A stretch of DNA of 61,988 nucleotides, counting the filler, from Basidioascus undulatus (taxonomy: Eukaryota), in assembly GCA_000826855.1 (NCBI GenBank). It is 6 parts of 6 records of this genome, joined end to end, with 100 filler letters (N's around TTAATTAATTAA, not from the genome) between each part and the next. Parts side by side here need not be neighbours in the genome. Positions count along the whole stretch, not along the records: positions 20,724 to 30,966 come from JTLS01001157.1; 5 more parts are not named here. The stretch is one strand, 5' to 3'. Both the position numbers and the translations under genes were made by a program. Below, one piece after another: positions 1 through 61,988 of this stretch (position 1 is its first letter; each line of letters starts with the position of its first letter). Below the pieces are notes generated by a model. That model worked only from the letters and a program-made list of their open reading frames with translations, ran no database searches and was not told the origin of the DNA.

Positions 1-150
1 CACTGAATATTCCAAGGGGGGAATTAAACTATATTTAGGTCATGCCACCACGTCTCATGACTGTTGGATGCAACGGCCCGCCGTAGCTGCGGACTTTGAA
101 AACGGCTGCACGAATGCGCCTCTATCAACCACGTTGTACCTCATGTTTGA

Positions 151-1139
151 ATGTTCAAGAACCTCAAACGCCAAGCTGATATCAAACCCCAACTTCCTCA
201 TACTGGGGCAGACGCGCTGAAGTGTCTCGTTCAAGCGCACACCCCTCTCTCCCATCTGCTACAAAGTGCTCCTCACCTTCCTCACCTCCGCTTCGAGCAT
301 GTCCCCGCTCGCTCTTCCAACAAGACTCTGGCCCAGATCCTCGGCACCGCCTTCGAGCTCGAGTCGGATGCGGTCCCGCACAGCAGGCCGTCGCGGGCTT
401 GCTGATAAGCAAGCGTCTGCGGGCGGTGTACGCGCCTCTGTCCTATCGTAAGACAGCAGTGCTCAACCTCGGTCGCGTCCACGCTCTGCATGTTCATGGG
501 ACGCCGAAAGCGTATTGCTCTGCCGATCGCTGGTACTCGACCTTCCATTGAGCACCGCGACAGTCCCCTTACTTTTCGATGCCCGTCCCAACCTTTCCGA
601 AGCTGACCTCATATTCACTAGCGCAACGCTCAATGGTTACCAGCATCGATCTTCGAAGCTCTGGAGCGGCCGACTCTTTCTCCAATCACGCTCCGATTTG
701 ATGTCTACGACGCGAAGTCGGGGCTTTTACCGAAGGCCGTGCGATGTCGGCTTGGTCATACAGAAAAGGAGTCGACCATCTGAGCCTAATTCTAACCGGA
801 TACGATGGTGAAGATACGATCGAAACGTCCCTGGAACGTTTCGCCATCCGGGCGCTCTCGGTCAGACTTCAAAGCCCGCGTACGTCCTACTTTTGCCTTT
901 TCCGCTCAATCGATCGGAACCCCTTCATCCAAAGGATCAACCTCGTATCAACTTGTGAACACCCTCTCGGACCTGGCGATCTCTTGATGGTCCCGGAGAA
1001 CGCGGAGGGCGCGCGGTCGCAGGCGATGGCACGTCGCGTGCTAAGTCGATTAGCAGCAGTTCATGCAAGCGGCGGGTCCCTTGTTGATTTAGTGATGAGG
1101 TGGTTAATTTCGTTGAGCTGTTCTATTTGTAAGGGATAA
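151..1139 (+). pseudogene. Degenerate hypothetical gene; overlapping short ORFs in shifting frames
   Basis: Chain of Leu-rich ORFs (151-405, 222-551, 515-811, 744-1139) with no recognisable family motif. Confidence 0.2.
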
Positions 1140-1790
1140 TGGTGGACGGTCTTGCAATACGTTCGGCATGCATCGTTGTTCTGGCTCGCATCAGCTTTGC
1201 GTGGAGGGCCAGTTTCGCCACCCAAGGATGGTGTTTACTGGCTCCCACAACAAAAACGAATCTTCTTAGTATCTGGTAGCCACGGTATTTAGGTGAGGAC
1301 TGAAGAAAACGGAAAGCGGCCATCATAGCCAATGCTCTTGAAACAGCCATGTCTTACGGGCCGTCAACAAGGCATTTGAACTTTGACATGCAAGTTCTTC
1401 CATTGCTTCTCTCTTTATTAACTCTTCCCAAACCTCCTATAATTACCTCTCACACGTTAAGATCCAAATCGCTGTCAGGCAGCTGTTCAAGTGGACCGCT
1501 TCGGCACAGTCTACCGCGTTTCGGAAGCGTTTCTGCCCGCCAGCAGCACGCGGCTTTCCCCCTTTTGACGACTGCTAGGCTGGACCCTCCTGATTCAATC
1601 GCAGTTCCAGACTGGCACAAATTTGGCCCATAATTTGTGCACATTGCTCGTCGCCCGCGTCCGAGCCTTGCCGTCTCGCACCTTTGTGACTTGCACTCAC
1701 CACCCGATCTTGAAACCGCTGACGACGCGCACTTATCCAACTCGCTTTATAGCTCCTCGCACAACAAATTCAACAGAGTATTAGGCATCG

Positions 1791-4700
1791 ATGCCCTTCC
1801 ACTATTCCTTCACGGCGCAGCGCCGGGAGCCGAGCACGCCGGACCTGCTCGCGTCCCCGTCGCCGCCGATGCCGAACAACTCGCCCACGCCGAGCTTCAG
1901 CTCGGCCGCTAACGCACCGCTCATGGAGCGCGGGAAGCGGAGCAGCCTGTATGGGATGGAGGGAGGGATGGATGGACCTTCTACGAGCGGAGTTAGTCGG
2001 TCGATTGCCCTCGATTGGCGGGGCGGGCGGGGGAGGTTGACGGGCTGTGGTGTGCTGGGGCAGTACGGGAGCTCCCCCAAGCGGCAACGGATACCGAGCA
2101 CTCCGGAGAGTCTCAAGGCCTCGAGCATCTCGGAGAAGGTGGTTTGGGCCGATAGAGCGGTACTTGCACTGGGGGTTGACCATGGGGTTTCGGCACTCGC
2201 AGTTCAACATCACAGCCGACCCGGCGTTCTGGGGAGCGGACATGAACCATCCCGAGCCCGACGATGATATACAGTCTGTATCACTCCATTCGTAACGAAG
2301 ATGAGGAGAGAGGACTTACTCCGACTCGCCTTCAAGCAATCCCGATCCCCGCCGGGATAGGCGCGGAGACCACGGCGGCACCCTCTTCTCCAAGCGCGGC
2401 ATCACCAACGTCGCTTGCCTCACTCTTCTCATTATCGGACTGATTGCTCTCTTGTGGGTCTAATTCTAATCTTCTATAGTTATTATTCTGTTAGCTGACG
2501 CGATCTTTTTGTTCGACAGTGGAGTTTACCCTCTTTCGATGTTCGTTCTTTCTTCTCCCTCCCCAAACCCACTTCACGCTTACGAGGCTCCCCCACATCA
2601 AGGTACTACACCGCGGTAAAGCGGACGACTCTCGGAGGATACGGGCTGGGCGGGATCAACGCGACTGGCCAGATCCCGGCGCTGGCATTTGGGCTCATCG
2701 ACCGCGACACGCCGGCCGAGGCGTTCTCGCGCATTGGGTACGATGGGCGCAAATTCGAGTTAGTCTTCAGCGACGAGTTCAATGTGGAGGGGAGGACGGT
2801 ATGTTTTCATCCCCCGTGTCCCTCTTGACGCCAGGCTGATAACGGCGTTGCGCTGGGAAAGTTCTACCCTGGGGACGACCCGTACTGGGAGGCTGCGGAT
2901 CTGCATTACTGGTACGTTTCTTGTTGGATTTCCACGAGGTACCGCTACTAAAGTAGGCTTGGGCTGGGGAAAACAGGCAGACAAACAACCTCGAGTGGTG
3001 CGTTTCGCGATGCAGTCGAAGCTGGGCAGGCGCTGAAGCTAAGGGCACAGGTACGAGCCGCGGCAGATCACCACCACCCAAGGCAAGCTTGCCATCACGC
3101 TCGACGAGAGGGAGAGTCACGGTTTGAACTACGCTGGCGGCATGCTGAGCACCTGGAACAAGTGTGTCGTTCGCTGCAATGTCTTGAAGCCGTTGCACTG
3201 CCGCTGACCGAACCTCTCAGGTTCTGCTTCACTGGCGGCTATCTGAGTGGTAAGCTTTCTTATCTACGTTACCGAGCCGGAAGTCCTCAATCTCAAGGAA
3301 ACTTCTTACAGCTTCGATTTCGCTTCCCGGAACTAGGTTCGCCCTGCACCTCGGTCAGGGCGCTAGGGCATCGCTGACTTCTTCTCTGCTCAGCAACGTC
3401 GCCGGACTTTGGCCTGCACTGTGGACACTGCTCGTCTCTTCATTGTCCCGCACCTATTTACCTGTTTCTAACTCCATCTCCATTTTCAGGGGGAACCTCG
3501 GCCGCGCTGGCTACGGCGCGACGCTGGACGGAATGTGGTATGTGGCTGTCCATCTGTTCGGAAAGACTTTCCAAATGTGTCTAAAACTGCTCTTCTCAGG
3601 CCCTACTCTTACGATTCGTGCGACGTTGGCGTGCGTCCCTTCACCTACCTGAAGTCACTGCTGTTCCTAACCTGTTTTCGCAGACCGCTCCGAACCAAAC
3701 GATCAAAGGTGAACTCGACGCAATTCCCTACCCCTTCCGGGATTATTGCTCAAGGCCCCGACCGCCGTACTAGGCAAGCCCGCAAACGCCCTCACGATGG
3801 GTTCCCCTTACTATCAAGGAGAACTGTCCTACCTGCCCGGACAACGCCTGTCGCGCTGCACCTGTCCGGACCCAGGCGAGGGCGCCATCCACCCGGGGCC
3901 AAAGCATTCGAACGGGGAGTGGGTGGGAAGGGCCGCACCTGAGATCGACGGTCTGTCCAGCCGATATTGGGCCTCATGTTGCAACGCTGATCCTTTGGGG
4001 CGAGGACAGTTCTTGAAGCCACGGTCTGTCGGCCGCTTGAGCAGGCGACAGCGGGTAGATGGACTGACGAACACGGTGGTATCCAGATCGATCCGGAGTT
4101 GAGGATCGGACAGGTGTCGCAGTCCGCGCAGGTCAGCCCTCCGCTTTGCCTTTCGTCAGACCGCGCTGACGCTCGATGCAGTGGGCACCCTTCAACGCCA
4201 ACTACGAGGTTCGTCTCCCGTACCCTATCCAGTAACCCCAGCTCAATATGACGAAGTCTACAGTGGACGAACACTTCGGACACGTACACGATTGATGACT
4301 TGCATTCGGCACATCCCACTATTATCAACCCCTACAAAGGCATGTCTGACGGCATCGCACTCCGCTGCTGGAGGCTGACAAGGATCTGACACAGGCGCTG
4401 CATACCAGCAAGCGACTTCTGGGCTGGTGAGCCTCGGCTGGCTTATGGGGTGCAAGAGGGTGTATGACTAATATTTAGGGTGCAGGCGGTGACGAACCAG
4501 GCTTGCTACTCGGGCTTCAGCCCCACGCCTGACTCCGGTTGCTACTCCGACGTACGAAGCGCCGCAACTTCCCTCGAATCCTCTCGGTACCGTTCTGACC
4601 GCCCTCGCCCACAGTACTCCTTCGAATACACCACGGGCGACAATGGCTACATTGTGCATCGCGCACCGTCCCTCACCTTTCCCTAGTCTCCTGCTTCTGA

Positions 4701-5706
4701 TTATTTTCGTATCCCGTTCAGAGCTGGGAAACCGACGGTCGCAGGACGTGGACTATCAAAGCGGCAGGGCTTGGTCCGGATCCCCTAGTTGAGATCAGCT
4801 CTAGGCCGATTCCCGAAGAGCCCATGGTAAGCTTCCCGTTGATGCTCAAGTCGTTTGAGTGATGACTGACAAGGCGCGAACATGCAGTACATGTGAGCGT
4901 GTTTGACGTGGAAATTGTTGCGAAGACCGTCTGATGTCTTTGAGATGGTAGCATCTTGAACCAGGGCATCTCTCCGAAGTAAGCGATACGTTTTACTTCA
5001 CAGTCATTCACGAATACTGACTCGCACGTTTCGCAGCTTTGGAGTCATCGACTACGCCGACCTCATCTTGTGCGTCCTGGTGTGATTTATCAAGCTAGAG
5101 TGATGCTGAGCCTCTCAGGTGTAGTCCGACGATCATGTATGTCGACGTAAGTCCGCCCCGTTGCCTTCAACTTCGAGCTCTTGGCTAACCCCCAGCTGGG
5201 CTCGTTGAAGTGGGTTCGAGGCGAGTTTCTATTACGGCGGACCGCACGAGTTAAAGCATGCTCATACAATTGCTCGCTCTTCCCTCAGTCTACCAACCGA
5301 GGTAATTGCTATCCGGCATTTGACCCGTCGTGAGGTTGACGTCGCAATTGCAGTGACGCCAAGAACATCGGATGCTCGCCGGACACGTTCCCGACGAAGG
5401 AGTATATCGAGCAGTACGTAGCAATACCATCCTCACTTCCGACGTTTGCTTACCTGTTGTCGGGATCGCGCGCAGTTACAAGGAAGGTGTGTCCCCGGCG
5501 TTGCAAAGTCGATGCGGCCAAAGCGGATCCGCAAGCTCACCGCGGATGTGTGCAGCTTATAGCAACCCTAATCTCACAACATTCGTGGACGACCTCGGAG
5601 GCGTTAACCCCAGTCCGTGACCGAACAACATCTGCTCATGCGGATGCCAACTGAAGCTGACCGTGGTGCTCTGGTTGTAGAGAACCGCCTCCTCGACACT
5701 TGCTAG
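1791..5706 (+). CDS. KRE6: Beta-1,6-glucan synthesis-associated protein, KRE6/SKN1 family (GH16, type II membrane), ~33 introns
   Basis: Manual splicing gives TM segment ([16 protein letters not shown]), [129 protein letters not shown] and KNRLLDTC* (stop 5704-5706). Confidence 0.93.
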
Positions 5707-6086
5707 ACTTCCCTCAATCATTTCGGTTCAGGCATTTCTTCCTTCATCATATTCCATCAACCGAGATACGCCTCTTTAACGTTTTTTGCTGTCCGGCCCG
5801 TGTAAATGCGTCATTCTTCGGCGTCGCCTGGAGCTTCTTTTGAAGCACTAGCAGGAAGGCTGCGCCCAAAAGTTAGTAAGCCTGCAAACTGTAAACGCGG
5901 ATCAGGGTAAGGGCCTGCCAAGGAAACTTTGGAACTACCACAGGTAAGCAGTTCGAGGGGCAGCACACATAGATTTAAGTCGGGTTCAGACATCCTCAAC
6001 CGCTGGTCCAGCCGCCGCATTTGACCAGGGCAGATTTCCGAAGAAATCGAGTGCTGTATAGTGACACGCTATCAAAGAGAAAGACA

Positions 6087-7250
6087 TTACGCTTCTATGT
6101 CCAATATACGTCCGATATGTTCGCCAAGGCGCATCCCCAAGAAATTCACCGTCTCATCGTAGCTAAAATCGATACCCTTCCTCCACCGACGCGTCTTGGG
6201 ACCAGTCTTCGAGCTCGCGGGATGCGATGTCTCCGGGACAGACCCACGAGAGGTAGACGCTCTGCAGTTGGGCATTCGTTGACGATCGAGAGCTTTGACG
6301 CACTCCATGAGCTCTTCAACCGTTTCCTCGTCGTATAAGGGAATACCGAAGTCCAGAAATTGGAGGCTGGGGTGACAAATGGAGTATAAGACGCTGAACG
6401 GAAGTCCGACGGTATGTGCGAGTCCGAAGTATTGAAGGCGTGTGCAGGGTAGGAGAATTTCGCGCCAGATCTCGTCCTCGAGGTTGATGAGCGCGAGCCC
6501 GAAGAAAGAGGGTCCAAGGTTACGAATGAGCTCCGGAAGACGCCCGAAGAAGCTAGCCTGACTGCGGGCTTGCATCCCCGCCTAAGAGAGCAACGAAGCG
6601 ATGGAAGGTCGGCGCGCTGGAGAGCTTCAGAAGATGGGCGACCTGCCTCGCCAAAAGCGCACCAAAGCAGCAGAGTCAAGCAAGGCATGGAGAGTCGAAC
6701 TGTGCCCTCGTCCAAGTCGGAGGAGCCGCTCAGGACAATGCTCATAGAATCCACGTTCGAAAGTCGATTGAGGAAGGGGATGACAGTGGACAGTGGACAG
6801 TGGCTCGCTGAAGTAAATGTCCAAGATCGAGGTAAGGGATTCGTACGATAGAGAGACTGACCCAGCCAGAGCGGCGTCGAAAGCAGTGAGGGTGGGTAAT
6901 CCAAGCTGCCCAATCGTCCGAAAGAAGCTCGGACGGCTCGAAGCGACGAGAGCGAGGCGAGCGTGAGACGCAGCAACTTTGCCGAGTCGGCCTCTGCGAG
7001 CTCGTTGGGTCCGGGAAGTACGACTATCCGAATAAAAGTGCCGTACGGAAGTGCACGCTGTCGATACTGTCGGAGAGACTCGAGGAGCTTGCGGCAGGTG
7101 GCCGTGGAGTCGAGGTGGATGTGCTGATAGAGAAGACGGATCGCTACGGGCTGAGGGGTGTGGCAGCGAGTAAAATGTGGTTGATCGGTATGATGATCGA
7201 GAACGTACGTGGGTGGAAGGAGTTGAAGGGGAAAGGTGGAGAGAGCAAGG
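6087..7250 (-). CDS. F-box-like / Leu-rich hypothetical protein, probably frameshifted near 6580
   Basis: N-terminal FPLQLLPP followed by RLLYQHIHL, a typical fungal F-box-adjacent pattern. C-terminal part is in a second frame (6087-6575). Weakly similar to 40291-41300. Confidence 0.4.
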
Positions 7251-7640
7251 GCGTCCTGGAGCACGCAGCCCGGCAGGTCGGGCCCCTTTCGGACCGGACG
7301 GAAATCCGTACACCGATCTGAACTCCTCACGAAGCACAGCGATTGCCTTCGTACACCCACGTACCAATAAAGTACAGCGAGCCCTACAAGGAGGGGGACA
7401 GCGAGCCGTGGAAGTGAAACGACCGAAGAAAATGAAGCGGGGAGGGGAGGCAAGCGACGCGCTTGAAACTTGACAAATTTCCGGGGTGGAAGAGCCACCG
7501 ACAGTGCAACATGCAACGGCACGAGTAACTGGAATAGGGACGGTTTGAAATCAAGCCCAGGCGGTGAGCGCAGCGCACTCGACGCGCACAGCAATGAAGA
7601 AAGGACACGCAGTGCATGTCATTCCAGGTCGCCCTTGCGA

Positions 7641-9931
7641 TCAAGCGCCCTTCATCGCCACGTCCCTGTTCGCATTCCCGTTCCCGCGCCCGGCCAGGTC
7701 ATCTCTCCTCTCCCAGATCTACCCAGTCCGCCGCAAGCCAACATCAGTCCTGCGCATCCATCGTTCCTTCCAAACTCCCTCAGGAAGCCAACGCACCTGC
7801 ACGTAGCTCTCCCCCAAGAAGATCATCTGCCTGTTGATCTCCTCCACAATCAAGTCCTGCATCTGGAACCACTTGTTCTGGCCCGTGCCCGGCTCGCGCG
7901 CGCCCGAACGGAGGTGGACCTTCCACGCCGTGTTGGCCTCGTCGCGCGCCGTGCCCGCCGTCGACTCGTGCGTGATGTTCGCGACGAGGTCGTAGACGGT
8001 CGAGATGCTGGGCGTGGAGGCGGTGTCGGCGTCTGTGGGCGGAGGGATTCGTGGTATTCAGTTTCGAAGTAGAGAGCGCAGGGAAAACAGGGAGGAAGGA
8101 AGGGGGAGAGGAAGGGGGTGACACACAGTCCCGCAAGTCGACGCCTCGGATCGGGAAGTTCACGATCGTCGGGTTCTTCTCTTCGACAAACTTGTTCTTC
8201 GTGAAGCGCTTCAGGTGGAGGATGAGGTATTGCGGCAAGCGCGTGATCTTGAACCGTCGAAGCTGGCCGCCGAATTCCTGTGCCCGGCGTGTCCGGTCTG
8301 GTTCAGCTTGAAGTCTCGGCCACGCGCTGCACGGAAAAAGGAAGAACAGGAAAGGGGGAGAGGTGGAGCACGAAGGCGGACGCACCTGGGTTGTCTCCCC
8401 GTCGTACTTGGCCAGCACAGCGGACAGCGGGATCTGCGGGATGATGTTGCTCTCGACCGAGTCTTGGAAGACGGGCGGCGGGGGCAGGTCGACGGCAAGG
8501 AAGAGGAAGGGCGTGTGGTCGGTCTTGATTTCTGTGAGAGGAAACCAAACGAACGTGAGCAGGCAGTGGAAAGAGACGGATGCAGGCGGAAAGGCAAGAG
8601 GAAAGGAAAGGATGCGCACCTCGTCCCATCTCGAATGTCGGCTTCTCTCCCGAGTCCTCCCCTTCTTTGACCAACACCTTCTGCGTCTCGACGCGCACTT
8701 CGCCCTGGAACGTCTTGTAGATGATGCCTGTCCACGCCCATAAAATAAGCCCCGCGTTCCCTCCATTCCCTCAAAGAAAAGAAAACGGTTCAAAACGCAC
8801 TCGAGTCCTTCTTCCTCCCGCCTCCCAAATCCCGATGCAGCTGGTTCAGCAGCCATCCCATGAACTCGAGCGGGTCTCCGCGCTGCGTTATCTGGAAGCG
8901 CTTCTCGCTCGCGTTCGCGACCTCCTGGAGGAACTCGTGCGGGGAGACCTGCGCCTTGAACAGCTTGGGGTTCCAGATCTTCCTGGTCAAGACTGCGAAG
9001 CGGTTGACGAGCTCGCTGGGCTTCGCAGGCGCCTTGCCCTTCTTGGGCGGCGGGAGGGAGCGCGGGAAGGCCAGGAAGAAGTCGCGGATGGGCTTGACGT
9101 GCACGAGCGCGTGAATCGCCGCGTTCGCAAAGTCATTGTGCCGCATGTTGTTCAGGCCGATGTAGCCAGGGAGGTAGGGCACGTTGTGGAGGTCGTAGGA
9201 GAGGGACGTGGAGGGCGAGTCGACGAGCGGGATCGCCGAGTCGGGGAAGGAAGGGTCGAGGACCTGGAGGATGTCGGAGAGAGAGGGGTCGGAGACCTCG
9301 TAGTTGTCGGGCAGGACGTAGAACTGCAGCGAGAAGGGATCAGCGCTGCGGTCGGGGATGAGATGGAGTCAAATGCGGCGGACCTTCTTGGTCTCGAGGT
9401 TCAAGTAAACGTGCTTGTCCTCGTTGATGCTATGCAGGTACGCAGGGGTGCCCTTCCCGCGACCCTTGAAGTACTTGCCATCCACGAGGCACGCGTAGAC
9501 GTTGTGGCTCGAGAGCGTGACGGAGCAGAGCTTCTCGAAGTCAAAGTCGAGCATCTCGCGGTTGATCTGTCGCCCATCCGCCCCACCGCAGTTCAGATTT
9601 ACTCTTAGGAGCCAACAGAGGCGTGTAAGTGACGCACCGTATCCAGATACAAATCTGAAGGCTTCGACACCTCCTCCGGCTCGGGCACAAACTCCTCCTC
9701 CTCTTCCTCCTCCTCCGGTGATGGCACTCGGGGCGCTGGTGGTTCAGGCTCAGACGGAGCGGCGGACGAGAAGGAAGGTGCGTCGGTGGGGGGTGGAGGG
9801 AGAGGAGCAGCATCGTCTTCTGCTGGAGGCGGCGGTGCGGCGGCGGGGGCGGGCTCCTCAGCGTCGTCGGTCCGCGCTCGCTTCGGCGAGCGCTCAGCGG
9901 TCTCGTCGGTCGATAGGCGTCGCTCCGACAT
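7641..9931 (-). CDS. SAD1: U4/U6.U5 tri-snRNP protein Sad1/USP39 (ZnF-UBP plus inactive USP domain)
   Basis: DLYLDT, LDFDFEKLCSVTLSSHNVYACLVDGKYF, YLPGYIGLNNMRHNDFAN (Asp in place of the catalytic Cys), KIWNPKLFKAQVSPHEFLQEV, HLKRFTKNKFVEEKNPTIVNFP, WFQMQDL, MIFLGESYVQIWERR. Start MSERR at 9931, stop at 7641. Confidence 0.95.
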
Positions 9932-10136
9932 TGTGGAGAATCACGAAATGGCGGCAAATCAGGGAGAGAAGGCGGTGGTTCAAAGTCAACTTCGAGACGC
10001 GTCGGTCTGGCGTAATGGCGCTGTCCGAGGATCATCCGCGGACAACCAGCGTTGCGAAACGACGAAGAAACGAAAGAGTAACTGTCTTGTATGATTGTGC
10101 AGGTTATTTCAAGCAGATGTAGCACAGGAAGACCAT

Positions 10137-10263
10137 ATGAGCCTGACGATCAAGTTTACTGGCCTGGAGACCGTTCGATTCCGGCGGGGCAGAACCGAGG
10201 ACTCCGTGACGGTCGAGGAGACAATCGAAGTGCCGCTCGAGCCCGGCGGACGGATGTTGGGCG
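10137..10263 (+). CDS. 5' end of an unknown gene divergent from SAD1, cut by contig end
   Basis: ATG 10137, MSLTIKFTGLETVRFRRG..., open to the gap. Confidence 0.3.
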
Positions 10264-10363
10264 NNNNNNNNNNNNNNNNNNNNNNNNNNNNNNNNNNNNN
10301 NNNNNNNTTAATTAATTAANNNNNNNNNNNNNNNNNNNNNNNNNNNNNNNNNNNNNNNNNNNN
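10264..10363. other. Artificial contig linker (N44-TTAATTAATTAA-N44)
   Basis: Exact 100-bp spacer with stops in all six frames. Confidence 0.98.
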
Positions 10364-11346
10364 AGAGTGGAAGGAGGGGGGCGGTTGGGGAGGAGAGGGG
10401 ACGCTGAAACCACAAATGAGTCAGCAGAAGGCGGAGAGGAGGCGGTGAGAAATGGGAAGGATATGAGGCGGCGATTAAAAGGAGAGAAGGTGGGGAGAGG
10501 AAGGGAAGGCGGGGATGGTGGGATGGTGGGATAGTGAGGGAAGAAGACGCACGGAGAATGCCCCCTCGTTCTTGGTCGCGACGAAGAGGACGCCGCGCTC
10601 GCCCTGCGGGTTGGCGGGGTCGACGGGGAGGTTCGGGCAGCCGATGACGCCGAGGTGGACGTCGCCGCCGACGAGGAGCGCAAGGCAGACGGCGTACTGC
10701 TCGCCGCGGAGGAAGCCCTTGGTGCCGTCGATCGGGTCGACGCACCACATGCCTTCCGCCCCTCCCATTCATCAGTACCTCCCTCTCCTCGCAGCAACAA
10801 GGAACAAGGAAGGTTGGAGAGGGAACAAGGAGAGAGGAGACGACTCACGGCCCATCGCCCCACCCTCAAACGTCCCACGATCAATAGCGTCCAGCAGCTG
10901 CGCGACCTCGCGCTTCTGCCCGAGCTCGAGCCCGTCCGCCTCGCCGTCCTCCTGCGGGCGCGCGAGCTCGGCATTGACGAGCTCCTCGACGCGGGTGCGG
11001 AGCGTGGTCGCTTCGGCAGACTCCCCGCGCAGGTCCGCGGCGTCTTCTTCGCCGACGAGGGGGTCGTCCGGGAACGCGCGCGACAGGAGGAGGGAGATGA
11101 GGGACTGGCAGGAGTAGTCGGCGACTGTACATATGGCCCCGCGTTCATAAGACCATCTTCACCAAAAAGAGAGAAGGAACAATGGGGAGAGGACCCACCA
11201 GTAACAGGCGACTTGTCCTTTTTGGTCACAGTCTCCTGGTTGACGAGCTTCTTGAACACGCTCTGTGCGAGGCGCGACGCGCGCGCGACGACCGTCAGCG
11301 CGACGGCGCGCTCGCGGGCGAGGTCGGACGCGACGGTGGAGGACAT
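10364..11346 (-). CDS. MET22: 3'(2'),5'-bisphosphate nucleotidase (Met22/Hal2), 3'-truncated by contig end
   Basis: TVTKKDKSPVT|VADYSCQ, FPDDPLVGEED, WCVDPIDGTKGFLRGEQYAVCLALL, LGVIGCPNLP. ATG at 11346, with an alternative upstream in-frame ATG at 11466. Confidence 0.93.
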
Positions 11347-11698
11347 TCGGGCGGATGGGAACGGGCGGGGAGGTTTCGGTTGATGGGAAACGTAGGGCAA
11401 AAGGTAGAGAGACAGACGCGATGAAGTGGGAAAGGCGAAGGCAAGTCTGCGGGATGGCGGCAGCATCAGAGTGTGGAGAGAAGACGGGGCGTGGGAGAGT
11501 GGGAGATGACTGTCGACTGCACTGCCCCTTCTCCCACAAAGACGCTTGAACACACGGGCTTGTTACATTAGTTCACCTCGGGCCACAACAGTCAAGCTCA
11601 ATTCCTAAGTACATGCCCTACCCTGTGCATTCAAGCTGGATAACCTGTGGGCATGGGAAGGGGTTGGGGGAGTTAGTGCACTGCCCGCTAGGCAGTAA

Positions 11699-11778
11699 GG
11701 CGAGATGGCCGAGCGGTCTAAGGCGCCAGACTAAGGATCTGGTCCGAAAGGGCGTGGGTTCGAATCCCACTCTCGTCA
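11699..11778 (+). tRNA. tRNA-Leu (AAG)
   Basis: Acceptor GGCGAGA/TCTCGTC, D arm TGGCCGAGCGGTCTAAGGC, anticodon arm CCAGA-CTAAGGA-TCTGG, long variable arm, GGTTCGAATCCC, followed by a T6 Pol III terminator at 11782-11787. Confidence 0.95.
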
Positions 11779-12031
11779 CAGTTTTTTGCCCTCATTTTGG
11801 CATCCTGCTGAGATTACTCACAGAGAATTGGGGGGTTGAATGAGCAAAGGAGGGTCAGGATGACAATTTCAGTCCACTCTGTCAGAGTAAGGTGTCAATT
11901 TTCAAACACAGATGCAGTATTTTACAAAACATGCTAATTGCAAATTGTAAATCTGGATTTCAGATGGAGGCTGTCTCTGTTGGGTGCAGACTGGCAGAAA
12001 TCTTCTCTACCACATTGAATTATCTGCACCT

Positions 12032-12110
12032 GGTGGACATCACAGTTGACGTGTGAGTAGACATCTCAGTGGACATTGCAGTTGACATTCCAGTGGACAT
12101 CCCAGTCAAC
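12032..12110. repeat. 12-bp degenerate tandem repeat (GTGGACATnnCA), ~6 copies
   Basis: gtggacatcaca gttgacgtgtga gtagacatctca gtggacattgca gttgacattcca gtggacatccca. Confidence 0.8.
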
Positions 12111-13069
12111 AAAGGAGTGGAGGCAGCTGAGGCTGCTGGAGGGTGACATTGACATGATCCCACTGTAGACATTCTGATGGCCATGCTTGACCTGAATGCT
12201 GGCTTCAGCATTGAGATACACTTATTTGTGGTGTTTGGTTGGTTCAACAGCAGTATCACTATGCTGATGTCACAGGTGCAGCAGATGGCACACCTGTGGG
12301 ACAACACAGTGGCATTGGGCCAAGTGAATTTCTGTATGTCCAGAAGTGGCAGGTGAATGGTTGCTTGGCAGATGTGGCCTGCTTGACAGAGGGAGCAACG
12401 GAGACATGCTTGAGTCTCAAGCAGGTTTTTAGAGAACTCATCAACCACATTTCTTTAATAACAAGGTGTCACTGTGCCCTGGATTTTGGCCCTAACATAA
12501 AGACTGTGTGACACATTTCTCAACATGTGCTTTACTAACAGGGTGTTGCTGCATGCACTTGGCCCTCTCCTCCTGGCCCTGTCCTCCCCAGGTTGAAGGT
12601 TCACACAACCTGTGTCTAGCAACTCACCCCTGCAGAAGCTTGGGGGTAGGTGGGTACACTATGAGGGGGGTGCAACAAAAATGAAAGTTCCCTCACAAGT
12701 GACACCATGCAGGCATGGTGTGCAGTGGGTGCTGAAATGCATGCATACCACTCACTCGATGTCTATAGTATATGGGCTTCTGAATGGAAGGACAGCCAGC
12801 CAAGCTCTTTAGAAAGGCAAAATTGGGGTGTTTGGGCCTGTCTTCTCTGCAAGCGTGCAGGTGAAGACTGTGGGTTGTGTTGGGCAAGGCTACCAATTTC
12901 TGTGAGGTGCTGCAGCACACATTCTCAGGGACAATGGGCATGTAGGTCTTCTTTGACAGGTCAGCAGGCCATGTGGTCCAACATGTCAGAGGGGTGTCCA
13001 ATGTTGTATCCAACATGCCAGCTGACCATCACAGGGTCCTCCAACATGTCTCTCAATCATCCAACTTGA

Positions 13070-13420
13070 TTGTCACTGACAAAATGGCTTCAAAATTGTC
13101 ACTCTGACAGAAAGCCTTGAAAGTGTTGCCGTGACAGAAATGGCTGAAAATCTACACAGTGACAGAATTGTTCAAAATGTTACAGTGGCAGAATTGCTCA
13201 AAAGTGTCACAGTGACAAATTCACCAAATGACTGTGCCAAGGTGAGAGAACTGAGTGAAAGTGTCATGATGACAGAATACCTTGAAATTGTTGCAGTGAC
13301 AGCAGGGCTTGAGATTGTCAGTGATAGAAATGGGTGCAAATGCCACAGTGACGAAAGGGTGAAAGCCTGAAAAGTGTCTGAGTGCATGGCAGGCATGTGT
13401 GAAAGCGTCACAGTGAACAA
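13070..13420. repeat. ~27-bp degenerate tandem array with palindromic TGTCAC-n-GTGACA core, ~11-12 copies
   Basis: Units such as ttgtcactctgacagaaagccttgaaa, gtgtcacagtgacaaattcaccaaat, gtgtcatgatgacagaataccttgaaa. Confidence 0.85.
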
Positions 13421-13792
13421 AAAGTGTTCAAGCACCTCCTCCTCCCAACAGCATAGGAAGGGTACCTCACACAGTCTCCTCAAACAGTCCCCTCACCCTT
13501 CCGCTTTGCCATGCACTTGAGTTAACACATTTCCACCGCCACCCAACACAGCGCAAGTTCACGTGCAACCACTCTGCTATGTTCAGCTTGTGCGTTACAT
13601 GCCGCTGCCCTTAGTTCCGGGCATGTTGCAATTGCACCGCAGAGACGGATGCGGGCCGCAATTAAAGAGTATGCAGTATGTTCTGCGTGTCCGTGCACTG
13701 ACCGACAGCCCGCAAACCTGCACGCCTGCATACCACACGACAGTCCAAGAATCCGTTCAATACACATCCATATCGTCCGCCCTCTCGTCCCT

Positions 13793-14482
13793 CTACTCCC
13801 GCGCACGCTCCCCGCCCCCATCAGCCACCCCCAGCGCCCGGCCCAGCTCCTCCGCCTCCGGCTTCGCAGGCACAGCGTCTACCCGCACGCCCTGCCCCTC
13901 CAGCCACTCGCGCGTGGTCGGGCCGATGGCCGCCACCCTCACCCCCTGGCTGGGGCCTTCCTTCTCTTCCCCCGCCGCGATCCAACCCCGCTCGAGCAAC
14001 GAGGGGAGGGCGTACTCTGCGCAGGAGGGGGAGAAGAACACCACCCATTTCGGCGGGGAAGGGAGGTCGCTGAGAGCGGTGCGGAGAGCGGAGAGCGGGG
14101 GTGGGGTGGTGGAGTAGATTTGGTGCGGCGTGAGAGTGATCCCCGCTGAGGAGAGCGCGAGGGGAAGGGACGGGGAGGTCTTGTCCCCCGTTAGGTGGAG
14201 GAGGTTGATCTGGCGCCGCCCGGCATCATCGGCGGCGGAGGAAGCGGAAGAAGAGGAGGATGGGGATGGAGAGGGTCCGAGGTGTGACAGTATGAAATTT
14301 GCGAGTGCCGCGCCCGTTCCGGACTCGGCGCCGAGGATGTTGGAGGGTTGTGTGGACGTCGAGGCGGTGGAGTCCGACGGCTCGCGTCGGAGCTGCTGCT
14401 GGTGCGTCGAGGGCGGGTATGTGGGTGCATCCGGCGAGCTTGTCGGTGTATACTCGAAAGGCGTCACTTTTGGTGCGCGCAT
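13793..14482 (-). CDS. HEM4: Uroporphyrinogen-III synthase C-terminal half, in frame with an unrelated ~47-aa low-complexity N-terminus
   Basis: ILGAESGTGAALANFIL, LLHLTGDKT, WVVFFSPS, VAAIGPTT, VPAKPEAEELGRAL. The N-terminal lobe of UROS was not found upstream. Confidence 0.75.
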   Translation of the reverse strand: MRAPKVTPFEYTPTSSPDAPTYPPSTHQQQLRREPSDSTASTSTQPSNILGAESGTGAALANFILSHLGPSPSPSSSSSASSAADDAGRRQINLLHLTGDKTSPSLPLALSSAGITLTPHQIYSTTPPPLSALRTALSDLPSPPKWVVFFSPSCAEYALPSLLERGWIAAGEEKEGPSQGVRVAAIGPTTREWLEGQGVRVDAVPAKPEAEELGRALGVADGGGERARE

Positions 14483-15177
14483 TTTGAGCGGGGGGGAGAG
14501 GAGATGGAGTCGATAAAAGAGTGTGGGTGGGTCTGTGTGGTTCTGTCTGCAGTGCCGCACGCGTCGGGCTGCGTGAGTGAATATGGGCCCGCGTCGGCCT
14601 GCGAGCTGCTGTAAAGAGTGTGTATGTTGTGTTTACTGTAAAGAGCGTGGGTAGGTCGGGTGAGATTCGGTGCGTAGCGGTGATGGTCGTCGGTAGGCAG
14701 GGTGCTGAGCGCGAATAGCCGTGTAGGGCGTCCGCAGTCCCCTTCCGAGTTCAAACGCCGGATGGCAAACAACAGCCCGCCGCGTCGCTATCCACCCTTC
14801 CGCGCGTATCTCACTTGTGCCCCTTCCACATTGCGGCAAGTGCTGAGAAGAGTAAGGATGGAATACCACACTTTCCAGCCCTAAAGCTCACCTGTGTATT
14901 ATGGCGACTCGGAGAAACCCACGCCCTGGTCGCACGAGGCGCAGTGCCCCAGAAAGTTGTACCCACCCCGTATTGATATTCCAACCCAGACATTTCCTAC
15001 TCTCGAGATCCTAGCGCAGCATCCAAGGACTCATTTCCTCAGTATGCCAGCGTGGTTGGGCCATTGCGGAATCAGAACCTGAGGAGGCGGCACATGCAGG
15101 TGAAGCAGCTTCCCAGATGTTCCCCCGAAACACTCTGTACAGCACCCGCTGCCACCTCAGAGAGGGCTAATGCCTCC

Positions 15178-15213
15178 ATTTATAATGTGTTTAAAATTTA
15201 TAATGTGTTTGAA
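15178..15213. repeat. 18-bp direct tandem duplication
   Basis: ATTTATAATGTGTTTAAA / ATTTATAATGTGTTTGAA. Confidence 0.8.
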
Positions 15214-16520
15214 ATGACCAGAACCAAGGTACAGAAAAGTAAAGATTAGGCGAGGTCTTCGCCTGTCCTAACAGCACCGCACTCCACTGCAGCCAATTTT
15301 TATCAGGGCTTGCCCAGCGCGATCAACCCCCTCCCCGCCTGGAGCGTACCGGATCTCTACAGTACCAATTAATATCCGGCCCAAGTCCAGTGGTCAATCA
15401 GGACTAGAAGTCAGTTCACAACCCAGGCGGGGACCATCGTCCTGGCGCTGCGAGGTGCATCTGCAAAAGCCACTCTCCCGCGCGAATGAGTTTACTGAGT
15501 GTGCCCTCAAATGGTCAACCAAAAGTAAAAGCAGAAAACCCGCCTCATATGCTTCATTCACCAGGACGAGCCGAGAATGGTTGTACTGGCTCGCTGTGAA
15601 AGCCACTGCAGCGTGCCTCGAGACGCCTTCTGAGACGATCTCATAATTGGTAAGCTTAGGCGATGCTATGTCTGCTTCCAGAGCCCCTAGTAGTATTTTT
15701 GGGCTCAATTGAAGGGCAAGAGCCAAAGTTTACTGTTCGACAGCTGTAGGCGTTTAGCCACTGTGTGCGAGTGGTGGACACCAGCTGGCGCACTGCAGCC
15801 CGCTCAAAAAGCGTGGCATGGACATACTTGCTTCAAAGGTCCTCAATTCTCTCTTGTATAAATAGTTTTGTCGTAATAACAGAAGGCATTGCAGACTGTT
15901 CGATGAATCGAGTACCGATGCTTGCAACCGCAAAAGAAGACCGGTCCCGATAGATGGGCGCATTCGGATGTCCTGCCTCATGAGCATTCGCGACCACTGG
16001 AGTATTCAAGCTTAACCACAAGCTAATGTCTGAAGGTAAAGAAATGATTGAACAGCTAAGGCTTACGCCCTCGAAGAGTAGAGCCGCAATGCCAGCTCGT
16101 CCTTGTCTTTGGTCTTCCACCGTCGCGCAACCGCCACCCCTCCTCGAGCCCCCAATAAGTAAGCATCAGATAGCAATGTGTCTTTGTTCCAAAGGACAGA
16201 TTGGATGAATGATGGGCGCAAGTGTAAAGGAACGGTTTTGTGACCAAATTCAGTTGTCGAATGCCGTTACAACCCATGAGAATTGCCTCAATGCGTGCTC
16301 AATGCACCTACATTACTTTGAGCCTAAGCATAGATTGGCAAAGAAAATTACTCTCAGCTCGATGGTGGAGTTACATGTGCACTAGGTAACGTTCATGGCC
16401 TCAATGAGGCAGATGTTCTGAGGATATCAAGCGGTGGGGTATACAACTAATGGCGTGGAAAGAAAGCAATTCGCGAAGCAAGGTCCAGTGTCGTGATTGT
16501 CCGGTCATAAAAGAGATGCA

Positions 16521-18508
16521 CTACCAGCCAAGAACTGAGATAAAGAGCGCGGCGGCAAGCGCAATCACCACACCAGGTGCCACGGTTCCAGCACCGTTCC
16601 CGGGGTGGTCACCAGAACCGTCGCTTGCCCCGCCCTCCGACCCGGAGCCAGTGGGAGATGGGTTACGGCCTCCGTTCGTCGAAGAGGGAGTGGAAGGTTC
16701 TCGGCTGGTAGGCGAGTCGACTGGAGGCAGACAAGGTAAGGAAGGCAGCGTGACGTTGCGAAGATGGATAGGAATGCACCTAGGCAGTTGGGAATGGTGA
16801 CGTCTTTCATCTCGCGTTCTTTGGTGAATAGTCCCCAGTACGGCTCTGCAAGGAATTGAACAGAAGTAAGCATCCGAATGATGGAAGTGAAGCGAGACGT
16901 CGACTTGCCCACTCCTCCGAAAGACTCCTTCCATTCGGCATCAATTGCCTCAAACCAAAAGTACTTCGTATGGTTGGCGTCTGCTCGTAGCTGTTAGTGC
17001 AATCGCCCTCGAGCGAGAAAGATCGGGCTACACGCACTGGCTTGGCAGACGAAAGTACTGAGGAACGAATGTGAGCCAAAGATTGTGTATGCGGCGGTGC
17101 GGAACCTCAGGAAACACATTGAGCCGCTTACTCGATGAAAGTCTGCAAGCCAGCGTCGCTGATCGGACGGTTCTGCGCTGCTGTTTCGGTCTGCAAGGGG
17201 TCGTTCTCAGTTTTAGCGGCATCTTCATGGTCCAGCGAATACGACCACGCGCACCTTCTGCGATGCGTTCATAGAGTCGGTCGGCCATCCGGTCTGCGCA
17301 CCGAGCCGATGAGTTTCAGCTCGCGCATAGAGAACGTGAGGACAAGACGGACCTCGGCGTTCCAGACTTCCGGGTTGTTAGTCGCTTGGGCGCAAAGGTT
17401 GACGTTGTTCTCCTTGAAGAAGGTGTTTGTCTATGAAAGTGGAGCCCATCAAACGCATCATACGGAGAACGTCCGGCAGAGGAACCCACCCATTCAGCGG
17501 CTGCGTCAACCGTCACTCTGAAGGCGCCCATCCGTCAGACCACGCATTCACCTGCGGCTCAACCGTGGCGCAGACTCACCCAGCAAACCAAGGGTGGACC
17601 TATGTCCCCTCCGCCATTCAGCAGCCGTACCACCACGTCAAGCAGGGACTCGACAAACGCACATTGGCAAAGACATAGTCGGCCCCCTGGCACAAAGCGA
17701 GCTGGACGTAGCCTCCCGCGTCGGCCGTGCCGATCGGGATGTATTTGTCCAGGTCGAGGCCCTTGATTGTCTCGTTCGTGCGCGAGATGTAGTCGACGAG
17801 GGTCGTCGTGGCCTGCACGCCCGTCGGGTCGGTCCCGTCTTGCTCCTTGTTCAGGACGTACTCGTTCTGACAGAAACGTTTCAGCTCTCGTTCTTTACCG
17901 TGTACAAAAGAGAAACTGAACGCACCCCGACGGTGATGCCCGCAACGTGCTCCGTCCCGTAGGTGCGCAGCGCATCCGTGAGCGTATCGATCTGACGATT
18001 GTAGACTGTGTCATTTCCGTCGATGACTGAGGATGGGGTAATCAGGGCCGGTAGGACTTAGAAGGGAAAAGACCACGCTTTACGCACAGATTCCCAGCCA
18101 GATCGTGAGGTCCACTCTGGTGTCCTGGACGGCTTGGAGAACGAGCGCGGTCTGGTTGCAGTCGCTCGCGCTGTCCGCCACCGGTTGTGAGTTCACGACC
18201 CAGGAGGAACATTTCCCTTGAGCTTACTAAAGTCGTATCCGAGGGGTGACCTGCGCGAGCAGCTCGATGTCCCGGGTCACATCGGCTTGGGTTGCGCCAC
18301 AGTCGGGCAACAGGGCGCCATCCGGCGTGTATGCCATCCCACTGTGGTACCATCCCTATTTTTCATCAGAACCTTCCCGCTTCCTGTGATTATGGGAGTC
18401 CAGGACGCACTAAAATGACCGCCGGAGAACGCCGTCGCTCGCGGCGCGGACGAGGAGGACGAAGCCCAGCGGAAGAGCGAGAGCAGAGAGCCGTGCGTTG
18501 AATAGCAT
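16521..18508 (-). CDS. Secreted GH17 beta-1,3-glucanase/transglucosylase with probable GPI-anchor tail
   Basis: Signal peptide MLFNARLSALALPLGFVLLVRA. YAPDGALLPDCGA, VAGITVG|NEYVL, IGTADAG, GADYVFAN|VHPWF, EPYWGLF. Ser/Gly-rich linker and hydrophobic end VVIALAAALFISVLGW*. Confidence 0.88.
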
Positions 18509-19441
18509 GGCGCTGTTGATCTGAATGAAGGGAATGCGAAGAGTGGGAATGGAAGATGCAAATGCAGAAGGACTAACGTATATAGAAAAGGGAGAAAGGG
18601 GGTGATGGGAGGTCAGACTGAACACAGCCGCTGTGGTCGGACGGCTTTTACCTGGTCACGCATACGAAGCAGCACGCGGACGCGGACAACTGCCGCTGCG
18701 GTGAAACTCACTCCCCCGAGTATTGATGAGGCGGTGCAAGCGCTTCTTCCGCCGTCCACATAATTATTCTCACCCATTCAGAGTGCCACCATTCAGGGTA
18801 CCAATATAGAAGTACCGCCCTCGCTACGGACAGGATAGGCGGAAGCGGGCGGAACTTGCTGGTTGGCCGCCCAGTCTGAATCGTCCATCGTCCACTCTGG
18901 GCAACTCAGTCTTTACAGCAGCGCCTCAAAGGTAATATATGGGGTGTTGTGGTAAGCCGGGCTGAGCTCTTGTTTGGTTTTGTACAGGTGCTGGCGGCAG
19001 TGCTTTTAGCAGAAGTGTCGCCATCGGAGCCCATGGCACACTGTCCACTTCTGCACTTCACTTCATCGAAAACGGTCCCAAGGAGGGTTTCACAAGCAGA
19101 TTATCGACCATTTCGCATTTAGAAGACTCGATGAGCGTTTTTCACCGCAAGCCCGTTATGTTGAACGTGGTGCAAGCCTGTGGACGTGCATGGAGGCCGG
19201 AGGCCTGGTACTCTCAGAGGTCCGGCATTCACCCTTCCCACTGGATTAATTTTCTGCAAAGTACTTTATTGCCGACCGTGCGGCACGAAAAGAAAAAAAG
19301 AAAAACTCTGTACGCACTCGCTGATGCAGCCTTTCCCACTCGCGCCATTGTGTCGATCCCTCGTCATTTGGGCGTGTGTTCTTGCTTGCCCTCTCGCCAC
19401 TCCCCACTCTCCTCTCCTTAATATTTATCCTACAACCAGTC

Positions 19442-20623
19442 ATGGTCGCCCCGATAGACGCTTCCGAGCCCGAGCCGGACTTCGAAATCATCTTCAACGG
19501 GACCGGTGCGTCTCCTTTTCCGTTGGGAAGCCAAGCGCCTTGCTTACCCTTCTCCCTTTCCTAGGCACCTCCTCCGCGGTCCCCCTCGTCTCGTGCCTGA
19601 CCGACCCAGCACAGTCGTGCGAGACCTGCACGTCCACGCTCCGCCCCAGCGGCGCGCGCAACGTCCGGCGGAACACGGGCGCGGTCGTCCGCGCTGTGGG
19701 CGCGGACGGGGTGAAAAAGACGATCTTGATAGACTGTGGTGGGTGTGCTTCTCCGCTCACCCCTACTCGCTCCTCGCGAGGAGACTGAGAGGAAGGGGGC
19801 TTTGGTTTCTAGGCAAGACGTTCTACACCTCCTCGCTCCTCACGTTTCCCCGTTATGGGCTGCGCAAGATCGACGCCGTTCTGCTCACGCACGCGCACGC
19901 GGACGCGACGAACGGGCTGGACGACCTGAGGGGGTGGACCCTCTCGGGTGCGATCCAGAGCAGCATCGATATTTATTGTGATCGCGCGACGATGGACTCT
20001 GTGGGGGCGGCGTTTCCTTACCGTGAGTATGGAATTGCTGGGCGGGGAGAGGCGAGGGAGGTGGAGAGGTGGACGCTGATGAGAGGAGGGGGGAGGGTAG
20101 TGGTGGATAGAAGTAAGGCGACGGGGGGAGGGGACGTCCCGGCGTTCAATTGGCGCTTGATCGAGAGCGGGAATGCTTTTGAGATTGCTGGGATTCCGAT
20201 CACGCCTGTGTCTGGTGCGTCTTCTCCTTGTGCCATCGGAGAAGATCGTCTTGGAGACTCAAGGGGGTGCTTCGGGAGAACAGTACATCATGGCTTCGCC
20301 GCACCAGCCTCGTCCACCGCCTCCGCCCCCTTCCCCTGCCTCGGCTTCCTCTTCCCCCCGCACGCCGCCTATTTCTCCGACGTCTCGCACATCCCCCCCG
20401 AAGCATGGACCATCATCTCGCGGTCCTTCACCGTCCACTCTCCCCCCACAAACGGCACCTCCTGCTCCTCTTCCTGCTCCTCCTCCTGCTCCTCCTGCTC
20501 CTGTTCCTGCTCCTGCTCCTCCTGCTCCTCCCCAGCACCTTCCCAGCCCAACGGCTCCCCCGCCCCTCCATCCCTCTCCTCCCTCTCCCTCTCCCTCTTA
20601 AAGGCGGCTTACCGTATCCCCCG
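19442..20623 (+). CDS. Metallo-beta-lactamase-fold hydrolase (PhnP-like), 3'-truncated
   Basis: IIFNGTG|TSSAVP, RNVRRNT, ILIDCG|KTFY, LLTHAHADATNGLDDLR (HxHxD motif), VHHG, YFSDVS. Confidence 0.88.
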
Positions 20624-20723
20624 NNNNNNNNNNNNNNNNNNNNNNNNNNNNNNNNNNNNNNNNNNNNTTAATTAATTAANNNNNNNNNNNNNNNNNNNNN
20701 NNNNNNNNNNNNNNNNNNNNNNN
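20624..20723. other. Artificial contig linker
   Basis: N44-TTAATTAATTAA-N44. Confidence 0.98.
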
Positions 20724-20822
20724 CGAGCTGCCCGTTTTCAAGCCTGCATCGCTGTGTGCACGATTCCTTTCCACACCCATCGTCCCCAACTGCTCAGCGA
20801 TACGAACCTGCGAAGCTTGCTC

Positions 20823-22772
20823 ATGGCTTCCTTCATTGCCTTTGCGAGAAGCGGTCGCGAGTCCCAAGAGCACGAGCTCGCTGTGCTCGCGCAGCCTCGG
20901 CGACATGACGACGACGACGTGCGACACAGCGAGGCCGACGACTTCGACTTTGACGACAACTCTCCCCTCCTGCCCACCCAGAGCGACCCCCACGATGCCA
21001 ATCCACCTTTTCTCCGTTGCCCCTCCCTCCACTCCTCAGTCCGCTCCAACCTTTCCCGCCGGAAACGTATTGTGTTCCTTGTTTCCCTGACCGTCTTCAC
21101 AACCTTCACTGCAATCGTATACTTCGGATTCCCCTCCACACTGCATCTATACCTCGCCCTCCTCCTTATAACCCTTCCCATATCCTTTATCATTGACCTC
21201 TACTCCCTCGGCATCTCCCACGACTGGCCGAGCTGGACCCGCTCTCGCACAGCGTGGTTCGCCCTCTCGGCGCTTAGCGTCTCCTTTCTCTCCCTGCAGC
21301 CCCTCCTCCTCTCCTCCCCCCTCGATGCCACCGCCTCCGTCCCTCCCCCAAACCAAACCTACTACATCGCCTCGAACCTCTACAACTCGGCGTCTCTCCT
21401 GCCGCACTACAGCTCCGCCCTCCTCTCCCTCATCTCCGCGCTCGGGGAGGAAAACGTCTTCGTCTCCATCTACGAATCGAACTCCAAAGACCGCACGAAG
21501 GAGCTCCTGGCCTCTCTCGACCGCGAGCTTGGCGCTCGCGGCGTGAGAAGGCGGATCAAGGCGGACAATGCGGGCGAGGGCCTGAGGCGGGACAAGGGCC
21601 ACTGGAGCTCCACGCTCGACCGAATCAACTACCTCGCTCGCGTGCGGAACGAGGCCCTGGAGCCGTTGTACGAGGGAGTGGACGGTCTGGAAGGCGGGGA
21701 ATTCGCCCGCGTCGTCTGGCTCAACGACGTCTACTTCGACTGGAGTGAGTGATCCCTGGCGCAGTCGCGCTTTCACAGTACACTGCCCTTCCCAGACGTG
21801 CTCACACGCCCTTCTGACAGAATCTGTCCTCCACCTCCTCCACACGCACAACGGGTCCTACGACCTTGCCTGCGCGTTCGACTATATCCCTCTGGGGTTC
21901 TACGACACGTTTGTACCGCTCCCCCTTCACCATCACGCTGTACGTCCGTGCCTTCCCTCACGGCTGAGCTCGCCTTCCCCTCTCCTATCATAGATGGGTC
22001 ACCCGAGATCTCTGCGGGGACCGCGTTAAACCCCTTTGGCCGTACTTTGCGCACGCGGATGACGTCACGCTCCTGGCGAGAGACGAGCCTATACCCGTCA
22101 ACAGCTGCTGGAACGGCATTGCAGCGTACGACGCAAGATGGTTCGTGCCCCGCAGCAACACTTCCAGTACGATCTTACCTGACCAAAGTCTTTGCCACGC
22201 TTACTAACCATTTCATCCTATTCAACAGCGGAAAACTCGTTTCAGCGCTTCAATTCAACACCTCCTAGCGCGACCGACCCTGCCGGCAACTCGACCGTCG
22301 ACCCCTCCCCCACCTTTCCCCTCCGCTTCCGCTCCGAGGAACTGTGCAACTCCTCTGAGTGTCTTCTAGCCTCCTACGACATGCACCGTCTCTCGTCGCC
22401 AGCGCGCCCCAGGATCTTCATGAACCCCCTCGTAACCGCCAGTGCGTCCGCCCCCCTCCCCGCTTCCCCGGCCCTCCCGCCCCCTCTCCCGAACATCTTC
22501 ATCGTCCTTCGTCCCTCCACGACCTCCCTGACCCCAAAGCTTCCTTTAACCTTTGGTCGGAAACAGCGTACGACTACCCCTCGCACCTCCTCTACACGCA
22601 CATCCTCCGCTGGCGCATCGTGGCACCCTGGCGGGCGGTCTGGCGGGATCTGATATCCTACCGGCTGTTCGGGCGCCTGACGGACGTGGGGAGGAAGAGG
22701 CCCCAGTGTAAGGAATTGTTTGCCCCAGGATGGGCGGAGGCGCCGGTGGGGAGGGTGTGTCCGGATGGTTGA
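20823..22772 (+). CDS. CAP59/CMT1-family alpha-1,3-mannosyltransferase (GT69) with N-terminal TM helices
   Basis: YYIASNLYNS, NVFVSIYESNSKDRT, RINYLARVRNEALEPL, VVWLNDVYF, YDLACAFDY, FYDT|WVTRD, VNSCWNG, SECLL...DMH, IFMNP. Confidence 0.9.
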
Positions 22773-22951
22773 AGAGGCGGCGAAGGACGGAGGGGGTTTG
22801 TCGCAAAGTGGGCTCTTCTCGAACGGATCAAACTTTCTGATGTACACGGACTTGACTTATACCCTCTCGCTTTATACCCGGGGCATGAACGATGTTCTTG
22901 GTTGTATAGCTCGCATTTGGCCTTCGCAGCATCGAGGATGCTCTGCCGTGT

Positions 22952-23145
22952 TTACAAAGATAGACGCATTACACGGCAAGTGAGAAGGATGTTGCTCTTG
23001 TTGCGGTTGTAAGCTTCCAGCTCCTCCCCATCGGGCAAGCCGAAGAGCTCCGCGCGGGGTGCAGCGCCTTGGATGGCCAAGCTCAGAATCCGCGAGATGA
23101 GCTCAGGCGGGAGGTCGAAAAGAGGGAACGAAGTCACTGTAGGGT
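22952..23145 (-). pseudogene. F-box-like fragment
   Basis: FPLFDLPPELISRILSLA followed by an NILLTCR motif. No clear start or continuation. Confidence 0.35.
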
Positions 23146-24132
23146 CCCAAAGATATGAATTGCTGTTTAGGAACGGGTGATCGAAAGGGCACGCGCACTG
23201 ATTTGATGAGGCGGCTGGGATGGTGGACGTCGAGAGGGAACCTGGACGGAACGTGGGACGGCCCTCTGCCGACGTGGCTCTGAGTCGTCCTCCTGCTCCA
23301 GAGTACATTTCTATGATATGTCGATCGGGAAAAACATGCCAAAAAATCAATGATTTCCCTCGCACTGCATCAGAATCATAAACCGTGGATCCACACACCG
23401 AGTGAATGGTTGCTCACGCGTAATACGCATGGTGTACGAGGGAATCGAATGCCGTAAGGAGATGTGGGGGAGGGTTGAGTCGGTCCGAACAAAGTATTAT
23501 CACCCTAAAGGGGGTGCATTGGGGACTTCTGCTGAGCCGAAGTGGATCGACTGGCACTTCGCGAACGTGAACAGCGACTTCACTGAACGGGGCTGCCGCT
23601 GATCATCCGCCCCCTTCAGTCGGCTCGTCTTGAAAATCGGTAAGAAAACTCTTGTCCATGTAAACACATCTGAAGCGCACACATTAACAGCGGGATTTGC
23701 GATGCACGGCGAGTATGTTCATTCTTGGGCAGGGTTCCAGCGCGTCTTCATCCGCATTCAACTGGCCCCATTAATCTGTAGCCTTAATAATTCTTCTCCT
23801 ATGATCTCTCCTTGTCGGTGTCAATTGGTCATTGACTGCCAGGGGGCTCCGCTTCGGGTTGTTCTAGCAAAACACACGCTGCGTGTCCTTCCGACACAAA
23901 CAAGCCCTAAAGCATGTCAGTCTTCGTCTTGTTTCTCATAAGAGGGGCCTCGGGGGTCGGCCTAACCACCATAAGTTTTTCGCGGGTCTTGTGGCGACCA
24001 GCTAACCGACTGAGCAGCAGGTGGCCGGTCCGCCCAGCATGCCTCCGCGCCATCGCGGCTCGCCTCGCTGGCTGACCGCAGCCCCGAGCTAACCAACACA
24101 CAGGTGCCTCAGTTTGTGAAGAGTCGCCTCTT

Positions 24133-24144
24133 GGGAATAAAAGG
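24133..24144 (+). promoter_or_regulatory. TATA-like element upstream of the putative ncRNA
   Basis: GGGAATAAAAGG followed by a pyrimidine-rich tract. A similar GGGATAAAAG lies upstream of the phytase-like gene on the minus strand at ~36844-36853. Confidence 0.35.
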
Positions 24145-24169
24145 CGGCTCTTGACCTGTGCGGAACCCC

Positions 24170-25080
24170 CATCTCACAGCGTCCTTCTCGCAACACCTCG
24201 CCTCGCCTCGCTTGGGGCGGGGCGGGGACTGTACCTCGCTCCTCACTGCTCAAGCTCTTCACCTTGGCTTCGTTGCGAGATTTACGAACGCAAAAATCCC
24301 ACCCTCCCATACACTGATACCCCCCGCACCATCCTCGCCGCCGACATCTGAACGACCCGACGATATGGCTCGTCTACTTAATGTTCGTCTGCACTTTCGC
24401 CTTTAGCAAGACAGTGTACGTAAAGACGGACACTGACTCTTATCCAGTTCCATAGTACTGCCATATAGCCCATACATCCCTAATACGCCGCTGTCGATAC
24501 CCACCGTTTCTCGCGATACCCTTGTGCGTTCCTTCCTCGCTCACAGCTTACCTCCAGGCGCGACTGACGCTGTGTTGAGGAGGTACAGAATCACCTAATC
24601 AAAGAGTATACCCCATTCATTAGATGATACCCACTTGTACGTCCTAGACCACGTTCCTGCTCGTCGCAACCTCGACTGACGCAGCTTTTGGAGGTGCAGA
24701 ATCGCCACCTTCATCCGTCCACATTTATATTGTTTCTGTAATAGAGTCTCTCCCTTGGCATTGATACCCTGTCACGCACGTACCCCGTCACGTACACACT
24801 AGACATTGATCCCCTCCTTGTAACGGGTAACACCTGTTATACAGTGGAGACAACAGCTTGTCCTTCATTTCTTCTCTCGGGCACCTCGATGCTTTTAAAT
24901 AATATACCCTCCCTTCGATCCTCTTCGCATTATACCCCTCTTTTTATCATACCCCTTCCCGCATTATACCCCTTCTGCATTATACCCCTGCTGCATTGTA
25001 CCCCTGCTGCATTGCACCTTCACTGCATCCCACCCCTCCTGCATTATACCATCCCCTAATTATATACCCTAATGCATATT
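24170..25080 (+). ncRNA. Putative spliced lncRNA / micro-ORF transcript with 12 AUACCC motifs
   Basis: Three canonical introns (24383-24447, 24524-24588, 24637-24699; donors GTTCGT/GTGCGT/GTACGT, CTGAC branch points, CAG acceptors). The first-AUG ORF is only 12 codons. Dense same-strand ATACCC motifs. Confidence 0.5.
24927..25050 (+). repeat. ~16-bp degenerate tandem repeat GCATTATACCCCT(nn)
   Basis: gcattatacccctc..., gcattataccccttct, gcattatacccctgct, gcattgtacccctgct, gcattgcacc, gcattatacc. Confidence 0.85.
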
Positions 25081-25453
25081 TTATTTGTCCATACATATCC
25101 GGCCCTGTCCTGGAAGACGGATGTCCCAGTTTACACGAGAGTCACAATGCCCTGCTCTCCTGCGTCCATCGACTCGTCCCTTCTAGAGAGAGTATCGCGT
25201 TGCGCTCTTCTCCCTCCCTCCACCAGCATTAGTGCTTGTGCGTTTCGCACTGGGCTGTGATGGACACCTCCATCAAGGAACGGCTCTCGACCCTTCACCA
25301 GCAGCAATGAACGATTATCAAGAACAAGACCTATGTAACTAGATCAACACATGTCCCTTTTAACAGGCTCGCAGCATTCCGAAGACTCAGACAGAGGGAG
25401 CATCCGTTAACATACCCGGATCGAATCAGATGAGCATTCTGGCAATGCAGCCT

Positions 25454-27342
25454 TTATCGCCTCTCGCCTACTCCCTTCTCGACCGCCCCGCCAGCTCTGC
25501 CCTCAGTCTCCTCGAGCTCTTCCGATGCGAGCCCGTCCCACGGTTCCGTCCCAAGCTTCCTGATTACCAACCAAGCGGGAATAACTGCGACGCCCCACAC
25601 CCCGAAGTTGATGGCGCTTGCGCCCTGCAGCGTCCATTTCGTCGACGTGATCCCGTAAGAGACAGCCTGCCCAGCGGACTCGACGCCGCGGACGATCGCG
25701 GATATGCGCACGAGGTTGGCCGGTTCGGTGTACAGGGTCGAGACGATCCAGTATGTGAAGTTGTAGAGGAGCTGGAACCAGGTCGTGATGAGTATGTAGA
25801 GCACGAAGCCGCGGCCGAAGCCTGGTGTGGACCAGTCGAGAAGGGGTTTTGTTCGGTCATACTCGTGCTGCACAGTCGTCTGCATAAGTCCCCCATAGTC
25901 CTTGGGATCCTTGGTACATTGGCTCACCTGGATCACTTGCGAGTAGACCCACCACGCGCCTGAACCGGTGTACAGCGCGATAAAAGCGGCCTGGGCACGA
26001 AAGTGAATCCTGTACTTTTTCAGATCGAGGAAGTACTGCAGTGAGAGAGACACTTGCTCAGCCTACCTTTCGAGCAGGGAGTGAATCTCCACACTTCACG
26101 CACCCCTAGTGCAAAATTGACAATAATGCAAGTCCAAGCAGAAAGGAAGGACACAAGCGCGCGAGCTCGAACAGTGAAGTAGTCTGTCCGAGTAATTTCA
26201 TCAGCCTCTCTACTCTTCACAGCGACGTGATGCATACCGGTGAGGTAAGTCCCGGTAAATGCCTCAGAGTACGCCGAGTTGACGATGAGAGGTATCAAGC
26301 AAAGAACCTCCTTCGTCCTCAACAGCCGCCACATCTCGCGCAGCTCCTCCCTCGCGGTCATGTCGACGTAGAGCCGCACAGGTGTGTTGTCCGTGCGCTG
26401 GACCTTCTCCGGCGGAGAAAGAAGGGCAGCGAAAAGTGGTCCGCTGCACTCTGGAGGAGAGTCATGAGCACCGTGCAGATTGTTGTCGGACACAACATCC
26501 CATGCCCACGCACGCAGCGAGATGAAAACGAGATAGGTCTTGTAGCCCACCGCGCCCCGCTCATCCCGCTTGGAGTTCAGCCCGAGGTTGATAGCACCGC
26601 TGGAGGGTGCATATATCTTAATTAAGTTTTTGGAAAGGAAGGCGCCAGAGCTAGACTCACCCTACCATCTGTCCCGTAACGCGGTAGGCGAGCCAGTACG
26701 ACAGTAACCGTGCTCTCCGGTGTCTCTCTGGGTAAGACATGGCGATGGCTGCTTCAGACTGATAATCGAAGGAGTAATAAGTCTCCGTCCCAACTCATTG
26801 TCAATCCCTTACCATCCAAAATATACCAGCGCTGCCTTCGCCCAGTGTGCTTCAGCAAGTTGAGCAGCGAGCTGTCGCGGATAACTGACCAAACGCCGCA
26901 GCATGCCGCTCCGAACAGCACGAGCCATTCTGTCCCAAAGCGGAGGTTGCAGTACAGCCCAGCGGAGAAGACCGAGTAGCCGAGGGTGCCGAGCATGAGG
27001 GTATACTTGATCCCGATGAGTCGAACGAGGATGGGGCTGAAGGTGCAGGAGAGCACCATCAGGCCGAAGGTTAGGGAGTTTCCGGCATTCACGAGGTAGG
27101 GCTTCTGGGCGCCGCCTGCACCAAGACTGTATGTTAAAGGTAGGAGAGTTCAGCACTTTGGAGCATGGGAGTGGGGAGTGAAGGAAGTACGAGTTCATTG
27201 CCCCCCACAAGCCAGGCGCAAGGAACGAGCAGATGCCGAGGATTGTTATGTTCATGACCGTTCCTCTGAACCAGATTCGTTTGGGAACGGCAAGCTCGGG
27301 ATGCACACCGGAAGATGTGCAAACCGCCGCTGCACCAGGCAT
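25454..27342 (-). CDS. UNC-93-like MFS transporter
   Basis: ILGICSFLAPGLWGAMNS|LGAGG, LMLGTLGYSVFSAGLY, YFTVRARALVSFL, YWIVSTL, RISAIVRGVESAGQAVSYG. Multiple TM segments. Confidence 0.88.
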
Positions 27343-29657
27343 TTTGATCGAGGGAGTCGACGAGCTTAGCTCCGCGCAGCGGGGGCACGGTGGAGGCTGC
27401 CCCGTTCTCGTCTGGCGTCGCTTGTGAGAGATATATAGCTCTTCTGGTGGTCCGGGGAGGGAACAACCGGCGCCGTTGGCCGTGAAGTTGGGGAAGCCGG
27501 AATGCATCCGCCAGCGTGGAAATCGAGAGTCTGTGCCTCGATCTGCTGTATCGATGATGCATTTCCGCTGACAGTAGGTACAATTTTGTCAAGGGCTATA
27601 AACATCAATGGCTTGGCTGCATATTCTCGGGGGCTGCGACTGGAGAGCGGGAGCTTGGGAGTGAGTGTCGCGACATGCACAGACAGCGTGCCAGCATGCA
27701 CTCCGGTCTTGCGCTTTCCGGTAGCATTACAGAGTTCATTCACGGGCGAACCACATATTACAGCAGATTACTGAAAAGTAGAGCTAGAACACGCACATGC
27801 CTTCGTGAGGTCTTAAAAAGCACGTCCTCGGTGGGTGTTTTGGGCCTCACTACAAAGATATGACTCATAGCCAAGTTTCACAGCTTGAAATCCAACTCAA
27901 GCATTCAAGTATCCCAGGAACTTGCCAGACGCTGCAGCCTGCAGATCGGTCGACGGTTTGTTTCCCTCCATTAGGGAAGCTGGCTACCAGAGCTTCCTAT
28001 CGCAAGCTGGAGCATTGGACAGCGGTGTTTATGGGTTCCACTTGGCATGGGAAAATACTCCGTCCATAATGTCCATGCTGTGCAACGATCGCCAGCTCAG
28101 ATGTGTGCAACTGAGCAGCTACCTCGGCGCATGGGGTGGCCGATCTTGCGGCCTCAACAACACATCAGGTAATAAATTCAAAGATGTTTTGGTGCTGAGA
28201 TTATGGAGTTTCCTCATCTAAGACTTCCGGGTAGGAGTCCCCTCCGCGGCGACGCTCCTCGCCGCCGACACCGCTAACTGCTCATCTCACGGGCCCACTT
28301 CCACACGCATCGCCGCTGAGTCAGCTTCTATATGAAACAATACGCAGATTCTGTACCCCTCTTCTATGGTTTGTCTGCCTCTCACTGACACACAACTTCT
28401 ACATTCAATGGACTGTCGCGTTCCGGCTCGGTCAGCATCAGCCTGCAACAGCGCAGATACCCTCCGCCTGTCCAGCGTGCACCGCCGAGGAAAAAAATTA
28501 CCTTGCCAATATTAGGCCAGAGCATGAGTCCCACTTGAGAGCATGCTCTTTGCTGCTCCAGGGCAGCCGCAGTCGGCGTCGGTCGGGATGGCGTCGCCCG
28601 ACGTGCAGGTAACTCACGATGCACGGCCTCAGCTGTTTCCTAGACCTGGACCCAAACAATTGTGCATGATTGTGGGTGACTGTGGGACGGAACATGTCTT
28701 CCTACATAACGGAGCTGTCCATGGAGACTATCTTAGGGTAGTGCCCGAGTAGAGACGTGAGCGATAAGTTCTTGATTCTGATTTCGCGCCTAAATAGTCT
28801 CCATTGTCAGCATCTTGGGCATAAATCCTTTCCCTGGCCCATAGATTCCCCAGTCCCAGCATGAATTCGGAGCTTAAGTCTCAGAGCCTGGGTACAGCTT
28901 GATGCGGCCGAGGGGCAGGCAGCCCTACGCTGGACTTGACCCCGCACCTTACACAACCCCCAGGTCGTTCCCGCTGCAGGTAAGATGAAGTAGACCGGGA
29001 GTCGGAAAAGATGCTTCTGCGATGAGAACTTTGATGGTTTTACCCGCATCATGATTACTGATATCCGGGGAACCACGCACTCGTGCCCCGTTCATCCAGA
29101 ACTGCTGGGAGGATCGCACCATTGCTTGCCCGAAACGAGTCCCCAAGCTCGCATGGCCCTTGTGCCACTCACCGCAGAACCACAAGCCTGACGCCGCTCC
29201 CGGAGCACGTCTGGAAGCTCCTTCCGAATCACTTATGAGTTTCCAGACAACTCATTCGCGCTTTTATGTGGCGACGGAGTAGCGGGTGGTCGTTCTTCCG
29301 CACTACCTCACTTCCCCCGGGCTTTTGATCTTACCCTTTCCAAAGGAATGAGGTTTAAACATAAAAAATCTCAAGCAGAGCCCGGTAGCCTCTCCACCAG
29401 CTGCCCCCAGTTTGCCGGCATTCCCATCCATCCCCAACTCCCCTCCCTGCCTCCCACTGCGGTTGCAGGTGAATTCCACGTGAGTTCCCCGAACCCAATG
29501 TCGCCAAGCAGCCATCGACCTCCCGCCCTCGCACGTTCGTGCCTTCCCTCATTTCGACTCGCCCCCTTGCTCGTCTTCTCTCTTTTCGTCGGCTGGTCCC
29601 TCGCCTCGTCTTCTCTCTTCCCTTCTCTTTCCACAACCACCACCCTTACCCCCCGCG

Positions 29658-30966
29658 ATGCCCCCAAAATCAGCAGCGCGCAAATCTCCGGCGGATGGGA
29701 AGGCGAAGGCGGGGTCTGGGAATGAGAGTGATGTGCAGGCGGGGGCGGGCGAGGAGGCTCAGCATCACGGTGTTACGTCCATCTGTGCGATTTCTCATCT
29801 CTCCAGAAGAGATTTTGTGGTTGCTGATCTTTCGAGGGTTAAAAGTGGCCGTCCTCCCGCTCACCTCCTTCGTCCTGATCCTCCTCTCCCTTCACACCCT
29901 CGCACTCCTCACGACCCTCTCGCCCATCTATGGCTCCGTCCCGCTCACCCTGCACCTCCCCAAGATCCGGGCCGCCCTCGCGCTCGTCTCCCTCGCGACG
30001 TGCCTCCGCGTGCCACTCAAGCCCAACTACATCCTCCCCGCCGTCATCGTCGTCCTCGGCGCGAGCAGCATCTTCGAGCTCCGCTCCCTCGCTGCGCGCA
30101 GCGCCTGGCTTGGGCCCACCTGGGGCCCGGTGTGCAGCTGGGTCGTGCTGCATGGACCGGTGGAGGTGCTTGGCATTTGGGCGCTGTTTGGGGCGGTGGT
30201 GCCTTTCCCTCTCCCTCTCCATCTTCGACGAAATCCCACTTACCCTGCCTGGGCTGAGGCCAGAAACCGCACCTCCCACCATACGCGCTCCTCCTCCTCC
30301 CGCTACTCCCCGCCCTGACCGTCCCGCTCCTCACCCCCCTCCTGCACCGCCTCTCCCTCTTCCCCTCCCTCGCCTCGCGGCTCTCTGCCCCCTCCACCTG
30401 GCTCCAACTCCTCGCCCTGCCACCCTCGGTCCTCTCGCTCCTGCTCTCCTCCTCCTTCTCCGTGCCCCCCACCCTTATCTCCTCCTCCCCGCACGCAAAG
30501 CAGACCGCACAGCGCCTCCGCCTCGCGTCCCTCCTCCCCATCGGGTTCCTCTTCCTCCACCTCCTGCCCGAGACGGTCGCCCCACCCGCCCTGCCCGCGG
30601 GCCACCGCATTCTCGCGAGAGAGGTCGGGCCGACGGGGATGGTGTTCGTCGGTGAGGACGAGGCGCTGGGTTTCAGGTACTTGAGGGCGGAGCACAGCTT
30701 GCTGGGCGGCCTGTGGGTTGGGCCCGCGAGGGAGGCGCTGGAAAAGAGGGGTGGGGGCGTGAGGAAGGAGTGGACAGATGACGAGGTCGTTAGGGATGCG
30801 GAGAGCATCTACACTACGTTCTTGCTCCAGGAGGCGGTTAGGCTCGTTAACCGCCCGCGATCAGACACCCCGCCTAACGACCCCGAAAAGGCACTCATTA
30901 TGTGCGTCTTACTCTCTTCCTCTCTGCCTCCATCCTCCCTCCGTCCTTCTTCCTCCCGTACGCAAA
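29658..30966 (+). CDS. Membrane-anchored spermidine-synthase-like SAM-dependent methyltransferase, 3'-truncated
   Basis: LSPIYGSVP, several TM helices, ILARE..TGMVFVGED, FRYLRAEHSLLGGLW, ESIYTTFLLQEAVRLV, EKALI before the gap. Confidence 0.78.
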
Positions 30967-31066
30967 NNNNNNNNNNNNNNNNNNNNNNNNNNNNNNNNNN
31001 NNNNNNNNNNTTAATTAATTAANNNNNNNNNNNNNNNNNNNNNNNNNNNNNNNNNNNNNNNNNNNN
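30967..31066. other. Artificial contig linker
   Basis: N44-TTAATTAATTAA-N44. Confidence 0.98.
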
Positions 31067-31075
31067 TGTTGCAAA

Positions 31076-31147
31076 AGCAACAGCCCGGGTTCGAACCGGG
31101 GGCCTCCAGATTTGCAATCTGACACTCTACCACTGAGTTACTGCTGC
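31076..31147 (-). tRNA. tRNA-Cys (GCA)
   Basis: Minus strand GCAGCAG-TAACTCAGTGGTAGAGTG-TCAGA-TTGCAAA-TCTGG-AGGCC-CCCGGTTCGAACCCGGG-CTGTTGC-T, 72 nt. Confidence 0.92.
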
Positions 31148-31320
31148 CTGTCTGGCTTTCAGCTGCTTTAAATTTACATAATTAATGCTTTCAAGTCAGC
31201 CAAGATGTTGACTAAAAAAATAGACATGCTCAGAGGGCTTCAGCATTTCGAGTGCTGCCTATGACAACAGCTGCAACGCTCTGTGTACGCTGACATTGGT
31301 AATGCGGATGCAAAACCCAT

Positions 31321-31350
31321 GAGTGAGTGAGTGAGTGAGTGAGCGAGCGA
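31321..31350. repeat. (GAGT)5(GAGC)2 microsatellite
   Basis: Direct reading. Confidence 0.85.
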
Positions 31351-31499
31351 CACCCCGCCCCCAGCACAGCGCACGGCTCCTCTCTCCCTCCCTCCACCGT
31401 TGTTCCACCCAACCCTTTCATTTCCACTCATCATTCTCTCCATGCGCCATTCTCACCCCAACCCCTGCACTGCCGGTACACCCTCACGGTATTCTCTTT

Positions 31500-32280
31500 T
31501 TAGTATCACAGGACCATGACTGAGTAACTTGAGACATCACCCTCAGCTTCGCGTGCTGGTGATTGAGAGTGTCGATGTGGGTGGTAGCTGACTTAGGATC
31601 TCATCCAGCGGCTCCCGGACGATGTCCTCTCTATCGAATTCATGAGCATGCAGCCAGAAACGATGCTGTCATTCCAAAGAAGGACCATCCTCTGTTCCTA
31701 CACATCTGGAAATGCTGGAATGTGTGAGTACTGCCACCAGCCTCAACGACTTTGGCACTGACCACTGAACTACTGTGGTCCATGCAGTCATTGCTTCCCT
31801 GCTGCTCTACCGCAATCTCAACCTGAACAGGTCTGGCATCTAGAAGACCATTTATTCAAGGCAGCTCTATGCAGCAAGGAACCAGGGTGCCATCACTGCA
31901 TCCAGATGACACCGTGGACACCATGGTGTCATCACCTTGACTTTGAGCCATGGGCAATGTGAAATTCAATGGGTTGCATGGTGTAACCCCAGTGAACACA
32001 CTATATGCCTGTCACGGTGGCCCACACTGAAGCCCCAAGTCTCACACCCTGAACAACACACTGAAAAATAGTTTTCATGGTGTCCACATCAGGAAAGTGA
32101 TGTTGGAACGGGCTGAAAGTTGCAGGACAAATTGTCAAAAGTTCCACCTGCAACCTTCTACTAACTGATCCTGCATACTATCAGCTAGACCATCTTCACT
32201 GCTTGATCACACTGTTTCTGCAGGATCTATGTGGCCACTTTTCAAACAGCTTCATTCAGCAGAACCACCACCCAACTGAA
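31500..32280. mobile_element. CpG-depleted degenerate repeat relic abutting a truncated SDR gene
   Basis: About 5 CpG in 31681-32280, TG/CA excess, no intact ORF. Confidence 0.4.
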
Positions 32281-32281
32281 A

Positions 32282-32999
32282 AGTTGCCGCCAAGCTTTGG
32301 TTTGGCAAGGGATACAAGAGCGGTATGTCTGGCGCCTAATTTACAAATCTCAGTTTGCTGATGATTCTTCTCTTCGAGGCTCCATTGTGGTCGTATCGTC
32401 GATGTCTAGCCAGATCTATAACCAAGTCGGCCTCAACAAGCCTCTCTGCCACGTGAGATTCTGAGATCCGGGCCTCCTTCGGACCTCAACTGCTAAAGAG
32501 AAGCTTGCCTTGCATGCATGCAGTCTTCTACAACTCCTCAAAAGCAGCGGTGTCGTCATTGGCTAAGGGGCTGGCGGCGGAATGGGCACCGTGAGTGGTT
32601 CTTATCCCCAACATGCGGGGGCGTAGACCTGAGGCGTCGCTTTGTTAGGCAGGGCATCCGCATCAACATTCTCTCGCCCGGGTATGTCAAGGCCGAGCAA
32701 TCTGGCACCGGAGGCGGCTCGCACCTTTCAATCTGCCAGCGTGCCGCTTGGATGGGTACGTTGCGCTGTTCTCATGCAAACTTTCCATCCGCTCTGTCGA
32801 CAGTACACTTACCCGGGACTGTACGTTTAGTACTTAGAACCTGCCGCGCAGACAGCGCCGGCCCTTCTGTTGCTTTCAGAACACTCGTCTTACATGACTG
32901 GCTTGGAGGTGTTTGTTGACGGTACGCCCGTCATGTTCGGTTTTGAAGCGGGGCTGGACTGACTGCGATTCCGGATCAGGTGGATTCCTCATTTACTGA
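32282..32999 (+). pseudogene. Short-chain dehydrogenase (mannitol-dehydrogenase-like), 5'-truncated and frameshifted
   Basis: VAAKLW, GSIVVVSSMSSQIYNQ, FYNSSKAAV (YxxxK), LAAEWA, GIRINILSPGYV, SYMTG.EVFVDGG. No TGxxxGIG N-terminus. Frame change near 32705. Confidence 0.78.
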
Positions 33000-33401
33000 G
33001 GGTTTTCGTCTGAAAGGGGACCCGATTGTATCGATGATGTAATATAATGAGCGAGCCGGTGGATCTTGTATGCTTGCCCTCTAGGATGTTGCAGGGAGCA
33101 TAATCCACGACTAGACGTGTGAGCTCGTCAGCAAGGGCATATACAACTAGACCAATTGGTGGCAGTCTCTTTCGGAAGGAGGCCTGAGAACTTAGAACTC
33201 TTGAACCCCGGGTCGAGCAAGATCAAGATGAAGAGGTTGTGCTTCAATATTGATGCTATCTCGGCGGAACGCGGTTGACCGCCGCAACCAAAAAAGTGGG
33301 TATAAATCCGTGAAAGGTGCATGGTTAGATGGAGGGTAAGTTGGAGAGGGTAACAGGGGGCAGCAAAATGGATCCCGCTCTGCGTGCAGGCCGCAAAATC
33401 T

Positions 33402-33481
33402 TAGTCGCGCCCGGGATCGAACCAGGAACCTTCTCTGTCCTCAATGTGAAAGAGAAATCATAACCATTAGAACACGCAACT
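33402..33481 (-). tRNA. tRNA-Val (CAC) with a 7-nt intron
   Basis: Acceptor AGTTGCG/CGCGACT, anticodon stem TCTCT/AGAGA, loop TT-CAC-A-[TTGAGGA]-C, T arm CCTGG-TTCGATC-CCGGG. Confidence 0.85.
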
Positions 33482-34434
33482 GAATGACGCTCATCTGTTA
33501 TTATAATAGTAATACCGCTCCGTACGTGCGCTCTGCTCTTCCGGAAAGGTGTGGGGAAGAGGATCCTGACTTCAGGCTCCCCATGCGTTGATCAAGGGGC
33601 TTGGAGAAGTGCTGAGATAGGCGCTGCCAAAGGAGTGGGGGACGAGGCGGCGGGCGACGTGCCCGAATGCCGTTGGGATAAAGAATGGGTTGATAGTTGA
33701 ATGGGGTTGTGGTGATGCAAGTGCTCTTGGTATATCCGAGAATATGAAATAAGTATATGAGCCGCAGTTCCCAATTCCGACTACTAAGATGGACCAATGA
33801 ATGCAGGCATGTTCATCAAGATGCAATTTGACCGGAGTGACTGCAACGCTGTAGTTACTACAGAGGGCAGATGGCGGGGCTATGACCTTTCAGTACAGCC
33901 GGGCGTGCACAGAAAAAAATTGATCTTTGGTTAAATCAAACCCGTCCACCTGAAATCGATCGGTCGTTGCGGAACCAGTGGCAGAAGCGTGCGATGGCCC
34001 GACATGCTGCTCTGGACGAGGACGCCAGACTCGGAGCTGTGGGAGTCAGAGCGAAAAGTATCTGCCCTCAATTGCGCCCTCCACGTGCAGGAGACGATTG
34101 CCCGGTTCGTCCGCGCCCTGGGCGTCGACAACGCCGCGCAGGGCCTGTTCGACCTCGCGAACAGCTTCGGTGCGCCGTACTCGCTCAAGCGCTGTCTTTC
34201 CAAAAAGTTCTGACTTCTGAATGAGTTCAAAGTAATAAAAAAATGTTACTCACAGCCCGCTGCCGCTGCAGTTCGAAATCGCCGAGGCAAAGCGTGGAGC
34301 GGCAGCCTCACATGAATACCTTTTGCATTCGGACCATTCATCCAGAGTGGATAACATTCTTTTGGGGTCTATTATTCTGTGCAATTTAAGCAATCTAAAT
34401 CTACAGAGGACCGGAAGGCAGTCTTCGGGTCTCG

Positions 34435-36747
34435 TCAGATGTCCAAGAACTTCTTGAGCTTCTTCGCGTCCACGTTCGGCAGGGTCAGGCGGAACGCCAT
34501 GACCTGGAAGAACCCACACATAAACGAAAATTTCAGAAACGCGCTTCGTGTTTTTTGGGGGTACAAAAGCGAACAGAGACGTACCTGTGTGTCAACATTT
34601 CGGCCGTGCGGGTCGTTGTACTTCTCCCCAAGCGAATGCCCGTCGACCGTGATATAGTCGTTGTCGGCGATGGTGATCAGGATGTAGTCGTGAGGGTTCT
34701 GCTCAATTCAATCAACCATAATTCCGTTGAAAACCTTACAGGCGCAGCCGGTAGAAAGCGAATCAACGGACCTTCTCGTCCAAAGCAGGCGCCAGGACTA
34801 AACTCTCCCACTTAGCGGAGATCAGACCGTCGTCGAGCTTGTCGTCGTTGTGCAGGCCGAAGCGCTCCAGCTGCTTGGTATCCAGGTAGTTGACTAAGGG
34901 CTTATAGGGCGGGCTTGATGTCCTCGGCGAGCTTGTCGTCTGGGGAGATGGCGGCGTCGGAGCCGGAGTACTTGGTGTGCACGAGGTCTGAAAATGCGGA
35001 GATCAGCTCCCAGTCGCTGTTGAGCGTGAAGATTTGAGAAAGACGTACTAGTTGCCTCAGAGATTGTCGATCAGGTCGGCTCCCTTCTTGTCGGACTTGT
35101 GCTCGCTGCAGAAAGGGGCGTGCTTTCAGCCACTATTTTGAATACCTGTTTGCAAAGAAGCGCCATCATGCCTGTCTCCTGTAGGATTCAATTAATCATA
35201 GTCAGCGGATATTCAGGAGGACCAGTTTGGAAGAAGGCGAGCGCACCGTTCCCGTTTCCATCGCGGCTCAAAGTCGGGAAAGTGTTGTCGTCGAGGTAGA
35301 GAAGCTCGCTGGTTGCCCGGGCCTTGTCCTTCTTGCTCACAGGCAGCTGTGAAAAGAAAAGACCTTTCATCAGCATCGAGGTTTAATGTCTTCACCAGCC
35401 CTCGAAGACGAAACGCACCTGCACGACCCAGTGCCCGGTCAATTTGACGTCCTTCGCGTTCGAGATGTCGTACCGCAGGAGGCGCGTGTTGGCGTTGTCC
35501 TTCTCGCCCGCCTCGACGGAGTCCTGAATCGCGCCGCTCTGCAGGATCGCGAAGAGCGCCTTGCCCTCATGACTGCCCCAGCCCCCGCCGCGTAAGCCTG
35601 GGCAGTCCCTTACGAGTTTGAAGTAGATTCAGGCGCACGATGCAGTGAGGCCCTCGAAGCCTTGGTTACCCGTCCGACCGGACTTGCCATCCGTCTCGGA
35701 CGTAAAGTTCAGCTCATCCTCGTGGTAGGGGAGGAGGGCTTTGGGCCTGGGGGAAGACAACCGCCATGCGCGTCAGAGAAATGTGGACATGACAGAGTAG
35801 GCGGAAGACGAGTACGGGCTGACGGCGGACAGAATGGTACCGTTCTTCGCGACATGGTAGATGAACGGCCCATACTGAAAGATCAGGGATATTCTTTCAG
35901 CAGGCAGTCATGGAAATGTTGCTCGATGCTTAAAGCAGCTCTCACCTCGTCTGAGATCTACCAGGAAGCGCATCCGGTCAGAATACGACCGACTTTCGCA
36001 TAGATAATTTCGATCAATCCACTTACCCAATACGTTGCATCCTTCTGGTCTACAGCGATACCCTCCGACTCGATTGCCAGCCGGTCCTCGTGCGTGACGG
36101 GCAGATCCGGCCACTGGTCGTCGGCTTTCCGGACGTGGAGCGGATCGAGACCAGTAGCCTCCTTGCCGCCGCGCTCCTTGTACTTGATCGAGTCGAGGTA
36201 CTTGAGCTCGAGCGACTCAGCGCCGTCGTTGAGGCTCTGCTTCGAAGCGCTGTAGTAGGGCGACAGAGAAATGTGGAGGCGGTGGTGCCGCGGGGGGTAG
36301 TTGATAGTGCCTTTTCGAATCGAAGTTTGTTAGAACGGTGTCCGAAGATTAAACAGATTTGGAAAAGTGGAAAGCCCACCTTGGGTATTGTGTCCTGTCC
36401 TAACATAACAATCAAGTCAGTCAGCAAGGAGCTTGGTATGTATAAGAAACTTGCGCACCTCGATCCGGCTGCGAGATGATGACGCCCTCGTAGCTGCCGT
36501 CCTTCTTTCGCTTCCAGCTCCCACGCTCAAGGGCAGCGGCACTGCCCAGACCGCCGAGCGTGTCCCCGAACTGGTCGACCTTGTCGGCGGCGAAGCGGCC
36601 CGCCGCAACGAGGCCGTGGTTAACGAACTTGTGGCCGCTGAAATCGACTGTAGTCGCGAGCGAAGAGTCGAGCGCGTCGCCGTAGGACCTCTGCGTCGGG
36701 GCGGCGAGCGCGAGAGGCCCGAAGAGGAGAAGAAGAGAGGGAAGCAT
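34435..36747 (-). CDS. Secreted phytase-like esterase (beta-propeller), apparent frameshift near 34907
   Basis: Signal peptide MLPSLLLLFGPLALA. FVNHGLVAAGR, DQFGDTLGGLGS, QPDRG, NQGFEGLT, ILQSG, NTRLLRYDI, KWESLVLAP, ADNDYIT. Stop at 34435. Confidence 0.82.
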
Positions 36748-37249
36748 AGCAGTGAGTGTGTGAAGAAAACGAGTGATCGACCGAGAGTGAAGAAACGAAA
36801 GAGATGAGGGAAAACAACGAACTTGCTAGCGATGGTCGTGTGTCTTTTATCCCGTCAGCCTCCACGTCCGGTATTCCTGCGTAATCTGCACCAGCTCGCA
36901 CCTCTACCCTGATCATTGTGGACTGTACGCGTATCATCGGCGGGCGAGTCCGAACGCTTTGAGGACGAGCCGGGCACCGCTGCAAGCGACTGCGAAAGTT
37001 GAATGCACGTGCACGCGGTCAGTTTGGATGACAGCCCGAATGCGAAACGTACACCTCTGCCATGCTCAATCAAACAGTTATATTAATATTGCGAACGTCG
37101 CTTTTCGTAGGATATGTAAGAGCCTCCCAGGATAGGAAGAGCTCACCAAGCCGATGAAAGAATACAGACGGAGATTTGCTACAGCAGCACACGCTGGGTG
37201 GGTGTTTCTTTCACTCACTTTGGCGGTTCGCAAGCTTCCGTCGCAACCT

Positions 37250-38637
37250 CCTGCATTAAACAATCAGGAGTTGCAACAGATTTTGGTGTGCTTTGAAGAG
37301 TATCTTGGCGCCTCCCTTCATTACGCCACAGCACCCATACGACGTCGGCATTCCCATCTTCAAGGGGTTACGCAATCCCCATATGCGCAGCGCTTGCCAA
37401 GAGTCGTCTTCCTCCCAAAGCGCAGAAGCTGTGTCTTCGGATAGTCGCGAAGCGAGCTTCAGATGTTGCGTATTTCGTTGCACCAAAGCTCTACAACCGT
37501 CATTGCTTTCCCACTATCATTGTTTACCGATTCCGGAGCTTTCTGGCAGTCAGAACATGTGCATGCTTCTAGAAGCCTTGGCAGGCGAGTGCTGTTTTCC
37601 TCCGTCCCGGACGCTCATTCATGAACTTCAACGCCGCGTCATGACTGTCCTCGGATCCTCAGACCGCCGTTGCCTAAGCAGGACAGCTGATTAAAGCGGA
37701 TGCTGCCAGTATCGGCAATATGTAAGCATAAGTGCACCAGCGGTAGTGGACGGGGCGTTGGAACGTCGAGCGTCGAGAACCATGCTCCGGTCCCACGCAG
37801 TTGAAAACGAAGTTTGCATTTCCCACGTCCTGCAAGAAGGGCGAAATCAGTTAACCCAATCGCAAATATAGAACACGGTGGGCAATCTGATTGGCGTGCA
37901 AGAAAGCCAGTCCCTGCGCAATGCTTAGGGAGGTCAAGATAGGAACGCGCAGCGTAAGAAGATGACGGCGGTCTGACTGACAGGAATCAGCTGCTGGAAA
38001 CATTCCAACACTTCGCTGAGTGTTTAAAACTCAAGCCTACGCCTCCCGACACCCTGGGCATGACGGCAAAGACGAGCCGGTCCGAACGCAGGACGTCCAA
38101 GAAGGGGACCACGAACTTGTCGTTCCCGGCGGTAGAGCGAAAGTACTCCATGAGCTCGAGCTCAGAAGTCTCGTAGTCTTCAACAACGACCAGAAGATGA
38201 CCTCCTGATTTGCCAAGTTGCGAGCGGCGAAGATGCGAGGCGACTGGAAGCACGTCTCGGCATCAACTTTTCAACACCAGCGCGCCCAGTTGAAGAGTAA
38301 TGAGACATACCGATTGCGAAAGATGCATCGCCCGCCCGCTGAGACCATGATCTGCTCGACCCATTCGTCCTCGGTCGGGGTGTCTTCGGGCGGATAGTTG
38401 AGGAGCGCGAGGCCGATGTCGATGTCGCTTATAGAGTGAGTCGATGTCGCTTATAGAGTGTAGCGCCGAACCAGGGCCGGAGACCTTCTCACAGTGCCTG
38501 GCGAGCCCGCAGGCTTCGTCGAGATCTCGCCAGGCGGCCAAGCTGGCAGGAAGAGTGACCTGTGCGTGCGTGAGCCAACTTTTCAGCGGGTGAGGAGGAA
38601 ATGGAGGCCCACTCAAGGGCGGTAGCACATACGACAT
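37250..38637 (-). pseudogene. Degenerate fungal protein kinase-like gene
   Basis: ELELMEYF, VVPFLDVL...FAVMPR, GLAFLHANQIAHR|DVGNANFVFN (HRD loop). Frameshifts and an internal 22-bp duplication at 38418-38460. Confidence 0.6.
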
Positions 38638-40290
38638 TCTCCGGATCGTGGAGGGGAAGTATTTACCGGAGGTACGACTCACTCCGCAGTTTGTAGTGGG
38701 AGAAGAAACAGAGAGACGCGAGCTTGGAAGTCAGTGGAATCGTGTCGTTACTGTATCAACACTGTGGAGAGTCGGGCTCCAGATTATATGTAGCCGAAAA
38801 ATGTTGCCAAGAAATAAAATATGTCGACGGGCTACATATACTCTGTGCCTTGCGACGATCAGATCACTGCCGGGGCTGCGCAAAAAATGTTTTGTGTGGT
38901 CCATAGATAATCAGAGCCTGAGCCCCAAAAAAATCCTCCCATGACTACGAATTCCCGTGCAACGCTATTGGGTCCAGACAACAGAGTTATTTGTTGCGTG
39001 GCAACATATTTATTAGCGCCCGCATGCCAACTTTATGGTGTTGGTCTGCAGACACTGAGACTGTCGGGCTGCTCATTTTCTGAGCCGCAGCGTCAGCTCT
39101 TCGGAGAATACGCCCACACACGCAGGCAATAAATGGAATGCGGACATCGCATTTATCGTGGGTATCATGTTCGTCAAAGAGGCTCTCAAGCTCAAGCGTC
39201 AAGCAGGTCCCCCCGGCCCCACGGCCAAGTTGCAGCCCCTCACGATCCCTTGCGCTTGCGCGAGCTCTGGCGGGTGCGAGGGGTAGGCGTCTGCGGGATC
39301 AGATGGGCCAGTCAGCATTGTCCTCCTGTTTAGTCTGAAAGGAAAGTGTGACCCACCTGCTTCTTGTTGTTGGTCTTCTCCTTCTTCTCCGTCGCTTCCT
39401 CCGGCTCGGACCCCGACTGAGGACCGGCAGACATCGTCAGCGAGAGGAGGGAATGGATGATCAGGAATGAACGCACCTCATCATCATTATCACCGTCGTA
39501 GAAGCTGGAGTATAGCATGTTTTTGAGCGCGGGTCCGAGGTCAGGAGAAGGGGAATGGGGGGGAGGAAGGGGAGGTGTGAGGAAGATGGGGTGTGGGGAT
39601 GGGAGCGGGGATGGGCGGAGGGATGGACGGTGGGCGTGCGGTGGATGAATGATGGAGGGGTGACAGATGGGCAGGATGAGCGGTGGTGGATTGGCCGTGG
39701 ATAGACAGGACGAAAGATGGAGGAAGGGGAGAAGAACGGGGAGGAGAAAGGGGAGGAGCGCACCGGCGGGTACGCTTGCGCGCGACGTGCTTGCCCGTCC
39801 CACCGAGGACCTTGTCGATGCTGCAAGGCTGAGTTAAGCCAAAAATCTCCTCCCTCCAAGCCTGGAAAGCGAAGAGTGAGACGAGCAAGACGCACCTGTG
39901 CTCCTCCGCTGCTGCCGCCGCCGTAATCCCATCCTCATCCTCCTAGTCCTCATCCAGCGCCTGTAACGCTCGATGGATGAGAGCTACAACCTGGGTATCG
40001 ACTCTGTCGAGGCGCGCTGCTATAATCAAACCATAGCATGTTGAAAAGCATGAAGCTTGGGATCGCGTTCAGGAGTGCGAGTGATGTCGTTGGATAACGG
40101 CGAAGATGTGCAACGCGCAATGTGCAACGCACAACGTGAACTCCCATGTAAACAGGCATGGCGGTCAGAAAGGCGTGACAGGCATTCTTGTGCTGTTTGA
40201 CGGAGGCGACACAAGTCGCCAGAGGGTGACATCAAGTGTCATTGCATCAGAGGTTAAAACAAGGATGCAGCCCCACAAACAGCGGTACAT

Positions 40291-41300
40291 TCATTGCAGG
40301 TCCCCCGGCCTCCCCAATCTGGATCCTCTGGCCAGAACCATCAACACAGATAAGCCCCTCGCAGGCCTTCGCAAGCTTGCACACGATAACAACCCAAAGT
40401 AGGACCCCTCCTCATCAATATCATCGTCGTCAGTCTCGAAACTGATGACCAGGTCGTTAGAGGTCTCGACGCAATGCAGTGATGGGAAGTTCGATCGATT
40501 CAGCTTTCTGATATTCTTGACCACCGCGGCTCCTGCGCCATGTCCCAAGAGCGGTGTCCAAGCTATGACTTCGAGCGTTGGATGAAGCAATTTCGAGAGG
40601 TCCAAGTGACCAAGAGTGGACCAGTGCACAGCAAAGTTACGCAGCGAGGGACACGTTTGCGAAAGGAGAGGGAAGGGCGGACCAACGTTCAGGCCGGAGA
40701 GATCCAGGCACAAGAGTTTGTGCCCAATGGCACGAATAACGGCTTCAAGCTGAGAACGAGATATCACGGCGTTGATAGGCGCAACCCGAGATCCTCGAGT
40801 ACTGTTGGTTGGTAACGCGATAAAAGGTCAAGAAAGCTGTTATGTATTCCTCGGAACTCCAGGAGCGATATACACATGCTGTGCACAGAGCGAAGTGTGG
40901 GTAGGATCAATGTGTCACCTTCACTGTCGGGCCCCGCAGTGGTTGCGTGAACAAAAAAGAGAGGGAGATAAACCAGCAAGGTAAGTTGAGATACGATCGA
41001 GAAAGTTTCGGCAGGCGAGCAACATAGTTTAGATCGAGACTGCGAAGAGTTGATGCGAATGGCCCCGGCAACACAGCAGTGAGGACACTCTGAGTAAGGA
41101 CTCCAAATATGCACCAAAAGTGTGATGAGCCCTGTAATCCGAGGGACAATCGGAAGAATATGGTGAACGTAGCTCGAATGTACAGACAGATTCGAGTCTG
41201 GGAAGTAGCTGTCGAGAAGGGAGAGGTTGTCATGAACGTCTTAACAAATATTCAATTCTCGACAACTGTCAAACCTTGCCACCTCATTTTACGCTCTCAC
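40291..41300 (-). CDS. Leu-rich hypothetical protein, paralogous in style to 6087-7250; 5' end lost at contig edge
   Basis: IRAIGHKLLCLDL...CPSLRNFAV...LLHPTLEVIAW aligns by eye with IRNLGPSFFGLAL...CTRLQYFGL...ICHPSLQFLDF. Confidence 0.35.
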
Positions 41301-41308
41301 CCTTTCCC

Positions 41309-41408
41309 NNNNNNNNNNNNNNNNNNNNNNNNNNNNNNNNNNNNNNNNNNNNTTAATTAATTAANNNNNNNNNNNNNNNNNNNNNNNNNNNNNNNNNNNN
41401 NNNNNNNN
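41309..41408. other. Artificial contig linker
   Basis: N44-TTAATTAATTAA-N44. Confidence 0.98.
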
Positions 41409-42817
41409 ACTCCCCCATGCCCCTTCCTCTACCTCCCTCCTCACACCTCCACCACCCCCACTAACTCCCTCCCCCCCGCGAGCACAGCAAATGACCGCCG
41501 CTGGCACCTCCGACCCGACGACCCCTGCGGGGATAAAAGCCTCCGACTTCATCCTCGACAAGATCACCGACGCGCGGAAAGTCCTCGGCACCGACCTGGG
41601 CCACGCGGACCTCAAGTTCGGCACGGCTGATGCGGGCAGCGCGGTCAGCGCCAGACTGTGCGCGGGGGCGGATTACGTTATGGCTAATGTACGTCGCGCG
41701 CGGAGGGCAGGGCGTGAAGCGGGGGGAAGGAAGCTGACTGGGATTGGGATTGGGAGGGACAGGTTCACCCGTGGTTCGGGTCCGTCGACGCACAGGGCGC
41801 GGCGGCGTGGACGTGGAACTTCTTCCAGGAGTTTGATGTGCATTCAATTCCTCCCCCGTCCCCCTCTTTCTCTTTCCCCTCCTGCCTCAACCCCTTGCTG
41901 ACCCGGCCACCGCGCGGCTCGACAGGTGGACGTCTGCGCCCAAGCCTCGAACAACCCTGACGTGTCCGTCTGCTCTCCCACACTCCACTAGCGTTGATGG
42001 TGATTGGTGGTGATGATGGACGCTATGTGGGTGAGACAGGTACATTGCCGAGACCGGGTGGCCGACAAACGCCATGACCGAGGCGGAGCGGTACAACGAG
42101 AACGCGCACTCGGAGGCGAGCGATGCAAATCTGCAGGTGTTCCTTGAGTACGCTTTGCTTCCTTTCCTTCCTTCTCTCTCCCCCTCTACCCTCTTCTCTG
42201 CTCGCCCTCCTTGTTTTCCCGCTACTCCTCTTATCCCATTGCTGGTTGGATACCACGGGCTGATGGCTGACGATCCCCCGCCGGCGCGGCGTGCAGCACC
42301 TTCGTCTGCCAGGCCAACAACAACGGGACGAAGTACTTCGTGCGTCTTCCTCTTACCCTTTTCTCTTGATGATTGGGATTGTGAGCTGGAAGCTAATAAT
42401 GCGGAGGAACGGGGATCCAGTTCTTCGAGATGTTCGACGAGATGTGGAAGGTCCAGGTGCGTTTGCCGTGAAATTCGGGGTGGCGTTGTCGGTTCTTACG
42501 GTCAAGGGGGTGAGGCAGTTCGGGAATGGTGCATTTAGCTGCCTTGGGCTATGTTGGGCTAGAAAGGCAGGAGTACTGAACCGCTTTTGGATACGCAGTT
42601 GAGCCGTATTGGTACGTGAACCGGACAGGCAGAGAAACGGTTGGCGCTCGAGCTGATGCATTCCTTCTACTGCCGCAGGGGCCTATTCGGGGAGAACAAG
42701 GTACGTTTGGGTTTCCAGCTGCTAACCTAGGTCTTCGAGTCGACTGGCTGACTATCTCGTAATCGACCGCAGATCCTCAAGCCCGGCCTCAAGATCCCGG
42801 CCTGCTCGCACCCCTGA
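41409..42817 (+). CDS. GH17 beta-1,3-glucanase, C-terminal part (5'-truncated), no GPI tail
   Basis: FGTADAG, GADYVMAN|VHPWFG, AWTWNFFQ, YIAETGWPT, NLQVFL|DTFVCQAN, FFEMFDEMWK, EPYW, GLF, KIPACSHP*. Confidence 0.88.
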
Positions 42818-44999
42818 TCTCACGCCCACGACAACGACACTCACCGCACTCGCTTCTCAACTCACGAACCTTAAGACACTGCTTCCTTTTTGCTTGTTTA
42901 TGAGTATCAGTAGGACTTTTGTGCTTGCTTGGTTATGGCGCGGTGGAACTATGCGACTTCCGGGACAGTCTTGCCACCCCTTCGTTATTCATTCGCTATT
43001 TACTTCTTTACTAGCTTGTTTTTTTAATTTTTACGTTACTTTCTTATTTAATCGATGCTGACACGCCGCTTTGTTGTGAGCGCTACCGAGCACTACGAAA
43101 AAAAGATCCAGCTGTCATCACTGTGGGTTCGAATTTCGATGTAAACGCAAGCGAGGCAATTGTGCTTTACATGCTATGCAGAATCACTTGTCCGTTCGGC
43201 GCAAAAAGTACACTCCCATCCACACAGTTCCTAGGCAGTATCAAGCGACAACGTCTTGTTCTAGAAAGGCTTCTCGGCCATCGCTGCGATGCGCACGCAG
43301 TGCCGGCGCTCATCGCCTGCAAACAGAAGACAGCGACGTTCAGCGTCCCGCAAACGCTTAGCCAGGGCATATGGCAGCTTCCGAAAAACCTACTTTTGAA
43401 GTCGTACGTTGCGGTGTGGGCAATAACACGGCTGGGGTGGGGGATCAAGCGTTATCTGGGTTCGTAGCTGCTGAGACTGGTGTTTACTTTTCTGTGTGGG
43501 GAAGTGGTGGTCAGCGATAACCAACGAGAGAGATCAAGGCGATTGAAGAGTACCTCAGACCACGACTCTGCCGGGATCGTACTTGGCTCGAGCTGAGGAA
43601 AGTGCATAGGAAGCAAATCAGCGATCCATCTGCGGCCTGTGGCCTGTCGTGGTGTACCTTGGAAGTCGCCGCCCTGCACCCCACATTTAAAAGAAACAGG
43701 GTTGGTGCAGTATACTGACGCTGATGAGCACATCGTTGAGGAATTTGTAGAGGTAGTCCGACTCCTCTCCTTCAAGCCGTGATCCGCGTTGCGTGGGCGG
43801 TATGGATGTTCAGGATCTTCTGACCGGTCACCTAGGAACAGGCATGCTCATCAGAATGAGTTGCAAAGATCTCAAGCTGCTAATTTTACCGGGTGCGTGC
43901 GAACTTCTAAGAAGCAGGTGCCAGCTTCGCGGCGGCTGGGACATGGGCGTGTGCCAACACACACACTCAGCGGGTGAAGCGTTTCGAGCGGCTCAAAGCG
44001 CGCGGGACTGCCATTAGGCTGAGTGCTGGGTTATGCTCTGAACCGCAAAGAAAGTTAAAACCGCAGCTACTCAATATGAGCCACTATAGCTCACCCTGTT
44101 GGTGTTCACGGTTTGAAGGCCCTCAAGGCGCTTCTTGAACTCGTTGGAGAGCTGCAGAACGGGTTGGTGAGTTCTAGATTGGACCAATGAGACTCAAGTT
44201 GGATAACTTTACCCTGTAACCTCCGTCAAAGAAATGAACAGCGTGTCGCCGCCCGACTTTGCGGGCATGTGAGCAAGGCTGGGCGGTACAGTGGGTCACG
44301 GACTACGCACCGGCGGCGTCTCCAACGCAAAAAAGAACGTGATTCCCGGCGGTTGACGCTCCACAGGGCGATCAACATGCCATTGGACGCTTGAAATTCG
44401 TGGAAACTGAGCGTATCGCCTGGTGGAAATGGAGAAGCTTGAGTGCTCGGAGATCGAAGCGAGAGGCAAAAGTGGTAGCGAGCAAGCACCCACGCGATCG
44501 TGCTGTCCTTCAGGTCCCGGCACACGACATGCATCTGTGTTGAATAAACTGTAAATATCGGATTATTCTCCCCAATTGTAAGACACAACGGTCTCATACC
44601 TCCGGATATCTTTCAGGATGACCCTGCAACGCCTTCTGTGAGCCAACCGAGAACCCCTGTGGATGAAATCAATTTCCATGCCGGCGAAAAATTAGGATCA
44701 ACGAATACATTCATGCTCACTTAAGGGGTACATTGCGTTGGAACGTACCGGATGGATGTGCAGAGGTCCGAAATTGGACAGTCTCCAGCTGCCGCTCGGG
44801 ACAGATGTCCTTGAAGTCTTGCTCGCGGCTGGACCGTGGCTGTCAAGAAGAACGCCAGTTGAAAGGGTTTGTAGTGTACTCACGAAATGAGCAGACCACG
44901 CTCAGCAGCAAGCAAAGCGAGGCCACAGTGACCTGGCAAAAGACGCGGGCGTTACTGGAGCGCAGCTTACACCGTTCCAAAAGTTCAAAATCTGGTTTC

Positions 45000-47380
45000 T
45001 TCTTTCCAATCCAGAGTGGTCTGAAGAAACCCGTCTTGAGAAGTCGCTACTCAGACGTCTTGATGTGAGTAGTGTACCTGCGCACTGAGGATGCGACTCT
45101 AATGTTGTGCTTTGTCGGCAGACGTTCTTTGTATCCTGTGCGTATCACGAGGATATACAAAGTTGATGCGATAGGGGATTCCAACATCCCATCCTTACCT
45201 GATTTTGGGCGGGAAGACATATGCTTGTCGGCAGTCGTGAAGTACCTCGACCAAACCAATATCTCGAATGATATGTTAGGTGAGCCTTTGAGACCGTATC
45301 AACGTCGGAATTGTCTCTGATCAGAACCATTCTGCGGCATGACGGAAGATATGCGTAGATCACACTCCCGCGTTCCGGCGAAGGGCTGCTGTAGAGTGAA
45401 CCGCAAATAGCTCAAGCTGTATGGCAACGAGCTGAACTACTTCACGACGTATTTCAACATCGGATGTACGTACCCTCTTCTATGGTCTGGCTTCTATTCA
45501 CTCACATTCAAGGCTACCAGACATTATCTGATTTCCTTCTCGTCCTGGGTGATGAAGAAGACGAATCGTCCTAGCATCCGGCTTCCTACTCTCAAACGTG
45601 CGTAGTTAGCCTCCCGACGCTTTCCTGAGTTTTGAAACGTTTTGACTGAGTACATACCTCCCATAAGTCATTCGTAATCTCTCGCCGTACTCCCAGGGGG
45701 CGCCACTCTAACCAGTACCATTCTCAGGGGGCGTTTTGACGGCTGTCTAGCAGCCGCAAAAAGCGTGCACGCAGTCTGTGAGTTTGCTTTCCCATTTGGT
45801 TGTGCATGTTCTCTTTTTTTTTGCTTCTTTGGAAAGCGGTGACTTACCCTGAAAGAGGGAAAAGAAGGCATACGGTTCCTGATTGGCTTTGCACCGGCTA
45901 CGGCGGTTCGTCAATGCTTCCCCTCTTCAATGCAGCTTATTGACAAGTATCTTTGTCTAATATAATGACCTTGAAGTATGTCACCATTTTAAGCAAATAC
46001 TTTCTCTAGCGCACTAAAACTTTCATCTCTCCCTGAGCCATGGTGCTTCTGTTGAGCTGGTGAGCGCACCACGCCACTTGTGTCACCTCTTCCCAACCTC
46101 CTTGCATATCCTTACACCTTTTTAAGGTATACGTAGAAGGAATTAGGTAAACGCTTGGCCTGTTATCAGGCTTTCACAACTCTGGGTGGCACTTTCTCGG
46201 GTGCCCTGCAGTCGGCATTGTGCACGAACTTGTCCGTGATGCTTGGCAGATTACAGGCCCAAGGATTTGCTTAACCCTTGCAACTCATTTTTGTAGAAAT
46301 GGCAAGGGTGGAATTCACGGATGGCAGTGGGTAGGTCAAGACGCATCACGGATCGCGACGTCCAGGTTGTGTGTGAGCTGCCGGGAATCTCTCTTCTACA
46401 GCTCTTCGTCGTCAATTCCCGTACATCATCTCCGATCCCTCTCCACTGACCACTTAGGCTTGAGCCTACAGCTATCACTGTTGTCGTCGCCTTCTAGGGC
46501 TACTTTGCATGTCCGGACTACCCGAATCAGGTACAGTTACCTCGTAGTGAGCACACCATTGAAAAGTGACTGAGGCTCAAGCACATCTACAGCCCAACCT
46601 TCTTGGAAAGTGGTGTATTCAGGAGAAGCACGTACAGGTGGGCTTGAGGCGTATGGAGAGGGAAGAGGCAAGCTTCCCAGCGGCTGGACCAAAGCAAACG
46701 TCTTGGCTTCGATCAAGTCCTGGCAGCTTTACGTGTGTATGTACGCATCAAATCAATAATCATGATCTTGGAACGGATATTGTATATCCGCAGGCTATTT
46801 GGCTAGCTCACGAGTACAGTTCTTGTCGTAGACCGCATGGGAGATGCGGGCGGTGACGAGTGGACCCTCACGGCAGGATGAATGCTCAAGCCGGGCCGGA
46901 ACGAGTAACATTCAAGAGTCTCTGGCTGAAAAGTCTCAAGAATCCGGACGGTACCAACGCTACACCGTTTCCCACCTGAAGTGAGTTTACGGGAGGACGC
47001 AAGCTGGACGTGACTGACCCTTGAACCTCGGCCAGTACGATTCCCATTGCTTGTGAGCCTTGGAAATTCTGAGAGTATCAAAGGACATATCCTCACAAAT
47101 ATTCTGTCATCTAGGAAATGTGGTGAGTCGTGACCCACACTGAGGTCCTTGGAGACCCAGGCTGATGTGCGGGGCGCTCACAGATCAACATCCTCTTCCT
47201 GTTCTTCTACTGAGCATCTCCGACTACTGAGGAAAGCAGTGGCCCTTGCGTAATTCAACACCTTCCTTCACTCTGGCTGCTACCAAAAGCTCACTCTAAG
47301 TAAATCAGTCTATATCATCGCCGCCGTCGGCATCTTTTTCATGGGAGCTATGGCAATTTCAGAATTTCAGAATGATCAGA
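45000..47380 (+). pseudogene. Degenerate MFS (ACS family) pantothenate/allantoate-type transporter
   Basis: Scattered residual motifs KYLDQTNISN (~45240), LKLYGNELNYFTTYFNIG (~45410), RPS..LPT, FLIGF (~45875), NGKGGIHGWQW (~46300), separated by stops and indels. Confidence 0.65.
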
Positions 47381-49473
47381 TTGGACACCGATTCGAGATA
47401 ACTTGGAGTTCAAGTGGGACATACCGGACGCGTTCAAGTAAGTTGTCTTCATCACCTCCGTTGGCTCGAAGCTCATCCTGATGCCAGGTTCGCGTGTTTC
47501 CTGTAACTCCAATGCAGCGGGAACTAACCTGTATGTCCCTCATTCAAGAAGAGCCACCTTTGGCACAAGTGTAACACTCGACCGTCTTTTATCAGATTCA
47601 TCGCGTGGCTCGGCAACTTTACGAAAGGCAGCGCCGAGCAACGCTCCTTCATCATCGGCACTCTCGTTGTTTGGGCTTATGTCTTCTCGTAAGTGGATCC
47701 TCGAATACTATATGATAGGCTCTTTGAGGCGAAACCGAGTCGATGTACAACAGTGCGAGTATCCCAACCGCAGTCTGGCCTGCCAGTGGTACGCTCCTCG
47801 GACCGTTTTCGGACATTTAATGACAGGGTTTATTGATGAATCTTCCGGACGCAGAGGCGCCGATTACAAGATCGGATGGAGTGAGTTTACCGTCGTTTCG
47901 CTTTGTGAAATTTCTGGGTTTTTCTGACGATGGAGACTCGAAGAATACGCCGTTGGCCTGTACTCAGCTCTCGTTCTGGCGGTTACCAATGTAGTCCTGC
48001 TCGAAAAGCGTCAACAGTAAGCCGACCTGTCACCTTGTCCTCTATCCTTTCTCTTCGCACTCTGCAATGCTCAACCCATGCCGCATTTCCGAGGCGCTGC
48101 GATTCTGACGACGCAATGCCCTAAATCGAGGAGATCTCAGCGGAGGAGGTGGGCGTGGATAGACGCTGCATGATCAGGACCGCGACAGCAGAAAGGACTT
48201 GGACTTGTATGCTGAGCTCGAGCCGGTGGCGCAGCTCGGTCTGCGTCTGGCGGCGGAACAGAGAACGCAGTAAGCGTGCTTGTACAATGTAATGCGGGGG
48301 TGGGTACGAGAGCAAAATGATGTTTCTAGATAGAACTACTTCTGATTGTTAAAAATTCTGGCTATATACTTGCTTGAGCGTGTTCAAGGGTGGGGTGACA
48401 GCTTGCAGCTTGCAAGGCGGTTGGAACCACCAGATTTCTTGGACGGTCTTTCGCTTCCACTCTTTCCGCCTTGCTTGCTACTCTCAAGATGAATCTTGGT
48501 ATCTTTACTGCTCATAACAGCTCAAAAAATTTTGCTGTTCGTCGTGCTAATGTGCCTTATCCCTCTTCGAAGCTTCGAACCCCACAGACTGTGCTTCGTA
48601 GAGCGCAGACACAGCTCGGCCGTCCGGTAAGTCTGACCGCTACGGAGAGTACGGACTGTGAGGATGCTTTCGCTTTGGCTGGAGTTTCTGAACACACCAG
48701 CTTTGTTCGATAAGAAAGCACCGAGAATCGGCTCTCTAGGACAGTGCCAGTCGTTGCGGACAGGCGATCCAATGTGGGCGCCGACCCGCCACCCCAAGCT
48801 TAGCTTCGCGATTGCGCAAAGCCCATGACACGCACAATTTATCAAGCCTCCCATAAGGCCCACATGTCGGCAGACTTTATCGAAAGCTTGTAATAATAGT
48901 GTGTTTAAGCACCGGCCGCCACGGACAAGAGTCGCCGAGGCGGGGGCGGAGAAGATTCGGAGCGCCTGCTCGCGTGCCTACGCATCTCACGCTCATTTAC
49001 GCTGCGTTCATTCAGTGAGATAGTGCTCCGACACATGTCTACGTATGCCCGGGACGCGCCGGGATATCCTGAAGCTTCATGTTAGTGCCCCGCCGATGCG
49101 GATGCCGCCATCAAAGATGAAAGCTGCTGGGCGGCGAACGCCTTCGCCCATCGTTACTTCGCGCTTTTCAGACTTTTCATCGTCCAACTCCCGCCTCTCG
49201 ACTTACACAAATGAGCGGGTACCAAAAGCCCTTTTTGAAAGTAGTCGAAGCTAGCACTTCACTACGTCTTGCTACAGCAGCTACCCCGATTTTGCGACCA
49301 GTCCAGTTGTCGATAGCAGCGCCTTTTCCTACCGTCCTAACGAAGGCGTTCAATTGTACCCGCCTCGCCGCCTTGCCGATGTTGCGATAGATTCTCGTCG
49401 GGACCCGCCCCGGCAGCAAGGTATAAACCCCGCTCAGCGTCTCATGCACTCCTGTCCCCTCGAGCGAGCCATC

Positions 49474-50292
49474 ATGTCGACCACCATCCACCCCCCGCAC
49501 ATCCAGCGCCGCCGCGTCCCAGCTCCCATCGCTGTCATCCCAGAGATCCCTCCGCCTTCGGGGCAGCAGCACTCCCGCCGACGCGCTGCCACATACACCT
49601 CTCAGCAGATTCTGTCCCCTTCGGAACTAGACGCCATCGCGCGCTCTTCTGCGGTGCCCTTTCCGTCGTCCTCGCCTCCATCCCCTCCCATTTCCCCCGT
49701 CCCGCGCCGGCCCCGGACCGCCCCCCAGACGGGAGGCCTCTCCCCACCCCCTCCGCACGCGCTCGTCCTTTCTTCGGACAGCGACGACGGCGCCCCGGCG
49801 CCGAGGGGCCGTAAGCGCTCGATGTCGATGCGGCGCCCGGCCACGACAGCCGAGGGCGACTACGAGCGGCACCGGGAGCGCGAGCTGAGCCCGTGGCTGA
49901 CGAGCCCGCCGCGACGTTGGGGGGAAGGCAGGACGGTGTACCCGGTGCGGGCGCTGGGGTATAAGAGCGGGCGGCGGAGCGCGGAGAAGTTGCACGGCGT
50001 TCACACTCCCCCTCCGTCGGCGTCGACCTTGAAGCTCGGGCGGGACACCTTCGTTGACCAGCACCGACAGTCCTTGCCTCTGACGCCGCCGCTCACACCT
50101 GCCTCCCCCGAGCTCCCGGTCTCCCTCCTGTTCTCTTGCCCGCCCCTCGAACGCGACGCGCCGCTCCCGTCGACCCCGGAGCAGGACCCGAGCCGCCTGA
50201 CCGCGTCCAGCTGGTTCCCGCCCTCGCCCCCGCCGCGGGTTTCGCGGGGAAAGCGGCTGCTTCAGCGGTTCGGACTTTCGGGGAAGGAGTGA
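49474..50292 (+). CDS. Hypothetical Pro/Ser/Arg-rich disordered protein (single exon)
   Basis: Long GC-rich ORF with TATAAA at ~49423 and ATCATG start. No family motif. Confidence 0.6.
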   Translation: MSTTIHPPHIQRRRVPAPIAVIPEIPPPSGQQHSRRRAATYTSQQILSPSELDAIARSSAVPFPSSSPPSPPISPVPRRPRTAPQTGGLSPPPPHALVLSSDSDDGAPAPRGRKRSMSMRRPATTAEGDYERHRERELSPWLTSPPRRWGEGRTVYPVRALGYKSGRRSAEKLHGVHTPPPSASTLKLGRDTFVDQHRQSLPLTPPLTPASPELPVSLLFSCPPLERDAPLPSTPEQDPSRLTASSWFPPSPPPRVSRGKRLLQRFGLSGKE

Positions 50293-51522
50293 TAGGGCGA
50301 GGAAGACGCGGGTCGTTCTTTGCCTGGGTTCTGGGTCTAGGCGAGTTTCGTGTCTGTATGCTTGTATGAGAGGGGCTTGCGACACTATGCACAACTATAA
50401 TATGAGCTTTGTATGCGCCGGACTGCGACAGGCGCCCTTGTCTTCTGAAAGTGAGAGTAAATCAAATACCCTTGAAACTACCATCGACAGCGGTGAGAGC
50501 TGGCTTTCAGGAGCTGCAGCGACTGCCAGCCCGTCGTGTCCTTTCCAACTAAACAGTCTGGCCCTGTGTAAAGGCGAAAATGGGCTATATTATCTTTCTA
50601 AAATCTGTGCGAACCCCGCTGGTCAGAATATGCATTAAACGGTGGATGCGGGACTCCCACCAGGCTCTCCGGACGGTCTGCAGAGCGTTCGCGACGCAGT
50701 TCTGCCCACCATCACTTCCGAGCGAGTGAGTGTGGTATAGGCCGAACCGACTTGTGCTTGGTTATTCTCTCACACAGGTGCATTGTCCAGGCGCAGTCCT
50801 TTCCTGCCCCGGGGGGGAATTTTCACCACTGCACTCCGGACTGCCACCTCTTTCTTGCCTATCAGCGACGAACAAAGAATCCATTCACGGTTAATGTGAA
50901 TGCACCTTCCCTTGATGGATTCCCAAGGATAACAAGCAAAACGCCGTTTGCTGGGCGTGTTTGGGCCGCTGCACCGCCCGCCGCCGCCTTGCAGCGGATC
51001 CAGCGGCTTGCAGCTGTCACAGTCACCGTGACGGTCACGGCCATGCACGACATTTCGCCTTCTTTCTTTCCAGCCCCCACCTTCTTCAAGGCCTCTAGAC
51101 CTCCCAGATTCCTAACGGATTTTCTGAGTGTCTGGACATCTCAACGAGGCAGGTGTATGACCCCTGGCACTACCCCAAACGCCGGACGACGGGCTCTCGG
51201 CTCTCCTCCGTCTTTTTTGTTTTTCGCGCTTTGTTTGCGCATCAGTTGTTCTTGCGCGTCCGTTCTCATCACCTGCCTCCCTCTTGTTTGCGCGTCCGCC
51301 TGCACAGCTTCCGCATTCCGTAGCATTCTGCGCAACGCCGTTGCCGTTGCGCCAGCCTGCTGTGGAGCTTCCGTGGCACAATGCGCTCTGTAAGCACTCG
51401 GCGCTGCAGCGTGCGGGACCAACAGCACGGGTTCGATAAGAATTATAAAGATGCGAACACTCCGGTCTGCTTACTAGCCTATTTCCCCCATCCCCTCCCT
51501 CAGCTGCTACAACATCTACAAC

Positions 51523-51649
51523 ATGCTTTCCAACATCCTCACCTACTTCTCCGCCCCCTCTGGGCACTCCTCGCCTCCTCCGCCCTATCCACCCCCATCC
51601 CCAACCTCCGCCACTCTCGACCCCCTTCCCTCTCTCCCTACCTTTCCTT
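51523..51649 (+). CDS. 5' end of an unknown gene, truncated
   Basis: TATAAA ~51444, CAACATG start, MLSNILTYFSAPSGHSSPPPPY... Confidence 0.35.
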
Positions 51650-51749
51650 NNNNNNNNNNNNNNNNNNNNNNNNNNNNNNNNNNNNNNNNNNNNTTAATTA
51701 ATTAANNNNNNNNNNNNNNNNNNNNNNNNNNNNNNNNNNNNNNNNNNNN
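51650..51749. other. Artificial contig linker
   Basis: N44-TTAATTAATTAA-N44. Confidence 0.98.
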
Positions 51750-51943
51750 GCGGCGGGGGCGGGGGCGGGGGGTTGACGTTGACGACGAGCTTGGCCGGCT
51801 ACACGGGAAAAGGCGCGGAGTGAGCTGCGGGTTCGCCGGGTGAGAATGAAAAGTGAAGTGCGCACGTCCAGCGGCGCGAGAGCAGGCACCGGCAGCTTGC
51901 CCAGGGGCGTGGAGAAGCCGTCAGTTGAGGCGGGCGCAGTCAT
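51750..51943 (-). CDS. 5' end of an unknown gene, truncated
   Basis: MTAPASTDGFSTPLGKLPVPALAPLD, then a GTGCGC donor. Confidence 0.35.
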
Positions 51944-52646
51944 ATCGCTGGTGTGAGAAGTCCGACTCGAGACGATAAGCGATGTTGGCAGGGGGACGTT
52001 CAGACCCGCTTGTCGTAGCAGAGAATGAGCGGGAGTCTATGATTTTGAAGAACAGCACTCACCTGAGGCAAATTATGTGCGACTGGAGGAGCACAGCGAG
52101 CGTGGAAGAAGACAATGGTCGGCGGTCAAGCAAGAAGACCGTCCCCAAGCGAGTCACGCCCGCTCAGTCGCTGACGCAAAGTACTCGCCTGCCGCCTGCC
52201 GCGCGGCACAGGCACAGGCCCTCCAGACCCACACACTTTCCTTCACAGCTTCAATGCCACCGTCCGTTCTTCAATATTGAACGAGAGCAAGAAGGTACAA
52301 GAAGGACGATCCCGGAGGCATCAGCAAGGAATCAGCACCGAAGCAACGGTCATGCTCATTCGTGCAGCGCCGGGGCTTGCGTTGAATGCCCTCCTGACCA
52401 TTGAGCATCGGCTCTACAGCCTCACGCCCGGCGCACCACGCATACATCAGGAGACGCGGGCAGATAGACAGCGATAGTAATAGATCATTAATTCGTAAAG
52501 ATGCAAGAGGTGCGCGCGATCGCGCTTTTGGCAGATGGTGGGGGTATCGTACAAGATGCAGCCATGACAACAGGAGTGCAGGAGGATAATGAGGTTCCGC
52601 AAAGAAACTTATCCGGTGAAGGAGAAGAAAGTTCAGGGAGGGGAAT

Positions 52647-53710
52647 CTATGCGGAGGGCGCGGGCTCGACGGGCTTGTCCTGCGCAGCGTCGCGCGCAGC
52701 GAGCTCGGCCTCGCGACGCTTCTTGTCAAAGTTCCTCTTCATGACGAACTGTTGTAATGCACGACGGTCAGCGACGGCGCAACAAAGGAGAAAAGGTAAA
52801 GCGAGTACGCACGTAGTCCTTGTGCAACCCGCACTCCGTCTTCGCCTTGTTCGCCCACCGCCCGCTGCGCTCGGACTCGTCGCCGTTGCTCGAGCCGGGG
52901 ACGGCGGTGGAATGCCAGTCGCCGATGGACTTATAGCCCTTGTCGAGGAGCGCGTTGTATGGCACGCCGTTCGCGTCAATGTAGTCCTTGACGTCCTTGA
53001 ACGTCCAGTTCGCGAGCGGATTGACCTTGACGAGGCCGGTCTCGTCCACCTCGACAGCCTTGATGGACGCGCGGTCCGCGCCTTGGGATTTCCGGCGGCC
53101 AGTCAGGACGGCGAGGACGTTCAGCTCGTCGTAGGAGCGGCGGGAAGGCTCGACCTGAAAGAGGACGAAAAGAAAGTCAGAAAAGCCGAGACAGACTTGT
53201 AGTGGAGGTGCGGTGGGTGAAAAGAAGACGCACCTTGACGACGTAGTCGTACGTGTCCTCGTCCGTCTTCCACAACTCCGGACCGTACATCTCCTCAAAC
53301 TGCGCCGCGTTCGACACACCGAACGGGGCGTAGACGTGCAGGGGCGCGTCGTACTTCTCGGCCATGCGCTTGGCAAGGTCGAGCGTCTCCTGGAAGTGGT
53401 AGAGGGTGTCGAGGAAGATGAGGGGGACGAGGTGCTTCTGGCCGCGCTGCTGCGAGATCTTGGAAATCATGTCGACGGCGGCCGTGCCGGTGAGGCCGAA
53501 CGCGGTCGTCTGGTAGAGGCCGGGGAGGTTGTCGATCGCCCACTCAAGGATCTCCTGGGGCGCGGCGTCGGCGAGGCGGGCGTTGATGGACACGAGCTCG
53601 GACTCGGAGATGGAGATCTTGGAGGGGACGGTGCGAGAGGTGGAGAGCAGCGAGGCTGAGTCGCTCGTCGTCTGCGTGATGGGGACGGGAATGGCGACCG
53701 AGGCGGACAT
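52647..53710 (-). CDS. MET16: Phosphoadenosine phosphosulfate (PAPS) reductase
   Basis: LYQTTAFGLTG, IFLDTLYHFQET, YDYVVK|VEP, TGRRKSQGADR, KVNPLANW, YNALLDKGYKSIGDWHST, ERSGRW...KTECGLH. Confidence 0.96.
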
Positions 53711-54760
53711 CGTTGGCGGTGTCGTTGGGTTGGCAGGGGGGTCGTGAAAAATGTGCAGGGGAAGAGAGAAGACGCTGGCTACGTGCAGTGCCGATCCGCG
53801 GGCTTCTAGTGATGCAGTGTCCGGGGGGAGGGTGTCTATGGGGAACGAATAAAAGACGATGGACGATGCGAGGGAGATGATGGGGGTTATCAAAGGAGTG
53901 TGGGTGCGCTGTTGGGCCAGCGAAGGACGATGCTGAGGTGAGCGATCAGGGCTGCCGATGGCGTGCTTGAAAAGACGAGCTGACCTCGAGAAGACGTCGC
54001 TCGCGCGCGCGCGCCGCGCGCCGGCCGACGATGACTAAAAATCGCGGCGGGCCTGGCCCGATCGATCAATGAGTGAGACAGACAAAACCGGTGGAGATTT
54101 TCCGTCATTCCAAGTCATCTTGTTGTCAACGGTGCTTCAGACAGTGACGGCGAGCTGACGGCGCCGATCCCCGATGACAGCCGGAGGAGCTGTCGAAGAC
54201 GTTGAAGACCTCGAAACACTCACTCGCTCGCCCAATTTCGTACATAGCTTGTTATTCTACATACTTGTCCATAATATTCACATATTTAACAAGGGCCAAC
54301 GAGTTGGGTTGCTTGCGCTAAGTATGAACCCGCCAGCCCCAGTGGCAAGCGGGTAAGTAGCATAAGTAGCTGCGTATCTCACTGCGATGATGGCAATTGG
54401 CTGTTCGACTAATGACCAGCGAGGCTATTAGGCACCCAGTCGTAAGAAGAACATCGGAGACAGCCGTCTGCGACGCAGGCCAGTCAATTCTTAACCGAGT
54501 TTCGGCAGCACTGCCTGTGACTTCCGTGCCCCTGCTGTTGTTTGGCTGTTGTCGTGTTATCGGTTGGTTAGGCGGTATCAAAACGCAAGGAAACAGTGGA
54601 CTGTCTTGAATTTCAAAACCCCGGTAGGTAGACGAAAGCCAGCTTTAACGACCGCACATCACTTACGGACCAGCAATTGCGTGCAATAATGCATATCCTC
54701 CGCAGTGTATTTTGCCCAATGTGTAACATCTATATCCGTTTTTCAGACCATATCGACCTC

Positions 54761-56328
54761 CTACACCACCTTGGCGATGTCGGAGTTGACGAAAGCCGAG
54801 GTCTGGAAGCCGCCCGTGGGGGAGGAGACCACGCCAGCCTTCTCGAGCACCCTGCGCGGCAAGAAAGATCAGGTACGTTGGCGACACACTGAAATTGGAG
54901 GAAACAGGATCCAGAGGAAACGACACATACTCGAGCGTATCCAGCACGACCTTCCCGCTGACCTCCTCGAGCGGCGCATCGGGGTACTTAACCTGCCCCA
55001 GCCAGTTCCTGACGTCCTGCTCCTCGTAGCCAAACTCCCTCTTGATGTACTCGACGTCCGGGCCCGCGCGCGCTTCGGCGCTGTCGAACGCGCGCACGCT
55101 CTCGGTGAGGGCGGCGAGGAAGGCGCGCACAGCCTCGGGCGGGGCGCGCTCGGAAGAGGTGGACGCGGCGATGGACCACGAGGGCCACGGGGTGGGAAGG
55201 GAGCCGATGAAGCGCACTTCTTTGGACTTGTGCTGGAGGGGAGAAAGAGGTGAGGTGAGTAGGCGGGGGAGTGGTAAAAACGGAGAGGGAGATACGGACG
55301 TAGTCGAGAGTGGTGAACCATTCTACAGTAACGCACTGTCACTTCTGAGCTAATCGAGGACAGGGAAACTAAAGCATGATGGCTCACCCCACATGAAGAA
55401 CGCCGTGCTACCGTCGTTCACAGAGTCCCGGAGGTTCTTGAAGGTGTCGTTCACTAGGCGGTCTTCGCTGTCAGTCGCCAACCGATCTCCGCCCTCCATC
55501 ACCGGTCTGCACTCACCGACAAACTTCACCTCCTCCACCTTCCCCTCTCCATCCGTCCACCCGTTCTGCAGTGCCAGCACGGACGCCATGACCTGGCTGC
55601 CGCTGCCAGTACGCGAGATGCCGACGGGCTGGCCGCGCAGGTCCGCGACGGAGTTGTACGGCGAGGAAGCGCCGGTGATGATCGCCCTGATTATGAGAGG
55701 CAGGAAGGAGATGAAGTTTGAGAGCGAGGAGGCGGTGAGGTGGGGATACAACGTACCAGTTCAGGGGAGAAGAAACGTAAGAGCCGACGAGGGAGTAGTG
55801 GGATGCGCCTTTGGCGATTCCCGCAATGAGGGACTCGGTCAGGGCGCTAAGAATCCCCAGTCCACCAGACCCGCCGGTCAGTGTCCCGCTCGGGGCAACC
55901 CCTTGAGGAGGAAGACGCTGCTCGAGACGAGGCTAGTCGAGAGAGAAGACGCACATGGACACATCGATCTCGCCGTCCTTCAACCGCTGGATCATTTGGC
56001 CCGTCCCGCCTTACACACCCCATCCCAATCGAATTAACCCCCGTTACATGCACCTCCGTTCTTAATAACGAGGGCGCGTACTGGGGCACGAGACGATCTC
56101 GAACGTCTTTCCGCCGTCCTTGGCCGCGAGCTGCAGGAGCGGGGAGGAGAAGTGCCTAGCTGCGGAATGAGGTGAGCATCATAATTCGGAGAAAATCATT
56201 CAAGAGCTGCTAGCGTACTCTGGTACGTAGCCAACCCTCAAGACTGCGAACCCGAGAGAGTCATCAGATTCCGCTGAGACGGCCATCGCACAGAACCGTC
56301 GTGATTACGCACCGCGAGAATCCGACAT
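54761..56328 (-). CDS. Ca3427-like / NMT1-THI5-like periplasmic-binding-fold protein
   Basis: LRVGYVPE|HFSSP, CP..GTGQM, YVSSPLNW, AIITG, GISRTGSGSQVM, FKNLRDSVN, AFFMW, IGSLPTPWPSWSIAA, WLGQVKYP. Confidence 0.82.
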
Positions 56329-56672
56329 GATCGACCGTCTGAGAGCTCTAGAGGAAAGGAAAAAAGGACGGAGGGAGGCGGATGATGGACAGAGAAAGGA
56401 AGATTTGGAGAAGACGCAATCGACACGAGAACGATACGGTCGCTGAGCGGAGATGCTGTGAAGCGGTAGGACGCGCAGCATTGCCAAAGAACGCGGCGGA
56501 AGGCAGCCAATGCGTAGAGGGTACGACAAGCGTTCGACAGCGGTCGTGCAAGGCAGAGGTGACAAATGCATCAAATCGAATCTCATCAAGTCACATCACA
56601 GCCAAGTCACGTAAGGTCAGGTCACAACACATCTCTCTTCGCGGGGGGTATCTGCCGCTGCCCAGCAGCGAT

Positions 56673-57561
56673 CTACTGCGTGCGGACCGTGCCGTCGCTC
56701 TCTGCCCGACCGCGCGCACCCCACATCACATCTCAGCATGCCATACCAACCAAAAATCAAACGAGAGGGAAGGGGAATATAGGCGATAGGGAACGGGGGA
56801 TGGGGGAGATAAAGAGGCGGACGCACCGAACGCCTCGATCCACGGGTGGCTGTCGCCGGCAGCCTTGAAGTCGCTCGCGTGGTCGTCGGGGAGGTGCACG
56901 GTCAGGATGCTCCCCCCGAAGGCTTCGGCGGCGATGTGGCCGCCTGTCGATCCGCTCTTGGTGTCAGCCCACGTCCCACCGGACCGGAATTAGGAACATA
57001 GGAATGTGCGAAGGTAGGAAGGTGTGAAGGTGTGAAGGTGGACAGGTGGGAAGGTAGGAAGGCGGGGAGGAGAGGGGGAAGAACAGACGACGCACCCTTG
57101 GAGGTAATGTCCGCCTTGACCTTTTCAATCTCCTCCTTGGGCGCACCGTCCTTGAGGGTGATGAGGTACTTGGGGTGCGAGGTGGCTGGTCGTCCGAACG
57201 CGCGTCGTCCACCACCAGTCAACCACCGTCCACCACGCCCAAGAAACCCCACTTGCTCCCGATCAGCTCCCTCTTCCTTGCTGTTCCATGATAGAGGTCG
57301 AAGGGGAGACGCACGAGACATCGTGTCCTTCTGGCCGTGGAGGGACGAGACGAACGACGCGGGCGGATAACTGAAGTGCTGGGACAGCGGGGTGGAGAAG
57401 AAGAAGAGGAGGGCGCCTGCGAAGAGGGTGAGGAGCGCGAGGGCGGTGAGCGTTGGGCGGGCCAGGTTGACGGATTCTCTTTGGATGTTTGCGGGTGGGT
57501 GGTGGTGGCGTGTGGACTTGGGAGAGAGGTCGTGATTGCAAGAGGGGGAGGGCATGCGCAT
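56673..57561 (-). CDS. Peptidase inhibitor I9 (subtilisin propeptide-like); short form starts at 57321, long form has an N-terminal TM segment
   Basis: KYLITLKDGAPKEEIEKVKADITSKGGHI...IEAFESDGTVRTQ*, matching the POIA1/IB2-type pattern. Confidence 0.78.
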
Positions 57562-57747
57562 GACGCAGCGGGAGGGGGAGTACCGTAGGTGTAGTAGGAG
57601 GCCGGGGAGATAGGCCCGGTCCAAAGTCGTGCTTCATTCGTTGCTCTTCTCTCGCTTCAGTCGCTTCGATTCGTCTTCCTTTTCTCAGTTGGCAGCACAG
57701 CATAGACGGATTGAACGGGATCATAGAGACGGATTAAGTGAAGGAAC

Positions 57748-57933
57748 ATGGCGAAGCGGGTGATCATCATCGGCGTCGGGTGAGTGTCTGTCCACGCTCT
57801 CAGAACCAGGAAATGCTGAGCTGGGAGATGGTCTCCAGCGGCGCGACCTGCTCAGGCAAAACCACTCTCGCCAAGCACCTGCGCAACGTGCTCCCGAACT
57901 CCTTCATCCTACACCAAGACGACTATGCCCCTC
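57748..57933 (+). CDS. NRK1: Nicotinamide riboside kinase N-terminal exons only (P-loop)
   Basis: MAKRVIIIGVG|GATCSGKTTLAKHLRNVLPNSFILHQDDYAP. Confidence 0.75.
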
Positions 57934-57999
57934 GTCCGTCTCCCATCCCTCCCCTCCCCTTCCCTCTTCATCTAACGTACCGAGGGGTGGGCGGGGAAG

Positions 58000-58972
58000 C
58001 CAATTTACCGCAAGAGGCGCTCGAGATATTCGATGCGCTCGAGAAGGAGAAGGCGACGGGCGTGTACTACGGGTTCGCGCAGGTCGACCTGCCTGATGCG
58101 CCCGAGGGGGAGGATAAGGACCGGGGCGTGTTTCCCATGGCGATGAGCGTCGGGTGGAACCCTTATTATAAGAATGAGAAGCTGACGGCGGTGCGTCCTC
58201 TCTCCACCACTTCTCCCCGTCCTCTAGCCTCCTCCCTTCCTGTCTTCCCCCTTCTTCCTCTTTCGGCTTTCTCCCCGTCTTAAAGGCAAGGTGGAAGCTG
58301 AACAAACTACGGGGACGTCTACAGGAGGTCCACATCATCCACGAATACGCCAACGACTTTTACGGGCGCAACCTCCGTGTCGTCGTCCTGGGGTACATCC
58401 GTCCGGAGCTGGACTATATCTCCAAGGGTTCGTCTTCTTTCCGCCTTCCTCCTTTCAACCACCTCCGCTCTTCCTCTCTATTCCTGCCTTCCTCAAAGTT
58501 ACCCTGCCCCCTTCTCCTCCACCTTCCTACCCCTCCCCTCCTTCACCTTCTGCTCCGTCGTCTTCTATGCCGCCGCTGCCTCCTCCGTTCTTCCTCCCCC
58601 TTTTCCTCCCTTTTTCATCCCCATCCCTCTCTTCGCTCTTCTCTCCTCACCCCCTTCTCTCTTCGTACCCTCCGCCTTCCCAACACGTCTTCCCGTCTTC
58701 CCGCCCTGCACACACCACTCCTCTCCGCCCCTCCTCTGTGCTCCGTTTCCCTCGCTCTCCTTCCTTCCTCATCTCCCTTCTCCGCGTCCGGCACCTCCAA
58801 TCTCTCAAATTGCTAATGAATCCCGGTTGGGACGGCCCAAGCAGAAGCCCTAATCGAAGACATCGACACCGACAAGCGCGTCGCGATCGAGTCGCTCGCG
58901 CGCCCCGCGTACGCCGTGTTCAAGGACGACGCGCTGTTCACGCACCCCACCCCCACCCCCAGCTCCGCATGA
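58000..58972 (+). CDS. FMN1: Riboflavin kinase lacking its N-terminal exon(s)
   Basis: NLP, TGVYYGFA, VFPMAMSVGWNPYYKN, EVHIIHEY..DFYG..LRVVVLGYIRPELDY, EALIEDI..D. The GFGRGS...PT motif is absent. Confidence 0.85.
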
Positions 58973-59616
58973 CATGCCCCGCCTGTCCGCGGGCTGGGTC
59001 GTCGGGGAGGATGGGTGGGGGGACAGGGAGGATGAGGTGGCCTGGGCTTTGAGGGTTGAGGGTTGATGCGATGATGGGGTGAGGTAGCGCGCTGGTGCGT
59101 CCGGGACGAGGGGACGGAGGGGTGAAGGCGAGGGAGGGGAGGAGAGAAAAGGCGAGGGGGTTTAGAGCACGATGCTATAGAAGGAATGACAGGTGGTGCG
59201 ATGCGACGGGTCAGCGTGGTGCAGGATAACGGAAGGATGCGTGCCGACGGCTGTGTGCGAGTTGAGAGTGTGAGAGTGCTTGGGCCTATGTATGGGTGTC
59301 GGACACCTCGAGCCACCTGCACGTCCGCTCGAACTTTGAACTTCGACGCCCTACGCACGACACCCCGCCTCCCCTACTTACTTCCCGCGCGTCAGACCTC
59401 CGCCGGGCGCACACGTACAGCGTGCTGAACAACGCGAAGTTCTGAGCCGAAACATACAAGTGGCCGCTGCCCACTGACCGCTCTCCGTACACACAAGTGA
59501 GACCCAGCGAAGGTCAAGAACCTGCACTGCCAGCTATGTAATGCTGCAGCCAGCCAGCCAAAGTATCGCACGTCCAATGTCCATCCGCACGTCTAATCTT
59601 CCCCATCCCCATCCCC

Positions 59617-60712
59617 TCACACCCCCAGCCCCCTCAAGCCCTGCACCAGCCCGCCCAGCCACCCCGTCCCCCCTCCAACATCCGCATTCGCATCCGCATC
59701 CTCCCCTCCGCCCTCGCCCTCGCGCCCGCCGGCCAACCTCGCCTTCTCAGCCTTCCACCTCTCCCCCACGAGCTTCATCAGCTCCTTCTGCCCGAGTCCG
59801 GGGCTCTCAGCTTTGGTCAGCGCGTATTGTTGCTTGACGAACACTGTTGGTACCGCCACACGCCCCACCGCATTTTCAGAATCAGTATCCGAACGTGGAC
59901 CCCAAGGCGCGGGTGAGGGAGGGAAAGAAACGAAGAAGGTATAGAGAGGTGGAAACACACGCTGGTAAGCGCTCGCCTTCCTCGGCGTCTTTCCTGCCCC
60001 TCCCCCGCCCTCATCCTCCCGCACCGCTTCCCCCGTCTTCGGGTCGAGCGCGACGATCCGCGCGCGGCACACGCCGCAGCGCGACTTGGCCGGGTCGATC
60101 GAGCGCGAGTGCCGCTGGTAGAGCTGCAAGCAGGCGCCGTTGGTACAGCGCCATTGGTACTTGTATGAGACTGCCGGCCGACAAGCATAGGGTGAGAATG
60201 AGAGGAGAAGGAAGGGAGGGTGTGTGGGGAATGCGAGGGAAGGGGAGAGGGAAGGGATGGGGATGGGTAGGTGACATGAACGCACTCTCGAAGCTGTGCT
60301 TAGTCGTGATCTCGATGTCGGGTCGGACGGCCATGACTTTGCGTCCCCTGCGCGCGCACTCCATCTATCCATCAGTCACTCGCTTGTCCACATCCCAGCA
60401 TCTCCCAGCCGAAAAGGAAGGAAGGCAGAGGAGTGGGAGAAGGAGAAGAGGCAAGGACCCACCACTTCCTAAACGCCTCGCCATGCGGCGCCTTCGTCTC
60501 CCCGTCGACAATCCAGGCTGCGAGGTGGCACATCTCGTGCGCGAGGGTGTTGCGCATCTTTTCTGTTTCCAAACCCCATCAGCCGAGTCATGGCAGGGAA
60601 GAGGGGGTGGGCAAAGAGGAAGCGGGAGATGGACGCACGTTCCGTATCGAGCACCTTGGTACTCAGCTCGATCCGACACTCATGCCTCGCTCCGCCGTCC
60701 GGCAACTTAAAT
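59617..60712 (-). CDS. SprT-like metalloprotease + zinc ribbon + HMG-box-like protein (GCNA/ACRC-like), 5' part missing
   Basis: IELSTKVLD, RNTLAHEMCHLAAW (HExxH), PHGEAFRKW, ITTKHS, YKYQWRC...YQRHSRSID...CGVC, SAYQ|VFVKQQY...KELMKLVGERWK. Confidence 0.85.
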
Positions 60713-60749
60713 CTACCCGCACCCCATCCCACACACACCGCATCAGCCC

Positions 60750-61311
60750 CCTCTCCCAGTCCCCCTCGCAATCTCACTCTCTCGGCTCCATTGCCCACCT
60801 CCCGCGCTACTCCTTCCCTCCGCGGTCCACCTCCCTAATCTCGACGCTCCTGCTCTCCCTGCCCAACCCACCTAAAACCACCTCCCTCCTAACCTATATC
60901 ATCTCCCTCACGTCCTCGCACCCGATCACGCTCAAAAACAACCCCTGCACGACCCTCTCGGTGGCGGACATGCACGTCGGCGACCAGGGCGCCGCGGACC
61001 TGAAGCTCACGCTCTGGCGGGACGTCGCGGACCGTTGGGCGGGCGAGGAGGAGGGGTGCATACGGCAGGGGGATATTGTGTATTTCTCGGGCATCGCGCT
61101 TAAGACGCAGCAGATGCAGGGAGGGAAGGTCGGGCTCGCGGCGACGGCCACCGGGGAGTCGGCGTACCAGATTTGTTATAGGACCCGGCCCCTGCCTGGG
61201 GATCACGAGGCGAGGAGGTACCGCGCGGAGTTTACCCCGGCGCATCGGTGTAGCATGGAGGTGAAGGCGCTGCTTGAGTGGTTGGAGGCGCACATCGGGG
61301 TGAGGCGATGA
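60750..61311 (+). CDS. OB-fold nucleic-acid-binding protein, 5' part missing
   Basis: SIAHLPRYSF, LSVADMHVGD...LKLTLWRDVADRW...IRQGDIVYFSGI, YQICYRT. No start codon before the junction. Confidence 0.6.
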
Positions 61312-61749
61312 GGCGGGGGGGGACATGCTCGAGTTGGTTCATGTCGCGCCCGGTAGGACCATTGCATTGCATTGCCTTGGCCCACACTTCCTTGCGCTTT
61401 GACTCAGATGCAGCATAGTATTTTTCCGGGATGCAAGGCCATGCTGCGCCTGCGCAGCCGGCTGCCGCACATTCGCCTCTCATCTTCGCCTGTCATCTTC
61501 ATCTGTGCTTCGGCATTGCCCGATGCATTTTCGGACAGACTCCAGAAAGGCACAGAACAAGTGTATGGTGGGAGAAGCAGGATCTGGCATGCATCCAAGA
61601 ACTTCGCAACTAGCTGCGCGCTGTCCGCTCGAGCTGCCTGAACACATGCGAACACGTCGACTGCAGAAAGCGATCATCGACCGTTACATCTCGTACACTC
61701 GTACAGCAAACTCAACTTCTACCACAGCACACCTCCAACCATCCGCGCA

Positions 61750-61988
61750 TCACAGCGTCGTCCCCGACGACACCCGACTCCGCGCGTCCTCCAGCGCCGC
61801 AGTCTTAGACGAGGCGAAGCTGCGCGCCCTGCCCAAGACGTCGCCCGGGCGCGCCTCGTCCGTGACGAAGTGGATGGGGATGGAGAACGTCTGCGGCGCG
61901 TGCGGCGGGAGCTGCAGGGTGGGGCGGATGAAATACTGTGGGTCGGGGTGGAGTCCCAGTAGGAGTCCTTGCAAAGTGGCCTGCGCAC
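61750..61988 (-). CDS. 3' end of an unknown gene
   Basis: Open GC-rich frame ...GLLLGLHPDPQYFIRP...SSGTTL*. Confidence 0.4.
   Translation of the reverse strand, partial: AQATLQGLLLGLHPDPQYFIRPTLQLPPHAPQTFSIPIHFVTDEARPGDVLGRARSFASSKTAALEDARSRVSSGTTL

What the first reader, a model, noticed from the sequence alone, without database searches (positions are those of the whole stretch)
24130..25080. Spliced, apparently non-coding transcript packed with AUACCC motifs: candidate Khd4-type RNA-binding-protein decoy lncRNA
Seen in sequence: a TATA-like element (24133), a pyrimidine-rich start region and three textbook 63-65 nt introns (24383-24447, 24524-24588, 24637-24699). The first-AUG spliced ORF is only MARLLNFHSTAI*, and another frame is open for ~60 codons but has no AUG. 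Exact ATACCC occurs 12 times on the + strand (24317, 24497, 24516, 24608, 24627, 24764, 24904, 24932, 24949, 24966, 24982, 25064), plus near-variants. There are none on the - strand and none inside the introns; chance expectation in ~750 bp is well under one. Established: the multi-KH protein Khd4 of Ustilago maydis binds AUACCC and affects mRNA stability. Multivalent decoy RNAs exist elsewhere (S. pombe meiRNA-Mmi1, mammalian NORAD-Pumilio). Inference: this locus may titrate or scaffold a Khd4 orthologue. I know of no such RNA described in basidiomycetes.
Basis: partly seen in the sequence, partly recalled or inferred. Interest (0 to 1): 0.85.

Follow-up and report, generated by a model that had tools for sequence, protein, structure and literature searches.

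The report
Intron-split non-coding locus packed with AUACCC
A short stretch between two genes of a basidiomycete fungus looks like a spliced RNA gene that encodes no protein and carries twelve copies of a six-letter signal that, in the corn smut fungus, marks messenger RNAs for destruction by one RNA-binding protein, so it may soak up or report on that protein; whether it is made as RNA could not be checked.

Summary
There are 12 exact ATACCC on the + strand at the stated coordinates and none on the - strand. The expected count is 0.2-0.9, and no other 1-kb stretch of the window has more than 3.

About half of the sites come from one 16-nt tandem array. The 6 sites left after removing the array and a duplicated exon are still far above chance (0 of 5000 simulations).

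Internal evidence favours a real spliced, non-coding transcript:
- The three introns use the same GTNCGT/CTGAC/YAG signals as two homology-confirmed introns elsewhere in the window.
- G is depleted in the exons (11%) but not in the introns (26%).
- A duplicated exon-intron module has kept only the motif pair and the splice signals.
- No isoform has an ATG ORF longer than 62 aa.
- The motifs are predicted to be single-stranded.

A CAP59-like gene lies 1.4 kb upstream and has two ATACCC just after its putative stop. U. maydis CAP59 is a published Khd4 target with two 3'UTR AUACCC.

Not testable here: transcription, conservation in relatives, a Khd4 orthologue, binding, and decoy versus decay-substrate function.

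Verdict: a plausible new variant of a multivalent RBP-platform lncRNA, unproven. Interest 0.6.

The parts
24136..24143 (+). A/T-rich AATAAAAG, the only TATA-like element upstream of the putative start; weak
   Evidence: Read. It is not a canonical TATAAA, and its role is inferred.
24170..24382 (+). Putative exon 1 (5' end unknown). It has a C/T-rich start region, ATACCC at 24317 and ATG at 24365
   Evidence: The 5' boundary is a guess.
24383..24447 (+). Intron 1, 65 nt: GTTCGT ... CTGAC ... CAG
24448..24523 (+). Exon 2. It holds the stop of the 12-aa micro-ORF (24466-24468) and two ATACCC 19 nt apart (24497, 24516)
24524..24588 (+). Intron 2, 65 nt: GTGCGT ... CGACTGACGC ... GGAGGTACAG
   Evidence: Its 5' splice site and branch site are the same as in the true PAPS-reductase introns.
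24589..24636 (+). Exon 3, a paralogue of exon 2, with two ATACCC 19 nt apart (24608, 24627)
24637..24699 (+). Intron 3, 63 nt: GTACGT ... CGACTGACGC ... GGAGGTGCAG
24700..25100 (+). Exon 4 (3' end approximate). It is G-poor (11.5% G), almost unstructured, and holds 7 ATACCC
   Evidence: MFE is -53.5 against -136 +/- 19 for 30 control windows.
24923..25050 (+). 16-nt tandem array, 7.9 copies, consensus CTTCTGCATTATACCC. The ATACCC part decays towards the 3' end while TGCAT is kept
25073..25100 (+). A/T-rich stretch where the G-depletion ends; putative 3'-end formation region
   Evidence: sliding G counts; inferred.
22859..22879 (+). Two ATACCC 15 nt apart, about 90-105 nt after the putative stop (TGA 22770-22772) of the CAP59-like gene on the same strand. 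They are a likely cis-target of the same factor
   Evidence: with the U. maydis parallel. The stop codon is not confirmed by homology.

Best explanation
The locus is an independent Pol II gene on the + strand. It makes an RNA of about 0.75 kb with three introns that is non-coding, or encodes only a 12-aa micro-ORF.

Its exons are kept G-poor and therefore single-stranded. They display 12 exact and about 9 one-mismatch AUACCC sites. The RNA acts as a multivalent platform for a KH-type single-strand RNA-binding protein, most likely the orthologue of U. maydis Khd4.

Because Khd4 binding triggers decay, the RNA would be both a preferred substrate and a competitor, as meiRNA is for Mmi1. When induced, it would draw the protein away from mRNAs that carry one or two sites, such as the neighbouring CAP59-like mRNA, and so raise their stability.

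Shown: motif enrichment, strand bias, splice-signal match, exon-restricted G depletion, lack of coding capacity, predicted accessibility.

Inferred: transcription, splicing, the identity of the protein, titration.
For: - Motif excess: 12 against 0.23-0.94 expected, and 6 against 0.54 after removing the array and one duplicated exon, with 0 of 5000 simulations reaching 6.
- In the 8 non-array sites only the hexamer is invariant. Position -1 is G or T and the flanks are random.
- One-mismatch variants number 9 on + against 2 on -.
- The introns use GTNCGT + CTGAC + YAG at 63-65 nt. The two homology-defined PAPS-reductase introns use GTGCGT + CTGAC + YAG at 79 and 64 nt.
- G is 60/525 in exons 2-4 against 50/193 in the introns, Fisher p = 6e-6. 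For the interleaved part alone, p = 6e-4.
- Exon2+intron2 and exon3+intron3 are diverged duplicates. They keep only ATACCC-N13-ATACCC, CTTGT|GTNCGT, CGACTGACGC and GGAGGTNCAG|AATCNCC.
- In all 8 splice isoforms the first ATG ORF is 12-13 aa and the longest is 62 aa. The 104-aa open frame has no homologue.
- Exon 4 MFE is -53.5 against -136 +/- 19 (n = 30; weakest control -106). Motif unpaired probability is 0.83 against 0.59 overall.
- Khd4 binds AUACCC, mainly in 3'UTRs, and destabilises mRNAs (PMC10450656, sections read).
- Homologues are stated for C. neoformans and C. albicans (PMC3798556 passage).
- U. maydis CAP59 is Khd4-bound with 2 AUACCC in its 3'UTR. The window's CAP59-like gene also has 2 after its putative stop.
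Against: - No transcript evidence of any kind is available.
- No relative could be found to test conservation.
- A Khd4 orthologue was not looked for, because no genome is held and I had no query sequence.
- The one-gene tree puts the organism near Wallemia, outside the Ustilaginomycotina. Conservation of Khd4 specificity is therefore an extrapolation over a deep split.
- Four motifs lie inside one array and two more at its edges, and tandem arrays carrying this motif arise readily. At least 121 unrelated ATACCCC arrays turned up in metagenomes.
- Array units lose ATACCC towards the 3' end, so not every copy is under selection.
- Six AUACCC copies in a reporter 3'UTR lowered its protein output more strongly (supplement passage). 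Together with the paper's finding that Khd4 binding destabilises mRNAs, this argues against the high steady-state level that a pure sponge needs.
- The strict intron-pattern scan discriminates only weakly: 18 on + and 12 on - in the window against 8.3 +/- 2.6 per strand in shuffles.
Confidence: 0.35

Rival explanations
1. The transcript is real, but the motifs act only in cis. It is an extremely unstable RNA, either a regulatory lncRNA whose transcription matters or the mRNA of the 12-aa micro-ORF. Its level is set by AUACCC-dependent decay, possibly helped by NMD, because the micro-ORF stops upstream of two introns. It is a target of the factor, not a decoy.
For: Khd4 binding to 3'UTR AUACCC destabilises mRNAs. 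Six copies in a reporter 3'UTR lowered its protein output more strongly than one copy, even at basal Khd4. The micro-ORF ends at 24468, upstream of introns 2 and 3. Eleven of the 12 motifs lie downstream of the ATG, as in a 3'UTR.
Against: Twelve sites are far more than in known targets, where the maximum was 4 per mRNA in the 67 of 201 rows that I read. The 12-aa peptide has no recognisable feature. It is hard to see why a duplicated motif pair would be conserved if one or two sites suffice for decay.
Confidence: 0.22
2. There is no functional RNA. A minisatellite and an old local duplication spread an ATACCC-containing unit through intergenic DNA, and the splice-like signals and G-poverty are by-products of that repeat history.
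For: Four motifs lie inside one 16-nt array and two more at its edges. Four others lie in a duplicated module. Unrelated ATACCCC arrays are common in metagenomes (at least 121). The array decays at its 3' end. No homologous sequence was found anywhere.
Against: The non-array sites share nothing but the hexamer. In the duplicated module the spacers have randomised while the two motifs and exactly the three splice signals survived. The G depletion switches at the predicted exon/intron borders. The reduced set is still 6 against 0.54.
Confidence: 0.2
3. The RNA is real and multivalent, but the reader protein is not a Khd4 orthologue. One candidate is a PCBP/hnRNP-K-like KH protein that reads the C-rich ACCC(C/U) cores. 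Another is a Whi3-like RRM protein that reads the UGCAU copies of the array. Both could also bind side by side, as PUM and SAM68 do on NORAD.
For: TGCAT occurs 6 times on + within 24976-25073 and is kept where ATACCC has decayed. Whi3 binds UGCAU, and CLN3 mRNA carries five such sites (PMC13160123 passages). The NORAD units combine PREs with SAM68 sites (PMC5828396 passages). TACCCC (8) and ACCCCT (6) are also enriched. The C-rich preference of PCBP-type KH domains is recalled and comes from no call.
Against: All six TGCAT come from one array, so they count as one event. The dispersed sites conserve the full AUACCC including AUA, not just the C-run. AUACCC is the one motif with a documented reader in this phylum.
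Confidence: 0.1
4. The stretch is not a gene of its own. It is either the distal 3'UTR or read-through part of the CAP59-like gene 1.4 kb upstream on the same strand, or a DNA-level element, for example G-runs on the - strand acting on termination of the convergent UNC93-like gene.
For: The strand is the same as that of the CAP59-like gene, which itself carries two motifs. The ORF between them (22955-23413, -) has no Pfam support even at E <= 1. Long-loop G4 patterns occur on the - strand at 24935-25004.
Against: The region 23400-24130 has ordinary composition (27% G) and no motifs. A 2.3-kb 3'UTR with three introns would be very unusual for a fungus (general knowledge). No G4 with loops <= 7 is present on either strand. 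The array lies 404-531 nt beyond the UNC93-like stop. The dispersed motifs and + strand introns are not explained by a - strand element.
Confidence: 0.06

Closest known systems
Khd4-AUACCC mRNA-decay regulon of Ustilago maydis (PMC10450656; Vollmeister 2009, not held, known only from citations)
   Same: The hexamer is identical and lies on the sense strand of non-coding transcript parts. The phylum is the same. A CAP59 family gene has two copies after its stop in both organisms.
   Different: Known sites sit in the UTRs of protein-coding mRNAs, with 1-4 per mRNA in the 67 of 201 target rows read. Here 12 sit in one 0.75-kb RNA without a coding region. The published analysis used annotated mRNAs extended by 300 nt, so it could not have seen such a locus.
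meiRNA (sme2) of S. pombe, decoy and substrate of the YTH protein Mmi1 (PMC4077057)
   Same: It is a fungal lncRNA that carries numerous copies of a hexanucleotide decay motif (UNAAAC) otherwise found in target mRNAs. It is itself degraded through that motif and lures the protein away (passages).
   Different: The protein family (YTH) and the motif differ. It is nuclear, forms a dot at its own locus and needs Mei2. None of this is known here, and the present locus is spliced.
NORAD lncRNA sequestering Pumilio in mammals (PMC5828396)
   Same: It is built from repeated units, with 'more than a dozen consensus' sites for a decay-promoting RBP plus a second RBP site per unit. Here the array unit pairs AUACCC with UGCAU.
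   Different: It is about seven times longer, unspliced and animal-specific. Sequestration is experimentally shown for NORAD and not here.
Whi3-CLN3 multivalent RNA-protein condensates in Ashbya (PMC13160123)
   Same: It has clustered short single-stranded motifs (five UGCAU) in a fungal RNA that drive multivalent binding. UGCAU occurs 6 times in this array.
   Different: CLN3 is a protein-coding mRNA. The UGCAU copies here are a single tandem-repeat event.

Membership tests
Khd4-type AUACCC cis-element | Exact AUACCC on the transcribed strand, enriched over chance | tested here: met
   There are 12 on + and 0 on -, against 0.23-0.94 expected. The transcribed strand is inferred from the introns.
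Khd4-type AUACCC cis-element | Location in a UTR or non-coding part of a real transcript | not testable with these tools
   No RNA run was listed and no genome or annotation is held.
Khd4-type AUACCC cis-element | A Khd4 orthologue (multi-KH, conserved KH3-4) encoded in the genome | not testable with these tools
   No genome is held and no Khd4 sequence is available from any tool. A review passage states only that homologues exist in C. neoformans and C. albicans.
Khd4-type AUACCC cis-element | Motif use shared with known Khd4 targets | tested here: inconclusive
   The CAP59-like gene has 2 sites after its putative stop, as does U. maydis CAP59. The PAPS-reductase 3'UTR site here has no U. maydis counterpart: 0 motifs in UMAG_02942. 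That is n = 2 genes, and the CAP59-like stop is not homology-confirmed.
RBP-decoy lncRNA (meiRNA/NORAD type) | No protein-coding capacity | tested here: met
   The first ATG ORF is 12-13 aa and the longest is 62 aa in 8 of 8 isoforms. The 16-nt repeat period is not a multiple of 3. The motif falls in all three frames. There is no homologue and no Pfam hit.
RBP-decoy lncRNA (meiRNA/NORAD type) | Many accessible copies of the motif found in the RBP's mRNA targets | tested here: met
   There are 12 copies with a predicted unpaired probability of 0.83.
RBP-decoy lncRNA (meiRNA/NORAD type) | Expressed, binds the RBP and relieves its targets | not testable with these tools
   This needs RNA-seq, CLIP or EMSA, and deletion.
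RBP-decoy lncRNA (meiRNA/NORAD type) | Motifs conserved while the spacers drift | tested here: inconclusive
   Met for the internal paralogues, exon 2 against exon 3. No orthologous locus could be fetched.
Spliceosomal introns of this genome | GTNCGT 5' site, CTGAC branch site 11-21 nt before YAG, length about 60-80 nt | tested here: met
   The locus introns match the PAPS-reductase introns of 79 and 64 nt, which restore an open frame homologous to 4 of 4 tested relatives.
Plain minisatellite | All motif copies explained by head-to-tail copies of one unit | tested here: not met
   TRF finds one array at 24923-25050. Eight sites lie outside it, with unrelated flanks.
Known RNA families (Rfam 15), including snoRNA hosts and telomerase RNA | Match to a covariance model | tested here: not met
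   There are 0 matches at E <= 1 in 23000-26000. The introns are too short for snoRNAs. No 1.5-repeat telomere template is seen on reading.

The most novel reading that the evidence does not exclude
A dedicated, spliced 'super-substrate' RNA with 12 AUACCC sites sets the free concentration of a conserved Khd4-type decay factor. It would switch a whole mRNA regulon, including the conserved target CAP59 next door. This would be the first RBP-titrating lncRNA in Basidiomycota and the first known upstream regulator of the Khd4 regulon. A second motif in the array (UGCAU) would allow co-recruitment of a Whi3-like protein into one RNP granule.
Probability: 0.18. Interest if true: 0.82.

Novelty: new variant of a known kind. 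Interest (0 to 1): 0.6.

Why it matters
Khd4 is the only RBP of basidiomycete fungi with a defined hexamer code and regulon. Nothing I found in print says how its activity is tuned. The word searches for AUACCC and Khd4 and the main text of the regulon paper, which holds none of the words lncRNA, non-coding or noncoding, mention no non-coding partner.

A natural RNA with three times more sites than any target row I read would give a concrete and easily mutated handle on that question. It would also extend the meiRNA/NORAD principle, in which a decay factor is held in check by a repeat-built RNA that is also its substrate, to a third lineage and to KH proteins.

The CAP59 parallel suggests that the AUACCC code is older than the smuts. 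This is testable by counting stranded motifs in the 3'UTRs of basidiomycete genomes.

Tried and rejected
- Whole genome: none is held. Genome-wide density ranking and a Khd4 search were therefore impossible.
- RNA runs: none was listed. The single search is spent, so read laying could not be used.
- Rfam: no match.
- Synteny through the UNC93-like neighbour in metagenomes: 415 pattern hits, none a relative.
All 121 were checked by blastn against 23400-25500 and gave no hit. They are unrelated tandem repeats.
- Homologue searches: nothing for the 104-aa open frame or the 58-aa upstream ORF 23426-23599.
- Earlier findings of this scan: nothing relevant.
- The ESM Atlas did not resolve the phylum.
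- A codon-usage classifier trained on 1280 codons failed on untrained real genes, so it was discarded.
- The strict intron-pattern scan is only about 1.5-2 times above shuffles window-wide, so it is weak alone.
- Placing the other 19 ATACCC relative to genes by ORF geometry was too ambiguous to count.
- Ideas rejected on reading the sequence:
  - Pheromone precursor: no CaaX, the peptide ends ...STAI.
  - snoRNA host: the introns are 63-65 nt and have no C box.
  - Telomerase RNA: three CCCTAA but no 1.5-repeat template.
  - Canonical G4: none with loops <= 7.
- Vollmeister 2009 (PMC2779690) is not held. Its data on orthologues and KH3-4 could bear on the orthologue claim.
- Of Dataset 1 of PMC10450656 I read parts 1-2 of 6 only.
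Full report
OBSERVATION. Exact ATACCC occurs 12 times on the + strand between 24317 and 25069 and never on the - strand of 24130-25080. The whole 62-kb window has 31 matches, against 13.6 +/- 3.7 in 100 dinucleotide-preserving shuffles, and none of the shuffles reaches 31. ATACCC is the most over-represented hexamer of the locus, at 12 against 0.23 expected from window-wide hexamer frequencies. A first-order Markov simulation trained on the locus's own exons is conservative, because those exons contain the motifs. It still gives a mean of 0.94 and a maximum of 5 in 5000 runs. No other 1-kb window on either strand holds more than 3.

HOW MANY INDEPENDENT EVENTS. Tandem Repeats Finder reports a 16-nt array at 24923-25050 with 7.9 copies, 73% matches and consensus CTTCTGCATTATACCC (families). 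Four exact motifs lie inside it and two sit at its edges. Exon 2 + intron 2 and exon 3 + intron 3 are a diverged duplication. I removed the array and one duplicated exon. That leaves 6 motifs in 562 nt against 0.54 expected, and 0 of 5000 simulations reach 6. The eight sites outside the array share nothing but the hexamer: position -1 is G or T, and the other flanking columns are mixed. One-mismatch variants number 9 on + and 2 on -. The claim that no motif lies in an intron is true but weak, because (758/951)^12 is about 0.07 by my arithmetic.

IS IT A SPLICED GENE. I could not test transcription. No genome is held and no RNA run was listed. Four lines of internal evidence favour a real spliced transcript on the + strand.
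- Splice signals. The three introns are 65, 65 and 63 nt long. They have GTTCGT/GTGCGT/GTACGT, a CTGAC branch site 11-21 nt before the end, and YAG. I defined two true introns of this genome in the PAPS-reductase gene from tblastn with four relatives, the sequence, and a join that restores one open frame ending in TAG. They are 79 and 64 nt long, and both read GTGCGT ... CTGAC ... YAG.
- G depletion. It follows the predicted borders. Exons 2-4 have 60 G in 525 nt (11%), the introns have 50 in 193 (26%), and the window average is 28%. Fisher p is 6e-6, and 6e-4 for the interleaved part alone.
- The duplicated modules. The spacers have randomised. What survives is ATACCC-N13-ATACCC, CTTGT|GTNCGT, CGACTGACGC and GGAGGTNCAG|AATCNCC. 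These are the motif pair and exactly the three splice signals.
- The - strand. It shows no intron-like pattern here.
One caveat applies. My strict intron pattern gives 18 + and 12 - hits in the window against 8.3 +/- 2.6 per strand in shuffles, so it is a weak classifier on its own.

CODING CAPACITY.
- The first ATG (24365) opens MARLLNFHSTAI* when spliced and 13 aa when unspliced.
- Across all 8 combinations of intron removal, the longest ATG ORF in 24100-25300 is 62 aa.
- The repeat period of 16 is not a multiple of three, and the motif falls in all three frames.
- The 104-aa stop-to-stop frame has no homologue and no Pfam family.
- Rfam has no match at E <= 1.

PHYSICAL PROPERTIES OF THE RNA. 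Because it is G-poor, exon 4 (401 nt) folds to only -53.5 kcal/mol. Thirty random 401-nt windows of the same DNA give -136 +/- 19, and the weakest is -106. The antisense strand gives -76. In the 738-nt spliced form, the motifs have a mean unpaired probability of 0.83 against 0.59 for all positions. This suits a single-strand-binding domain such as KH.

SURROUNDINGS.
- Upstream on + lies a CAP59-type mannosyltransferase gene. PF11735 matches at E = 8e-37, 8e-8 and 9e-16 over three frames. Its putative stop is TGA 22770-22772.
- Two ATACCC follow at 22859 and 22874.
- Next comes an unsupported - strand ORF at 22955-23413, with no Pfam hit at E <= 1. My first thought that it is F-box-like was recall only.
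- About 700 nt of ordinary composition follow, and then the locus.
- Downstream, an UNC93-like gene converges on the - strand and stops at 25454. Its stop lies 404-531 nt from the array.
- A 58-aa + ORF at 23426-23599 has no homologue.

TAXON. The PAPS-reductase exon finds 589 proteins at E <= 1e-20, and the best 120 are listed. Of the 46 rows that carry an organism name, 44 are, to my knowledge of those genera, basidiomycetes of the Ustilaginomycotina, Pucciniomycotina, Tremellomycetes and Wallemia. The other two are a fern record and a mucoromycete. Identity is at most about 72%. I built a one-gene ML tree from the window protein and 28 of those 46 named rows, leaving out 18 named rows and all unnamed ones. 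It groups the window with Wallemia (98/96). It places it outside the Ustilaginomycotina (100/99), Pucciniomycotina (98/97) and Tremellomycetes (93/91) clades. The organism is therefore a basidiomycete, but probably far from Ustilago. One gene is thin evidence.

LINK TO KHD4. From PMC10450656 (sections and passages; supplements):
- Khd4 recognises AUACCC in vivo, mostly in UTRs and early in 3'UTRs, and destabilises the mRNA.
- Six tandem copies in a reporter lowered its protein output more strongly, even at basal Khd4.
- The analysis used annotated gene models extended by 300 nt.
- The main text contains none of the words lncRNA, non-coding or noncoding.

In Dataset 1 (201 Khd4-bound mRNAs) I read 67 rows. 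The largest total per mRNA was 4. [quoted passage not shown] Dataset 2 gives it log2FC 0.63 with padj 1.4e-9. The window's CAP59-like gene also has two motifs just after its putative stop. This suggests that the AUACCC code and one of its targets are shared. The suggestion rests on one gene family and an unconfirmed stop.

A second probable 3'UTR site lies 99 nt after the PAPS-reductase stop (52542, - strand). It has no counterpart in U. maydis, where UMAG_02942 has 0 motifs. A review passage states that Khd4 has homologues in C. neoformans and C. albicans (PMC3798556). I could not check for an orthologue here.

MECHANISM. I commit to the following reading at 0.35. The locus is a small spliced non-coding gene whose G-poor exons hold 12 accessible AUACCC. 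It serves as a multivalent platform for a Khd4-type KH protein. Binding means decay, so the RNA is at once the best substrate and a competitor. meiRNA relates to Mmi1 in the same way: it has numerous UNAAAC motifs, is itself a target and acts as a decoy (PMC4077057).

The main rivals are:
- a purely cis-regulated, hyper-unstable transcript (0.22);
- repeat history without function (0.20);
- another reader protein (0.10), since the array unit also holds UGCAU, the Whi3 site (six copies), much as NORAD units pair PUM and SAM68 sites;
- CAP59 read-through or a DNA-level element (0.06).

NOVELTY. Full-text searches for AUACCC (38 papers), Khd4 (24 papers) and lncRNA/basidiomycete/RBP/sponge turned up no such RNA. 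Passages of a fungal lncRNA review (PMC8113380) did not either. That review lists meiRNA as the fungal decoy case. The principle is known, while the protein family, the motif, the phylum and the intron-split build are new. I therefore rate it a new variant of a known kind, with interest 0.6. The score is held down by the complete lack of expression and conservation data.

Noticed in passing
window 22859-22879 (+): Two ATACCC lie 15 nt apart, about 90-105 nt after the putative stop of the CAP59-like mannosyltransferase gene. U. maydis CAP59 (UMAG_11017) is a published Khd4-bound mRNA with exactly 2 AUACCC in its 3'UTR.
   Followed up: partly
window 52542-52547 (-): One ATACCC lies 99 nt after the TAG stop of the PAPS-reductase gene, in a G-poor 3'UTR, and is preceded by CTGCAT as in the array unit. 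The U. maydis counterpart has no AUACCC.
   Followed up: partly
window 24976-25078 (+): TGCAT occurs 6 times on + and is retained in the array units where ATACCC has decayed. CCTAAT occurs 4 times in the locus against 0.14 expected. These are possible second and third motifs.
   Followed up: partly
window 10264-10363, 20624-20723, 30967-31066, 41309-41408, 51650-51749: Pairs of 44-N runs separated by 12 bases recur every ~10.34 kb. This looks like masking rather than biology. One pair interrupts the junction between the lactamase_B_2 gene and the CAP59-like gene.
   Followed up: no
window 52646-53644 (-): In a one-gene ML tree the PAPS reductase groups with Wallemia (98/96), outside the sampled Ustilaginomycotina, Pucciniomycotina and Tremellomycetes clades. 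No hit exceeds about 72% identity, so the organism seems poorly sampled.
   Followed up: partly
L016, L026, L028, L046, L074, L084, L107 (metagenome loci): These are long one-stranded ATACCC(C)-containing tandem arrays (23-66 copies) in unrelated metagenome contigs of varied G+C. They have no similarity to the window locus, and their nature was not examined.
   Followed up: no
window 20430-20600 (+): A Ser/Cys-rich simple repeat (SSCSSSCSS...) in an open frame lies at the 3' side of the lactamase_B_2-domain gene, just before a masked block.
   Followed up: no
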